Shown here one piece after another: positions 1-64,000 of a stretch of 64,000 bases of DNA (the first letter of the stretch is position 1; each line of letters begins with the position of its first letter). A program made the translations under genes and the position numbers. The DNA is from Kondoa subrosea. Lineage: Eukaryota. The stretch spans positions 2,979,136 to 3,043,135 of the forward strand of contig BCIN01000001.1 of assembly GCA_039545335.1 (NCBI GenBank), given 5' to 3'. The notes beneath the pieces are model-generated. The model did no database searches. It had not been told where the DNA came from and worked only from the letters and a program-made list of their open reading frames with translations.

Positions 1-401
1 GAAGCAGTAAAAAACGCTCGCCAGATTGCAGCGATGTGGTGTTGTGAATGAAGAGGAAGAATGGACAACAGAGAAGAAAAGCAGAGACATGAGCACACGA
101 TCAATTGAACAGCACGGACATCACGCGAGGAAGATTTATCAAGAATTCATGAGTAAGTTGGAAGTTCTGAGGTCCGTGAGACAGTGGACATGAAGAAGGC
201 TTTTTCTTGTTTCAAGAGTCAGCAGCAGTGCTGAAGTCTGCATAGGTCGTCGATTTGAGTCAAGATCATACACTGGCAATATCATTACATTTGAAGCAAT
301 CAGGCCACGGACAGAGTATATAGCTTTGAATACAGCAAAAGGAGAGAGATATATCGCTGGCTTGCTCTAATTCGCACAACGCCGGCAATCCTGCTGTTCT
401 G

Positions 402-2387
402 TTACTTTCCATCGGAACATTCTTCCTTGTCATCGCGTACTTGATTCAGCTCGAGTTGTACTACAGAGTCCAGGACAGCTACGCGACGGCTCAAACCATT
501 ACAGGTCTCATGAGGAATAGCATATTGCGGCTGTAAAGGCACATCAGCACGAAAACGACATCAGCTGACCTCAAGGACGTACAGGATAGCGGTTTTCGTT
601 CGACAACTCTTTTTCGTCGGGATAGTCCACATGTCTTGCTATTGAAGTACTGATAGACACTCCTTGAGGTGTGAAAGATTGAGTTTTCGCTCTTCTCATG
701 GGTTGAAGCGAGCGATAAGCGAGTATAGCATTGACAGGCACACCTACAGAAGCGAAGATGTCTAGAGTCAGGTGTCAGTGATAACGTGATATACTGCCGT
801 AAGAAAGCTCACACATAGCCAATAAAGCGATGGTCGTGAAAGTATTTCCATTCTGAAGGACGGAAGTAGTGAAGCAGCCTATCCAGAGCGATATGACCAC
901 TACATCAAAGATCAGTGGAGCTCGGTCCTCAGCGAACGGCATACCGTAGCCGACAGCAAGTCCAATCACACCGAGAGTTTCAATCTGCATCAATAGGCTT
1001 TAAGTGTATCAGCTTCGTCGGTCACACGGTCTTCTGAGAGAGAAAGCTGACTATGAGGACTTCAAGCTATATAGCTTCGATCGATTACCGATAAGGTAAG
1101 TCTCGTAATTGCGAAGTTGAGACCGAATAGTTTGGATGTACAACAAAGCAGCAGGTAGGAAGACAAGGGTCTGAACAATTTGCAGAGCGGCATAAGTCGC
1201 ATAGAGATCGCTGTCTTATGATCAGTCAAAGACATTGATCGATGGGAGAAGCCTACCGGACTTTTGGAATCAAGCGTGGTAAACTAAAAGCGTATTTCGT
1301 CAAGGCTGAGAATACCAATAGTCGGCTCTGCTTCTACCGCTGACCGATGGGAGCACTTACGAGCGAGCCATAGAGGGTTGAAAGCGAATGGATCTCCTGC
1401 TGACCACGAACTAATAGCCGGTTGTGACGCAATGCTGAGGTGATTGAAGTGATTCAGAGTAAGCTGCATCTTTGCCGTGCTGAAATAGTACAAAGTGATT
1501 ACGCTAAGTTATTCCTTAGCGTAACATTCTGTGCTCGAGACTGAGCAACCGTACCAGATATTGTGCACTATATAACCAAAGGGGAACAAAACATTCAGCC
1601 AAAGAGGAGAAATATTGCCAAACCAAGATCGCCGACGCTTCGTACCGGAATTTGACGCAGTATAGGAACTAGATAGAGCATAGGCAACAGCACAACCCCC
1701 TAGTACAATACATAAGCCAATGACTCGAGCTGGGCGTGGCACACACAAGTCTCAGTCCAGCAGCAATTAAGGATTTGGGGCCAGATCAATCCTTGCATAT
1801 ACTGCCAAGCTAAAGCGCCTTTGAGCTCACGTTGATCAGACAAGATCAGAAAGCTTACGAAGTGGTGAATGTCTGAAATAGTATCCTCTCACCATCAAAA
1901 GATTTGAAGGAATTACCAAGGTGAAATATATCGTAGTGAAGCAAGCCAACAACAGCTATCGTAGTAAATTAGAAGGCATCACTTGGTCGAAGACTAGGCT
2001 TACAGTAGTATTTGGAGTATATAGAAATCCGCCTTGAATTGGTCTAGCACGATAGATCCAATTTCCACCGGTCTTGAACTTGCAATAGATGGCAACATAG
2101 CCACACAGAGCTCCGATTACAGAAAAGGCAGTATTGGCCCAAAGTGCTCGAGCGAAAGAAATGGAACTGCAGACCAATGTAAGTTCTGATCGACATAAGT
2201 ATCAGCGATGACGCTCACGTTGCAGGGACAAATAGTGCAAACATGGTGTCGCGTAGTGCTTCATATGGCTGCAGCATGTATCAGCTTCTATCGCTGCCTA
2301 TGTTCATGCACTTACATTGACGCTAGCAGGTAATCCAGATAGGCCTGCAAGCAGCTCTTGCAGCTGCACAATATCAGAAGCACTCAT
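402..2387 (-). CDS. Orphan multi-pass (about 7-TM, GPCR-like topology) membrane protein, multi-exon
   Basis: ATG at 2387 (MSASDIVQLQELL...). GT-AG introns join ORF fragments into one frame with seven hydrophobic segments (e.g. ALWANTAFSVIGALCGYVAIY, LLLACFTTIYFTLVI, TIALLAMYIFASVGVPVNAILAY). Stop TAA at 404-402. Junctions near 990-1090 are uncertain. Confidence 0.7.
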
Positions 2388-2784
2388 TGTGATGTATAGC
2401 GAGTAAAGGAGAACGATAGAAGAGAGAACAGCAAATTGAGGGGATTTCTCGAAGACGAAGAACACGAGTGCATTCTGTACTGGATCAGAACGAAACCGAT
2501 GACACGATACAGGGTGTAGAATAGAGCTGAAGACCGCAAATCTGGTGTGCTAAGAGGCCGAAAGTAAAAGAAAGGATTGACAGAATAGTTCGGAATTTGC
2601 ATGAGTAGAAAGAAGGGATTGTTTGGAAGTGTACTGTCTCGTTGAGGCAACTGCTCAGGCTCCGCTGAGAATGCGCAATCGTTGAGCTCGCAAAGCTACC
2701 TGGTCGGACGTCTTCTGATCAGCCATCGATAGTCTATAAAGCAATGCATGGCTGATGAGCCAAGACTGCTGCGCTTCTCTCGTA

Positions 2785-3396
2785 TCATCGCTTCTTTCTA
2801 CGTTTGCGAGCTTCTTCATCAACTTGATGCTTGCCTTTCATACAGCCTCGACTATCCGTTTGTCCATTACAACAGGCTATCCGAGTCGCAGTGAGCTCGA
2901 GCGGAAAGTCAATTCAAAGACGTACCGTATTCGAAACCCTCTGGGTTGTCTCTTCGGTTCTCCTTTGTGTCTATAGGACCATGGCAATCTTCATCATGAT
3001 CCGGCCAAGCTTCATCAACAGGTTCGCACAGCTAAAAGATTACAATCCATATCAGAAAAAAAAACTCCACCACAAAAGCAAAAGAAGACATACATCACCA
3101 TGATATACGCAAATATCTGGATCATCTTCATCTTCCGTATTAACCTCTTTCTCGTCTTCATCTTTCCCTAGTTCTTTAGCCGAAGTAACATCGAATTGTT
3201 TCTCGCACAATCTACATTTCTCTCATCTCGCAACCCGTTTCTTCTTACCCTTGCCTTCATCCGCCAGCAAGATTTCGGAAGCGAGAGTCTGGGTTTCGGG
3301 ATGTTGCTTTAGAATGGCTTTCATGCAGTTTCGCAGTGGCTCAGACGCGGTTTCGTCTATTGCTGAGAGGAGAGACGCAGAGATAGCAGCAGTCAT
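2785..3396 (-). pseudogene. Conserved fungal small Cys/His-rich (putative Zn-binding) protein interrupted by an in-frame TGA at codon 58; pseudogene, recoded gene or sequence error
   Basis: MTAAISASLLSAIDETASEPLRNCMKAILKQHPETQTLASEILL...KKKRVAR*EKCRLCEKQFDV...CVYHG|LCEPVDEAWPDHDEDCHGPIDTKENRRDNPEGFEY|ACCNGQTDSRGCMKGKH...KKR*. Two canonical introns. TGA at 3225-3223. Family recognised from memory of the WxDHDEDCHGPID/PEGF..CC motif. Confidence 0.65.
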
Positions 3397-3637
3397 ATTA
3401 TACTAAGGGCAGGAATGGGAAATGAGATGAGATCAGAAAGCGCGCATAACAAAACATGCAATTGAGGCGACGAACGCGATAGACTTCTCGGGGATAGAAT
3501 GTAGAAGATAGAGAGAAATATATCAGACACAGCGTTGCGACAGACAGGAAGATCTAGAGGAGACTCGCTGCTTGTCTCCAAACCGCATTGTCAAGCTGTT
3601 TACTCGATTTCTCCCAAGGCCTCTTACAAGGCATTGC

Positions 3638-6600
3638 ATGTCCAAGAACCTGCCTGGACCTCTACCTCTAGTACATCAGAGATCCCTTAACAACTTTCGT
3701 GCGCTCTTACTCTCGCTTTGCATGAAATTAAGATTGATGCCTCGTCGTATATAGTCGGTCTAGCACCTGATCCACCTAGACAGCGACGCGTAGACAGTAA
3801 GCCTACATTACTTGCGAGTACTTCTCAGCTTATATTGTCGCAGTTCTCTTTACGAAACAAGAACGCAGCATGACGAACGAAGCTATGGATCTAGATACCA
3901 AGTCTAGCAAACTCAAAGCTGACTCAGATGTAGAAGAGGGTCAGCTCTCTTTCAACCTGCTGCTGTACTTGACCTTGCAGCTGATCACAAGAACTTAGAT
4001 CGACCAAAGAAGAAACCAAAGATTCAAGACTCTTCTGATGTAGAAGAGAGCAAGCCTGCTGTGAAAGCTAAACCTGTCGCTAAGCCTGCAGCAAAGAATG
4101 GCAAAGGTGCGCAATCCTTTCATGCTTCGATCTTCGGCTCATGCATGCAGAACTTTATGGTAACGTACAGCCAAAGAAAGCAAACCTGCACCCAAAGGCA
4201 AAGTACCAGACATGTTCACTAAGAAACCTGCTCCTCCTCCTCCTGCACCAGCTGCGTCAAGCAGTAAAGCTAAACCTGTTGCTGCGGTTTCTGAGGAAGA
4301 CAAGTCTGAAGCTGATTCTAATGCTGAAGAAGATGAGGAAGACTCTTCTGAGGAGAGTGAGGAAGATGAAGAAGCTGCAGCTCATCAGTAAGCGAGGTCA
4401 AAGCAGCCCTTTTAGGCTGTTCATTGACCTGTTTGTCTTACAGAGCAGAAGCTGTCATTGCTCCAAAAGGCAAGACTGCAAGTAAGAAAGCTCAAGTTGT
4501 CGATCTTGGTGACGTGCCAGACTGGAAAGAAGGCGCTCCGTTAGTTTCAGTGGCATTGATGATCATACTACAACTTATCTCGCTTCCCTAGTGTTCCCTA
4601 TGCTGCACTCGTTCATACGCTTTCAAAGATTGAAGGAACGACCAAACGACTTGAAATCGCTTCCTACCTTACTCAGTTCTTAACCAAAGTAATGCAAACC
4701 ACTCCTGGTGATCTCCTGAAAACCGTTTATCTGTGCATCAATCGATTATGTCCTGATTACGAAGGTCTTGAACTGGGTTTGGGCGAAAGCACACTCTTGA
4801 CTGCGATTTCTGAATCAACGGGAAGAACGGAGAAACAGATCAAAGCGGATTACAAAGCTGAGGGAGACCTGGGTGCTGTTGCTCAGGTTTGTCTGCGAAT
4901 CTCTCTTTGCATGTTAATTATGTTAAATGGAGATTGGCTTCAACAGAACTCTCGAAACAAGCAACCGGTCATGTTCAAACCTCAACCTTTGACTGTACCG
5001 AGTGTTTTCAAACTATTGAAAGAAATCGCAAAGATTGAAGGCAAAACGACTAAAGCTCGGAAAGTAGGCGTTATCAAGAAACTGTTGGCAGCTTGTCAAG
5101 GTTCCGAAGCGAAGTTTATCATTCGATCTTTGGAAGGCAAACTTCGAATCGGTCTAGCTGAAAAGAGTGTACTGATTGCTATTGCTCATGCTGCTGTTAC
5201 GGTTGCTATGGAAGAAAGCGGGAAGAAGTTAAGCAAAGAAACAATGGTCAAGAAGTTGGAAGATGCCACCAATATCGTTAAAGGTGTTTTCAGCGAGATG
5301 CCTTCCTATGATGCAGTTATTCCTGCTTTGCTGGAAGTCGGTATCGATGGTTTGAGAGAGAAATGCAAGCTTACTGCTGGTCAGTTTGCTCCGTACTGTT
5401 TGTTGAGCGGTTGTTTAAATACAGTGACAGGCGTTCCACTAAAACCTATGTTGGCTAAACCTACTAAAGCTATCTCTGAAGTTCTTGATCGATTCGAAGG
5501 AAAGAAATTCACCTGCGAATACAAGTATGATGGGGAACGTGCTCAAGTACATTATCTGCCCGATAAGACGCTAGCAGTCTTCAGTCGAAATTCTGAAGAC
5601 ATGAGCAAGAAGTATCCCGACCTCATCGAGCAAGTGCCAAAAGTAAGCACCGGCTTTAAATGGTACAAAGCAAGCAAGTACTTATGCAGATTTCTGGCTT
5701 ACAGGCCATCAAGCCAGACATCACGCAATCATTCGTACTTGACTGTGAAGCTGTAGCATGGGATATTGACGAGAAGCGAATGTTGCCTTTCCAAGATCTG
5801 AGTCGAAGGAAACGCAAAGATGTCAGAGCGGAAGATGTCACTGTCCGAGTATGCCTGTTTGCTTTCGACCTGCTCTTCCTCAATGGCGAAGTACGTGCAC
5901 ACACTGCGCCTACTGCGATTTCAATTGACCATCACGATGTAGTCTCTGCTGCACAAAGATCTTTCTACTCGACGCGATCTGCTGCGGAAGCACTTCCAGC
6001 CTGTCGAAGGCGAATTCGCTTTCGCTACTTGGTCGGATGCCGACAATACCGAAGAAATCTCTGCTTTCCTCGATGCAAGTATCAAAGATGGGTGCGAGGG
6101 CCTGATGGTCAAAATGCTTGAGGGAGAGGCTGCTTACTATGAGCCAAGTCGAAGAAGTATGAACTGGCTCAAGGTACGAATTATAATAGACTGACACAAA
6201 TCATTTTCTGACTTCCATGTGATTGCAGGTCAAGAAAGATTATCTAGCTGGTTCTGGCGATTCCTTCGATCTAGTAGTAATTGGCGCTTATCAAGGTCGA
6301 GGCAAGCGATCTCAGTGGTACGGCGCGTACCTTTTGGCCTGCTATGATCCAGAAGGCGAACGCTATCAAGCTATCTGCAAAATCGGAACTGGTTTCTCTG
6401 ATGAACAATTGGCCAAATTCCACTCTGAATTGAAACCTTTGGAGATTGCGCAGAAGAAGGGCTATTACGACATAGGAGAAGCCAAACCTGAAGTTTTCTT
6501 TGAGCCTCAATACGTATGGGAAATCCTGGCTGCTGATCTGAGTTTGAGTCCTGTGTATACTGCTGCCAAGGGATTGGTGAGTACTTCAGCGGAGGATTCT

Positions 6601-6815
6601 GATGCTAGCGCTGACTCTCTGATAAGGTTGCTGGTGGACGTGGTATTTCACTTCGATTCCCTCGATTGATAAGAGTGCGAGACGACAAGAAGCCAGACGA
6701 TGCGACAGATAATGAACAGGTCATGGAAGCCTACAACAAGCAAGCGACTGTCATGGCAGGCAAGACTGGCAAGAAGGGCAAAAAAGCTGCAGGAGCAGAT
6801 GACGACTTCTGGTAG
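3638..6815 (+). CDS. CDC9: ATP-dependent DNA ligase I (Cdc9/Cdc17/LIG1)
   Basis: Active-site motif [13 protein letters not shown], plus [31 protein letters not shown] and [15 protein letters not shown]-terminal PIP-box-like QRSLNNFL. Multiple introns. Ends ADDDFW-TAG. Confidence 0.96.
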
Positions 6816-7041
6816 TGGTGATGCAATCCATATTTGCTTCTTCTAAATCCCTGTCTGTCCTATCCTACTCTCCCTTTACCTGTTGGTTATTGGCTTGGCG
6901 TTGTCATTTGCTTTTTCCCCGCGCGTGCTATTTTCAGACTTTTTGCCGACTATTGTATGGGGTTTTGAACCAATTTCAAGTTTCCGCTTCGGATTTTTTT
7001 TCTGTGTCCGTTTGTCCTCATACAAGCATCATCATTCCAAG

Positions 7042-9698
7042 ATGAGCTCTGTCTTGCAACACATTGTCAAGAATCTGCCTAGACCTCCAACCAAGGAAGA
7101 ACGTCAAGCACAACATGTGGATATGATACCACTCCTCCGCTCCATTACTCCTATTCAATATGCTCTCTTCTTTTCCGGTTGGCTTGCTTGGACAAGTTAG
7201 CTATCATCTCATTAAGCGCTCGACGATATCTGAAGTTACCGATCACGCTATAGTTGACGCTATTGACTTCTTCGCGCTCTCACTTACTGCAAACAGGCTT
7301 GGGCGCCAATTCGGTAGATCCACTCATGATAGTGAGGTCCATTATTTTGATGAAGGACACCTTTGCTGATAGCGCGATCACAGTCACCACAGTAGGTTTT
7401 AGCAAGGCTACCTAATAATGCAGACTGATCCGGTCGTCGTACAGGCCATCACCTTGACCTTGCTCTTCAGGTCCGTTGCACCTGTTTCTTCAGGTCTATG
7501 TCACTGGAATTGTGACTGGCTACAGATCACTTGGCGCTGTTATATTCGGGTTATTATCAGACCGCTATGGAAGGCAAGTACTCTGGCGGAAGATTTGAAA
7601 GCTAGGGCTAATTGTGTGTCACGGAAGGCGTTGGCCTTTGGTAAGACATTGGTGCAGATAGGGAACTCATGTCCTGACGATTTGTAACAGGTTATTAATT
7701 TGTTGATCATCGCGGTACTGGAACTTGGAAGTGGATTTGTTGATTCCTATGGTGCCTTCTTGTACGCTCCTTCTGTCTGCGAATCACCGTAATCTTATTT
7801 CAATACCGTCGCGACTTGTCTAGAGCTGTCAGATCTCTCTTTGGTTCGTCGAAGCCTAATCGGCCAATCTCTGTGTCTGACGCACCTCCTTTGCCAGGTA
7901 TTGGGATGGGAGGTATGAATTCAATTCAAGCTGATCGGAAACCTCAAATACGTCTGTTCTACAGGTATCTGGGGTGAGACAAGGATCCAATCCAAGTTGA
8001 TCGCAAACCTCAAATACGTTTGTTCTACAGGTATGGCTGCCGCAACAGGGCTAGAGAATCTTCCGATTCAAGCGCGCGGTCTCTTCTCCGGTATCTTGCA
8101 GCAAGGTTACGCCGTAGGATATCTCATCGCAGCGTCCATCAATTTGAGTGTCGTACAACACTACGATAGCTGGAGACCAGTCAGTCACAAATAAATAGTT
8201 CTTCGTATACTGACATATGTATAGCTCTTCTACATCGGAGCTGGCCTGTCACTCTTTGCTGCAAGTGTTCGAGCAGTACTTCCCGAGTCAGAGTACTTCT
8301 TGAGAATGAAAGCTGAGGGAAATATTGGCAACAAGAGTAGGCACTTCGGCAAGGAGATAAAGACTGCTTTGAGTCTGTACTGGAGTAGGATTTGCAGTGT
8401 CGCGCATGGCACAGTTCGCTAATGTGTAAGACAGAGCGCTTCATCTATGCCATTTTACTCATGACAGGCTTCAACTTCTTCTCTCATGGGTGAGTGAAGC
8501 AGTCTGAGCGGATCAATGCAGCTGATTGTGCGTTTAGCTCGCAAGATCTATTACCGTTAGTCATACTGCTCAGAATATAGCTAAACTGTACTGACCTATT
8601 CTTTAGCGTGTACTTCCAGAACAGCAAAGGTTTCAGTAAGCTATCTATGATCACGATTTTCTTTGGCTTATGTTGCCTTCATAGGTGCTTACAACTCATC
8701 CGTTCTCACCATCATCGGTAATTTGGGGGCTATTTGTGGAGGCACCATTTTTGGTTTCCTTTCGTTCGTTTGTCATCGAATCGCGGGAACGATACTGACA
8801 TTGATTCCAGGCAAACTTTCGGTCGGCGATTGACAATCATTATTGCCTGCGTCTGGGTGAGCATGGCTATCCGTGCTCGTATCGTAGCTCATCGTCAACT
8901 AGACTGGCGCTTTCATTCCTTTATTGACCATTCCAAGCGCCTTCAACGGTCTGGCAGCCGGTGTCTTCTTCACCCAGTTCGGTGTGCAAGGGTGGGATTT
9001 CATGCTCTTGATCTGCTCGCTTTCGCTGACAGGATCTGCCAGTGCTTGGGGTGTCGGTACGTCTCGACTGCATATATTCTCTTACCCCTTAATTCTTCTC
9101 ACGTAGTCCCCATCTATTTGAATGAACTCTCCCCAGTGGCTTTCCGAGGTATGGCTAAGACCTCTTCAAGTGTAGCTGCCTTTCTCGCTCATATTCAAGA
9201 TTATTAACCTTCTTAGCCGTGTTCTCTGGACTCGCGTACCAATTGGGCAATATGGCTAGTTCAGCTTCCGCTCAAATTGAGGCAACAGCCGGAGAAAGCC
9301 TGCGAACTACTCTAAACGGTCGTAACAGTCAGTATAAGTGTACCGAAAAGGAGTCCTGTTGATAATCTACCTTCCAGTCCCGGACTACGCACGGATATCG
9401 GGCATCCTTATCGGAGTGGTTGCTGCTTACATCAGTACGAGGCGATTAACGTGCTCTCTGGGAATTATGCTAAAGTCATGTCCAGTCATTTTATGTATAT
9501 TCGGTCCGGAATACCACTCCAGCGAATTCGCAAACCCAGATTTACACTCGAAGGCGAATGAAACGGAAGATCAAGGTTTGTGCTTCCTCGCTTTTGCTTG
9601 TCTCGCTCATTTCCCGTCCAGACTTTAAACGACGTGAACTCGATTTGGAGCATGCAGAGAAGAGAGAGAAGGCTTTAGTGCAAGAGAAAGAGCGCTGA
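7042..9698 (+). CDS. JEN1: MFS carboxylate:H+ symporter (JEN1 / sialate:H+ symporter family); 24 exons
   Basis: Motifs GWLAWTIDAIDFF, TLTLLFRSLGAVIFGLLSDRYGRRWPL, GIGMGGIWGMAAATGLENLP, SGILQQGYAVGY, NFFSHGSQDL and YQLGNMASSASAQIEA. The frame is restored by 23 introns, one of them GC-AG at 7574. Confidence 0.92.
7919..8034 (+). repeat. Direct repeat of an intron 3' half (2 x 50 nt, 45/50 identical, 66-nt period) flanking a 9-nt exon
   Basis: 7919-7968 attcaattcaagctgatcggaaacctcaaatacgtctgttctacaggtat versus 7985-8034 atccaatccaagttgatcgcaaacctcaaatacgtttgttctacaggtat. Confidence 0.95.
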
Positions 9699-9989
9699 TT
9701 CATTATTGACGATTGTTGCCATGCTCGTTCTAATCTTTGGTACTCTTGTACATATGCAATGCATTCAGAATTGTCTTCATGAAATAAACTCATTTTCTTG
9801 ATTGCCATGTCTGTATGATGAGCTGAGTTTAAGATCAAAGAGAAGACGAAGTAATCATGCGAAACAAGTCTCAACCAAAGCATACTTTTCCTCAGTCGCA
9901 CTACAATTATCTACAATACATATTTACTTGCAAGAAATTTTAATTTAGGCAATACTTCCCATCTTCACTGATACATGAGCTAGAGAAGA

Positions 9990-12272
9990 CTACTCTGAGA
10001 CCGGAGCCATTCGAGGTTGCCCATTGAGCTGATGAACATTTTCTATGACTTTTTCTTCCTGCTTGAATTCTTCCGTGGCGCGTTCAATGTCCTCATTTTC
10101 TCCGCCTTCCTCTCCTCCGCCAAACAATTTGTCCTGTTTGCAATGGTCAGATACCGGAAGCTCATCATTGCAACAGGACTCACCATGTTTTCGAGACTGA
10201 TCTGCTTTGTCTCAGGTACGAAGAAATATCCGAACGGAGCGCCGAAGATGAAGACAGAAGAGAAGATGAAGTAAGTCTTCGTGGTGATGTTCTCCAGAGC
10301 ATGAGGCGTGATTTGCTGGATCGCAAACTCGGTAATCCATTGGCTAATAGGACAAGAACTTTCAGATATATCGCAATGTTCTGCTGAGTCTCAAGAACTC
10401 ACAACATGATGCAGAGTGTCATCGAGACGACACGGAGTCGCACCGAGAAGATCTCGGCGACGAGCGTCAAAGGCAGAGAGTTCCACCCGAAAGAGTAACC
10501 TGCTGCGTAAACAAAGATAGCGCTAGAACGGGACAGGAATCAGCTTTGCTCTTCATTATAAATGCAAAAATGACTCACGTGATCGCAACATAGTCACCAG
10601 CTTCCCGAGCTTGCCCCTCTGAACGGACACCATTGATTGTCAAGTACAAGCCGATGAAGAATAGACAGGACGACAATAGGATACAGCCGAAAATGAGCGG
10701 TTTCCTATGATAGTCAAGAGATATAAATATGAGCTAACGTTGTTGTTATCAACAAGGCCCTTGACTTACCGTCTTCCGATTCTGTCCACGATGAAGAGAC
10801 CAAAGATGACAGTAAACACAAAGCGGACCGAGCCATAGACGCCATTTGCGAAGAGTGCATTGCGCGTCCCGATGAAACCAAGTTGTCTAAAGATCTGAGG
10901 TCCGTAATAGTTGATTGCATTAATGCCGCTGAACGACTTGAAGCCAATGATGATAAGACCAAGGATTATACGTCGACGAGGACTTCTGAGTTTAAAGATT
11001 TCTTTGACGAGTCGCCAGATAGATGCTTCTCCTCTGATAGCTTTTTCAGTGTCTACCTGTTCTTTTGTCTGATTGAATTCAAATTGGACATAGTCGTTGT
11101 CTTCTGGCAGGCGACGGAGGTAGCATAGATTCTTCATGGCCTGCTCGTTTCGACCTTTCGTAATCAACCATCTTGGAGATTCGGGCAACCAAGGTAAAAT
11201 GACTACCAGCATTGCAGCGGGAAAGAGCTGAACAAAGACTGTCAACACAGACATGTCAATCAATGAAGAGCTCGCGTTGTGAACTTTGGCATACCTGGAA
11301 GTTGCCACTGAAATCTGTTGCTCTCCATGCTTCCCTGAATCTACAGCTCGGAATGAGCACAAAATCGGGAGTGATAGACGGCGCAAACTAAAAATGTAGT
11401 TTATCCAGAACCCAAGCAAAGAACCCACGGCTTGTAAGATATCGAAGAAAGAAAGAAAGCGTCCTCTAACCGACGCAGGCGAAAATTCGGCAAGATAGAT
11501 AGGGACAGAGATGTAGAGCATGCCAACAGCGAAGCTAGAGAGATCTCGCTCCTTTCAGACAAGATTTCTACAGTAGTAGGGAAAAAGAGGGAAAGGCTCA
11601 CCCGCCGAAAAAGCGCCCGACAGTGAAAACTGGTACGGAATTAGCGAAGATTTGAGGGAATGCTGATGCAATAAAGATGAGAATGGCGAGTGCAACAGAT
11701 TTCTTCCTGCCGTAGGCTTCGGTGAAGGGAAGCTGAAGAGCGGTACCAAAGAAACTTCCTGCCTTAAATAGCGACACCATCGTTGCTTTACTTGTGGTCG
11801 TAACACCGAAGTCCTACATAGGAGAAGGCATAAACGCTCTGAGACTTTCGGAGTAAGACGATCGCATACCCTTTGGAAACTTGGTAAAGCAAGAGTCCCG
11901 CCGAAGAATCCAGTATCGTAGCTGAGCATCACTATCAGTTCAATACCTGAAGGCAGGCGGGAAGAAGAGCATTACCCATAGGCCAATGCAGACATGCACA
12001 TGGAAAGACCAACGACATACACCAGCCAATTATGGATCTCTTTGGGTTCAGGTACGCCTTCAGCAGATTGTTCAGCCATAGTGCGCTGATGAGCTGTTGC
12101 AGCACTGGTTCTATTGCGTAGACCGGTTGGCGTTCTCTTATACCCAACGCTGGACTCTTTCGAGTCGGATAGACTACAGGAGGTAAGCGTAAGTAATGGA
12201 TAATGTCCAGCTATGTAAAATGACTTACATCGAGTCCTCCCTTCTCATCTTCATCGGCAGTTCGTGATTCAT
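9990..12272 (-). CDS. MFS sugar-porter family transporter, quinate permease (QutD)-like
   Basis: Motifs EPKEIHNWLVY, GYDTGFFGGTLALPSF, EAYGRKK, VPIYLAEFSPASVRG, LPESPRWL, SGINAINYYGPQIF, VDRIGRR, FSWGGTLCLLTLVAEIF and FFVPETK. ATG at 12272, stop TAG at 9992-9990. Confidence 0.88.
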
Positions 12273-13104
12273 CTTGAAATGAGGATAGTTGACAGCTGCC
12301 GCAAAGTATTGAAAGTATTATTGGGTGTGCACCAGAGGGCTAGAGGTACTACTAGAAAGCAGGCGAACCCCGAGTTTGACCAGATTGTGGAAGAGCAAGA
12401 ACGAAGAAAAGAGAAAGAGAACTGGAGTAGGGGTATATCTGAGGGGCACATCAATTCACGCAGGACCTCCGCAAGTATCTCTACGCCAAGATTGGGACAT
12501 TATCGAGGCTGTGCAAATTAGAAGCTTTCTGGTGTGGTGGAAATCTCTGCGATCCCCAATCTTGGCAGAAAGTGACTGCCGGTAGACGCATGAGTAGCAT
12601 GGAGCGGCATCGGCTTGTGAAGATAATGCACCGAGAAAAAGCGAAAAGAGGCATGGAGTTGTCGAAAGCGGCTCTTTGGAAACAGGGAAACAGTTGGCAT
12701 TGAAGCATAAGAAAACGGAGTCTGAGCCTGGACGACGCGTAGGCAGTAGTCCAAAGCACAAAGACAGCGCACACGAGGCTACAAGCAGACGATAGCGGAG
12801 ACAGAGAAGTCAGAAGTAGAACTGATGCCAATATCAAGCCAAACAAGTTTTAATGGTTATTTCGCTCTTCTGCCTTTTTTGCGTGGTATAGAGCTTGCAG
12901 TATAGGTAGTATGGACCGCAGATATCATCCTTTGAAGCTGCGATTGGCTGTTGCATGTCAACAACAACGTGTCGCGGTGGTCGCTTGGAGTCTTCAAGTC
13001 TGCAAAGATCTGCGGCTATACTACAACTCATCGAAGCAAAAGCTATGCTACGTACATGTACAATGGCTTCTAGCTGTTTTGGAAACACATTTCTTCCTTC
13101 TCAA

Positions 13105-13915
13105 TCAATCGCTATCCGATCCATAAGCCCCTGACAGCTCAATCTTAGGTTCAGGTTTCTTAATCTTCCCACTCTTCAAATCTAGCCAAAATTGATGTAT
13201 GGGCGATTTATCCCTCAAGAAGCTGAATTTAGGATCCGTTGCATGATTGGCTAGAACTTTCATCTCCAGTAATGCTGGATTCGAAGCAGAGGAAAGCAGA
13301 GAAGCTGTACGGGACATAAGTTCCCATTGATCGGAAGTGGGAGTGACCTGTCAATCGAAGAGGATTTGAGTATAGTCCTGGAAGTAGGAGCTAGATTAGA
13401 CCGACAGAGGTATCGCACCGCATGAGAGAGAGAAAAAGCAATGAAGCAGTAAGACGTAAAAGATCAGTGTAGCAGAGAGATCAAAGAACGCAGATTTGCC
13501 GCTTCGATGTGATGCATGGACGCACAGACATGTTCGTTTGGCAGAGAAAGAAGAAGGTCAGATCTTACCTCCTTGCGTGGCGCAGGCTTCTCCTCTTCTT
13601 CTCGCTTCTTCAGAGCCTGCAGTCTCTGCTCTCGCGCATCATCCAAATCATCCGACCTTGGCTTTTTGTTAGGTTGCTCCTGCACTTTCTGTAGCTGGTT
13701 AGAGGAGGAAGAACGCGAATAAATGGCTACAGGCGGTGATGAAGGACTTCTGAGAACGAATCCAATAAGCCCCGAAACAGGTGTTTAACGAAAGCAAAGC
13801 ACCTTGACTTTGATTTGGGTCTTGCTCGTTTCGCAGAAGCAGGAGGAATAGCAGACTCTTCATCTGATTGAGCATCTGGGAATTGTAGATCTTCGTCGAC
13901 TACACGCAGCGACAT
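13105..13915 (-). CDS. Small SURP/SWAP-like domain protein (putative splicing factor)
   Basis: Three exons. C-terminal segment VTPTSDQWELMSRTASLLSSASNPALLEMKVLANHATDPKFSFLR resembles the SURP module (..RTA..V....E.........F.FL). Ends in L..YGSDSD. No N-terminal DRY/EERY domain is visible. Confidence 0.65.
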
Positions 13916-13996
13916 TGCTCAGATAAAAGTCACAGACGCTATACAACACAGTAATTACACTTATTTCATACAAATCGTCCTTTGCCTTCCTCAGCT

Positions 13997-14503
13997 TCAT
14001 CTATTCCGAATCGTCACTACAGCTATAACAGCAGCCAATCCAAAGATAAGCCAACAAGCGACAATCCATTTCCCTTTCATCCACCATCATCAGCCTGATT
14101 GTAGCTTGTCGAGAAGAGGAAAGGAGCATACCATAACACTTTGTCTCGCTCCACAAGCATTCCCTCGATATCTTTGGTAAGCCGTTGTCGCGTTTCGCTA
14201 TTGCTGGATGAGGTAGATCGTTTGATGGACCTTGCCAAGAAGAGTACCAGTTCGATTTGCCTAACTGTTCATCAGGTGTAGCCTGTCCCTATATATCAGT
14301 ACGATTATCACAGCACAGCTAGCTGATAGATGACTGACGGGCGCCGTAGGAAACGAAGTGTACACATTCGATTGACCGCGAGAGAAAGGCGGTTTCTGTG
14401 CTGATGCGGCAGAAGGGAAAGAAGTTCGTTGAGGTGCTAGATTATGCTTCTGGCTGGTCGCCAACAGCGAATTGCGTTCACTTGTTTGAGCTGGTGAAGT
14501 CAT
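13997..14503 (-). CDS. Small hypothetical protein with a C-terminal transmembrane segment
   Basis: MTSPAQTSERNSLL... joined by two GT-AG introns to ...ECLWSETKCYGKWIVACWLIFGLAAVIAVVTIRNR*. Confidence 0.6.
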
Positions 14504-15130
14504 TGATTATGGAAATCTCGGATCGCCAATAGATCGTGGTACTTGTTATTGTTACTAATATAGGCGTAGTCTGGAGTGCGAGGGCAATCGTTCGTGTCTA
14601 CGCCAAAATCCAAAGTACCGCTATAGAGGGGAACAACATGCTGTTTTCACAAATGCTATGTCGACAGTCGGCCCGAGATCGCCACTACACCACGCCAAAA
14701 TACCCAGCTTTGCACTCTTGCAGTGTACATCGTCAGGTATATGTCAGGCAATCGCGCTCGTCGCAATAGCACGAGCAGAAAGCTGCTTACTAAGAACACC
14801 GAAGAAGATACTTTGAAGATGAGCGAGCACAGCTGAGCGACAGGAAGACAGAGTGTCTGAAGCGGACTGATCTAAGAAGTAAGAAAGAAGAGAAGAAATC
14901 ATTTCCAGGACAGTCATGCCGACACAAGCACAATCAACGCAAGCAGAAGCAAGACAGACGAGTACGTGAAACTGATCTGAAAGCAAGTAACAGAGCAAGA
15001 CAGGATAAGCCACATCATAGCATGCTGACACTCAATACCATAGAGCAGCCGAGGTTGACATTCACGGGGCGAGAAATGTGCAAATGATCGGGACCAATGC
15101 TCCTCGAATTGCAACAATTTGCAAGAGCTT

Positions 15131-16863
15131 TTATAATTCCTTCTTCTCTGTTCCTGCATGTTTCGCGGTCCATTTCTCCAAAGCACCAACCTGAAAATCA
15201 ACTAATCAGCTTCTACCTTTCCCATATCGAACAAAGCTTACTCTTTCCGACACTGTAGGGTGAGAGTGATGTAGAGCAGAATATAACTGTGCACCCAAGT
15301 TCAGCAGAGCAACTAGAGAATCTGGGATTCGCTAAGCAAGTACGCACTGGATCGATATCGTATATTTGAGAGTTCTTCTGCATGAGTGTGACCAAAGCGC
15401 TGTACGCAAAGACATCAACTTCAGCTCTGAGGAGGAACATAGCTGATTGAAGACGTACTTTTTCAATTCTGCTTGATAACCTTGTTCCGCCGCGAATCTG
15501 TCAGCAGCGAACTCCAATTTCCTACTGAAAGCATTTGCAGAGAAAGAAGCCAAAGCGTCTAGAGGGGACAAGAGAGCTCCAGCTAAAGAGAATCCAACGA
15601 TGATTGGGCAACCCTTGTTGGCTCCGTAAGCTGGTTGAGGAGTAATACCGAATGATCTGAAGAGAGCTGGTTCGAAGAGAAAGAGAGCGTAGAGTGTCAA
15701 GGCTAGGAAAAGGTTGATTTGACCCATGCCCATCATTCTCAACGAGTCGTAGTGTTTGAAGTGACCTGTACGATGATCGCACTGCAGCTAAGCGCCTAAT
15801 GCGCTGCCGCTGCAAAACAAGACGTACCTAATTCATGAGCGAGTACTGCTTCAACTTGTTCAGGCGTATGGTCTTTCAATAAAGTATCATATAGTACGAT
15901 ATTCTTTGACAGGAATGGTAAGCCTGCGCAACAAGATCAGCTTAGCCTCTCGTTAGGTCCATGGCTGCTCACCAGTGAAGTAAGCATTGGAATGAGCCGA
16001 TCGAGTAGAACCATCAATGACCCAAATCTTGTTCAAGGGGAAATTCATCTTCTTGCCTAATGCTTCAATGCGATCTTGGAACTTCTTGTGCTCTGGTAGA
16101 TCTCTGATGTTGGTGAATTTGTTGAAGAGAGGCGCGATAAGAGCAGGATAAGCTGGAACGACGATGATTTGTACCAAGAGGCTGACATTACAGTGAGCTT
16201 TTACTTTCGCCGAGAAACTCGTATAACTCACAAGAAAGCCATAATGTATAAGACGAATTTCTCTCCATATCTCTCAATAATCCATAACGCAGCAGCCATT
16301 AATGGCAAGCCAATCACGGCACTCAGTAGCACAGTCTTCACCTGATCTTCAGCCCAAGTCTTGAATGTAGTCTTATTGAAACCATGCTTCTGTTCTAGAA
16401 CGAATGTCTTGTACAGCGATGCAGGAACAGAGGTAATGAGAGATAAGACAGCGGTGAAAGAAAGAAAGAAGAGTGAGACTGGAATCGGACTTGGATTTTT
16501 GAGACAGATGACAGCTAGATCCCAAACACGATTGATGTTGAGCAGCAAGATCAGAGTCTCAACAACGTTGATTACTCCAGTAATGAGTGAGAATTGTAAC
16601 TTCGACCTGGCATACGCTTGCGACTTGAAGAAGGCCAATCCAGCTGTCTCCTCTTCTTTGGCTTTCTCGTCACTTGGTAAGCAGTCCAAGACTGGTTTCA
16701 GTGAAGCAGGAGGTCTTGAATGATGCAATCGTGCATATTGCTTCAAATCTATAAGAAGTTGGAATGCTGAAGCTGCCACAGTGAAGACTATGGTATATCG
16801 CTTGTACGGCGTCGTGCTGAGGCTGGCTCGCAGATTGCCAACGAATGAATCTATATAATTCAT
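15131..16863 (-). CDS. STE24: CAAX prenyl protease 1 (peptidase M48A)
   Basis: Motifs YKTFVLEQKHGFNKTT, IAPLFNKF, VIDGSTRSAHSNAYFTG, EAVLAHELGH (HExxH split by an intron), SRKLEFAADRFA and HSHPTVSER. C-terminal KKEL. Confidence 0.95.
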
Positions 16864-16967
16864 GGTGTCGTAACAAGAGAGTGATTGCTGAACGAATTCC
16901 AATGCATGATATATGTGCAGTAAACCCTCTGACCGCTTTGGACTCAAGGTCCCTTACATCAACGTAA

Positions 16968-19645
<2,678 letters not shown>

Positions 19646-20431
19646 GCAACGGCCAGCGTACAGTCAATGGTCGAACGAGTAACAAAATTGTTCAAAAGCC
19701 GGATGGAATCGTTACCCCGCGTTTTTGTGGAAGTACGTTTGGCCTAATCCCGAAAGGCTGTGTTAAGTAGGTTCAAAAAGCATGGGAGACGAGCGAGCCT
19801 TGTGAGAGTACAGCGAGCAGACAGACAGATCGCAAGTCATGACCAGGAAGTCTTGAAGATACAAATCATCATACGGTACAAACGGAATGAGCAGTCAAAG
19901 TAATGGCTTCATATCAGATGATGAAATCTTAGTGAGGCAAGAGCGGTTGGTTGCGCAAGTCGAGTTTTCAAAGATAGACAGCTGGTAGGACTATGAACTT
20001 GAGAACAGAAGAATGTGTAGAACAAGCTTCTGCAGAGGCAGCATGGTGTAAAAGAGCGGGACAGTTTTGATGCAAGTCAATAAAGAGGGCCAACGTAAAT
20101 GATTTCGAAACAAGCAAACCGAAATAGAGAAACAAGTACCAAGATTTCGGCTATTGAAATAACCACCGAGTGGTCTGCCCTCCGCCTTGCCCTCTTGTTG
20201 TGAACCGTTCCCCTTGCGACGGCACATCGCAGCTTCCAATGAGACGATTGGTGAACAGAGGCAAAGAAATTGAAAGGAATGAAGGGAAAAGAGGGCAGGA
20301 AGAAATCTGCCAAAGCCAAAAGCTTGTACCGAGCGCTTTTCTGTGTATATGAAGAAATGCGAACAATTAAGATTTCTAAAGCTTGCGCTAAATAATGATA
20401 CTACTAGAAAAGACAGTTGAGAGGATTGAAA

Positions 20432-21963
20432 TCACTCTGATTTGCCAAATTGCTCGCGCTCCTCAGCTCCCTGTTTCCAGTAATCAGCGGCCTTCTTTAC
20501 CTCATTATAGGAAGGACTAACCGGAATGTAAGGTGTTACTGATCCTTTACCAGCTGCTCGGTGAGCGGCTTTCTTCTTTTGGTAAGCTTGGTAGGATTTG
20601 TCGGTACCCATGAAATGATCCCACCAGCGGAAAGAAGTTGAGTAGCAGCCGAGGAAGTCTGAAAGAATAAATATTAGCTAACGGTGTATACCAGAGTCAA
20701 CCGATTGAAACTTACTCATGTGGTGGAACTGTGAGGCGGAAGACAATGATTAATACCAGCATACATATCGATTCTCCTATGGCTCACATCGTGATGATCA
20801 GCACCAGACCAGACTGGCAACCAATGTTGAAGTGACCAAGGGAAATCTGTCAGTATCCACGACTCAATGACGTCCTCGACAAAATATGCTAGTAGTACTG
20901 ACCATATCCGGAATGCGCATCCACAGCTTGGAATAGTCTCAACATGATCCAGACGTACCTGTACGTGCAATCAACGTTTTAGTCACATGGCCGCGGACTA
21001 AAACAATTATTGTACGCACATGGTGAAAAGATGCAGATTGCCTCCTGATAACCAGCACCAAAGTAGAGGTCCACCAACTGTTCCGATACCCAATACCAAG
21101 ATCTCGATAGGATGAGCGTATTCTGCTGCTAGACCGAAAGGAGCAGAAAATTCATGGTGGAGTTTGTGAATGCGTTTGTAGAGAACAGGAATGCGATGCA
21201 TTGTTCTGTCATGCACGTAATATGGAACCTCAACATGTAGATCTTGTGGAGGCTGAATCAGTACTGACCGGTGAGCCCAATAATGCCATGCATCTTCCAA
21301 AACAAAGAACAATGCGACTTGATAGGCAATGGTAGACCATTTTGGGAACGGAACTTGATGAGTAGCCATGCCAAAGTATTCGGCCATTGGGTGAAAGCCC
21401 CAGATTTGAGGTAGTTCAACAGTGAAATGAGTGAGAAGGACGAGTTTGAGGCATTTCCATTGTTCTTCTGCTGTTGGCATCTTCTCCTGCAGGCATAGGA
21501 GTAGACATCAGATCTCCATAGAGGTCAATGATTGCACGTAGACCCACCTCTTGTAGCTTCCATTTTCTGAAGTACGGTATCCGGTCTACTATCATCCAAG
21601 GAATAACGCGACCGAAGTAGAAAATCTAGCACAAGCCCATGTCAGAGAAGAGACCTAGGAGCTCGTTATGGGACGCTCACTTCATGAATCATGAAGGACA
21701 TGATCCCTGTAGCTAAAACTGGATCCCCAACATAGATGTACCATTGAGCCCAAAGCTGTTCCAGGGTGCTCAATGAGCTGTAAGACCAATGGAAATCAGC
21801 ACACGAGTAGAGTGCAGGGAATTCCAGCTGAAGAAACTTACGAGAAATCGATGCCTGACGCATAAACATGGGAGGCTTTGGCTGATACGGGTGAGCCAAG
21901 TAAGTTATCTTGAAGGAATGAGGAATTGTTTGCTAGTGCAGTGCTAAGATATGCAGCTGCCAT
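20432..21963 (-). CDS. ERG25: C-4 methylsterol oxidase (sterol desaturase/fatty-acid hydroxylase family)
   Basis: Motifs [22 protein letters not shown], His boxes [10 protein letters not shown] and [42 protein letters not shown] and SSFRWWD. Confidence 0.96.
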
Positions 21964-22935
21964 GATGGTTGAATGACTCCAAGTTGAGTTGTGGCAAGTT
22001 TCCGCGAGGATTCGCGAAAAAAGGGCTCGTTCTCCTTTTTCCCTGTCTTCTCCGTCAATGGATCATATCGCAATGCTTCTGCTATACCCTGTTAATCCGC
22101 GACTTTGGGTACGCTATGATCTGTTTGCAAATTTACTCCACTTCGAGCGTCTGGATCATTGCAATGAATCTTTGGACAAAAGCATGCTCACTTCTCGCGT
22201 CTGCGAGGAATTGACATATTCTGTTGTCTTGCGAATATCGCGATCTATTCTATTAAATTGTCTTCATTCTCATTTTTCGCATCGAAATGAGGTATGTCAA
22301 GAAGTCGCTTTGCTGCTCAGTCTGCTCAATGGCATTTCCATGCATACAGTACTCTAACCTTTATCGTATTCTCATCTATTTTCTTCGGCACATGATGATG
22401 AAAAATCACAGGGTCTAGCACACCCGTTTCTAACGAGCTTCTTCCTTATTGGAAGAAATACAGGATCTCTCTATTCTTCTTTCTCTCGCTCGCCTGCTCA
22501 TTGCTGGACTCTGAAAGTCGCTTTATGCAACCCGCTCGTTCTGGGTTGCATCCTCGATTAGATGAAAGCGTAGCTAATGAGATGAGAGAGGAAAAGACGG
22601 AAAGATCTGCTCGAATGAGGATGTAAGTATGGAGAGATTTAATTTGCTATCTGATGCCTTTTCCCTTGTACTTTCACTATGATCATGCAATACTATTCTT
22701 AACAACATAATGATGAGTTCCTCGCCCATTTCCGGCCGTGTGTTTGAGAGCGAAGTTGTCGACAAAGCACATACAGGGACGATTTGCAGAAATCAATGTC
22801 AAGGGAGAGCTAAGGTTGATCAAGATAATACATTGCAACAACAACTCTTCCTTCAGTACAATGTATAAGCCGTAAGACGACTAACAAATCCATCATATGA
22901 AGAGCTGCCCAAATCAGAGCCTTTCCAGGAGAAGA

Positions 22936-25140
22936 CTTACACAAGTGAGGTCAGCGAAATCAGACCGCAGCAAAGAGAGAGAGCTCACCAAGCAAAGCGA
23001 GAGACTAAGCCAGCACGCTAAACGAGACCGCAGCATATAGCTAGCGACCTATCCTCTGTAAATGGACCGGAAACTAACTCCTCCCTCTAAACCATACCCT
23101 CAAATGCAAAAGCTTTACCAAACTCTGACTGACGATCATGACCACAGTAATATTCAACGAGCAACAATCTCTAATGCAGACCTTCTCTCATACGTCAACA
23201 TAATGCATATCTACTAACATTCACGCAAGTGAACAAGAAAGCCTGCCTAATCTTAAAATTGACATATGGCGAGGACAGAGGTTGACGTAATGAGAAGTGC
23301 ATCGCCCGCCAAAGAGAGATGTGTACTATAGTAGACTGCTGCTACATGGTACCGACTGGTCTTTTGTTCAAGGACTTGCGTCAAAGAACAAACAGTGCTC
23401 ATTTGTAGAAAACCGTCAGGATTCATTGAGCTTTGGTGATTGTAAAGCCACAGGTGACGACTCGGAGGACTAATCTCAGTGCAACAGTCTTCAAACGCAA
23501 GATGCTACTCGGGTCGATGAGACTGCGAGAGCGCGGCATCCTGGAAAGCAATCGCGAGAAGCAGATTCAGAAGGAGGAGTGCAAGACAAGACATCGGTCA
23601 CAACGCATAAGAGGCGCTTGCCTCGACAGAAGAGTGCGTAGAGGAGCTGGAAAGATGAAACCGCAAAGTAGGCAAGCTGGCCAGGCTTGGACCTGTGCGT
23701 AGCAGTCGAGCGTGCTCTATAGGATTACGCGTTAGCCCGGTAAGAGTTACTACTGTGAAAGAATGCGCTTACCTCTGACTTGGGTTGTGATGATAGTTCC
23801 AGAGCAAGCGTGTCAAAAGAAAGTCATGTACAAGTGCCACTTCGAGCAGAGAACCAGTCAAGGTAACACTCGGTGTAATGTATAGAGCATGGAGCTACGG
23901 CCTCTACATGAGTCTACAAAAGCAAAGCGAGATTTCTCCTCGATCCCGGAAAGTAAGGTTCTCCAACTCCTTGTTTTGCTACAGCATGATAGGAACTCCG
24001 AACCGAGAATAAACTTTCTTATGAATGACACTGTAGACTGACAAGTCAGTAATAGCTTGGAAAGACAGTAGCAAAGACATTAACTTACTTCAAAAAAAAA
24101 ACCGATACAACTTGCCGACCTTTTGCTATCATGGAATCGATCCAGATAGGAGTACGTTTATGACTCCTTCTCAGAATAACAAAAAGGCAAAGCAGAAATC
24201 AAGTGCCGCCTCATTGAAGGAGGCTCATCTTTCCAGGCCTGTTGATCCATCATAGAAAGAGCGACTCGAGTCAAAGACTCTCAGCTAGAATACTACCAAA
24301 AAGCTCAGCGAAAACAATACAATACTTAGCGACAGAAGCTTACTTTCAGATCGAGAAGAAGTTGACAAGCTTCTACCTTTCTGAAGCACACGGAGCGATA
24401 CCCATACGCCTACTTGTGATCTACTATTCTTCTAAGGGTTCTGATGCCTTGCCAGCTCTCGTTCACGAAGCCAAATGAAAGCGACTGATTGTAAACATGA
24501 AGAACCGTTAACTATGCAAGAGAGGAACCTTATCACGGTTGTTATTGCTACAAGATAGCCAAACCACGAAAAGAAAGTTCGGGCGCATCTGAAAAATCTC
24601 CAACCGAAACTCAGAGGGATTGCAGGCCGTCGTCTGTTTATGTGGTTGGAGGCTGGTTGGATAAGAGGACTTCGTTGATAGTACGCATTCTTACTACCAC
24701 TTGTTCCACTCTGGGCCCCGGAAAATCGCATACGTGAAGACGCCTGCCGCAGCGAGACCGTTAAGGCTCAATATGCTGTCGGATGGATGGAATCCACATA
24801 GCTAGAACACTACTGCGTGCACAGAGTAGAGAACGTTTCGTGAAGTCTTTGAGCTGGCTGAATCCCGCTCGCAAGCTTAGGTCATGCCTGACCATAACGC
24901 AAACTTGATCCATATCATTCCAGCAGGCGAAAGAAAGAGCGTGTCATATGAGAAAGGCAGCAGAACCAAAAGTAGAATGAAAGAGCAGATCTAGAGCTAG
25001 TAGTTGAATGTATGGAGCTGAAAGAGAACCGCGAAAAGGTGAGAGCTTGGGTTTGTCGCGTCCCTGCCTCTGTGTGAAGCGGTGGTGTGTGCTCTGACGT
25101 GTGATATCAGCTCAGCGCTATGGAGAAGCTAGTGACTTAC
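22936..25140 (-). ncRNA. Candidate spliced long non-coding transcript(s) in the ERG25-AMS1 interval
   Basis: Minus-strand intron-like segments of typical size with GTRAG donor, branch site and AG acceptor at 25140-25094, 23772-23717 and 22988-22936 (weaker one at 23097-23056). No recognisable protein frame. No transcript data. Confidence 0.3.
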
Positions 25141-25938
25141 CTCCGACTCGAGTATCAGATGATGGTCAAGACCAAGAGAAGAAATTCGATGACAATGAAG
25201 TTGAGCTTGGACCTTTTTTTAGAACTCATTTCTCTAAGCCTGGATCGTAGAAAGTGAAGTCAGGGTGAGCCATCCAAGGTGTAATGAAGAGGCAGAATGG
25301 ACTCGACATAGTATTTGCTGCGGTTGTTAGACAAGCACCAAATGTAATAGCTCAGTCACATCCATGAGCTGAAGATTGCTATCTTGTAGTAGAATAGATG
25401 GAGAGCCGATAGACAAACATATACATACAGCCCTTCTGTCAAAAGGAAGGAAACGAACGCCTGTCATTTTATTGCACATGGCGGACTTACAAGCATCTCC
25501 TCAGATCAATGATACGATTCCAGAAGACAAGCGCAGCCTAGCTGAAGGTTTATCACTGCGATATGTAAGGCTTGCGCAGAATCCGCTGCTCATCGCATAC
25601 ATACACCAAACAGCAGCCTTATAAGAAACCGGAATGGGATTGGGAAAGCATAGACACAGAATACAAGAGAACATATTGAATTGAGAGAAACAAAAGAGAG
25701 CAACTTGAAGGCAAGCAAGTCGACTCCAAGTTGCCAACACTGCTGGGCAGTTCTCCTTCTCGGTCAAATCGATAAGCTCTTACAACGGAAACGAACGGGA
25801 ACACGTTAGTATATATCAAACAGGGCAACAGACGTCAGCAGATCGCTGTTCTGCTGCAACCTCGTCGACTTACTCCGCAACCTCTGCTCTCCACACGAAC
25901 AATCACTGTCTTCTTGATACAACCACGGAGATAGCAGT

Positions 25939-28900
25939 ATGGACGCCTTACGTCTGCCTCAGCACTACTCAGGCGAGCCCAAGGCTCCTCACTTTCGAGG
26001 CATAACCTTGGGCAGATTGGACAACTTCGAAGGGGGCCAGTATTCCAACATCAATCTGAGTTCTGTATTGTTCGAGACTCGTTCAGATTCGTCAGAAGTC
26101 ATCTCTCTATCTGTTTGGCATGCGCCAGGTGTGTAATCGAGCTGGAGGATTGTCAACAATGCTGACGTTTGCACGGATCAAGGTCGAAGTAAACCTACTT
26201 GTGCGTAGGACCTTCATAATCTGAGCTGTTGTATTTAGCTAAGGTCGTTGGTCCCTCGTACAGTCGAAGAAGCTACTCGAGCCAAGTATGGACCGCTCAA
26301 GAAGGGAGATAGTTTTGGCCCGTCATGGACAAATCACTGGGTCAAGTGCTCCATCAAAGTACCTAGAGAATGGAAAGAGAAAGAACGGATTCAGTTAGAG
26401 TTTGATCCTAGTTGCGAAGCTATGATCTACAATCTTGAAGGTTTACCTCTTCAAGGTATTACGGGAGGCTTTGGAGGCGACAGAAGAGTCGAATTCATCT
26501 TACCTGATAAGGCTCGAGGTTTCACGTACCAGGCAAGCAGGAGACTGCCTGACGTCTTAGCATATGCTGATGTTGGCCAATCCTTCTTTTGCAGATATAC
26601 ATCGAGTATGTACCCTATCCTACCCATGAATCAGTCTCATCCTAGCTCTTAGAGTTACCTGTAACGCTATGTTCGGCCTAGGTCCAATGCAAGGGGATGC
26701 AGATTTCGAAGATCGCACTTTCCAGCTCAATTCCGCTGATTTGGTCGTACCTCGAATGCAAGCTTGGCATCTACTATGGGATTTCCGCGTTATCAAAGAT
26801 CTGGCTCGCAATATGCCAGATAATTCTGCACTTCAACATACCGCTTTATCGACAGCAAATGAAATGATGAATGTTTTCAAGCACGATGATCTTTCAACCA
26901 TTGCTAAAGCACGCAAAATAGCAGAACGTATTCTAGGTGAAGGCTGGTCGAAGAAGGGAGCCGACATTTACAAGACCAAAGAAGGGACCGCTCTACCAGA
27001 ATGTTTTGCAATCAGTAATTGTCATATAGATACTGCTTGGTGAGTGGCAGCCTGGATCACACCTTTCTTTGTTCGCTTATCGTTGTGCTCATCTTCTATA
27101 GGCTATGGCCATTTTCGGCTACTCAACAGAAAGTTGCGCGATCTTGGTCCACTCAAATAGATCTGATGAATCGCTACCCTGAACATCGTTTCGCCTGTTC
27201 GCAAGCCCAACAGTTCAAGTGGCTTGAACAGCTCTACCCTTCACTGTTCGAAGTCGTCAAGGAAAAAGTCGCATCAGGCCAATTCCGTAAGTCAACAGCC
27301 TCTTCAGTAGTTACAATGGTCGCTCATGTGTGCGGGCAGAGCCAATCGGCGGCTGTTGGGTTGAGATGGATACAAACATGGTGCGTATCAAGGCTTCTTG
27401 TGCTGTATAGGGCTCAAGAAGATTGGGTTGCCCACAGCCCTCCGGTGAAGCACTTTGCAGACAGTTCGCTTATGGTCAACGATTCTTCAAATCTCGCTTT
27501 GGCAAGATCTGCGAAACTTTTTGGCTACCCGATTCCTTTGGCTACTCTTCTCAATTACCTCAATTAGCTAGATTGGCGGGCATGAACAATTTCTTCACTC
27601 AGAAATTGTCCTGGTCGCAGTTCAATAATTTCCCTCATACTACTTTCAAATGGCTTGGGTTGGACGGAAGTCAGATCTTGACTCATTTACCACCTGTCAA
27701 TACCTATACAGCTCAAGCTACAGTATCGGACGTGAAAGTCACTATTTCAGGTCACAAGAGTTTAGAACAGACCAGTCTAGGGCTTCTACCTTTCGGTAAT
27801 GGTGATGGCGGAGGAGGAGCGCTCGCACCTATGTTGGAGAGTTTGAGGAGAATCAGAGCGGCTGCTGATGAGAATCGAGAGCTACCGAAAGTTGATGTTG
27901 GGCATTCAGTCGAAAACTTCTTTGCTGAGATCCTGAAGACTACCAATGGAGGCAAAGATCTAGTTACCTGGTCCGGCGAACTTTATCTTGAAGTGAGAAT
28001 CACCTATACTGCTGTTGACCACCCAGCTCATAGAATGAAATAGTACCATCGCGGCACTTACACTTCTCATGCATCAATTAAGAACCATAACCGCAAATCC
28101 GAGATCTTGATGCTGGACATCGAGCGGATCGCTACTTTCGCTTCCGTTGCTAGCATCATGGGTAAAACTGCTTCACCTTATGTTTACCCTAAAGATGAGT
28201 TAGACAAACTTTGGGAAGATGTCTTGCTTTGCCAGTTCCATGATGTTGTAAGGTGTCCTTTGTCTTCATTTCTATTCTGGCTCAAAATTAAGGTAGCTCC
28301 CTGGTTCCGCCATCGAAATGGTTTACGAAGATGCTGAACGCAAATATGCAAACGTAGCGACAGAAGGACAAAAGTTACTATCAACCGCTGTCAAAGCTCT
28401 GATGCCTTCCTCTAAACCTCTACCAACTAAATCCCTTTTCGACGCGCAAAACAAGCCTTTTGCTATTAACACTCTCAATACGCCCAGATTAGAGGTCGTT
28501 ACCGTTGATGGACCAGTCAAACATGCGGCACTGGAAGATGTCGATGGATCTGGCATCATGACACTTGTTCGCCCTTCGAAAGGCAAACTCATGAGCCCGT
28601 CTAGTGAGCTAAATCATCTTATAATACGATACAATGGAAAGTCTCATTCGACGTACAGCTCTGACCAAAGGAGATGATGGATCGTACTGTATGGGCAATG
28701 GCGTACTCACTGTATGCATTTCGAAAGATGGCAGAATTACCAGCATCAAGGATTTGACAGAGGAGTGAGTAAGACGTCGTATCAGTACGGTCCTTACTGA
28801 TTGTATATTAGTCGAGAAATCCTTGACACCAACTTTACTGCCGGCTTCGTCATCTACGAAGACAGACCAAAGTGCGTTGAGTGCTCTATTTGTGTTGACG

Positions 28901-30303
28901 AGACTGATGCATCGACATAACAGCGACTATGATGCTTGGGATGGTGAGTCATCAGCTGAACGACGTGGAGGAAAGCTCAAATCAATTTGTAGTCGATATC
29001 GGTCATTTGGAAACTCCAACTCACCTCAAAGGCAAGATCTCAGGAACAGTACATGATGCGCTCCGCTCCTCTGTGACTGTAGAGATCCAGCACAACGGTA
29101 GCACGATCCAGGTACTTTGTTCTTGACCACTTCAGTTGTCTAAGCTCATCGCTTCGCACAAGTGCACGATCTCTCTCGATGCGCAACTCGCTGGCAAGAA
29201 CATGTCTGTAGCAAGGATGTTACGCTTCTCTAATTCCGTCGACTGGCATACAAGGCACCAAGTACTAAAGTTCGAAGCTCCTTTGGCTATTCGAAGCGAT
29301 TCAGCAATTTACGAAACCCAATTTGGCACTCTGTCTCGACCGACCCATCGGAACACATCTTGGGATGCAGCTAAGTTTGAGGTGGGTGGAAATTGCATTT
29401 AATTGAGTTGCCTAATTGCAACCTCGTCTTTGCCTACAGGTTTGCGCCCACAAATTTGCAGATCTGAGCGAGGTGAGCACCGTTGGTGATCTTATTACTG
29501 AGGACTAACGACGCTTGCAGTTCGGCTACGGTGTCGGTGAGTGTGATAGCGTGCTTGTCGTGTAGCCCATCTGACCGGCTCGCAGCCTTGATCAACGAAA
29601 ACAAGTATGGTTACAGCGTAGCAAACAACTTCATGCGACTCTCGCTTCTGCGCGGTAGTACTTACCCAGATAGACATCAAGGTAAATGCGTCTCAAACGG
29701 TGGCACGATTTCGATGGCTGACTGTTTCGTCAGATCAAGGGTCACATGTCTTTTCTTTCGCCCTTTACCCTCACAAACATCATTTCATGCATTCTGATGT
29801 ACCACAAATGGCTAAGCGTGCGTTCTCACTGTGATTAATCCAATGAATTCGCAATGATCAGATGCTGAACAGAATTCAACATGCCGATACATGTACACGA
29901 ACATAATGTCAACATGGAAGCTTCTCCTCTCTTCCAATCGCCTATCAGCATTTCTGGAGATCCTAACGTCGTGCTCGAGACCATCAAGAGAGGAGATGAC
30001 GATGATTTCTCTACTTCACATCATTCTAGAAAAGGAGAACAAACGGTCATTCTACGCTTCCACGATTCACATGGCGGTGCAGGTAAAGCGAAGGTTACTG
30101 TCAAGCTTCCAATCTTGCGTGGTGTAGTGTGCGATTTGTTGGAAAGAGATGTCTCAAGTTTGGCTATCAGTAGCACATCAAGCGGCGATGAAGATGTGTA
30201 TGAGTTTGAGATCCGACTCAAAGCATACGAAGTCAAGACTGTCAAACTCACACTGGATCCTTTGGCTATCAAAGATCTAGTGGATGATTGGACAGAAATC
30301 TGA
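25939..30303 (+). CDS. AMS1: Vacuolar/cytosolic alpha-mannosidase, glycoside hydrolase family 38 (class 2C)
   Basis: Motifs FGPSWTNHW, NCHIDTAWLWP, ACSQAQQFKWL, PSGEALCRQF, FWLPDSFGYSSQLPQ, FGNGDGGGG, GELYLExHRGTYTS, QFHDVLPGS, RPTHRNTSWDAAKFEV and LRLSLLR. No signal peptide. Confidence 0.97.
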
Positions 30304-30745
30304 GATTGAAATGCGAAATGAGCAGTTGTGTATAGATAGTCAGTAAATTATGTTCATTGCAATCAGCCTTTCCACTGTATTTCCTTCTCTCTTCTTCTTC
30401 TCTCTTGTTTACAATTAGAAAGCCCTCCTACAATTACAACATGATTCTCTGCTGACTTTTTCCAACTTTTTCCCAAACGAACAGCTCATACATATCCTAC
30501 AAACCACTAAAAGAAACACAACGGAGGGGGAGAAAGTAAACCATATTAAAAACAATGTGGGAAAAAGAGTGGGTGGGTGTTCCTTCAGTCCCATTATTCC
30601 CCCTTTTCCTTTCAAAAAGTCGAAACCGGGAGCCGAACTAAGCGAAGATGACGGGATAATCCATTCCAGAGTTGACGGACACTGGATGATTCATTCCACT
30701 ATCGTACCGAATGAGAAATGATCACTCTTCAAGGCATTTTAAAAC

Positions 30746-31860
30746 TCACTTCATGCCGAAATTGTACGCAGGCCAATTAGGCAACATGCTCATGTTCAAC
30801 TGCTGCTGCTGCTGCTGCTGATGAACGGCAGCTTGATGTTGCTGCTGCATTGTAAAGGCCATTAGGTAGTTTGGATCGTAAGCAGCCAAAGGATGAGCTG
30901 CGGCTGGTAGACCTAAATGGAATGGCATGCCGCTGACCGGTAGAGCTGATGCAGAAGTGACTGAAGCATTAGTGTTGCCGATGACGGGAGTAGGCGTAGT
31001 ATTGTCGGCTGCTGTTGGAATTGGTAATGGCGAATCATTGGCACTTCGAGCAAAGAGAGCGTTGAAAGCTGGGTTGACGCCAGCAGCGAGAGCTTGAACG
31101 CTTGACATGGGAGAAGTGTCGAAAGATGCAGAGCTAGCTGGAGAGCAGCCAAGGATAGAAGAGGCAGAAAGAGAGGAAGCAGAATCATCGAAAGAGTTGA
31201 ACCTTTCGCGCCCAACGTGGACTGGAGAACGTTGTTGTGCTTGACCAATGGTGATAGGAGAAGCAATAGCCGGTGCGGGAGCCATGCCCAATTTTGCTCT
31301 AAGTTCCTCAACTTCCCTTCTCAAGTTTGCATTCTCTTCCCGCAAAGCTCTTTCACGATCTTCCGACTGGTACACATATTCCAGAGCTGTACCGATACGA
31401 CCTAGAATGAGCCAAAACACATGCATAGTCGATTCAGACATACATTTGGCAACAATGGTAGATTTCGATGGCCTTTTGACAGAAGCCATAGTTGGCAACG
31501 CAGCAGCCAATTCCATGAACCGACCATTCAAGCCTAGCATAAATACAATTCAGTAAAAGTTATGCAACACATTAAAATAGACGCACTTTCTCTACGAGCA
31601 CGTTCAACAGAGTTGTGTTTAGCCCTTCTTTCAACGGTACTAGGAGGTCTCTTGCTCTTCTTCTTTGGCTCTTCTTCTGCTCCTCCACCTAATACACCTT
31701 CTTCTGATTCATTTACGCCTCCGCCACTGAGATTAAGCGAATTAGAATGTTCTTCTTGACCATGGAAATCGTGGTCGGATTGAGGTGAAGCAGAGTCGTC
31801 GTACGAGGAAGAAGGCATAGTTAGGCCATAGAGTGCATCAAAGTCATTGAAAGACGCCAT
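30746..31860 (-). CDS. bHLH(-zip) transcription factor, Myc/Max-like
   Basis: RRAKHNSVERARRE|xLNGRFMELAAALPTMASVKRPSKSTIVAK..ALEYV, followed by a coiled coil LREENANLRREVEELR and a Q-rich tail. Confidence 0.9.
30800..30820. repeat. (CTG)7 microsatellite encoding poly-Gln in the bHLH gene
   Basis: ctgctgctgctgctgctgctg. Confidence 0.85.
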
Positions 31861-32538
31861 GCTTGGTTTGACTTATTGAAATGGGGAAAAGGGGGAAAAT
31901 AAGGAAATTGAAGTGAAAGAATAACAGGTCTTCAAGATGATAAATGTTTGTTGTAGGTTTCTCGCGTAGCACAGCACGCAAGTCCTCCAAATGTAGACTT
32001 TGAAAGCTAGTGAAAGATTAGAGACACTTGTTGGAGTTTGCTGGTGGGAAACCGTTTCAGTATTTTCTGTTATCGCTGGATATGGTAAGGTCGCTGAAGG
32101 TCGCTGGGGTCGCTTATGTCGCTGGGTAGAAGGTGGGATGGTATATGCCGGCAAGTCGCGAGCCTGCACACAGGAAAGAAGGGCATGCATTAGACAGATT
32201 TCGCATTTTGGCCGATGTTCGTCTGGCTGGCTGGAGAATCGATACTCACGGTGCTCAAGCGTTACAGTACCAAAGGCAGGGGCGGAAAGGGAAGCGACGA
32301 AAGTTTGTTGGAGGTTGAAAGGAACAGTGTCTGGGGCAGTAGGGCGTTCTCTCGGAATTCAACCGGGTATATCAAACCATTCTTAAGAATAGAAACACTA
32401 AGAAGGTAGCTGTCTTTCATATGCTTTAGTCCTATGTAGCCTATCCCGAGGATACGATTGGCTGCAATCAAGTTTTTGCTATACTTAGTGAATTCCGACT
32501 ATCCGCTCAGGGCGGGAAGCAACAACTCTCCTTTGCCT

Positions 32539-34905
32539 CTACATCTCACCCAGAACAGTATCCATTCGATCCAGCTGCCAATTAGATATGATTAGTAACT
32601 ATATCATCACAGCGAGCTTGACTTACTAGGATATCTGCATGAGGCTGATCGAAGACCAGCATAGGTCTTAATCGCACAGATTGATCTCCACAACCAGCCT
32701 ATTTTACCGTTATTAGTGTTTCACATCTCCCTCTGCTCGAAACTTGGACTGACCATATTCACACCTTTACTTCTCATCTTACCCAAGAACGCATCTCTTG
32801 CTTTAGGACTCTCCATATCCCAAGCTAAGAAATGACCAGCACCTCTCACTCGACTCATCTTGTCTTTCGCTGCACCTTTAGATAAAGCGAGTAAAGCAGA
32901 ATGTACTTTGGATCCAATGTCTGCAGTTTTGGCTACCAGGTTTTCTTGCTTGATGACTTTGATGGTTTCGCGAGCTTGTAGACTTCGAATTGGGCTGTGA
33001 AAAAGCAGTGTCAAATTGAATTGTAATTTAAAAGGCAAAGCTTACTCTCCACACCAAGTATTGAAGCTGTAAAGAATGGTCAATGATAAGAACACAACAC
33101 AGCGCAAAGACCTCACTTGCGGTATGGTAAATTCGCTCTTGTCTCTTTACTATGGTAGAAGCCAGCAGCTTGCATTTTCTCTGTCGCATTACTAATCGGC
33201 GACATTCGTAAAGCACACTCAAACACCTACTGGAAAAGGTCACAAAGTCTGGCGGTGTATCGAGATTCCATTGTTCATGAGCCCAGAAAGTGCTGCAAGC
33301 TTCGTGAGGACTAGTTTCAGAAGTTCGAAGGTGAAAAGTTCACCCTGTTGCGCCCACTCCGGTTTGCACCTTGCCATCGCATTAAGCATTTGCGAGATGG
33401 AAGTACGATAACCGAGATGACTCACCTCATCTACTATGAAGCTAACTCCATGGCGTTTGGTAATGTCTCTCAAGCCACGGAAGAAAGAACTGCTCGCATG
33501 ATTATCTCCTCCCTCTATTCAATTCTTAAAGTTAAGCCCCGTTTCCCGTGGCTGATCAATGACGAACCAGCTTGAATTGGTTCAACAATCAAAGCGGCAA
33601 CAGGGCGACTTTCTTTCAAATCGATAATAGTCGCTTCGACTTCTTTTAGCGTTGCAGCTTCTGCTTGTTGATTTTCTGTTGCATAATCGTTGAAAGGATA
33701 TTGAACTGCTGGCCATGGTACGGCAGGCCAAGGGAAAGCAGGTACGTCGAGCTGTAAGTCAAGAACAGTCTCGACACCGACACAAGCCGGAAGAGACAGA
33801 ATTGACTCACCTTGTGAATAGCTTTGCTCCTCGTCAGACTCAGAGTACCCATTCTGTGTGACCCAGACAAAGATCAGCAAATTGTTTGCTAGTCTATTAC
33901 CGGGACATACAATCGACCGTGGAATGCATTCGTAAAGCTCATGACACTTAGGTCAGGAGTACCGGGTTTCTGATTCTTCATACAAGATGACAATTCTTCC
34001 GCACTGAAAGAAGCACCTTCACCACGTTCTTTAGCTCGGTAAGCGAAGAAAGCGGCTTTCATTGCGCCCTGGTTTTCAGTACGACATGAGATAATATACA
34101 TGTCGTACAACTGTCGATGTATCTACCTCGTTCGCGCAGGATCCACACCTGTATACAACCTTGAGCGCAAGGTGCTTGACAATAGGCGAAAACGCACATC
34201 ATTGTGAACAGATTGTTGAGGCCTTTGGGTGCTACGCTGAGCATACCATCTTCTACAGACTTTTGCCAACCAGAATTAGGAAAGACAGCCAATGCAGGTC
34301 GATTGATACTGGATTGCTCGAGTCAAGCAATATTAGGCACGAGCTAGATTGTAGCGAACGCTGCATGAACGAATTCGTCCTACACGTTGAATGAGCACGA
34401 GAGATGTGTGTAAAACAAAGAGCTAACTGATCGAGCCAGTTCAAGTAAAGCGGGGTGATTGCTGTGTTCTTATAAATAGCTTTCAGCGAGTAAGGTATGC
34501 AGGCCTACTAGCCAATAGGAATTGAAGCTATCTTATGGATGAGCAGGTCATCTCTGCATAATGGAGGACAAGCCTACCGATTTGAGCATAGACATCCAAT
34601 AATTGATTCCCATCTACATCTTGTATATAATTGCCAATTGATTTCGCATAGTCCGCAACTAGGATATGAGCTCTATTATCTCTGTCCTTTGCATCTCAAT
34701 TCGGGCCCCAGGATCATGGGTGCGAATAGACAACGCACTGGAAGGAGTCGATTCCACTGCTAGCTTCCTTTGACAATGGACCAGGAATAGTAGAAGACTT
34801 CAACAGAGGTTCTGCAGGTTCATTTGGGAAGATCAGACCAGGAGAAACAGAAGCATATGAGCGTTTCGAGACTCGCTGAACAGCAGTGCGGGAAGCTTTC
34901 AGCAT
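32539..34905 (-). CDS. UGA1: 4-aminobutyrate (GABA) aminotransferase with mitochondrial-type presequence
   Basis: Presequence [19 protein letters not shown]. Motifs [62 protein letters not shown] and [11 protein letters not shown]. Confidence 0.95.
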
Positions 34906-35053
34906 GACTGCTTATTTCAGGAGAAGTGAGAAAGATGCGACGGAGACTGAATAGAGAGAGAAACAGGCCAGATAGAACACAACAGATTGGCTGCCCGCTG
35001 ACAACCTTACGAAATATTGGAACTCTTCTTGAATCAGCGATCACACTACAATA

Positions 35054-35460
35054 ATGGCTCCAAGTCCTCTGATCAACGTAGGTCATTGTCTCAGCCTCCC
35101 TTGTTACCCAATTCTGGCAATACCGCGTTCAGAAACTGTCTTCGACGAAATTCGAAATAAATATCTTATTGGCTCTATGTCTCGTTATAAACAGGTAGTC
35201 CGCTACTCAGCGTTGGCAACAGGCGTAGTGTATGGAATTTTCCACCGAAGGACACTGCAAGCGAGGCAGGATAAAGACATTGAGAACCAGTTGATCGAGG
35301 ACAGGAAAAGATGGGTCAGGGAAGCGCATGAGGAATGGGACAAGCGAGAGAAGGAGAGGAGCAGTGCGGCCTTTCGTTCCGGTCTGCCATATCAGAGAAG
35401 CTGACTCGCGCGGAATCAGCTGGCCTTTCTGGACTAGTTAACGCATTCAAAGCATCGTGA
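35054..35460 (+). CDS. TIM11: Mitochondrial ATP synthase subunit e
   Basis: MAPSPLIN|VVRYSALATGVVYGIFHRRTLQ: the conserved R(Y/W)SAL..GxxxG signature of subunit e. Introns at 35078-35194 and about 35364-35419. Confidence 0.88.
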
Positions 35461-35573
35461 AGAGCTCAACGGTACAATACCGAAGCGTACGAATAGAAGA
35501 CCGAAGGGATTGTCTGTGTATTATCCGAGCAAAAAGCACAAAGCGATTGATGTATTTCATTGCTCCCCATATT

Positions 35574-37199
35574 TTATGCCGCTATCGGCGGTAGCGATCC
35601 TTTGTTCTTATATGACAGGTAATATTGCCCGTACTATGGTAAATTCAGCAAAGGAAGCAAGAATCAGGATAGACTGACCATCTCATTCGCAACCTATTTC
35701 CAAACATCAGCTGCTTCACTCGTTTGAAAGTATAGGCACTCACCAGTGTTATAGCAGTATGCGGACCTATCCGCAACAAATGTGCCAGAGAGCCCTTGTA
35801 TAGCCCACTGAGACCTTCCGTTTTGAATGTCTGTGTCAAACAATCCACAGGGTTTCTATAACTCGGCGTTAGCAGATCACACAAACCGCTTGTGAGGAAA
35901 GCTCACTTGTATAGTAGTCCCTTCTTTCCATCTGGTCTCTTTGCGTCCGGACTTTGATTGTACATTCGCGTTAATGCCGTGTCTGTCAGCATTTATCTTC
36001 TGTTAGCTGACCATACAGCGACATCAGAGCAATCACTGACCAGCAGGTTGCATCATAGCCAATACTAGTGCAACAATTGAGCATACAATAACTAAACAAC
36101 GATTTAGGCTTACCACAAAGTCCCTATTTCACGACCATTCAACTTTAAAATCCTGGACAATTTCGATATCGCGACTCACTGAGAACATCGAGCTGACCAA
36201 ATAAGTCCAGAAGCTCTTTTCCGGAGCTAAACCATTCTTGACCAATTGTTGTTTAGCCAAATTGTAAGCAGGTAACTGTACACTGCTTCCCATTGCTGTT
36301 CTCAGCATAGCAGCATCCATTCCTCTTGCTAAACCTTTGAAACCTTCTGCTTTGATAATCGAACTTAAAGCGTGCGGAACAGATGTATAGTGATGTTGCG
36401 CTCCGACAGGGTTGTAGACTGAATAAGCTTGCATTCGTGCTTTTATGAGGAAGAGTGGGTTTCCAGCCATGGCGCCTAGTTAAATCGTTCAGAATATCGT
36501 AGAATGAGGAAAAGAGGCAAGAGTTCACCTATCACTCCTGAGGTCGCGCCTGAAAGAATATTGATAGGAACGATATGTTGAGTAGAATCATAACCAAAGA
36601 AAGAGTTTATCGAGATCCGTAAAGGGTCATAAAGACCTAATCGGAATCCATTGAGTAGGATTTGATAAGCGTAAGCAGCTCCTAGACCACGTTGAATGCC
36701 GGACAGTCCTTCGAAATGCCATATCTAAAGTACTCTTCAATTTGCTGAAGAAATATAGAAAGAGTGTACAATACCTTCCGTAAGGCATCGAAAGCGTTGT
36801 TGTACACTTTCGTATGCCCTACTGCTGGAGATGAAGAGGAAGAAGATAAAAGGGAAGAAGAAGCTTTTTTAGATTGTTGCAGTTCGCCATCGAGCTGTAA
36901 TCGAGTCTTGGCTACTTCCATAGGGCTATAAACTCATCGCACATCAGTTTCCAGCTTCCATGTAGCCAGATGTTGAGATTTGTGTGACTAACTTTGTTAC
37001 TGTGACCGAAGCTATCTCCACAGGATCAGCTTGGCAGCGACGCTAGGAAAGACAAAACGCACTGCATGCTGCTAATCCACCAATCACGAAACCCTCTGTC
37101 AAACGGTGAGCTCAAGACTTGTCAAAATAGCCGAATGAATTGTGACCAACCTAAAGTAGACAGAGTTCCCTGATACGGCAGTCGTTCTTTCGCGGCCAT
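35574..37199 (-). CDS. OAC1: Mitochondrial oxaloacetate/sulfate carrier (MCF)
   Basis: Motifs EGFVIGGLAAC, PMEVAKTRLQLDGEL, AYAYQILLNGFRLGLY, GNPLFLIKARMQA, RTAMGSSVQLPAY, MQPADTALTRMYNQ and LRIGPHT. Confidence 0.93.
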
Positions 37200-37413
37200 C
37201 CTGATATTTCTTTATGGGTATTCTTAAGCCAGCAAACGGAGCATTTCAAGCTCCGAGTCGTAGTAGGTATTGGTCAACATTAGGTTCCGGTCAGCGAGAT
37301 TATCATATCAGTATCACAGCAGCGTTCTCTCAGCAACACTATGCTCTGCGTGCGTGGAAACACGCCAAAGTTGTATTGACATCTTCTTTTTACACTAGCT
37401 TTGCGCGTTTCCT

Positions 37414-38665
37414 TCACTTCTTGACAGGCGCTTTCAAAGCAGCAAACCTCTTCTGCATCTGTTCATACGTATCATCTACCTCTTTCCCTTGCGGCGCTGC
37501 TGCTGCTGCTGCTGCTGCTGTTTTTCCAGGAGAAGACAGATCTTTGATGACTACTGTATGAGCTGCTTCTTCTGGTTCCAGAGGTTGCGATGTAGGTAAG
37601 GAGGAGAGCGCTTCTCTTTCTTCTGCTGTTGCGTCAATCTGTGCATGTATAAAACCTAGTTAGCTGTCTTACAGCAACTGCAGGTCTCAAACGCACCGAT
37701 TCAGGTATTGAACCTGACGGTCTACTTTCTGGTTCCCATTCAACCTGAATACCTGAAATCAGCTTCTTCACAAGCTCGAGAGGACGGAGAAAAGATACGG
37801 AATAAGCTTTCGCGATCTCGTACAAATACAGATCAACCAATTCTTTCGATGGTGTTTGTATAACCAATTTCTCCGTTATCCTGTTCTCTTCAATAAGCCA
37901 TATATCAATGGACTGACCGAAGTACGAACCGCTTTGGAACGATTTCGTCCCTGTTCTCTATACATTTCAATGCAAACTCTTTACCATAATGAGAGTGAAA
38001 GAGGGAAGAAAGGTTATGCAGTTCTTTGATATCTGTTTTCGGCGATGCATGGAGTATACCAGCGACAGCTAGATATAGGTGAGCTGTGAGCGAATGCGAC
38101 CGGTAAGAATAGACCTTCTTGAATAGCTGGATCCACTTCACTATTGCATGATCAGTTTCGCATGAAAGAGGGGTGAAGAACGAACCGAGATTGTTCTATT
38201 AGACCGAAACGTGCAGTACACAGCTCGCAGTACAGCTCGAGCACTTCCAATAGTTCAATATGTATCTGTACGCAACCTTGATATTGAAAACCCGACAATG
38301 GGTTCTTGAAAGCGATTGCGCACCTCCTCGTTGATTAGACTCTCAACTCGCTGTACACAAACTTCGAGAATGAGCAAGAAACTCATTAGCTCGTGATCTT
38401 TACGCACGACACTAGCAGTTTCGACTTTGCCTATCGGAGCACATCAGCTTCCCACTATCACTTCTAAGGTTGGATCTCACCCTTCTCGAGCAAGCTAGCT
38501 ATATTCCTTCGCTCTTTCTGCTCTGTATTGAGCCTTTCTTGTGGTATTTCGGTATGCGAGTCGTCTCACCTTATTGAGCGCTTCCTTTTTGGACGTGACA
38601 GTCCTCAATTTCTGTATAACCAGCTTTATCTGGACTTTGAATCGGACAGCAGCAGCAGAAGACAT
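37414..38665 (-). CDS. IST1: ESCRT-III-associated regulator of Vps4
   Basis: Motifs RFKVQIKLVIQKLR..KKEALNK, VESLINE..IELLEVLELYCEL..RFGL, DIKELH and PSKELVDLYLYEIAKAY. C-terminal MIM1-like YEQMQKRFAALK. Confidence 0.9.
37496..37519. repeat. (GCT)8 microsatellite encoding poly-Ala in IST1
   Basis: Eight consecutive gct units; read as GCA codons on the minus strand. Confidence 0.85.
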
Positions 38666-38747
38666 GATCTGAACACGGTTTCGCGTCAACCATCGTTTGT
38701 TTTTCAATTCCGGCCAAGCTTGTTCACGCACCAACTGCTCGAAGGCA
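38666..38747. promoter_or_regulatory. 82-bp divergent promoter shared by IST1 and BRH2, with an MCB/SCB-like element
   Basis: Start codons at 38665 (-) and 38748 (+). TTTCGCGT (= ACGCGAAA) at 38679-38686. Confidence 0.45.
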
Positions 38748-41700
38748 ATGGACTCTGGATACTTGGAGGAGAGACCTAGTAAACGACCGCGACTGGATGC
38801 TCAAGAGCCTTACGGAGCAGATCTGTTGCAGAACATAGACTGGTCAGACTTGGATTATGATTTGGAAGAAGTGCCTGCTATCGTTGGTCGAGATTCAAGC
38901 GATGACGAAGAAGGAGAACCTGCTGTGATCTTTGATGAGGAACAGCCAAATGGAACTTTCGCTGGTGATGCTGAGGTACCTGCGGAAGAAGAAGAATATG
39001 GAGTTTTACCTGCTACAAACGAAACGAATGCTATGCTTTCTGGAATCGCTGCTGGCATTCAAGATGAAGAAGATCAAATGTATTGGGGAGAAGAGACTGC
39101 TTTGGAGGAAGAAGGTCTACTGGCAGCTACTCAAGAGATTGCTTCTGGCGCTCAACAGCAAGCTCAGGACCAACTGCCTGACTCTCAAGGTGCAATACAA
39201 GACGAAGACATGCAGTTCCAGCAACCTTCCGCGAGCAGTCAACAGCAAGATCAGCTACCAAGTCGCCCGCCTTCTCAAGCCGCTTCTCAAACAGGTCTAA
39301 TACATCATGAGCGGCCTCTTGAATATGTAGCTTCACCAGTGAATTTCGCTAATCTGGGTTTTACAACTGGAGCTGGACAAGCTGTTCGACCTCCTTCTTC
39401 AGCTGCTTTGGCTCGAGCGCAGCAGATGATCATGTCCTCTCCGCAACAACCTAGCCAGCCTGCTTCCCAGCTGAAAACTTTTGCCAATCTCGGCTTCACA
39501 ACAGCAGCAGGCAAAGCAGTTTCCGAACCCTCGGAGCGATCTGTTAGGAAAGCAGAACAACTTTTTGCTTCTTCTTCATCCCAGGCCGACGAGCAACTTG
39601 TCTTTCAGCATTCTCCACCTCAGTACAACAATACATCAATGGCAGCCCTGGGTTTTCAAACAGCTAATGGTAAAGCAGTCGCTGAACCATCCGAGCAATC
39701 TTTGCTGAAAGCTCAGCAATTGTTTGCACCTACTTCTTCTCCTGTTTTACAAGAGGAAGATCATTCTTTTCAACATTCTTCACCGAAATACGATTTTTCT
39801 ACCATGTTCAAAACTGGCAGAGGCAATGCAGTACAAGCTCCCAGTTCTGCAGCGAGAAAGAAAGCCGAACAAATGCTTGCTTCTCCTTCCAATTCACCTC
39901 TGCAGGCAGCTGACCAAAGTCTTCAAGGAGATGAATCCATTAACGAGATTGACTCGCCTATAACAAATCGTATTGCTCGTCCTTCGCAACTTCCTCCTTT
40001 ACCTCCTAGTCAATTATCTGAATCTCAATCGAGTCAAAGATCTCGACATCCTCTAGCTCAAGTACAGAATGCAGCGTCATCCGAATCGCCAGAAGCTGTT
40101 CAACAACATGTCACTCCAGCTCGACCGCAAAGACATCTATTACCTCAACAACAACGACAACAAGAGCAACAGAGAGTCACTCCATCTCCTTTCCGACCTC
40201 CTTCTCGTACAACCAATATCTTTTCAGTACCTCAACAACCCAATCCCCAACAACAACAAAGACTACAACCTTTAGCTCTAAAAGGTGTTACTAAATCTCG
40301 TATCAACATTTCTATCCTCCCACCACCTTCTAAATCACTCACGCAAAAGAAATTTGTCCCGCCTTTCAAAGGTGGTGTGAAACCTAGTCAAGAACAACTG
40401 GATGCGATCAAGCAAAAGACGAGAGAAAGGGAAAGATTAGCTAGAGAAACGGAAGAAAATGCTTTAAGTCAACGAATGCAAAGTAGTCAGAGCGGTGGTA
40501 GCAGCAGTCAGGTCATTTTAGGAAAAGGGAAAGGAAAGGCCGCTGGAAGAGTATTTGATTTGACTAGTACGGTTCTTCATCGCAAAGAAGAAGTTTAACG
40601 ACTAACAAACCTTAAATAGAGAAGGAACGGATCTCTTATGCGGATTATGGAATCGAACCTGGTTTGCTATCGCCTTACTCTTTGCTCGCAGTCGGCTTGT
40701 ACATCCTTTTCCTCCGTCGATCTCATTCCGTACTGATTGTACTTTGAACAGACCGGAAGAGGTTGTCTATATCGATTCTATCAATGCGGGAAACATTACA
40801 TTCGTCACTTCCACAGGCAATTCGGGCTGGGAGGAAGCTCTTCATGATTTACATGCTCGAGGAGCGACTTTGGTCGATGGCGGTTGGGTTCAGAATCATT
40901 GGAGCTTGGTCGTCTGGAAAGTCGGTTGTTTAATCAAGGCCAAACCGGATGAACTTCAGAATTGGTGGAAATATGAGGAAATACTTCGTCAACTGTTGTA
41001 CAGGTATACTCCCGCTACTTATTTGCCGTTCTCTTGTCTAAAGTTCTTGCGATAGATACGAGTGGGAAGTAAACCAAGCGAATCGATCAGCTATCAAACG
41101 CATCCAAGAAAGAGACTCTCCCGCTGGTAGTCCTCTTGTCCTTGTCGTCTCTCAGATCTTCTGGAAAGAACCTGAACAGATTCCTCCGAGTCAACTGCCT
41201 CTCGGTTTGGATGGTCGACCAATCATACCAGATGGCCCTAGTGTCGTCGGCTTCGAGATGACGGATGGTTGGTACCGAATTGGTGTCAAAGCAGATATAG
41301 TACTCGAACACGCTGCTAAACGAGGTAAACTGTTTGTGGGATCCAAAATCGCAATTACAGGCGCTAAGGTCATCGTCTCGCAGCCCTGATACTACTAGTA
41401 CTGATTAGATTGATAGATCGATGCTTCTAAAGAAGCATCAGATGTCCTCGAAGCTGCAAACTCATCAGTCCTCACTATCTTCAGCAATTCCTGCTCCCTC
41501 ACAGATTGGGATGCAAAACTCGGTTTCCAAAAGCATATATACGTCGCATCGTTGCGCAGTCTATCTCCTGACGGAGGCGTTGCGACTCTGCTGGATCTCA
41601 CTATCGTGCGAATTTATCCTTTGGGCTACAGCGAGGCAGGCAAAGACCCACGAGAAGTACCGCCTTGGGACGAGAAAGAGGAAGTTCAGCGTCAAGTGGA

Positions 41701-42432
41701 ATACGAGAAAGCCCGAACTCGAGCCTACGAAACTGCTCTGGCGGATTGTCAAAATGCTGTTTCTCGCTTGGCCGAATTGGCTGAACGACTTGCTGAGACG
41801 GCTGGAATCGCTGATGTCAGTAAAGTAGCACCCATGGAGGATGACGACAGTAGTACGCCTCACTTTTGTACTGTGCTTCTCGGGCTGAGTCATATCGAGC
41901 AGTTGATGGAGGGGATCTAGTAGAACAACTTCAGGCGACAGGACAGCGCAAGATTGCTATGGTATCTCTGTCGCGTCCACAACTCATCTCGGCTTCGCAA
42001 TCTGCTCTACATCAAAGTAAAGCTTTGCAAGAAACAATGCGAGAGGACATTAGCCGAGAAGTTGAGGTATGCTGGTTCCCCTTCCAACGATTCCACTCCT
42101 CATAGCTGCTAGGACCAATGCCCACATCGGAATATAAGATCCTTCAGGGTAATTCGTGCCAGAGACTCGAAAGCTTGCGATTACGGAATGGAGGCGCAAA
42201 TTACCGTGTACGATGTGCTATCCATGGATGAAGCTTCTCTTGTCGAAGGTGGTCGATACTGGGTATGCTTTAGCCTTACTTCTCTTGCGAGTTCTCACAC
42301 TCATAACAGGTAACGAATGCCCGACCGACCCGAAGTAGCGGTTGGTCTCGTCACAATGCAAAAGAAGGAGAGATCTTTCTGTCCACAAATCGAGCATCCA
42401 AATGGCTCTTTCGCCCAGAGAAGTCCTCGTGA
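38748..42432 (+). CDS. BRH2: BRCA2 homologue (Brh2), homologous recombination mediator
   Basis: BRC repeats, KKFVPPFK motif, helical domain WVQNHWSLVVWK...QLLYRYEWEVN..RSAIKRIQERD, OB1 EMTDGWYRI/GKLFVGSKI/SNSCSLTDWDAKLGF, OB2/tower SLSPDGGV..LTIVRIYPLGY. Ends LSTNRASKWLFRPEKSS*. Confidence 0.93.
39345..39878 (+). repeat. Four BRC (Rad51-binding) repeats in Brh2
   Basis: FANLGFTTGAGQAVRPPSSAALARAQQMI (39345), FANLGFTTAAGKAVSEPSERSVRKAEQLF (39480), MAALGFQTANGKAVAEPSEQSLLKAQQLF (39639), FSTMFKTGRGNAVQAPSSAARKKAEQML (39795). Confidence 0.9.
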
Positions 42433-42480
42433 GTATCAGGCGCCGACGCGATTGTGTCTAAATGCATGTCAAACTGTCTA

Positions 42481-45400
42481 TTATGCGCCATCTTGTGTAA
42501 TAAGATCCACCATGATGCTAATAACAGGACTTGTTTGTCCATCTGTCTCTCGCACGTCAGTCAAGCTCCCAATTCACGTCACAGATCACTCACTTGCGGC
42601 TGAAGAAGGATGTTCAAACATCTGTTCAAGCTCTGCAGATAAGAGCCTTCGAAGCTGTTGCGACAGATAACCAATTCTCGACCAACATCGCATCCGCATG
42701 TTGTTCTCGAGTACGACACCGTATGCTTCTGTGGTCATTTTGTTTGTGCCAAGCAACAGAATTGGCCAATGCCCTACTTCAGCACAATCTCGCAAAAAAG
42801 GCTTTGTCGTAAGCTGTTTGTTGAACCAGGTGAGGAAGCCAGATCGAATTTTTGTCGCCGAGAATAGAATCTATCGCACTGTCAATACCGCTCTTTCACC
42901 GATGGTTGATGTAGCTTACTGAAGAAGGATGTATGAACACTCGCCCAGTATCATCAAAATACCGAAGCTCCCTAGATGTGATGTCTGTCTGCACAGCCCC
43001 CGATGATCGCTCCTCGAAACGAGCTTCAGGCAGCTTCGCTTTGGCTATGTTATTTGTCCCGCCGAAGAAGATCGCTTTAAGCAGAGACTCATTGTGCGAT
43101 TGCGTGTTCAGATGCATAGCTTTAGGAGTGGTATTGAAAGGGAGAAGATCACAGCTCTGTAACGCTGTGAAATATTCGAAAGCGAGTTTCTTGATCTCAA
43201 TTACTGAGGAATAATTAAGGTTGTTCTGCCATTGAGCGGGTATCAATATTGGCTTGACGTAACTCGCTGTAGCTCACTGTTTCGCAAAAGACCCTTAGTC
43301 CACCTTTGGATGATTCGCCTGCATCAATGGCTGCGCGAAGAGCTTTGAAATCGGTGAGCAGATCCGAGTTCTCTGTTTCAAAGCTTGCACGAGCAGCCCT
43401 CGTCTCTTCTCTTTTGTCCATTGTAGTGATGAATAGCGGTTTCGACGACAAGATCGCTGCGATGTATAAGACTGGCTCGAGCGTTCGAAAGCAGACTCCC
43501 AGAACAAGCATCTTTGCTATTCGTAAATCGAGAGGAATGTTGCTGAGTATCTTGCCCAATGGTGTGACAGCTTGCTGTTGATCTCTTTCGATCGCGCCTA
43601 GACACGCCAAAGCATTCAAAGCACCATCGATTGCCTGCATTTCTGGCGGAGCGATTAGAAGCTGTAAATAGCTGCAGACATCTGTGTCCACATCTTTCGA
43701 TGCCTTGACCGAAAGGACTACGCTTTCCAGAGGTGTGCGTTGTATTTCAGGCACTGTATGAGAGGAAAGTTCTCGCGCTTCTGTCCATTTGCTGTAGAGT
43801 TTGTAGCATCTGTCAAACTCAATAAGCCTAGGTCCAATTCGTGGGACAACACTTACTCTCCCTCTCGTACACGTCCTGCGCGACCTCTTCTCTGTTTCCC
43901 GCTAGCTCGAGACGTCCAAACTTCTTCGAGTCTGCTGAGGTTGGTCTCTGGATCGTATCGAGTTTCTTTGACCTTTCCGGTATCGATGACCACGACCACG
44001 TCCTATACATCACAAGACTTGTTAAAATGCCTGATAATTAGGCAAGGTATGCACCTCGATCGTTAAACTTGTCTCAGCAACAGGCGTTGATACAATGATC
44101 TTCCTTCCAAAGCGAGCTGGAGCAAAAGCTTTCATTTGTTCGGCAGAAGGCAGACTTGCATGTAATGGTATAATGTCTAGATGTGCTGAAACCATAGAAC
44201 GGATAGCTATGCTGGCTTGACTGATTTCTCCGACCTGCAAGCTCAAGTTAATAGGTACAGATAATGCTAGACGACGTATATAGACTCACACCAGAGACGA
44301 AAACCAGTATAGCGCCATCGGCTTCACCCAGTCTATCGAGAACGAGAGATACCGTTTTCGCTAGCAAGTCAAAGTCGACCAGAGCAGTTCGAGCAAGCAT
44401 GCCCAAGGTTGATAAATGGTTTCCATCATGTATCCCTTGTTGAATAAAGTACTGCTTAATCTCTTCTTGTTCGTCTTTGCTAAAGTTTCTTGACGCTTTG
44501 AGGGACTTCGGCTGATAATTTGTGGCAAGTATGATGTCTTCAAGATAGAAATCGCGTACTGGAAAGGTGCGCCCTGGAATAGTCAGAACAGGAGGTGACG
44601 AGAAGTAATTTGCAAAGGTTGATTGCTCTATAGTCGCCGACATAAGAACAACTTTGATAGTCTTGTTGCGAGCAAGTAGAGTCTTGAGTTCGAGCAGGAG
44701 AAAGTCACTCTACCGAAAGATCAGTCTTAGCTACTCTCACGCTCTGGAGAATACGCACATCAACGCTTCTTTCGTGAACCTTGTTCGACCAGTCAATTGA
44801 AATAGACCGCACGATAAAGTAAAAGCGTACCTCGTCGACAAATACATGTGATATTCCCGATAGCTCTGGATCTGATATCATCCTTCGTAACAGCACACCA
44901 GTTGTCATGAAGCGTAACCGGCAAGCTGGACCACCTTTGGATTCACCGCGAATGCTATAACCGACCAGGTTCGTTGCTGAATTGCTGAGATCTTCCGTCC
45001 TTTCAGCGGCCACACCTGCGACAACGATGCTAAGAACATAAACGGAGAACGCAACATACGGCAACGGACGTGTAGCAACACCGATAGCAGCAACTCGACG
45101 AGGCTAATATTGCAAATGACCGAGAATAAGTACAACATCAGATTCTCCAAACGAGAATCAAGCACCTGAGTAACAATGATTGAGCATTCTGCACCCTCTC
45201 CTTTCTCAATAGCCGCATCCAGTAGGAATTGCGCGACTTGAGTTGTTTTGCCTGAACCAGTTTCACCACAAACAAGAGTAACACGTGAGCTTTCGATCGT
45301 CTGGACTATATCATGTCGCAAAGACCAAGCAGGTAGACTTTGCCTTCGAGCTAGCATTTTTTGATAAGCAGGATTATTCTGAAGCTTTTGATGCGCATTG

Positions 45401-47199
45401 AGCATGGATTGCGAGTTGCCTGTTGGCTGACGATTCTGATGCTTCGATCGTTTGCTCTTGTTCTCTTGGTGCCCATTTGTAGGCTGCAATTGTAGCTTGG
45501 GAATGGCTATAAGATGTTTGAAAACGGATGCTGGATCTGGAGGATCTCGAATGACGTCTTCAGCGCACGAGGATAGGACTTCGACCAGCTCGGAAACAAC
45601 TCCTCCGAGTCCCGAATTGCACAGATCAGCCAAATCAGATTCCCTCAATCGACTCTCGAGAAGTGCGCAAAAGTGTAAGCGAATATAAGCAGGAAGAGTC
45701 GAACTTTGACATGCAAAGATAGGTATATTGTGCAGAGGCGTTGTTGAAGGATAAGGAGACGATGGACTGAACCAAACATGAAGTGACAAATCGTCAGGTT
45801 GTCTTTTTGATGAGGATGCTTGCTCGAGAGGGACATTGACTTGAATCTCTCCTTCGCCTAGATCATGAAATCGATCGGCGTAAATGCTCTCCAACGCAGC
45901 CATTTCTTCGTCACACAGAGATCGATCTATACTTGCGTTGGATGGCAGATCGCTTGGCTTGCCTACTAAACGCTGAAGTAAGAGATACAAACACAAAGAT
46001 TCATCTTCATTGGCGAGATTAAGGCACTCGTTGACCAGCGCCAAGGGATAACCGTAATCTTTGTGTATTCGCTCAATAACCCACGTTCGAGCTAACGAAG
46101 CAGAATCGGATTGGGATGCAATTCTAGCATTGGCTAGAGTCGAATAACTCTGGCGATAAGCAGCTGGCAAATCATCTTCAGAAAGAAGCAATTGCAAATA
46201 TTCGACGGCGCCCAGATGCAAGGGCAGTTGACTCAGATGCTTCGAGACTGGATCTGATTTCGTTCGAGCTTGCTTGAGGTAAGCTACAGCTCTTTCAGCG
46301 TGACCTTGTCTGAAACCGAGCTGTAATAAATTCCGGATGGTAGTTCGAGCAGAATCATCATCTATAGGGTCGGCTTGCATCTTTTCCCCTGTATCTTCTG
46401 TTAAGATATGCATATGAGACTGAATCAGGTCTTGAACTTTCTGTCGCTGATGAGGGGCCATTCGTACTTCAGCAGCTTCTTGCCAGAACTTTGGTAATTT
46501 GGGCGTCGGAGGTCTAGATGACCTTTCGCCTTCAGGAGTCGCAGTTTGAGGAGTTCTAGATGTCGGAGTGAGAGAAGCAGCAGCTGAGAAGGGATCTGCA
46601 TCGAAAAGCCATGCTTTGTTTTTTGGGCTGCTAGCTTTCCACTGCTCTAGCTGAGACCAGTAATCGCGAATAATCGGCGGTAATGTCATCTTGAGTGAAA
46701 GACCATTGGCGAAACGGAAGAGAGCAAGAGTAGCACCAAAATGCTTTGCTTCTTGCATTGTAAGACATTCGATTTTTATTTCTTCATTGTCTTTTGGCGG
46801 CTTGATCAAAACAGATTGATGCTGACCGTGTGGGTCTTTTGAATTAGGTGCACGCAAAATGACATGGCAGGAATATTTGTCGCTCTGAGTATAGATTCAG
46901 ACCCTAAGCAGCCCATCGAAAAATCGACGAACATTCGGTATACGCTTCGTATCCACAATCGGCCTATCCCAACCTCTCTTTTGACAGTGTTCGTTTAGCA
47001 GATTAAGCGGTACTTTGCCAGTCCAAGAGCCAAATAATCCCTCCTGCTTGGGTGTCACGACAGATGAAGCACTGTTTCCTGCATTGCCTGATTTGACTAT
47101 AGGCTTCTTTCTGGCTGGGCGAGCTTCTGCGCCTTGAACAGGCTTCGCTTCATTTTGCGATGCAGCAGGTTTCGACGACGAGGTTTGTTTTTTGCCCAT
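42481..47199 (-). CDS. DEAH/RHA-family RNA helicase, DHX57/Ucp12/YLR419W-like, with dsRBD-like, UBA-like and RWD domains
   Basis: Motifs [62 protein letters not shown] and [12 protein letters not shown]-like [11 protein letters not shown]...YPS. Confidence 0.93.
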
Positions 47200-47495
47200 G
47201 CAGGCTTCGCTAAAGGGTAACAAGGATCAGGTATAGTCCAATACTGTCTCCAGTAGAGCAGGGTATAGTATTCGCCGTCTGGGGACAACCGGGCATATTA
47301 TCTTGTATCAGCTCTTGCTCCGCTCTGCCACGATTAGATCTCCTTACAGTCAGCTCTTCCCCGATCAGTCTTCTCTTGCTGACTGTGAGTATGTGCGACT
47401 GAGGTTGTTCCATCTGATTCTTTCGTTTCATTGCCTCTGACTGTGTCCTGCTCTATCTTCTCTACTCGCTTCTTGTTCCTGTACGGCTGGTCATC

Positions 47496-48276
47496 ATGCA
47501 AATCGTTCTGACCGGATCTACTGGAATGATCGGAGCCAGTGTGCTTGCGCACTGCCTTCGCAACAGCTCAATCAGCAAGATCCATATCCTGTCTCGAAAA
47601 CCAGTTGAGATGGCAGCAGGCAAAGATCGAATCAATATGATCCTGCATAAAGACTTCTTGCACTATCCGGAAGAAGTTTTGGAACAGTTAAAGGGTGCTT
47701 CAGGGATTGTGTGGTCACTTGGTGTTTCACAGAATGATGTATCAGAACCGTGAGTTTCTGATGGAGGTAGCCAGAGGCCTTCATTGACACATATTGAGCA
47801 GATTGTACCGAAAAATCACGCATGACTATCCTCTCGCTTTCGTCAAAGCTCTGTCCCTCTCTGCCCAAAACCCATTCACCTTTGTCTACGTTTCTGGAGA
47901 AGGCGCAACTTTTACTCCAGGTCGATTTACATCTTTATATGGACGAGTGAAAGGCGAAACCGAAGCTGCTTTGCTGGAATTATCAAAAAAGAATTCCAAG
48001 ATGAGGGTTTATTCCGCTCGACCTGGAATTGTAGACACAACTCAACATACTGAAATCCATCCTTTCTTGCGTCCGCTTCCTCTTTGGCGTAGAGCTGGCA
48101 ATCTTACAATTCTTCCTGTTGTGCGGAGGACCTGGTCTGGAATGCATTCACCGAGCACAGAGCTAGGTCAAACGTTGACGGCGTTGGCTTTGAGTACTGG
48201 AGAACCTTTGGAAGGCAGTGGGATTTCAGGCGAAGGGAGAACATTAAACAATGCGCGATTGATGCAGTTCCGCTAA
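47496..48276 (+). CDS. NAD(P)-binding Rossmann-fold protein (atypical SDR; Fmp52/NDP-sugar-epimerase-like)
   Basis: MQIVLTGSTGMIG (GxxGxxG), HKDFLHYP, WSLGVSQ, ITHDYPL, FVYVSGEGA and YGRVKGETE. One intron at about 47749-47801. Confidence 0.88.
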
Positions 48277-48417
48277 ATTTGTCGGCGGTGACGGCAAGGT
48301 AATTATTGCGAACAATACAGTTGCACGGCTATAGCATGCCATCGTACTCTGCAGAAGTTATACGTAATTGCACCGAACATGACATATGATCTTGCTCCGC
48401 CCTTCTAAGCCTATAAG

Positions 48418-50601
48418 TTAGCTTTGCAACCGCTTGTTTGCCTCAATATCGTATGGTGTATCATCGATGCCATCTAGATTGAACGTAAGCACGCGAAATG
48501 AACAAATTGGTGCATGACTTACAAGGACCAGTTTGCGAACGAGACCAGCACACCATTTCGCTCAACTTCTGTTCCGCTTCTGCTTCCGTCTTTGCAGTGA
48601 CAGGTAGGACCTAAGGAACAATCAGTGAATGCACAACCTGCTGCGAGTTTACTTACAACGCCTAACTCAGTATTGCTCAGCCGAAGGCCTTTCGAACTCG
48701 CTCGACCCCAAGCTCCTTCAGTAAAATTATGAGAGCCGATATCTGATATGCTTTACTCAGCTACAACTGATAGAGAAGTGACTTGACTTACATAGAAACC
48801 CTCGAGTCTTCTCCTCCGGTTCTTCTTTCACTTCTTTATCGGCTTTGACAATGCCAGCAATCATCTTAGTATGCATCAGCAATCCTTTACGTTTCGAGAC
48901 GGGATCCAAAATGATTCGATCCAATTTGGAGTGTTGCCAGTCTAGACAAGATCTGTTTAGCTACACAAATACTTGAGATGTTCATTCATATCTGATTACT
49001 CACATTTCTTCTGACAGAACCAACTGATAGCCCAGTCCCGTCCTTCTTTGCTCTCATTGACAGTCTTCTCGCTCGGAAACAACACCTTCAAAGGAGGTAA
49101 TCGGGAATCCAGAATCGCTTTCTGACTAGGTAAAGCATGATAGAAAGCATTCAGCCAATCGGATTTGTAGAAACTGGTTGAAGAGCCTTGACATTGCAGG
49201 TGCAAAGCTTCCGTTTTGCTGGGTCTACAGCCTAACTCTTTGACCTGATAGCGAAAGATAAGCTGGTACTCTATGAGACTTTAGAAGAGATGCACTATTC
49301 TACCGAGAGCTGGAAAACCATACTCTTTGGCTCTGTAAGATGGTGAAGTAGTATCCCATTGACCGGCCAGCGAAATACAAAGGCGAACATTCTTGCATTT
49401 CGACCAATCACATTGACTTAATTGAGCTCTCCAGAACTTGAGTGGTACAGCAAGAGAAGTAAGAAAGCCGAAGAAGGATTTAGCGAATGGCGAATCTGGT
49501 ATACTGTCTGTTGGTTTTGGTAGCAAAGGAAGATCGATCAGCCAAAGTGAATTTTCGATGATTGACCAGTCGTCTGTGTACATCATGAATCCAAGCTGGG
49601 GTATTAATAGCATTGCTTACAGCCCATAAGATTTGCAGTCTTTTGTAAACAGATGAGCCCACGATTACTGCGATTCAGAAGCACTTACTGGAATGACCAA
49701 TCGAACGTGCGTACTATGAAAGAAGAGCAAAAACCTACAGCTGGAATCAGTACAGACTCTGCTTTCAAGTCTAGAGCATTCACTTGACATGCATCTTGGA
49801 AAAGTTGTTCACTTTACTTGCAACAGGAACAAAGCGTGCCATATTGGGAGCTTCAGGCGATACAAAGAGACCAGGTTCTTTCCCGTCGTGAATGATGCAC
49901 ACTCTGGTGTCGGACTATAGGGTACGCTCAGCGAGAGAAGACGACCTTTACCAATTGGCTCACATTAAATTGCTCAACGATCCAAGGGAACTCGATGCAA
50001 TATGCGCAAAGAAGAGCAGTTTTAAGTGTCTAAGCTTCTGGTTAGTTGAATTCATGCGAGTACGAAGACTGGTCACCTTCTTGTCTCCAATTACTTGACC
50101 GAAAGACATGGAATCGCGATCCGTAGGGAAGCTTCGATTCCAAGTAACAGTAAGATGACCATCAGGGTACTGAACACCGCTCTTCGAAACAGCTCCTGGA
50201 GGTGTACTTGAAGAAGACGAGGAAGAGGGTTCTTGTAAGGAAGACATAGTAGCAACACGAGGTCCAGCAGATTTCTGTACAGTGACTTTTGATGTAGATC
50301 CTACACTATTCGCTTCGCGTTGTGCTTGTCGAGCCAATCGTTCGCGTTCAAGTTCGGCTCGACTTGGTACTGCAGCTTTGGAACCCGAAGCAATAGCTGG
50401 CAAAGCAGAGATTTTGGCTTCAGGCGGCACAGCAACAGTCTTTTGCTTTTTCGCTGGTGCAGGCTTGTCATCTTCACTGTAATCTGTTTGACTTCCATCT
50501 GAGATGATCAACACTTCGCGTTTTCCATTGTTTGGCTTGACCTGTTCGCTCTCCAGCATTGAAAGCTTCAAGGCTCGCTTCAGATCCTCGTCTTCGCTCA
50601 T
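48418..50601 (-). CDS. TDP1: Tyrosyl-DNA phosphodiesterase 1 (phospholipase D superfamily) with N-terminal UIM
   Basis: UIM-like EDEDLKRALKLSM. First catalytic motif MHVKFLLFFH..VRLVIPTANL..YDW..IENSLWLIDLP. Also CQGSS and VLFPSEKTV. Second motif LMHTKMI...IGSHNFTEGAWG, then SNTELGV. Confidence 0.9.
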
Positions 50602-50776
50602 TGCAGGGCCAGATTGAGTGAGTGTCACGGTAGCTGTCCAATCGCACTCAAAACAATTTGTCATATTTCTTGCTTCCAACTACCAACTGTCTCGCTCCCG
50701 CTGGCCATCTTGCGAGTTGGATAATCTCACGGCGCTTTCAAGACGCTGAAGAGCGACTCACTAGTCCTTTTGGGTC

Positions 50777-53700
50777 ATGGCCTTGCGAAATGCACAAACG
50801 CGAGTAATAAGAGACCGCTTCAATCTGCTGGCTGAAGAAGTCCTAATCAAGATATTCCTCTGCGTGGATGATCCACATGCATTTGCTTGCCTCAATAAAC
50901 GCTGCTTTCAACTCACCAAAGTATTACATAATCGATACTTGTATCTCAAGGCAAGTCATGGTCCAGTCATGCTGCAAGTACTCTATCAGCTAAGCAAGAG
51001 GCCTTCACTATGTACCAAAGAACTCTATGATCACTTCGTATTGCTCAAACACCCTTGTCCCGATTTCCTGTTGGCTTTGATTGGCGCAGAAGGCGTGGAA
51101 GCTAACAGTCCAACGTTACATCACCGCTTTATCAGGGATACACCTCACATTCTGGCTCAGACACTGAAGCCGAATTACAGCCAAATCTCTTTGTTCCCTA
51201 CGACTGAATATTTGCGCAGAGGTAAAGGCGGGCCGTAGGTTTCGCACAGTAGTCTAGTCTAAAGATATGGCTGATGGTCTGATTAGATTCGTCATGGTCG
51301 AGCATGCGAGCACAAGTTTTCGCTCTAGACCCGGTCAAAACGATGCAGATGTGGATACTGCAAGAACACACCATCTTATACAGATCTATTCAGGTTTTGC
51401 TGCTTCGGGATCTGCCTATAATGATATGTCGTTGCTCAACACGTGGCTCGTCAGTAAGTATGGCCTCGGCTTCTGGTTTCATTCGTGATCGCTGAGTTGC
51501 AGACTAGCTGATGGAAAAGTGGCCAGAGCCAGTTGTCACGTCCGAACTCTCGAAGACCTGCAATACGAGTGAGATCTAAGTACCTTATGATCAGCCGAAT
51601 CTAAGCTGAAGCACATTTCGTAGGGTAGAATTAGCAAGATTGCATACCAATACCCTGCTACAGCAAGGTCTTCAAGTAATGACCAATACAGAAGTCAACC
51701 TGCGAACTGTCCTTGATATGTGTCAGTATTGCTTCGAACAAGCTGTATCTGCTCATTCATCATTTGTAACAGTATCTCGTAATGGGTTTTTACCGCCTAC
51801 CAAGACTCCTGGATCATTATGGTATGCCTTGCCCTTCACTGGTCGCAGAGATGACAGTGAGCTCGGACAAATAGCTGATAGCGGGGGATAAACTGAAGTT
51901 GCGACAGAACGAGTTTGGGAGGCTTTGATCACTAATGGTTTGATTATGACGGAAGAGTACAGCGCTGGTTTCTTTGAGACCATCTTGCAGCCAAGACAAC
52001 AATTGATCCGTCCTACGGTTGAACGAATCAAGGAATGTACGTGTCGAGCCGATCGCCTATCTGTGTGGGTAAAGACATGCTATAACAGGTCTACAGCTCA
52101 ATATCGGCTTGAAATTTACTCTGGAGATGGCAATCGCCCAAGTAAAAGATCCTGATGCTTTGTCTCGTATGGTAGCCTGTGTTTTGGCATTGGAGAAAGA
52201 TGGAGACCTGATCGATTTCACTGCCACGTAGGTCCTGCTTCGGGGTCAATCTTTGCAGGAAGCTGATTCATTCGCATCAGCGATCTGGTGTCTCTTTGGC
52301 TCGACCGGAATTCAGGCGCCCGATTACTGCTTTACGCTGATGCAATCATGAGAGCTTTCAGGTCTTGCCCAGACCTCTTCGTTACACCTCATCTTGCCTC
52401 CTATCTAATTGTCATCTTCTTTCTTCACTCTGGCAAAACTACGCCTCTATGGGTTACCAGGCTCAAACAACTCGGAGGACAAGAGTACATCATTGCTTCA
52501 GCGACACTTAGAAGTCTGGACAATCACGGGCATTTCAAGTCAAAACGGCTCAAGCGAATCGAATCGTATTTCAGAGACTCCGAAATCGTTCCTACTGCCG
52601 AAAGCTTTATTTCTTTACTTTGTCATCCTTTTACTACGCTAGAAGACCTGGATCTGATCTTTTGTGTCATGGGAAAAAATGGTGAGGGGTTAGACATCGT
52701 CCACATAGCAGAAAAAGCTGCCAGAAGGTTGATCGGAGTGCCAAGTGGTGTAAGTGAGCTTTATTCAGGCGAAAAATAGCTGAGACGCGATTCAGGGAGC
52801 TGTGCTTATCTATGTTTGCAACAAATTTCCTCATCTTCTCTCTTGCGTCGATCCAAACGGTCCTATACCTGAAGAAATTGAGTACACCAAGAACAATCAT
52901 TCAAAGAATCGCTCCCAGCCTAGACCTAAAGAAGAAGCGTTTCCCAAACGATCTTTGCTCGATGAATATGCTTGCGAACATGATATCTCCGTCGAGTCAT
53001 TGTGGGATTTGCATCACCAACCATTCCGTACATCACTTGGCGCAGATTTCGAAGAGTTCATCAGCGAGAAACATGGTGTAACAGAGAGAGCGATTAAGAT
53101 TAATTTCGCTCCAGCTCGAATCTTCAGTCAGACTATGCCCGATCCTGATCATCGCCTTTTCCCTACTGTTCTGCAACAGCGACCCCAGTCGTTCACGAGA
53201 CAAGAATTGCTTTTATGGGTAAGTCATCTGACCATATCTGTATTTTAAGCTCACTAAGATCGATGAAAGTATCCTGCACATTCTATTCCTACGTGTATTG
53301 CATTATTGGATCTCCTGCCAGTCAGGAGCGCCGGTCTCCAAGCGATATATGCGCATATTCTTGTCAACCGAAATGGCAGAGCCCTTGAGCTCTTCGCAAG
53401 AAAGAGGGTGCCTATCACGTCAGCGTTCACCTGCAATATGACAGGACTGGCACTGATACTTTTTGTTTAAGCTTAAAACACCTCCAAGCTCTTGCTATGC
53501 TTGGTTTGAAGATTCCGCGGGGCTTAGCGGCAAGCATTGCTCGAAGTGCGCCTTTCTACCGAGACGAGACGAATGTTGTTGCGAATGCAGGCGGAGCGGA
53601 AGTTTTGCGAGCAGATGTCGCCAATTTGACAAAATGGCGTGATGCCTTGACTCGGCTCGTCGAGAACGAAAAGGAGAAGGTATGCATCCAGTCAGCATGT

Positions 53701-53855
53701 TGGTGGATTGTTTTCGCTCAAGATCGTCTCGGCAGCTGTCTGAAAAGCGTCTTGCTATACCCAATGTCAAATTGAGATCTTCAGTCTTCAAGACGCTTTT
53801 CCATAAGGCAAATGATGTCCCTCCCTCAATCACACGAATCCTGATTGCTTTATAG
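50777..53855 (+). CDS. Uncharacterised protein with N-terminal F-box-like motif, tandem paralogue 1
   Basis: DRFNLLAEEVLIKIFLCVDDPHAFACLNKRCFQL. Multi-exon frame is collinear with the paralogue at 54185-57055. Confidence 0.75.
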
Positions 53856-54184
53856 AGCGCGGTATCATGTTTGGCAAATATCACGTCAGCTTTAGAAAAG
53901 GCTCAGCAGCAAGCGGTTGAGAGGCCAGAAGAACCACGATCGGATGAGAGCACGTCAAACGTTCACAAGAAGAGAAGGCGCCTATGAGGTGCGTCCTAGC
54001 GAAGTTGAGCTAGCATGCCGCCAGGATACTGGATATGATTCCGATGGAGGGCAATTGCTTTGCCAGCTGGCTGTCATTCACCAAATTGAGCTGCTAAAGA
54101 TGCACTACACATACATGCTTTCATTACCGATGCCACTGACCGTAAAATCAGACTGTTTCTACGCTTGTCTCGAACTGTTACACC

Positions 54185-57055
54185 ATGACATTTAATCCCA
54201 AACAGCTTCAAGACCGCTTTGCGTCATTGTCTGAAGAGCTCCTCACAGCTATCTTTTTGCAAGCCGAAGATGCTTTTGTGTTCTCGCGTATATCCAAACA
54301 ATGCCTACGAATTAGCAGAAGCCTCACATTACGCTACGACTGGCTTCTTCTACATCATGGCCCAACTCCGCATCACGCTCTACATTACATGTCTCATCTG
54401 TCCAGGCTTTGCACGCAAGAACAGTATGCTGTCTTTGTTCACAGGGGCTATCCTGCTTCACGACACTTGCTCTCTCTCATAGGCTGGTATGCTTCTGAGA
54501 GATTTGCCCTGGATGTACCACCGTCCGTATCCGAATGCGTTATTAGTCAGTGGTCCAAGACCTGTATCTGGCCTTCAGAGAAGGACATAAAGTGAGATCA
54601 ATGAATAATTCTCAGGAGAACGTCGCTCAACTTTGCGATAGAGAGGGAAGAGGGGGAGCTTGGGTTATGGTTATTCACGTCGCTTTGACTATCATGGCCG
54701 AAAATCACCCCTCTTATGCAACCGTCGATTGCACTGTGCAGGTCTTGGGGAGCTTGTATCGAATTCTCGCAGGCAAAAATGTGGCATTCACTATACCATC
54801 ACTACTCAACTCTTTCATAGCCAGTCAGTCTGTCGACTGAATCATCTATTCGCTATGTAAATTTGCGCGGGATGCAGCCAACGGTTTGGCAATGCCTCTG
54901 CATACTCGCATGGTAACGATGCAACAGTTGCATTACGAGTGCGTCTGATGACTGAAGTCAATACCATCTCATCTGACTTGGTATAGTCTCGACCAGGCAG
55001 CCGAATTTACAAACGAATTGATCAGAGACACCGGTCACATATCTCAGCGTGCAAAAAGCATCGAAGACCTGCAGAAACTACGTGTGTCAAAGTATACTGC
55101 GTCATCGTACTAAAATGATAATTTACCACAAGTTGTGGACACCAAATTCATTCCGATGTGCAATGACCACTCTCTTTGGCTAGACTTGCCCATATTGGCA
55201 TTACGGGACAGTGCGTAATGGCTTCTCTGCTTGTGAATGTCATTGCTAATCCCTATTAAGGGACTCTGTGGGATGTCATCGTACAAGAGAGCGGCTTTGT
55301 AGTGTCTAGAAGCTACAGTGCAGCCTTTTTTAAAAAAATTCTCGAATCCTGCTCTAGAGTCAATGATGTGCGAGTCAAGCGCATCAAGATTTGTCAGTTG
55401 AAATTTTCAGCTTATCGATTACTCTCCTTATACAGTTGCCGAACAGATCTCGAATTGAACATCGGCTTGACATATGATATGCAAATGGCCATCGAACTGA
55501 TAGAAACAGACATTCAAGGGTCTAATCCCGTAGATATCTATCAATACATTGATATATTATGGGAACAGAAACTGGTCAACTTCACGTCTACCGATGCACT
55601 TTCAGCTTGGCTCGAATCTCGAAGCGGCGTCCATCTATTACTGCATGGGGCATGGATCGAGAATCTCTTCTCCGACAATGCAGCACTGCGGACGTCTTCT
55701 CATGTCTCCAAGATGCTTTTGATTGTCTTCTTTTGGAACAGCGGCCGTACAACTGCGGAATGGTTATCGGCATACGCACCCTTTGGGCGCACCAATGCTG
55801 TAATGACTTCGTGCGATGTGAAAGAGAATTATGTTCGAAAAGAGGCGCGGTCTGGTATTATTGTGCGAAATCTCAAAAGTTGGAAGCTGCGCCCATCTGA
55901 AGCTTCGATAATTGAAACTCTCTGTCATCCTTTTCTAAACCTCTGCGATGTTGACTACATGTTTGGAGAATTGGCCATGTATGGAAAGAACCTGGATTTT
56001 GGAAAGATCGCGGAACAAGCATCGAGGAGAATCTGTTTAGGTATTCCCGGCGGCGTAGGCGCACCTTCTCTTGCTTGATATACCTCATTAAATTTTTATC
56101 AGGGAACTATGCTCCTGAATCTTTGTAATCGCTATCCCTTTCTGCACGAATATCTCAATGGCTATATCAGCGAATTGGAGATATCTCTCGAAACTTTAGA
56201 TGACTTCCGACAGCAAAACTTCCACAGTGCAATGGGCATGGATTGGGAGATATTCTTCGATACAACAAATAATGATCAACTCCGATCGTACATCTCTTTC
56301 GCTCCTGTAAGAATATACAGTATGCAGAAGAGTAATACCGAAGAAGACTATCGGATCTATCCACCTCTGTTACGAGCTAGACCCGAGCCTATATTGTTGA
56401 AAGAATTGAGATTTTGGGTATGTGCAAGCTGTTCACATTTGTCTGGCATAGCTGAGTACGACAATAGTACTGTTCACGTTCTGTGCCGACCTCGATCGCA
56501 CTGCTCGATCTTCTTCCTCTGCATTGTTCTGGTCTCCAAATCTATTTCGCGCACGTCCTTTTAAATCGCAATCAACGAGCAATTGCTCTCTATATCCGCC
56601 GACATGTGCCTATAACGTCGGTGGATTATTCTCATGTCATGACTAAACCTGATTGCATCGCACAGAGCGAAACATTTGCATGGTCTAGCGATTCTTGGCC
56701 TGAAGATACCTAAAGCACTCTCGAATGCTCTTGCTCGCCACGCTCCTTTCTATCTTGATGAGAAAGAAGTAATACTAGCAAAAGAAGTACCGCACAAGTA
56801 CATATCAAGTGCAGCAGATTTGACCAAATGGAAAAGCGCTTTGTCTAATTTGATAGAAGTGGAAGAGCTAAGAGTACGTGCTGACATTTTGCCGAAGAAT
56901 GATATGATCTCATTTGTATCGTACAGGTTGCTACAATGCGGAATCTTATCGGTCGAAGAAGACGTGAGGGGATTCAGAAGTCGCCCTTCCACATTGTGCG
57001 CATGATTCTCCTAGATGCTTCGCTTGTGTTGAAGCGTAATCTCAGAGCGCAATGA
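54185..57055 (+). CDS. Uncharacterised protein with N-terminal F-box-like motif, tandem paralogue 2
   Basis: DRFASLSEELLTAIFLQAEDAFVFSRISKQCLRI. Shares motifs and several checked intron positions with 50777-53855. Confidence 0.75.
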
Positions 57056-57467
57056 TTACTTTGGCCAAATTAGATATTGCCTTGAACAAGGCTGTAACCT
57101 GAGAAGACATGTAAATGTATGAAGAGTGTGAAGAAGGGCTATTCTTGAAATGGAATGCGCGGCTGATGTAAAATCATTCAAGACAAGACGGCGAAGAGCT
57201 TCGGACAGCGGAAGTGCCATTACCAAAGTTGCTTCCTCGTTTTTATTTTCCCAAGTCAGCCATGCTGTATACCTAAATTGGGCCTTAAGTGGCTCCAATG
57301 GCTCTTTGTGGATTATATCATAGCACAGGATTGATACCATTGACTGCGGATTGGCTACAAAACAAGGGCCTAATTCTCTGTTTCCATTGATAAGCTCTGC
57401 CGTGCGTCTCCGGTGATCTAGCAAGACTTGTCAATGCACTTCTCATCGCGTATGATAGCAAGCAGCA

Positions 57468-60400
57468 ATGGATGCTCTGGCTTTGTTGTCTCAAGTCGCT
57501 ACGTCTGAAAAGGCAGAATTCGCAGAAGACATAGATTTGCAGCTACCTCTGGATCCTGAGCTTGCCCTGGATCCAGTATTACGGACTGCTGGTGTCAAGA
57601 GAAAGTTATCCAGCAATGCTTTCGACGAAGGTGTTCGCGAGCATCCTTCTGCTCTTCAATCTCGCTCAATGTCGCCTATGGAGTCTGCAAGAGCTCTCAC
57701 TAGCCTGTCCTACGACTATGTGCCATCTCGATCGTGGCAAGATACAATATTAATTCCACAACAGCATTCAAGCTATCTACAAAAACCAGAAGCACCAATC
57801 TTCAACGAGACAGATGGAATTATTCGTTGCGTATGCGCTTATGACGATGACGACGGTTTCACCATTCAATGTGATCGCTGCTTCGCCTGGCAACATGGTC
57901 TTTGCGTCGGGATTTCGCCAGAAGCAGTTCCAGATGATTATCTCTGCGAATTATGCGATCCTGATCCCAATCGATATCCTTCGGTTGACCGCGAAAGAGC
58001 TATGGAAAGACAATTAATGAAGAGAAGAGCTGAAGAGGGTCTTAGAAAAGCAAGAGAGTCTCTTGTCGCTACTTCAGCAGCAGGGCGGAACATCAATGAC
58101 ACCCAGCTTCAAAACGCAGCGATACTCATGGCTTCAGATGATATTGCCATTCCTGAAGATTTTTCGCCTGATCATACTCATGCAGCTTTCCCTCAACCTG
58201 CTCAACCGATTCCCGGTCCGAAGACTGCTAAACGCAAGACTTCCAATAAGTCCTTGAGCGGTCAAGATGAGTTTGTGCAACCGGGGAAGTCTGCTGCTCC
58301 TTCGCGTAATGTAGAGAAAACACCAAAACAGCGCAGAAAGCCTGGGCCAAAACCCAAATCACAGAAAGAAAAGGAAGCCAAAGAAGCCAAAGAACCTCCT
58401 ACTCCCTTGCCTACCACGCCTGCTACGCCTGCTTCAGCTTTACCTACACCTCTTGAAGCCCAAGGACCTCCTTTGACTAGAAGATCGACTGCAGCTCAAC
58501 AGAACGCAAATATTCTTGGTCAATCTACGAATTCTGCTTACGCCCCTCAATACTCTGACGATGAAGACGACGATGGACTGGAGGCGTGGCAATTTGAATA
58601 TACACCCATTACAGAAGTTCGATGGTCTGATGCGGAAGGCGTGGAATGCGTTCGAACGGCTCTACAAAATTGGTACATCCGCGATATTGGTGGAGAAGAT
58701 ACTTTGAACAGTTCGAAGGTGTCAAGAGTAACAAGCAAGAAAGTCAAAGTTGGCAAGATAAATTGGAAACGTGTGGCAATGGAGAAGAAGAATGTTGATA
58801 GCGACATGGATGATCCAGCGAACGGCCCTGGGTTATTCGAATCTTACGATCCAGATGAAGATGCTGCACTGTCGTCACCAATCGGGCCTGTGGAGATCAA
58901 CAATCTTCCAAGCACAGTCAAGATCACAGTGAAACCTATCGCTCAAGCTTCCTTCTCCCTAGCTCCACCTCTTTCTCAACCCTTCTCGACTGCTTCATCT
59001 GCTGCTCCTTCGATGTCTGTCCCCTATCCTCGAGCTATGCAGCATGCTCTGTTCTCCACCCAATCTATTCCAGCTGGCGCATTCATCGCACCACTGCATG
59101 GCGAAGTTATTTCACTTACAAAATACCGTTCAGACCCAGCCAACCAGTATTCAAATATCGGGCTATCTAAGCCAGGTGTACGAGCACTCAGTGCACCTTG
59201 GAGTATCGTAATCGACCAACGTCGATTCGGTAACGAGACTCGATTCGCTCGAAGCGGATGTCATCCCAACGCCGTTGTTCGACCTGTTGTCTATAGGTCG
59301 AAAACAGCCCAAGACTTGGAACAAAATGAAGAAGCTATCGAAATCACTTTTGCTCTCTTCGCATTGACCGATATTTCCAAACGAGAAGAAATCATTGCCT
59401 CTTGGGAGTGGGATGATAGACATGTGATCCATACTCTGCCCGCCCTACTTCGATTACCTACTGCAGAAACGGAAAACATTGATCCTACGCCTAATTTATC
59501 CCGGAAAATGGCCGCCGTTAGTATTACTTTGTTTGGAGTGACCGCATGCGCATGCGAGAAGAGGAAAGATTGTGCTCTAGCTTGGATGTGGAAACTGGCT
59601 TGCGCTTCTCAGCCAAGTGGGGTAGGAGGAAACAATCGAAGAGATATTGATGAAGACGGTATCGTGGATAGAATGATCACTGCTCTATCTGGAACAGCTG
59701 CTGGCTATAGTACGAATGGCAAGAAGAATCAGAAAGGCAAGAAACCGGAACTTGGGCCTTTGCTGGAGCTGAATAGAGGCTGGGTCTTGGAAGCGGAAGA
59801 GCCTACGCCTGTGCTTTCTATCGTAGCAAATGTTCCAGCTATTGACCCTCTGCCACATTGTAGGTCTATCAATTTGTTCAATCTCGCTGACAGCTGATAT
59901 ACTTAAAATGCGAATAGCTGCTAAATCGCGACTCGACTACACGTCTTCGGAGGAGGAGGAGATCGTACGGCCGCCAAAGCGTAAAAGGAAGTCTGAAGCA
60001 CAAAAGGAAGAGGCGTTGCCATATAAAGTCGTCAAATCAGCACAAGCGGTTCCTACGGATATTAATCAGTCTTTCGCAGACTCAGTATCTTCCGCACAAC
60101 AACCCACAATTTTGCCGGCGGCCGTATCGGACGATGCTCAGATGCAAGAACCGATTTCGTCGTTGGGTCTCATGTTTGATGAACCTGCAATTCTGACTCC
60201 TGCGATCGGAGAAACCCCAGTCAAGGCGAAATCTCCTTCTCCTGTTCCTGTAAGACCATCGACGCCTGTCAAAGAACCCACACCACCACCTAAAGTACCA
60301 ACCCCTCCTCCACCGCCTCCTCGAGCCAAATTATCCTTTGCCGCATTTAGACAGCGCATGGCTCAAGTCAGACCAGACAATGAAAACACTGAAAAGCCGC

Positions 60401-61775
60401 TTTTAAACGTAGCCTCTGACTCTCCACAGCCAATAGAACCTGCTAAGAATGCTTCACCTCAGCGTCTCGCTCCAATACAACTTTCTGGGCAGACGCATGA
60501 CGACAACTACCTTTCTTCTCGCTCTCCTCCTCATGTCCGGTCTCCTCATCTTCCAGTCAGCGATGAACCAATGCTAGATCGCCAATGGTCGCCTGACAGA
60601 CAATCTGATGACGATCCGGACGGTGTACCGATTGTAGCGGACGAGCCTGCTCAATATTCTGCTCAGTCTTTCAGCAACTCTTACGATTACCCAAGCTACT
60701 TCCCTTCTTCGCCGAAATACGAACACAGGTATAGTGAAACTCCAAAATCAGCTTATTTCCCTCTCGCGACAGCAACATACCAACAACCCGAACAGACTTC
60801 GCCAGTAACGCGTTTCGACTCACCAATACCCTCTGGCAATCGATCTCCCCCTAGATTCAGAGAAAGGTCCCCGTCGCCTCGTCGTTTTGCTGCCCCTCAC
60901 TACGCAGATCCAAGAGAGCGATATCCGAACGAACGAGAAAGACAGTCAAATGGATACGAACGGGATCGATATCCAGATGAGCGGGAAACCAGCCATTCGC
61001 TGCGCGACAGCAGGGATACGTATTATTCTGGAGACAGAGACATGATTCGAGAAAGGGGTCCAGAAAGCTATCATTCGCCAGGCGGCTATCGCTCCGACGA
61101 TGGAGATGCCGTCTCATCAATCTCGTCTAGAAAAGCACCGGAACTCACAAGGTGGTCTTCAGGTTCGAGACAACATCGAAGAGAAGACTCGCCAGTGCCG
61201 CAAGGAAGTCCACGCAGCCCAACAAGTCCTTTCATTACTACGCAAGAGGCACGACATCAGCCAAGACCCCTGCCGACCGGACCAAGTACTTCCTTTGGTA
61301 GCAGACCTCCTCCAGCTGCCCCACGAGCGAGATCATTATCTCAACAAGCCAACGCAGCGCCTTATTCCAATCCAGCATCACATCGAGCCACTTATACTAG
61401 ATCTCCTGCAGTCTACAATAGGCCACCTGCAGACCAAATTGATGCACCAAAAGCGCCCAAATCTTTCGCCTACTCGCGAGATCGCGCTGCTTGGCCACCG
61501 CGAGAGCGAGAACTAAGCAATCGTCCTGTAGTCGCGCCGAGCGCACCATCAGGCGGTTTTCGTCAAGATCGCTACCCGGATCGATTAGACAGAAACGATC
61601 GACCGGAACGTCAAGAGAGACCAATGTATGCTCGTAAGTCATCTACATTGCTTGCAAGTTCATGCCTCATCTAAAAAATGAAGCAGCTGCGCCTGTACCT
61701 ACCGGACCATCTAGAGGCAGAAATTGGACACCAAGGGGCAGAGGAGGCTATCGAGGCAGAGGTAGAGGGTATTAG
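57468..61775 (+). CDS. SET3: PHD-finger + SET-domain protein (Set3/Set4/KMT2E-like)
   Basis: PHD IIRCVCAYDDDDGFTIQCDRCFAWQHGLC..YLCELCDP. SET IDQRRFGNETRFARSGCHPNA...ISKREEI..WEW, lacking the canonical NH motif as in Set3. Intron 59860-59917 joins the two long ORFs. RG-rich tail. Confidence 0.88.
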
Positions 61776-62223
61776 TACATGTGTTCGGTTGTACAGTCAA
61801 TGACATTGTAGGGTATACTCTGGGAATGTATGAAGAAGTCGTATAGATATGTCTTTCATGACAGTCAATTGTATCTCCGGAACTTTTGCCTAGCCAAATT
61901 ATGGCAGCTTAAAACTTGACATCCATTCTGACTGCCCGTGCCTTCAATCTTCCTTAATTGGTCTTGATCTCACAATGTTTCCTCTGTTCAGAAACCATCC
62001 GTTGACCAGCAAACACGCGTTTATGACCTGTTGCATATCAAATTTGTCTCTGTTGTGTTGTTGTGTTTTCGCACGTAAACTCTTATAAGGCCATCTTCTC
62101 TTCTCATTCTCTTTTCATTCAAAAGACTTCTCCTGCATTCATAGCCCAGCTCTCAAGTCCCTCCTTTTTCGCATTATTGCTATTATACTTCATAATCCAG
62201 TCCAAACTCTTCGACCCTCACAA

Positions 62224-63060
62224 ATGTACAAGCTCATAGTCGCCCTTACTCTTCTCGGTTTTACAAATGCTCTTCTGCGCGATACAGCTGATCCTGTTCA
62301 AGATTGGCGATCTTTTCAAGATGCAGTCATCGACCGAGTCTCAGAAAACATTCAACGCGACCTCCTTCCTTCTTACGACCAGGGTTCAGTACGCTCCATG
62401 TTGCAAGGACTGGAGCATTCTCTGGAAGCGAGGTTTCAGCGGGAATTGAGGGATGCTACATCGTGAGTAATACTACTGCTTGCTTTGAACCTAGCCGACG
62501 ATTCCTTTCAGTCGCTCCGACCTTTATCCAGCTTGTGTTGAAGCAAGTGCTAGCTGTGTCGACGAAGCTTGTGGGTTTCAATTATTTGCCCATATGTCCT
62601 GGTATTGACTTACATGCTGGCAGATTCGGAAGCCGTCTTCAACACACTCTCGTCTCGTTCATCGCGTGAAATCTTCGAGTCTACCGATGTTGTTGTTCAT
62701 CACGCTTTGGCACTCTCTTCTTCCCTCTCCTCGATTCCGGCTCATGTCCGATCATCAAGACACCCTCGCCCTCTTCGACGTAAGAGAGGTCTCGACTCCT
62801 TGGCTACTGCACCGGACCAAGTTGTTGATATGCTCCCAAGCGGTATGAAGAAGAGAAGTGTAGTCAAGGAAGCGGATACGATCAAGCAATCTTTGGCAAA
62901 GATGCTTGCTTCTGCTCAGAAAAGTACATTGAGAGAAGCATGCGGATCTTCCAGTAGCTGTAGGCTCAATTCTACTAAACGAGTGAGTTCTTGCTGTGAC
63001 GCACGCAGTCTTGTGCTTTTGCTGATGCATGCCGCTTAGCCACTCATTTCCAACATTTGA
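62224..63060 (+). CDS. Secreted orphan proprotein with dibasic (Kex2-type) sites
   Basis: Signal peptide MYKLIVALTLLGFTNA. Four exons joined by GT-AG introns. Internal RRKR and KKR sites, four Cys. Stop TGA at 63058-63060. Confidence 0.7.
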
Positions 63061-64000
63061 TGGCGCCTGAAAGCGAGAACAGAAGTGCGGCAGGCAGAAA
63101 CCTTGTTCATTTTGTAACTAATACTAACATATAATACTACAAATAGTAATGCATGTTTCATAGTGTTATCATTATTCCTTTAGCACTATAACTTTGCCTT
63201 TCAATGTTTGATGGTATCACATAATATGTATATGTGCACTTGGTCCGTAGCTAGCTGATCGAGATCAAGCCTCGCCGCCGCTAGTTTGCAATGGCTGTTT
63301 AGCCTTACAACAGAACATCAGCAACTGGAACAGCGGTAAAAGAAAATGCTGCCTTGCCCATTGTGCTGCTGCCCCTCCACTCAGGTCAATAGCTTGTGCA
63401 CCCTTTTTGCCAATCTCCTTGAAGTATCCCTCCCTTTCACTAAGTTTCAGTACATTGCACGATGAGCAACCTTATTGGTTATAAGGAGGAGTATCATTGA
63501 TAAGGAGTTCAGCACATTCCCCCTGTTGTACGAGGCTGAGTCATGCGAGGTTCTTGAAGGCGAATGGAATCGATCGAGGCCAGAGCAGAACATTAAACGG
63601 AATGGTTGCAACGAACGCTTCAACTAGAGAGAAACATATTGGCTGACATATGTCTTCAATCACTGTGATACGGGACGCCGGGACAATGCAATAAAAGATC
63701 ATGCATCATCTTGGACGATTTTTGCAGTCTTGCTCGAGTACATCTACATCGCTGAGGGCAAGAAGACGGCGACGCTGATATTTGACAGCCAGGGAGAGCA
63801 ATTCATAGCATAAGAGTAAATCTCGAGGCTTTCAAGCCAGCTCTTGCAGCCGCACAATCTCGTATTGTATATTGACCATAGCAGCCTTGCAGCTGTATAC
63901 AGAAGCACAGATATCGGGCAGCGACATGGCTTTGAGCGGAAAACGCATGTCCAAGCACAAGTCGGACTCTTGAGCTCAAACCAGAACCATCTCTCTCTAA

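What the first reader, a model, noticed from the sequence alone, without database searches (positions are those of the whole stretch)
13348..13568. Putative autoregulatory 'poison' intron in the SURP/SWAP-like splicing factor
Seen: intron 2 is 221 nt, versus about 50 nt for most introns in this window. It is pyrimidine-rich and has only one AG between 13563 and 13393. The best-looking 3' site (branch CTAAT 13399-13395, then ctcctacttccag ending at 13378) leads to GAC TAT ACT CAA ATC CTC TTC GAT TGA, a stop in the SURP frame immediately before the only productive acceptor (CAG ending at 13348, weak branch site). Retention stops at 13464, and the acceptor at 13502 gives a stop after 6 codons. 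Established: Drosophila and mammalian SWAP repress splicing of their own pre-mRNA, and SURP proteins (SF3A1, SUGP1) act in branch-site recognition. Inference: a fungal negative-feedback sensor of branch-point/3' splice-site fidelity coupled to NMD.
Basis: partly seen in the sequence, partly recalled or inferred. Interest (0 to 1): 0.7.

Follow-up and report, generated by a model that had tools for sequence, protein, structure and literature searches.

The report
Long intron in SWAP-like splicing gene
A small fungal gene related to the splicing regulator SWAP has one unusually long intron containing a false splice site that would cut the protein short, but nothing found here shows that the cell uses it to control the gene.

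Summary
The sequence observation is correct. A minus-strand, three-exon gene (13915-13105) has a 221-nt second intron (13568-13348). It has five AGs, a CTAAT/CAG pair ending at 13378 and an in-frame TGA just before the productive CAG at 13348.

The protein is a divergent, reduced SWAP-family member with a single SURP module. Pfam scores it just under cut-off, but the PDB profile search, fold search, Atlas and a profile-profile link to DRY_EERY+SURP proteins all agree.

The intron sits at an old, conserved phase-0 position. 75 of 80 related metagenome loci have an intron there. Of 57 distinct sequences, 55 are 45-77 nt and two are 122 and 171 nt. None has a CTRAY-plus-decoy-AG arrangement.

The productive acceptor is not poorly served. 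TACTCAA lies 19 nt upstream, and CTCA-type branch sites are common among this window's candidate introns. AG depletion and a small hairpin over the decoy are within background.

No RNA data, genome or close relative was available. The best reading is an ordinary intron, lengthened in this lineage, with a cryptic site. Autoregulation stays possible (about 0.12) but unsupported.

The parts
13803..13915 (-). Exon 1 (ATG 13915-13913; 37 codons plus 2 nt). It carries an FPDAQSDEES stretch resembling the family's DLPSD.ED motif.
   Evidence: There is no Pfam hit.
13750..13802 (-). Intron 1, 53 nt, GTGCTT...CAG, with a CTTAT branch candidate.
   Evidence: Read. It is needed to reach the exon-2 frame.
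13569..13749 (-). Exon 2 (60 codons). It is basic/acidic and low in complexity, and colinear with the family's KRRR..RE.RL.AL..EEE segment.
   Evidence: tblastn of relative P0059: 51% identity over 39 aa, E 8.5e-4. Alignment.
13348..13568 (-). Intron 2, the finding: 221 nt, phase 0, GTAAGA donor, CAG acceptor.
   Evidence: It is the longest of 58 distinct orthologous introns.
13395..13399 (-). Canonical CTAAT branch candidate (A at 13396). It lies 18 nt before the decoy CAG and 48 nt before the productive CAG.
13373..13393 (-). Small hairpin: 7 bp with one bulged C, -4.8 kcal/mol. Its arms hold the TAG (13393-13391) and the decoy AG (13379-13378).
   Evidence: unpaired probability is 0.09 and 0.00 for the decoy AG, against 0.71 and 0.72 for the productive AG. 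It is not unusual: 20-26% of native 33-nt windows fold as well.
13378..13380 (-). Decoy (alternative) 3' splice site CAG, 30 nt upstream of the productive one.
   Evidence: Its use is untested.
13351..13353 (-). In-frame TGA, read only if the 13378 acceptor is used.
13366..13372 (-). TACTCAA branch candidate for the productive acceptor (A at 13367, 19 nt from G 13348).
   Evidence: Sequence. CTCA-type branch candidates are common in this window (10 of 31 candidate short introns have only a CTYAH-type site). They also occur in relatives' orthologous introns.
13348..13350 (-). Productive 3' splice site CAG.
   Evidence: It joins exon 2 in frame to the SURP exon. Homology in relatives begins 2 codons downstream.
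13105..13347 (-). Exon 3 (80 codons plus TGA 13107-13105): SURP module and GSDSD tail.
   Evidence: Pfam Surp 20.8 bits against a cut-off of 21.1. 179 relatives. AF2 pLDDT 79. SURP folds come first in the fold search.

Best explanation
Intron 2 is a constitutively removed spliceosomal intron at an ancient phase-0 position directly upstream of the SURP exon. The gene encodes a reduced SWAP-family protein. In this lineage the intron has grown to 221 nt, about four times the family's usual 59 nt.

Productive splicing most likely uses the GTAAGA donor, the TACTCAA branch site (A at 13367) and the CAG at 13348, 19 nt downstream. This is a normal module for this genome.

The upstream CTAAT/CAG-13378 pair is a cryptic site of the kind that longer introns collect by chance. 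If it is used now and then, or if the intron is retained, the message ends early (TGA 13353-13351, or TGA 13466-13464) and is probably unstable. No dedicated feedback loop is needed to explain the sequence.

Shown: the gene model, protein family, intron position, length outlier status and lack of conservation. Inferred: which branch site is used, and the fate of aberrant RNAs.
For: - **Gene model.** The three exons give one open frame. Exon 2 and exon 3 are colinear with relatives.
- **Intron position.** 75 of 80 related loci have an intron at the same site, in 57 distinct sequences.
- **Length and decoy are not conserved.** 55 of 57 are 45-77 nt (median 59), and two are 122 and 171 nt, so sporadic lengthening also happens elsewhere. 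0 of 57 have a CTRAY followed by a decoy AG.
- **Branch sites here are degenerate.** Of 31 candidate short introns in the window, 9 have CTRAY, 10 have only CTYAH (CTCAA, CTCAT, CTCAC, CTTAT) and 12 have neither. Relatives' orthologous introns also end with CTCAA-type sites, for example L030, L061 and L073.
- **No sign of extra content in the intron.**
  - Rfam hits are all E >= 1.5 and far below gathering scores.
  - The fold z-score is -0.47.
  - There is no repeat copy in the window or in the loci.
- **Weak statistics.** AG depletion has P 0.027 on a stretch chosen after the fact, and the longest AG-free run has P 0.13. The hairpin's energy is matched by 20-26% of native windows.
Against: - The CTAAT-18 nt-CAG module is as good as or better than the productive one.
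- In S. pombe a branch-near 3' site wins over a branch-distant one (PMC9508853, passages read). If CTAAT is the branch actually used, 13378 would be preferred.
- The decoy is in frame (30 nt) yet carries a stop.
- Both intervening AGs lie in one small hairpin.
- The intron is the longest of 58 distinct orthologous introns.
- Animal members of the protein's family do autoregulate by controlling splicing of their own introns (PMC12017769, passage read).
- My set of window introns is heuristic and unverified.
- All relatives are distant (at most 62% identity over part of the SURP exon), so conservation among close relatives is unknown.
Confidence: 0.55

Rival explanations
1. The SWAP-like protein feeds back on its own pre-mRNA. 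Two branch-site/3'-site modules compete (CTAAT->13378 against TACTCAA->13348), or the intron is retained. The unproductive RNA carries a premature stop and is degraded.
For: - The protein belongs to the SWAP family.
- SWAP/SFSWAP is reported to autoregulate through its first two retained introns.
- An SFSWAP SURP domain binds the branch-point protein SF1 in vitro (PMC12017769, passages).
- Unproductive splicing of a splicing-factor gene is reported in fungi (PMC4379411, abstract).
- All three alternative outcomes give early stops.
- The intron is a length outlier.
Against: - There is no RNA evidence.
- The decoy and the long intron are absent from 57 distinct orthologous introns.
- The window protein lacks the DRY_EERY part and the second SURP, so the animal mechanism need not carry over.
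- The statistics on AG depletion and the hairpin are weak.
- No paper on a fungal SWAP homologue was found.
Confidence: 0.12
2. Structure-assisted 3' site choice. CTAAT (A at 13396) is the branch. The 13393-13373 hairpin hides the TAG and the decoy CAG and shortens the effective path to the CAG at 13348. Melting of the hairpin (by heat or a helicase) would expose the decoy.
For: - The hairpin pairs both intervening AGs. The decoy AG has an unpaired probability of 0.09 and 0.00, against 0.71 and 0.72 for the productive AG.
- Only 0.7% of mononucleotide shuffles of the 33-nt stretch fold as well.
- Bridging structures between branch and distant 3' sites are described in S. pombe (PMC9508853, passages).
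Against: - 20-26% of native 33-nt windows nearby fold at least as stably.
- The whole-intron fold has a z-score of -0.47.
- The nearer TACTCAA branch makes the model unnecessary.
- No relative could be used to test covariation.
Confidence: 0.1
3. The 221 nt are composite. A 67-nt intron (13568-13502), a 96-nt poison exon (13501-13406, with an in-frame TGA at 13483-13481) and a 58-nt intron (13405-13348, GTCGGT donor) would normally be skipped as one unit.
For: - Both flanking units have lengths typical for this genome.
- The middle piece is a multiple of 3 and carries a stop.
- Earlier notes on the same genome describe composite introns and micro-exons (not tested by me).
Against: - The 13502 acceptor is AAG, not YAG, and has no evident branch site.
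- GTCGGT is a weak donor.
- There is no AG|GT junction inside the intron.
- The only frame-keeping micro-exon (13501-13490) needs the poor donor GTTCTT.
Confidence: 0.05
4. The intron is long because it hosts something else: a small RNA, a transposon remnant, or an internal promoter for a SURP-only protein that starts at the ATG at 13317.
For: - CT-rich tracts lie in the intron.
- Several database relatives are ORFs that start at the equivalent Met, for example P0001.
Against: - No Rfam family reaches its threshold.
- No structure stands above shuffles.
- There is no repeat copy.
- The Met-start relatives are equally explained by ORF callers run on unspliced contigs.
- An out-of-frame ATG (13327) precedes 13317.
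Confidence: 0.04

Closest known systems
Drosophila su(w-a)/SWAP and human SFSWAP, which autoregulate by controlling splicing of their own first two introns (Zachar et al. 1987, 1994, as cited in PMC12017769; passage read)
   Same: The protein family is the same by homology. The single-SURP fungal family aligns with DRY_EERY+2xSURP proteins at 99.4% probability, E 5e-22. Failure to splice productively would cut off the SURP part.
   Different: The window protein has 178 aa, one SURP, no detectable DRY_EERY domain and no long RS domain. The intron is the second one and lies next to the SURP exon. No RNA evidence exists here.
Unproductive splicing coupled to NMD in splicing-factor genes (SR proteins; SRSF5 event reported in fungi; PMC4379411, abstract read)
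   Same: It is a splicing-factor gene in which an alternative 3' site, retention or a cassette would introduce a premature stop.
   Different: Those events are conserved, some ultraconserved. Here 0 of 57 distinct orthologous introns have the decoy, and the length is specific to this lineage.
Branch-point-distant 3' splice sites bridged by RNA structure in S. pombe (PMC9508853, passages read). S. cerevisiae 3' site masking and thermosensor (Meyer et al. 2011, seen only in that paper's reference list)
   Same: A hairpin between a canonical branch site and the used 3' site covers the intervening AGs.
   Different: The hairpin is weak and within background. A nearer branch candidate exists.
Cryptic (decoy) splice sites in ordinary long fungal introns (also the verdict of earlier notes on other long introns of this genome)
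   Same: A long intron holds chance GT, AG and branch-like motifs whose use would give stops.
   Different: The host gene is itself a splicing regulator, which makes feedback more plausible than for an average gene.

Membership tests
SURP module (Pfam PF01805) | Sequence match to the Surp profile at or above Pfam's gathering score (21.1 bits) | tested here: inconclusive
   Exon 3 scores 20.8 bits, E 4e-4, covering residues 23-53 and profile positions 14-45 of 53. Only 4 of 20 family members in A1 match Surp at E <= 0.01.
SURP module (Pfam PF01805) | The small helical SURP fold | tested here: met
   The AF2 model has pLDDT 79.4 and four helices. No Foldseek row has E <= 0.001 (best 0.088). Ranks 1, 2, 4, 7, 10 and 14 are named SURP domains (SF3A1, SFRS8, SF4), with probability 0.98-1.00 for ranks 1-6. 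The other eight of the first 14 are chains of human spliceosome entries. All 5 PDB sequences hit by the family profile are SF3A1 or SFRS8, with E 0.004-0.42. The top Atlas clusters are all Surp.
SWAP / SFSWAP family (DRY_EERY + SURP + RS) | N-terminal DRY_EERY domain (PF09750) | tested here: not met
   Exons 1-2 have no Pfam hit. No relative's N-terminal part matches anywhere in the window. No RYD.R motif lies upstream; only an FPDAQSDEES remnant is present. Relatives do have the domain: it is weak in P0029 and P0044 and strong in P0011, P0024, P0028 and P0062.
SWAP / SFSWAP family (DRY_EERY + SURP + RS) | Two SURP modules | tested here: not met
   The window protein has one module. So does the single-SURP fungal family.
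SWAP / SFSWAP family (DRY_EERY + SURP + RS) | Homology (common descent) with bona fide SWAP proteins | tested here: met
   phmmer with exon 3 finds DRY_EERY+2xSURP proteins (P0011 at E 8e-9). hhalign of family A2 against A3 gives 99.4%, E 5.1e-22, over 180 columns from the DRY_EERY region through SURP1.
Autoregulatory unproductive splicing (AS-NMD) | A stop-containing isoform exists in RNA and rises when NMD is blocked or when the protein is in excess | not testable with these tools
   No RNA run was listed. No genome is held.
Autoregulatory unproductive splicing (AS-NMD) | The alternative site or poison element is conserved in relatives | tested here: not met
   0 of 57 distinct orthologous introns have a CTRAY followed by a decoy AG. 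55 of 57 are 45-77 nt. Only distant relatives were available.
Structure-masked decoy 3' splice site | A structure between branch and 3' site that is more stable than background and covers the decoy AG | tested here: inconclusive
   The hairpin covers both AGs. However, 20-26% of native windows fold as stably.

The most novel reading that the evidence does not exclude
A fungal, minimal single-SURP descendant of SWAP senses its own level through competition between two branch-site/3'-site modules. These lie 30 nt apart in an intron that expanded in this lineage next to the SURP exon. The upstream module, partly hidden in a hairpin, yields a stop-containing, unstable mRNA. That would carry SWAP autoregulation, known in animals, over to fungi with a different intron and a different mechanism (3' site choice rather than retention).
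Probability: 0.12. Interest if true: 0.6.

Novelty: new member of a known kind. Interest (0 to 1): 0.3.

Why it matters
If the feedback were real, it would be the first case of SWAP-type autoregulation outside animals. It would also be a compact system for studying how a SURP protein influences branch-site and 3'-site choice. As things stand, the useful results are more modest:
- A divergent single-SURP fungal family, which Pfam's Surp model matches in only 4 of 20 aligned members at E <= 0.01, is tied to SWAP.
- Its SURP exon is preceded by an intron in 75 of 80 related loci.
- The window's 221-nt version is a lineage-specific outlier that can be tested with a single RT-PCR.

Tried and rejected
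- **RNA evidence:** no RNA holder was listed for 12900-14100.
- **Whole genome:** none is held.
- **Word-index protein search ('longer'):** no hit.
- **Rfam on 12900-14100:** three hits, all with E >= 1.5 and far below gathering scores. The one overlapping the intron is a mammalian lncRNA model at 16.6 against 45 bits.
- **Whole-intron fold:** z -0.47, and 61 of 200 shuffles fold as well.
- **Repeats:** no second copy in the window or in the 80 loci. The best other match is 13 nt in the window (E 0.17) and 19 nt in the loci.
- **Abutting or recursive introns:** there is no AG|GT inside the intron. The only frame-keeping micro-exon (13501-13490) needs the donor GTTCTT.
- **Extra N-terminal exons upstream:** not found.
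- **ORF-joining intron prediction up to 400 nt:** too noisy to give a length distribution.
- **Donor strength, orthologous intron against the upstream intron of relatives:** G at +5 in 41 of 55 against 23 of 23. I do not rely on this, because my choice of upstream-intron boundaries favoured strong donors and the loci are related.
- **Earlier notes of this scan:** nothing near this place, by sequence, or for SURP.
- **Literature:** no paper on a fungal SWAP homologue or its splicing turned up. One search was badly designed and told me nothing.
- **Taxon:** a second Atlas call on the neighbouring gene only confirmed a CAAX prenyl protease. I did not test the 'basidiomycete' label given in earlier notes.

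Full report
**Observation.** I read the region on the minus strand and rebuilt the gene.
- Exon 1 is 13915-13803, intron 1 is 13802-13750 (53 nt) and exon 2 is 13749-13569.
- Intron 2 is 13568-13348 (221 nt, GTAAGA...CAG).
- Exon 3 is 13347-13105 and ends in TGA. The product has 178 residues.

- The intron is 64% pyrimidine, against 51% for the window's minus strand.
- Its AGs end at 13564, 13502, 13391, 13378 and 13348.
- CTAAT is at 13399-13395.
- The CAG ending at 13378 leads to eight codons and then TGA (13353-13351).
- Retention stops at 13466-13464.
- The 13502 acceptor gives a stop after six codons.

One is the TAG at 13393-13391. The other is a TACTCAA branch candidate whose A (13367) lies 19 nt before the productive CAG.

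**The protein.** Exon 3 matches Pfam Surp at 20.8 bits, just under the 21.1-bit cut-off (E 4e-4). Exons 1 and 2 match nothing.

An exhaustive phmmer search with exon 3 found 179 proteins at E <= 0.001. The best, P0001, is only 56% identical. Most hits form a family with one SURP-like core and a GYGSDSD tail. More distant hits (P0011, P0024, P0028, P0062) carry DRY_EERY plus two Surp modules above Pfam's cut-offs, which is the SWAP architecture.

A profile of 14 full-length single-SURP relatives aligns with a profile of eight DRY_EERY+2xSURP proteins. The probability is 99.4% and E is 5e-22, over 180 columns from the DRY_EERY region through the first SURP.

Other lines agree:
- The family profile hits only SF3A1 and SFRS8 (SFSWAP) chains in the PDB. 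E-values are weak, 0.004-0.42.
- An AlphaFold model of exon 3 (pLDDT 79) gives no Foldseek match at E <= 0.001. The first 14 rows are nevertheless named SURP domains or chains of spliceosome entries.
- The top ESM-Atlas clusters are all Surp.

So 'SURP/SWAP-like' is right. The window's protein is a reduced form, though. It has no DRY_EERY domain, one SURP and no C-terminal basic tail.

Exon 2 is colinear with the family's basic/acidic segment (P0059, E 8.5e-4; alignment). This supports the exon 2-exon 3 join.

**The intron in relatives.** One metagenome scan returned 80 loci that encode relatives (199 stretches matched, 98 confirmed, 80 kept). I placed the splice sites using tblastn pairs and the conserved ...SDEE|GT and AG|PD..Q.ELM.RTA junctions.
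- 75 of 80 loci have an intron at this phase-0 site, in 57 distinct sequences. The window's acceptor lies two codons upstream of the usual one.
- 3 loci have none (L052, L075, L078).
- 2 could not be decided (L009 at a contig end; L072 missed by my pattern).

Lengths are 45-77 nt in 55 of 57, plus 122 (L071) and 171 (L003). The median is 59. The window's 221 nt is the longest.

None of the 57 has a CTRAY branch motif followed by another AG before the 3' site. So the position is old and conserved. The length and the tandem acceptor are not.

All these relatives are distant. No close relative's DNA could be reached.

**Splice signals in this genome.** I collected 31 candidate short introns in the window (42-80 nt, joining open frames of at least 70 codons; heuristic and unverified). 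Of these, 9 have CTRAY near the 3' end, 10 have only CTYAH types (CTCAA, CTCAT, CTCAC, CTTAT) and 12 have neither. Relatives' orthologous introns also end with CTCAA-type sites.

The TACTCAA 19 nt before the productive CAG is therefore a normal branch site here, not a weak one.

The site remains a credible competitor. In S. pombe, a branch-near 3' site beats a branch-distant one (PMC9508853, passages). If CTAAT is used, 13378 should win.

**Structure and content.**
- The whole intron folds no better than shuffles (z -0.47).
- A 7-bp hairpin (13393-13373, -4.8 kcal/mol) pairs both intervening AGs. The decoy AG is almost never unpaired in the ensemble (0.09 and 0.00), while the productive AG is mostly free (0.71 and 0.72). 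It is a neat fit for masking. However, 20-26% of native 33-nt windows nearby fold as stably, so I give it little weight.
- AG depletion is marginal (P 0.027 on a stretch chosen after the fact; longest AG-free run P 0.13).
- There is no Rfam family and no repeat.

**Composite readings.** Earlier notes on this genome (not checked by me) describe abutting introns and micro-exons. I therefore tested decompositions.
- There is no AG|GT inside the intron.
- The only frame-keeping micro-exon needs a poor donor.
- A 67-nt intron / 96-nt stop-containing exon / 58-nt intron layout is possible. It rests on an AAG acceptor with no evident branch site.

**What is known.** SWAP/SFSWAP is reported to autoregulate through its first two retained introns, and an SFSWAP SURP domain binds SF1 in vitro (PMC12017769, passages). 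Unproductive splicing of a splicing-factor gene has been seen in fungi (PMC4379411, abstract). I found no paper on a fungal SWAP homologue.

**Verdict.**
- **Most likely (0.55):** an ordinary intron, lengthened in this lineage, with a cryptic 3' site.
- **Autoregulation through that site (0.12):** plausible by analogy, but nothing found here supports it, and the lack of conservation speaks against it.
- **Structure-assisted site choice (0.10), a composite with a poison exon (0.05) and hosted elements (0.04):** these trail behind.
- The confidences are not meant to sum to one.

**Limits.** There is no RNA, no genome and no close relative. Intron boundaries in relatives and the window's intron set come from my own heuristics. 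The loci are not independent samples.

Noticed in passing
Related loci, e.g. L012:2502-2674, L017:2499-2672, L044:2459-2670, L045:708-904, L020:2494-2656, L005:2498-2673: In relatives, the other intron of the gene (inside the DRY_EERY region) is unusually long: median 174 nt, and 18 of 23 distinct sequences are 163-239 nt. 9 of 19 of those that are at least 120 nt carry AAGTCAAY, with the GT always 59-60 nt from the 3' end, in otherwise unalignable sequence. In L012, L017 and L044 a complete branch-plus-CAG module ends 4 nt before this GT (CAG-CGAA-GTCAAT). In L045 it ends 6 nt before. This looks like two intron modules around a frame-shifting micro-exon, or a nested or alternative 5' site. 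It may be a better candidate for regulated splicing in this family than the window's intron. The window's gene lacks this part.
   Followed up: partly
window 13997-14503 (-): By eye, there is a small three-exon gene for a roughly 130-aa protein with a C-terminal hydrophobic tail (two introns of about 50 and 58 nt). It ends only about 80 nt upstream of the SWAP-like gene's ATG. The two transcripts must overlap, or share a very short control region. I did not check this by homology.
   Followed up: no
Relatives P0044, P0052, P0059, P0075; loci L017, L065: Several database 'proteins' of this family contain the orthologous intron translated straight through (a V...Q insert of 18-23 residues before PD..Q..LM.RTA). 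In those species the intron has no in-frame stop, and in L017 and L065 it is also a multiple of three. These look like annotation artefacts.
   Followed up: partly
P0066: A 1679-aa ankyrin-repeat protein scores E 8e-6 against the SURP exon in four stretches. The SURP core (LLEMK.LANH..DP) resembles the ankyrin LL..GADPN motif, so weak SURP hits need care.
   Followed up: no
window 13000-13055 (-): A GTACGT...TTTGCAG stretch of 56 nt lies about 50 nt downstream of the gene's stop codon. It could be a 3'-UTR intron, but no clear branch site is present. Read by eye only.
   Followed up: no
window 16234-16863 (-): The neighbouring gene is a CAAX prenyl protease (Ste24 type, Peptidase_M48_N; Atlas score 0.95). 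It is ordinary.
   Followed up: partly

Follow-up and report, generated by a model that had tools for sequence, protein, structure and literature searches.

A conserved C-terminal tail resembling an Atg8-interacting motif on basidiomycete Ams1 α-mannosidases

Routes of hydrolases into the vacuole

How resident hydrolases are delivered to the vacuole by autophagy is a founding question of selective autophagy. Answers to it come only from ascomycetes, i.e., delivery through Atg19/Atg34 and through Nbr1. The α-mannosidase Ams1, a tetramer where it has been solved in fungi, is described as an established cargo of this process. S. pombe Nbr1 is described to target Ams1 through ZZ1 with ESCRT (Zhang 2022), and for Chaetomium, Nbr1-FW is reported to require the N-terminal di-glycine of Ams1, i.e., a Met-Gly-Gly start (Zhang et al. 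2022). For Cryptococcus, one study gives Atg19 as absent and the Cvt pathway as either missing or using a different receptor.

Cargo may also carry an Atg8-interacting motif (AIM, or LIR) of its own. As described in a preprint, the Arabidopsis endo-β-mannosidase AtEBM binds the LIR-docking site of ATG8 with its own AIM, W-D-E-V at residue 198, and NBR1 is unneeded (bioRxiv 10.64898/2025.12.09.693153). Residues 1–42 of yeast Hab1, i.e., an AIM-bearing region plus an amphipathic helix, are described as able to bring about delivery in the absence of any canonical receptor or scaffold. Moreover, multivalent weak LIRs are reported to produce avidity on Atg8-coated membranes (Abert 2016).

Here we analyzed an Ams1 gene from a basidiomycete and the short tail that follows its last domain. 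This tail contains a real, conserved short linear motif, and we consider it somewhat probable (roughly 55%) that the motif is an AIM on a flexible linker. Targeted literature searches returned no description of an AIM-type tail on fungal Ams1. The first-pass annotation of this DNA, made from the letters alone, had likewise known of none; this holds for the literature on fungal Ams1, whereas for plants the account of AtEBM describes a vacuolar glycosidase that bears an AIM as cargo.

The Ams1 gene and its C-terminal tail

The window, i.e., the whole stretch of 64,000 nucleotides of Kondoa subrosea DNA under analysis, contains a gene that by its domain content and homology is a GH38 α-mannosidase of the Ams1/MAN2C1 type (Table 1). 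In its exons, Pfam searches found Glyco_hydro_38N (PF01074) with E 2.5e-48. PF17677 was matched with E 1.7e-12 at residues 32–124 in the translation of 29872–30300, ending 19 residues before the stop. The reading frame of a relative (contig L031, 90% identical) contains PF01074, PF09261, PF07748 and PF17677, and the same Pfam families were present in all 120 homologues listed. Orthology to fungal Ams1 extended over 1086 of 1129 reference positions with an identity of at most 54%, and in a tree of 103 rows the window protein was placed inside the Pucciniomycotina clade with support 99 on a long branch (0.82). The sequence NCHIDTAW closes exon 3, and H288, I289 and D290 therein are invariant in the homologue alignment. 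Following the literature, we assume a putative catalytic or metal-binding role for these residues of H-I-D-T-A-W. A crude signal-peptide check, which depends on a start codon set by homology, gave hydrophobic stretches of at most 3 residues among the first 45, so that no signal peptide is evident.

We built the gene model by spliced enumeration guided by homologues. It has no internal stops, GT-AG borders in 16 of 16 introns and intron lengths of 47–111 nt. Its 3' half, exons 6–17, was confirmed by the intron-less contig L031, where 670 of 747 aligned residues are identical to the window protein and the same tail stands at the end; exons 1–5 have homology as their sole basis. The last intron (29818–29872, GTGCGT...AACAG) is missing in L031 and in a second relative, L032, both of which run contiguously over the junction and on through the tail. 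The motif is thus translated in intron-less contigs of relatives. At an Agaricomycete-like locus that we examined, the tag is encoded by a terminal micro-exon, about 40 nt in length. For annotation the lesson is that gene calls that are truncated or use open reading frames only would lose such a terminal micro-exon tag.

Table 1. Features of the Ams1 locus in window coordinates.
Feature	Position	Strand	Remarks
Ams1-type GH38 α-mannosidase gene	25939..30303	+	17 exons, CDS 3357 nt, 1118 aa
Exons 1–6	25939-26132, 26244-26525, 26635-27039, 27102-27286, 27340-27380, 27438-27992	+	
Exons 7–12	28044-28247, 28297-28603, 28659-28764, 28812-28891, 28993-29111, 29163-29381	+	
Exons 13–17	29440-29472, 29521-29536, 29586-29681, 29734-29817, 29873-30303	+	
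N-terminus MDALRLP...	25939..25959	+	start codon inferred from homology
Last exon	29873..30303	+	C-terminal β-sandwich, tail and stop codon
Pfam Glyco_hydro38C2 (PF17677) match	29965..30243	+	profile positions 1–72 of 72
Last β-strand YEVKTVKLTL (anchor)	30226..30255	+	ascomycete Ams1 ends after anchor
Variable linker DPLAIKD	30256..30276	+	
Conserved motif LVDDWTEI	30277..30300	+	core W-T-E-I 30289-30300; Trp codon 30289-30291
Stop codon TGA	30301..30303	+	position conserved; TAA in both relatives (L031, L032)

A short tail after the end of the GH38C domain had already been noticed in the first-pass annotation. We read the same letters again at 30274–30303 of the forward strand (GAT CTA GTG GAT GAT TGG ACA GAA ATC TGA) and obtained the same result, DLVDDWTEI followed by a stop; the reading frame of the last exon ends in AYEVKTVKLTLDPLAIKDLVDDWTEI and the stop codon. 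The tail of 15 residues starts past the last β-strand. Ascomycete Ams1 chains stop 0–1 residue after this anchor strand, and the structural models of SpAms1 and CtAms1 are described to span the entire chains, ending at the anchor. In the orthologues, linkers between anchor and motif consist of 87% disorder-promoting residues and range in length from 0 to 48 residues.

Conservation of the tail within the clade and across fungi

In the window's own clade, the pattern of codon differences indicates that the C-terminal motif is under purifying selection. We compared the tails in a codon-aware manner, with a 3-nt indel between the sequences. Compared with either relative, L031 or L032, the final eight codons differed by two synonymous changes and by none that alters an amino acid, and the comparisons of motif codons gave 2/0, 2/0 and 3/0 synonymous/non-synonymous differences. 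In the linker DPLAIKD, the amino acid was changed at one of seven codons against L031 and at three of seven against L032. Nucleotide identity to the two relatives was 341/426 and 325/426 in the coding part, and in the 150 nt past the stop it fell to 61/147 (41%) and 43/134 (32%), respectively. Among the protein homologues, P0244 ends in VDDWTEI and P0245 (66% identity) in VDDWLEI.

For the survey across fungi, the anchor strand was located in 114 of 123 Ams1 homologues, and all tail counts were taken over these 114; the named proteins examined come from outside Ustilaginomycotina, Tremellomycetes and early-diverging fungi. W-x-x-[LIV] was found in the post-domain tail of 67 of the 114 proteins, i.e., in 67 of the 76 with a tail of at least 10 residues, and every one of these motifs sits at most 12 residues from the C-terminus. 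Agaricomycetes had such a tail in 52 of 67 cases, mostly as K-R-[DE]-S-W-V-x-[VI], and Microbotryomycetes other than Sporidiobolales in 6 of 6. Among the named Ams1 proteins examined, the tail motif was absent from rusts (0/8), Sporidiobolales (0/11) and Mixia (0/1), and likewise from the five ascomycete proteins (0/5). A conserved [DE]xWxx[ILV] at the very C-terminus had been suggested as a check on the motif. W-x-x-[LIV] with acidic or Ser residues ahead of it is indeed kept across Pucciniomycotina and Agaricomycotina, but the exact C-terminal form occurs in only 11 of 114 proteins; anywhere in the tail, [DE]xWxx[ILV] was present in 54 of 114. Motif 9-mers had a mean pairwise identity of 0.59, compared with 0.10 for the linkers.

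Short motifs are frequent, and shuffling each tail in its own composition gave W-x-x-[LIV] in 10.2 of 114 tails. That the tail is a chance or neutral sequence without function is nevertheless hardly credible given the 67 tails observed. It is also at odds with motif codons that change only synonymously while the linker changes, with a stop position that is kept and conservation that is lost behind it, and with retention of the motif across subphyla.

The missing tail in rusts, Sporidiobolales and Mixia implies that it is dispensable in whole lineages, which we count against an AIM. Another reading is a structural, i.e., intramolecular, role without any function in trafficking, in which the tail would pack on the tetramer, act as a gate of the active-site channel or be a propeptide clipped in the vacuole. 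Tetramer contacts of Ams1 are made by its N-terminal tails, and processing could take place at the dibasic K-R ahead of the motif. We regard such a role as quite improbable, because an unconserved, disorder-like linker of 0 to 48 residues is unexpected if the tail has to contact a fixed position on the body, and the enzymes of ascomycetes, rusts and Sporidiobolales manage without it.

Candidate partners of the tail

The window protein contains the LIR core [W/F/Y]-x-x-[L/I/V] as W-T-E-I. DDWTEI fits the looser xLIR pattern; with its Thr at X1 it falls outside the strict cLIR pattern. Among the 114 tails, 46 fit cLIR, where shuffles gave an expectation of 0.3, and 43 fit xLIR. Tails were enriched in cLIR matches: the 114 tails (1884 residues) contained 46, and the bodies of the 67 motif-bearing proteins (74465 residues) contained 15. 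Over 90 distinct motif instances, the logo had Trp in 90/90, V/I/L at +3 in 90/90, S/D/E/Q at −1 and D/E at −2. LIR flanks favour acidic residues. The conserved K/R at −4/−3 of the Agaricomycete motif is unusual for LIRs and could be a sign of a different partner or of a kinase site, and we count the Gln at −1 of the Microbotryomycete tails against an AIM. On the side of the presumed partner, a basidiomycete Atg8 (P0241) retains the residues that are invariant over 34 aligned Atg8 proteins and that we take to be the docking site.

The verified LIRs of the iLIR paper include p62 DDWTHL, BNIP3 GSWVEL, NIX SSWVEL, OPTN DSFVEI, Atg19 LTWEEL and Atg34 FTWEEI. The p62 and Atg19 sequences with which the tail had been compared before are both found in its table, Atg19 LTWEEL at residues 410–415. 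Ser at X−1 of LIRs is a known affinity switch. LIR-like patterns are, however, short and often non-functional, and the same paper reports many unverified matches. An ankyrin LIR considered as a close match to the window motif was dropped, as the cores differ in the review table.

Partners other than Atg8 have to be considered, i.e., another β-augmentation reader such as SUMO through a SIM-like sequence, an Atg11/FIP200-type claw, a kinase or 14-3-3 site at K-R-x-S, or a lineage-specific receptor. A SIM consists of hydrophobic-x-hydrophobic plus an acidic run, and an AGC/PKA-type site is approximately K-R-x-S-hydrophobic. The Agaricomycete consensus exceeds the LIR core, from K/R at −4/−3 through D/E at +4; its W-V-x-V with acidic residues resembles SIM patterns and its K-R-x-S-hydrophobic an AGC/PKA-type site. 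Yet the only invariants across clades are the Trp and the aliphatic residue at +3, which is the LIR signature. An aromatic residue is unnecessary in a SIM, and W-T-E-I is too poor in aliphatics for one. Moreover, K-R-x-S is absent in the window clade, which has D for S, and in several Microbotryomycetes. Docking of a non-Atg8 partner is hence unlikely in our assessment. As individual motif classes, SIM/SUMO, kinesin W-acidic and PTS1 readings were rejected on the invariant Trp, the +3 aliphatic residue and a misfit at +1 or at the C-terminus.

The tail may also be a real AIM with only an auxiliary function, which we hold as a tentative possibility. A receptor, Nbr1 or another, perhaps one that reads the His/Cys-rich N-terminus of Agaricomycete Ams1, would then still be needed for recognition and for the Atg11/Atg1 scaffold, and the cargo AIMs would only add avidity. 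Scaffold binding is required beside Atg8 binding in canonical selective autophagy. His/Cys-rich N-termini were found in 50 of 73 Agaricomycete Ams1 proteins and are conserved in style, which suggests a reader. A Met-Gly-Gly start was present in only 8 of 103 tree rows, and it occurs together with the tail in P0113 from Tulasnella (Cantharellales) and in P0071, which we count in favour of an auxiliary tail. Descriptions of Nbr1 give it a wide distribution among fungi and, for C. thermophilum and S. pombe, the function of receptor for Ams1. Against a need for this receptor, the window protein and most basidiomycete Ams1 have no di-glycine N-terminus, a strict requirement in the one FW-Ams1 complex whose structure is solved. 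AtEBM and Hab1, as described, moreover show that AIM-driven delivery is possible without a canonical receptor. A complementary distribution of Met-Gly-Gly start and tail was set aside, with only three independent contrasts at hand.

In our preferred reading, the tail is an AIM on Ams1 itself. With similar tags at the same place in most basidiomycetes examined, and in none of the ascomycetes examined, Ams1 may thus bring its own address label for the vacuole. The Ams1 tetramer would display four tails per particle. On the growing isolation membrane, lipidated Atg8 would take up the Trp/Ile pair of each tail in the two hydrophobic pockets of its LIR-docking site. Four AIM copies could provide avidity for Atg8 clustered on this membrane. 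In this way, cytosolic Ams1 would accumulate in autophagosomes or Cvt-like vesicles and enter the vacuole lumen, its place of work. In the Agaricomycete equivalent, K-R-[DE]-S-W-[VI]-x-[VI]-[DE], a phosphorylated Ser before the Trp, in a context of the basophilic-kinase type, could tune the affinity as in optineurin and NIX. That the Ams1 tail binds Atg8, gains avidity, acts in vacuolar delivery and is regulated by phosphorylation is what we infer, and so is a 'receptor-free' Ams1 route, as proposed at first pass.

For a Cvt-type pathway an AIM may not be enough, as it does not by itself bring in the Atg11/Atg17 scaffold. Without an Atg11-binding region, Ams1 would be an AIM-tagged hitchhiking cargo and not a full receptor. 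We regard as rather doubtful the more far-reaching claim that in Basidiomycota, unlike in Ascomycota, Ams1 is its own autophagy receptor, with an AIM ancestral to at least Pucciniomycotina and Agaricomycotina, present four times per tetramer, sufficient for selective and Nbr1-independent delivery to the vacuole, phospho-switched at Ser X−1 in Agaricomycetes (K-R-x-S-W) and lost in rusts and Sporidiobolales. In any case, a tag of the LIR type that is conserved on the cargo would be a concrete and cheaply testable answer for the whole phylum to the question of how such hydrolases are delivered, and the Ams1 tail is a natural, short and portable candidate for a vacuole-targeting tag.

Among described systems, the tail resembles the AIMs of Atg19 and Atg34, where Trp-x-x-aliphatic likewise stands at the extreme C-terminus behind a flexible region and where the same cargo, Ams1, is brought to the vacuole, with avidity for Atg8-coated membrane arising from multivalency. 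In S. cerevisiae, however, the AIM is located on a separate receptor that binds cargo and Atg11, whereas here the AIM-type motif is on the cargo itself. Targeting by Nbr1, as described, has in common with our case the tetrameric cargo, a terminal peptide and the vacuole lumen as destination; there, a receptor domain reads the Ams1 N-terminus, in contrast to the C-terminal, LIR-like motif of the window protein. In sequence, p62 DDWTHL matches DDWTEI at four of six positions, with I for L at the last. The phospho-tuned LIRs of NIX, BNIP3 and optineurin are SSWVEL, GSWVEL and DSFVEI, and Agaricomycete [DE]-S-W-V-x-[VI] matches the S-W-V-E-L type, including the Ser at X−1. NIX/BNIP3, optineurin and p62 are receptors on organelles or aggregates, and for Ams1 phosphorylation of this Ser is conjecture only.

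The yeast intrinsic receptors and AIM degrons Ede1 and Hab1 also bear the Atg8-binding element on the cargo or a cargo component. Their routes, as described, are degradative and serve condensates or ribosomes, whereas the Ams1 route would be a biosynthetic delivery of a hydrolase. AtEBM, as described, is synthesized in the cytosol, acts as a glycosidase in N-glycan catabolism and enters the vacuole via autophagy with an AIM conserved across its lineage, and much the same is proposed here for Ams1. It differs in that it is a plant enzyme outside GH38 with an internal AIM and not a C-terminal tail, and in that it showed no self-interaction in assays, whereas Ams1 is a tetramer. Binding and trafficking of AtEBM are experimental, whereas the Ams1 motif of the window is known from its sequence. 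The parallel between the two enzymes suggests convergent, 'self-addressed' hydrolases in plants and fungi.

Gene model and tail of the Kondoa Ams1

The window gene is a multi-exon eukaryotic GH38 α-mannosidase of the Ams1 type. In tblastn against the window, a basidiomycete homologue matched short exons in series from about 25940 to 30300, and Pfam found Glyco_hydro_38N (E 2.5e-48) and the C-terminal β-sandwich Glyco_hydro38C2 (E 1.7e-12) in the exons. Our model has 17 exons (3357 nt, 1118 aa, no internal stops) and 16 introns of 47–111 nt, all GT-AG. The DDWTEI tail claimed by the first-pass annotation was read directly from the DNA, where the last open frame ends in ...AYEVKTVKLTLDPLAIKDLVDDWTEI*.

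L031, a relative's contig, holds an unbroken frame of 747 codons that agrees with the Ams1 model at 670/747 positions and ends in ...DPLAIKGLVDDWTEI-stop. Because this frame runs intron-less to the same end, exons 6–17 are confirmed and the tail has no hidden intron; exons 1–5 and the start codon were placed by homology alone. L031 and a second such contig, L032, both from a metagenome collection, span Ams1 and the bHLH gene that converges on it from downstream, and every window intron within their span is absent from both. The simplest reading is that they are transcript assemblies from close relatives, seemingly merged where convergent 3' ends overlap, unless they derive from an intron-poor relative.

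The bHLH gene has its stop about 440 nt from that of Ams1. Further neighbours are of housekeeping type, i.e., ATP-dependent DNA ligase, sugar transporter, Ste24-type CAAX protease, malic enzyme, fatty-acid hydroxylase, BRCA2-OB fragment, DHX29/RWD helicase and PHD-SET protein. Pfam found no autophagy genes within the 64-kb window.

Coordinates of the Ams1 tail, its neighbours and the compared contigs
Feature	Position	Strand	Remark
Ams1 tail	window 30274–30303	+	D-L-V-D-D-W-T-E-I-stop
Gln-rich bHLH transcription factor	window 30746–32358	-	convergent, downstream; HLH E 2e-11 in relative's intron-less ORF
Housekeeping neighbours	window 4563–61671
Intron-less relative contigs	L031:1–3939; L032:1–2263		compared with window 27441–32163
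Terminal micro-exon with motif (L033, Agaricomycete-like locus)	within L033:3325–3480		~40 nt, after short intron behind last β-strand

Conservation and distribution of the tail motif

Five ascomycete Ams1 among the matches listed end 0–1 residue past the anchor, the last β-strand of the fold. According to the cryo-EM reports, models span the entire SpAms1 (residues 2–1077) and CtAms1 (2–1079), both tetramers. Because complete ascomycete chains stop at the anchor strand, the basidiomycete tails are additions beyond the fold.

VDDWTEI or VDDWLEI occupies the same terminal position in L031, L032 and the proteins P0244 and P0245, with last-exon identities to the window of 87%, 84%, 85% and 66%, respectively. 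In a codon-aware comparison of the last eight codons (LVDDWTEI), the window had 6 identical, 2 synonymous and 0 amino-acid-changing codons against each of L031 and L032, and L031 against L032 gave 5, 3 and 0. The 7 preceding linker codons carried 1, 3 and 3 amino-acid changes in the same three comparisons. Nucleotide identity of the window to L031 and L032 was 341/426 and 325/426 in the coding part and fell to 61/147 and 43/134 in the 150 nt past the stop, the position of which is kept in both despite a different stop codon.

We assembled 123 Ams1 homologues, i.e., 5 from one search and the best 120 of 2492 from another, with two overlaps. The anchor was present in 114; the other 9, being fragments or fusions, were excluded. 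As a check, the first-pass annotation had proposed looking for motif conservation in basidiomycete Ams1 C-termini, and W-x-x-[LIV] was indeed found past the anchor in 67/114 proteins, or 67/76 of those with tails of at least 10 residues, among the matches listed (best 120 of 2492). The published strict LIR pattern occurred in 46 and the extended one in 43 of the 114 listed tails; shuffling each tail's own residues gave expectations of 10.2 (W-x-x-[LIV]), 0.3 (strict) and 1.6 (extended). Strict matches numbered 46 in 1884 tail residues versus 15 in 74465 body residues. Conservation in the tails is confined to the motif: mean pairwise identity among the matches listed was 0.59 for motif 9-mers and 0.10 for linkers, which range in length from 0 to 48 residues and contain 87% disorder-promoting residues (bodies 63%). 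From the clade codon pattern, the recurrence across fungi and the motif-only conservation we conclude that the motif is more than chance.

Group labels were taken from the organism names of listed matches; key genera were verified in the taxonomy, and the remaining genera follow their customary classification. Among the matches listed, W-x-x-[LIV] tails occurred in Agaricomycetes (52/67), Microbotryomycetes outside Sporidiobolales (6/6, all at the extreme C-terminus), Atractiella (1/1), Dacrymycetes (1/2) and unnamed proteins (7/13), and in none of the Sporidiobolales (0/11), rusts (0/8), Mixia (0/1) or ascomycetes (0/5). The named proteins of the set include no Ustilaginomycotina, Tremellomycetes or non-Dikarya fungi. 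In a FastTree tree of 103 rows, built with tail and N-terminal columns excluded, the window Ams1 was nested in a Pucciniomycotina clade (support 99); its branch was long, and no row exceeded 54% identity to it. In all, 15 motif changes were required on this tree.

Many motif-less Agaricomycete rows are sisters of motif bearers (e.g., P0029/P0030 and P0094/P0100), and one pair consists of two models from one species. At L033, the frame breaks off at a GT donor directly behind the anchor, and past a short intron ...KRESWVNV-stop follows in another frame. With the motif on such a tiny terminal exon, ORF-only or truncated gene calls end early and seem motif-less; true prevalence in Agaricomycetes is hence probably above 52/67. 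In one model, P0002 (named for Butyriboletus roseoflavus), the C-terminal two thirds of Ams1 run on into an aldehyde dehydrogenase directly past S-S-W-I in the tail, probably because the annotation reads through the terminal intron. Several full-length Ams1, tail-bearing and tail-less rust-type alike, lie on contigs of ~3.5 kb without room for introns, and we therefore infer that both tail states exist in mature transcripts.

Motif form and the receptor question

In a logo of 90 distinct instances aligned on Trp, Trp and V/I/L at +3 were present in 90/90. Upstream, the consensus is K/R at -4 and -3, D/E at -2 and S at -1 (64/90); downstream, V/I at +1, T/N/D/E at +2 and D/E or chain end at +4. 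In the window clade, Asp replaces the Agaricomycete Ser, and the window hexamer DDWTEI fits only the extended pattern due to Thr at X1, as in p62. The Agaricomycete K-R-[DE]-S-W context resembles a basophilic (AGC/PKA-type) kinase site.

The tail thus holds a genuine short linear motif that is under selection and occurs widely in Basidiomycota; from its sequence it is best read as a putative cargo-borne AIM. DDWTEI is close to the p62 LIR DDWTHL, Agaricomycete [DE]SWVx[VI] to NIX SSWVEL, BNIP3 GSWVEL and optineurin DSFVEI, and the tails to the C-termini of Atg19 (LTWEEL) and Atg34 (FTWEEI), which serve as receptors of Ams1 in yeast (iLIR paper); p62 and Atg19 WEEL, which the first-pass annotation had used for comparison, are among the verified LIRs of that paper. 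Phosphorylated Ser at X-1 or X-2 increases affinity in optineurin, NIX and FUNDC1, according to a review. Against the AIM reading count the K/R at -4/-3, which is atypical for LIRs, and the missing tail in whole lineages (Sporidiobolales and rusts among the matches listed). Moreover, false positives are common among LIR-like patterns (iLIR paper).

That the route is receptor-free is much less secure than the AIM reading. Tulasnella (Cantharellales) P0113 and the unnamed P0071 combine the ascomycete-type Met-Gly-Gly start with a tail. His/Cys-rich N-termini occur in 50/73 Agaricomycete Ams1 among the matches listed and may bind metal or serve as a recognition peptide readable by a receptor; 29 of these 50 have Cys at residues 2–5 (M-x-C-H-H-H style). 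Met-Gly-Gly occupies the corresponding place in ascomycete Ams1 of the set. Complementarity of Met-Gly-Gly and tail is apparent in raw counts of the 103 tree rows (tail without Met-Gly-Gly 61, neither 34, Met-Gly-Gly only 6, both 2) and is unsupported, with just 3 independent contrasts on the tree.

Full-text searching of freely available main texts found no description of an AIM/LIR on fungal Ams1 or MAN2C1. In their accessible text, the Nbr1-FW paper limits its Ams1 discussion to the N-terminal di-glycine, one Cryptococcus study reports Atg19 as absent and the Cvt pathway as missing or served by a different receptor, and a second merely lists AMS1 among induced genes.

Proposed mechanism and precedents

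The data show that the motif exists, is translated, is conserved and fits the LIR pattern; we infer all further steps. Each Ams1 tetramer would present four flexible C-terminal AIMs that bind avidly to Atg8 on the isolation membrane, and Ams1 would thereby be enriched in autophagosomes or Cvt-like vesicles. The cargo-borne AIM reading is readily testable.

On the Atg8 side, P0241, a basidiomycete Atg8 (named for Exidia glandulosa, 100-member cluster), agrees with the columns invariant in 34 eukaryotic Atg8 proteins. Its chain ends in ...FG followed by W-E-E-L at residues 117–120, so the propeptide removed by Atg4 is identical to the yeast Atg19 C-terminal AIM core and could be a self-occupying or Atg4-guiding pseudo-AIM. 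Trp directly follows the lipidation glycine in 3/116 Atg8 matches with a conserved end. A motif scan of IMG/VR giant-virus contigs (L001–L030) yielded 30 intron-less Atg8 homologues, many with the lipidation glycine as their last residue and some with extensions.

Three reports offer precedents. Atg19 carries multivalent weak LIRs, a precedent for avidity, and in Hab1 a 42-residue region containing an AIM is enough, with the help of its amphipathic helix, to drive delivery independently of receptor and scaffold. The first-pass annotation knew of no comparable description, which holds for fungal Ams1/MAN2C1 and not for glycosidases at large: Arabidopsis AtEBM binds ATG8 through its own AIM, with NBR1 dispensable (bioRxiv 10.64898/2025.12.09.693153).
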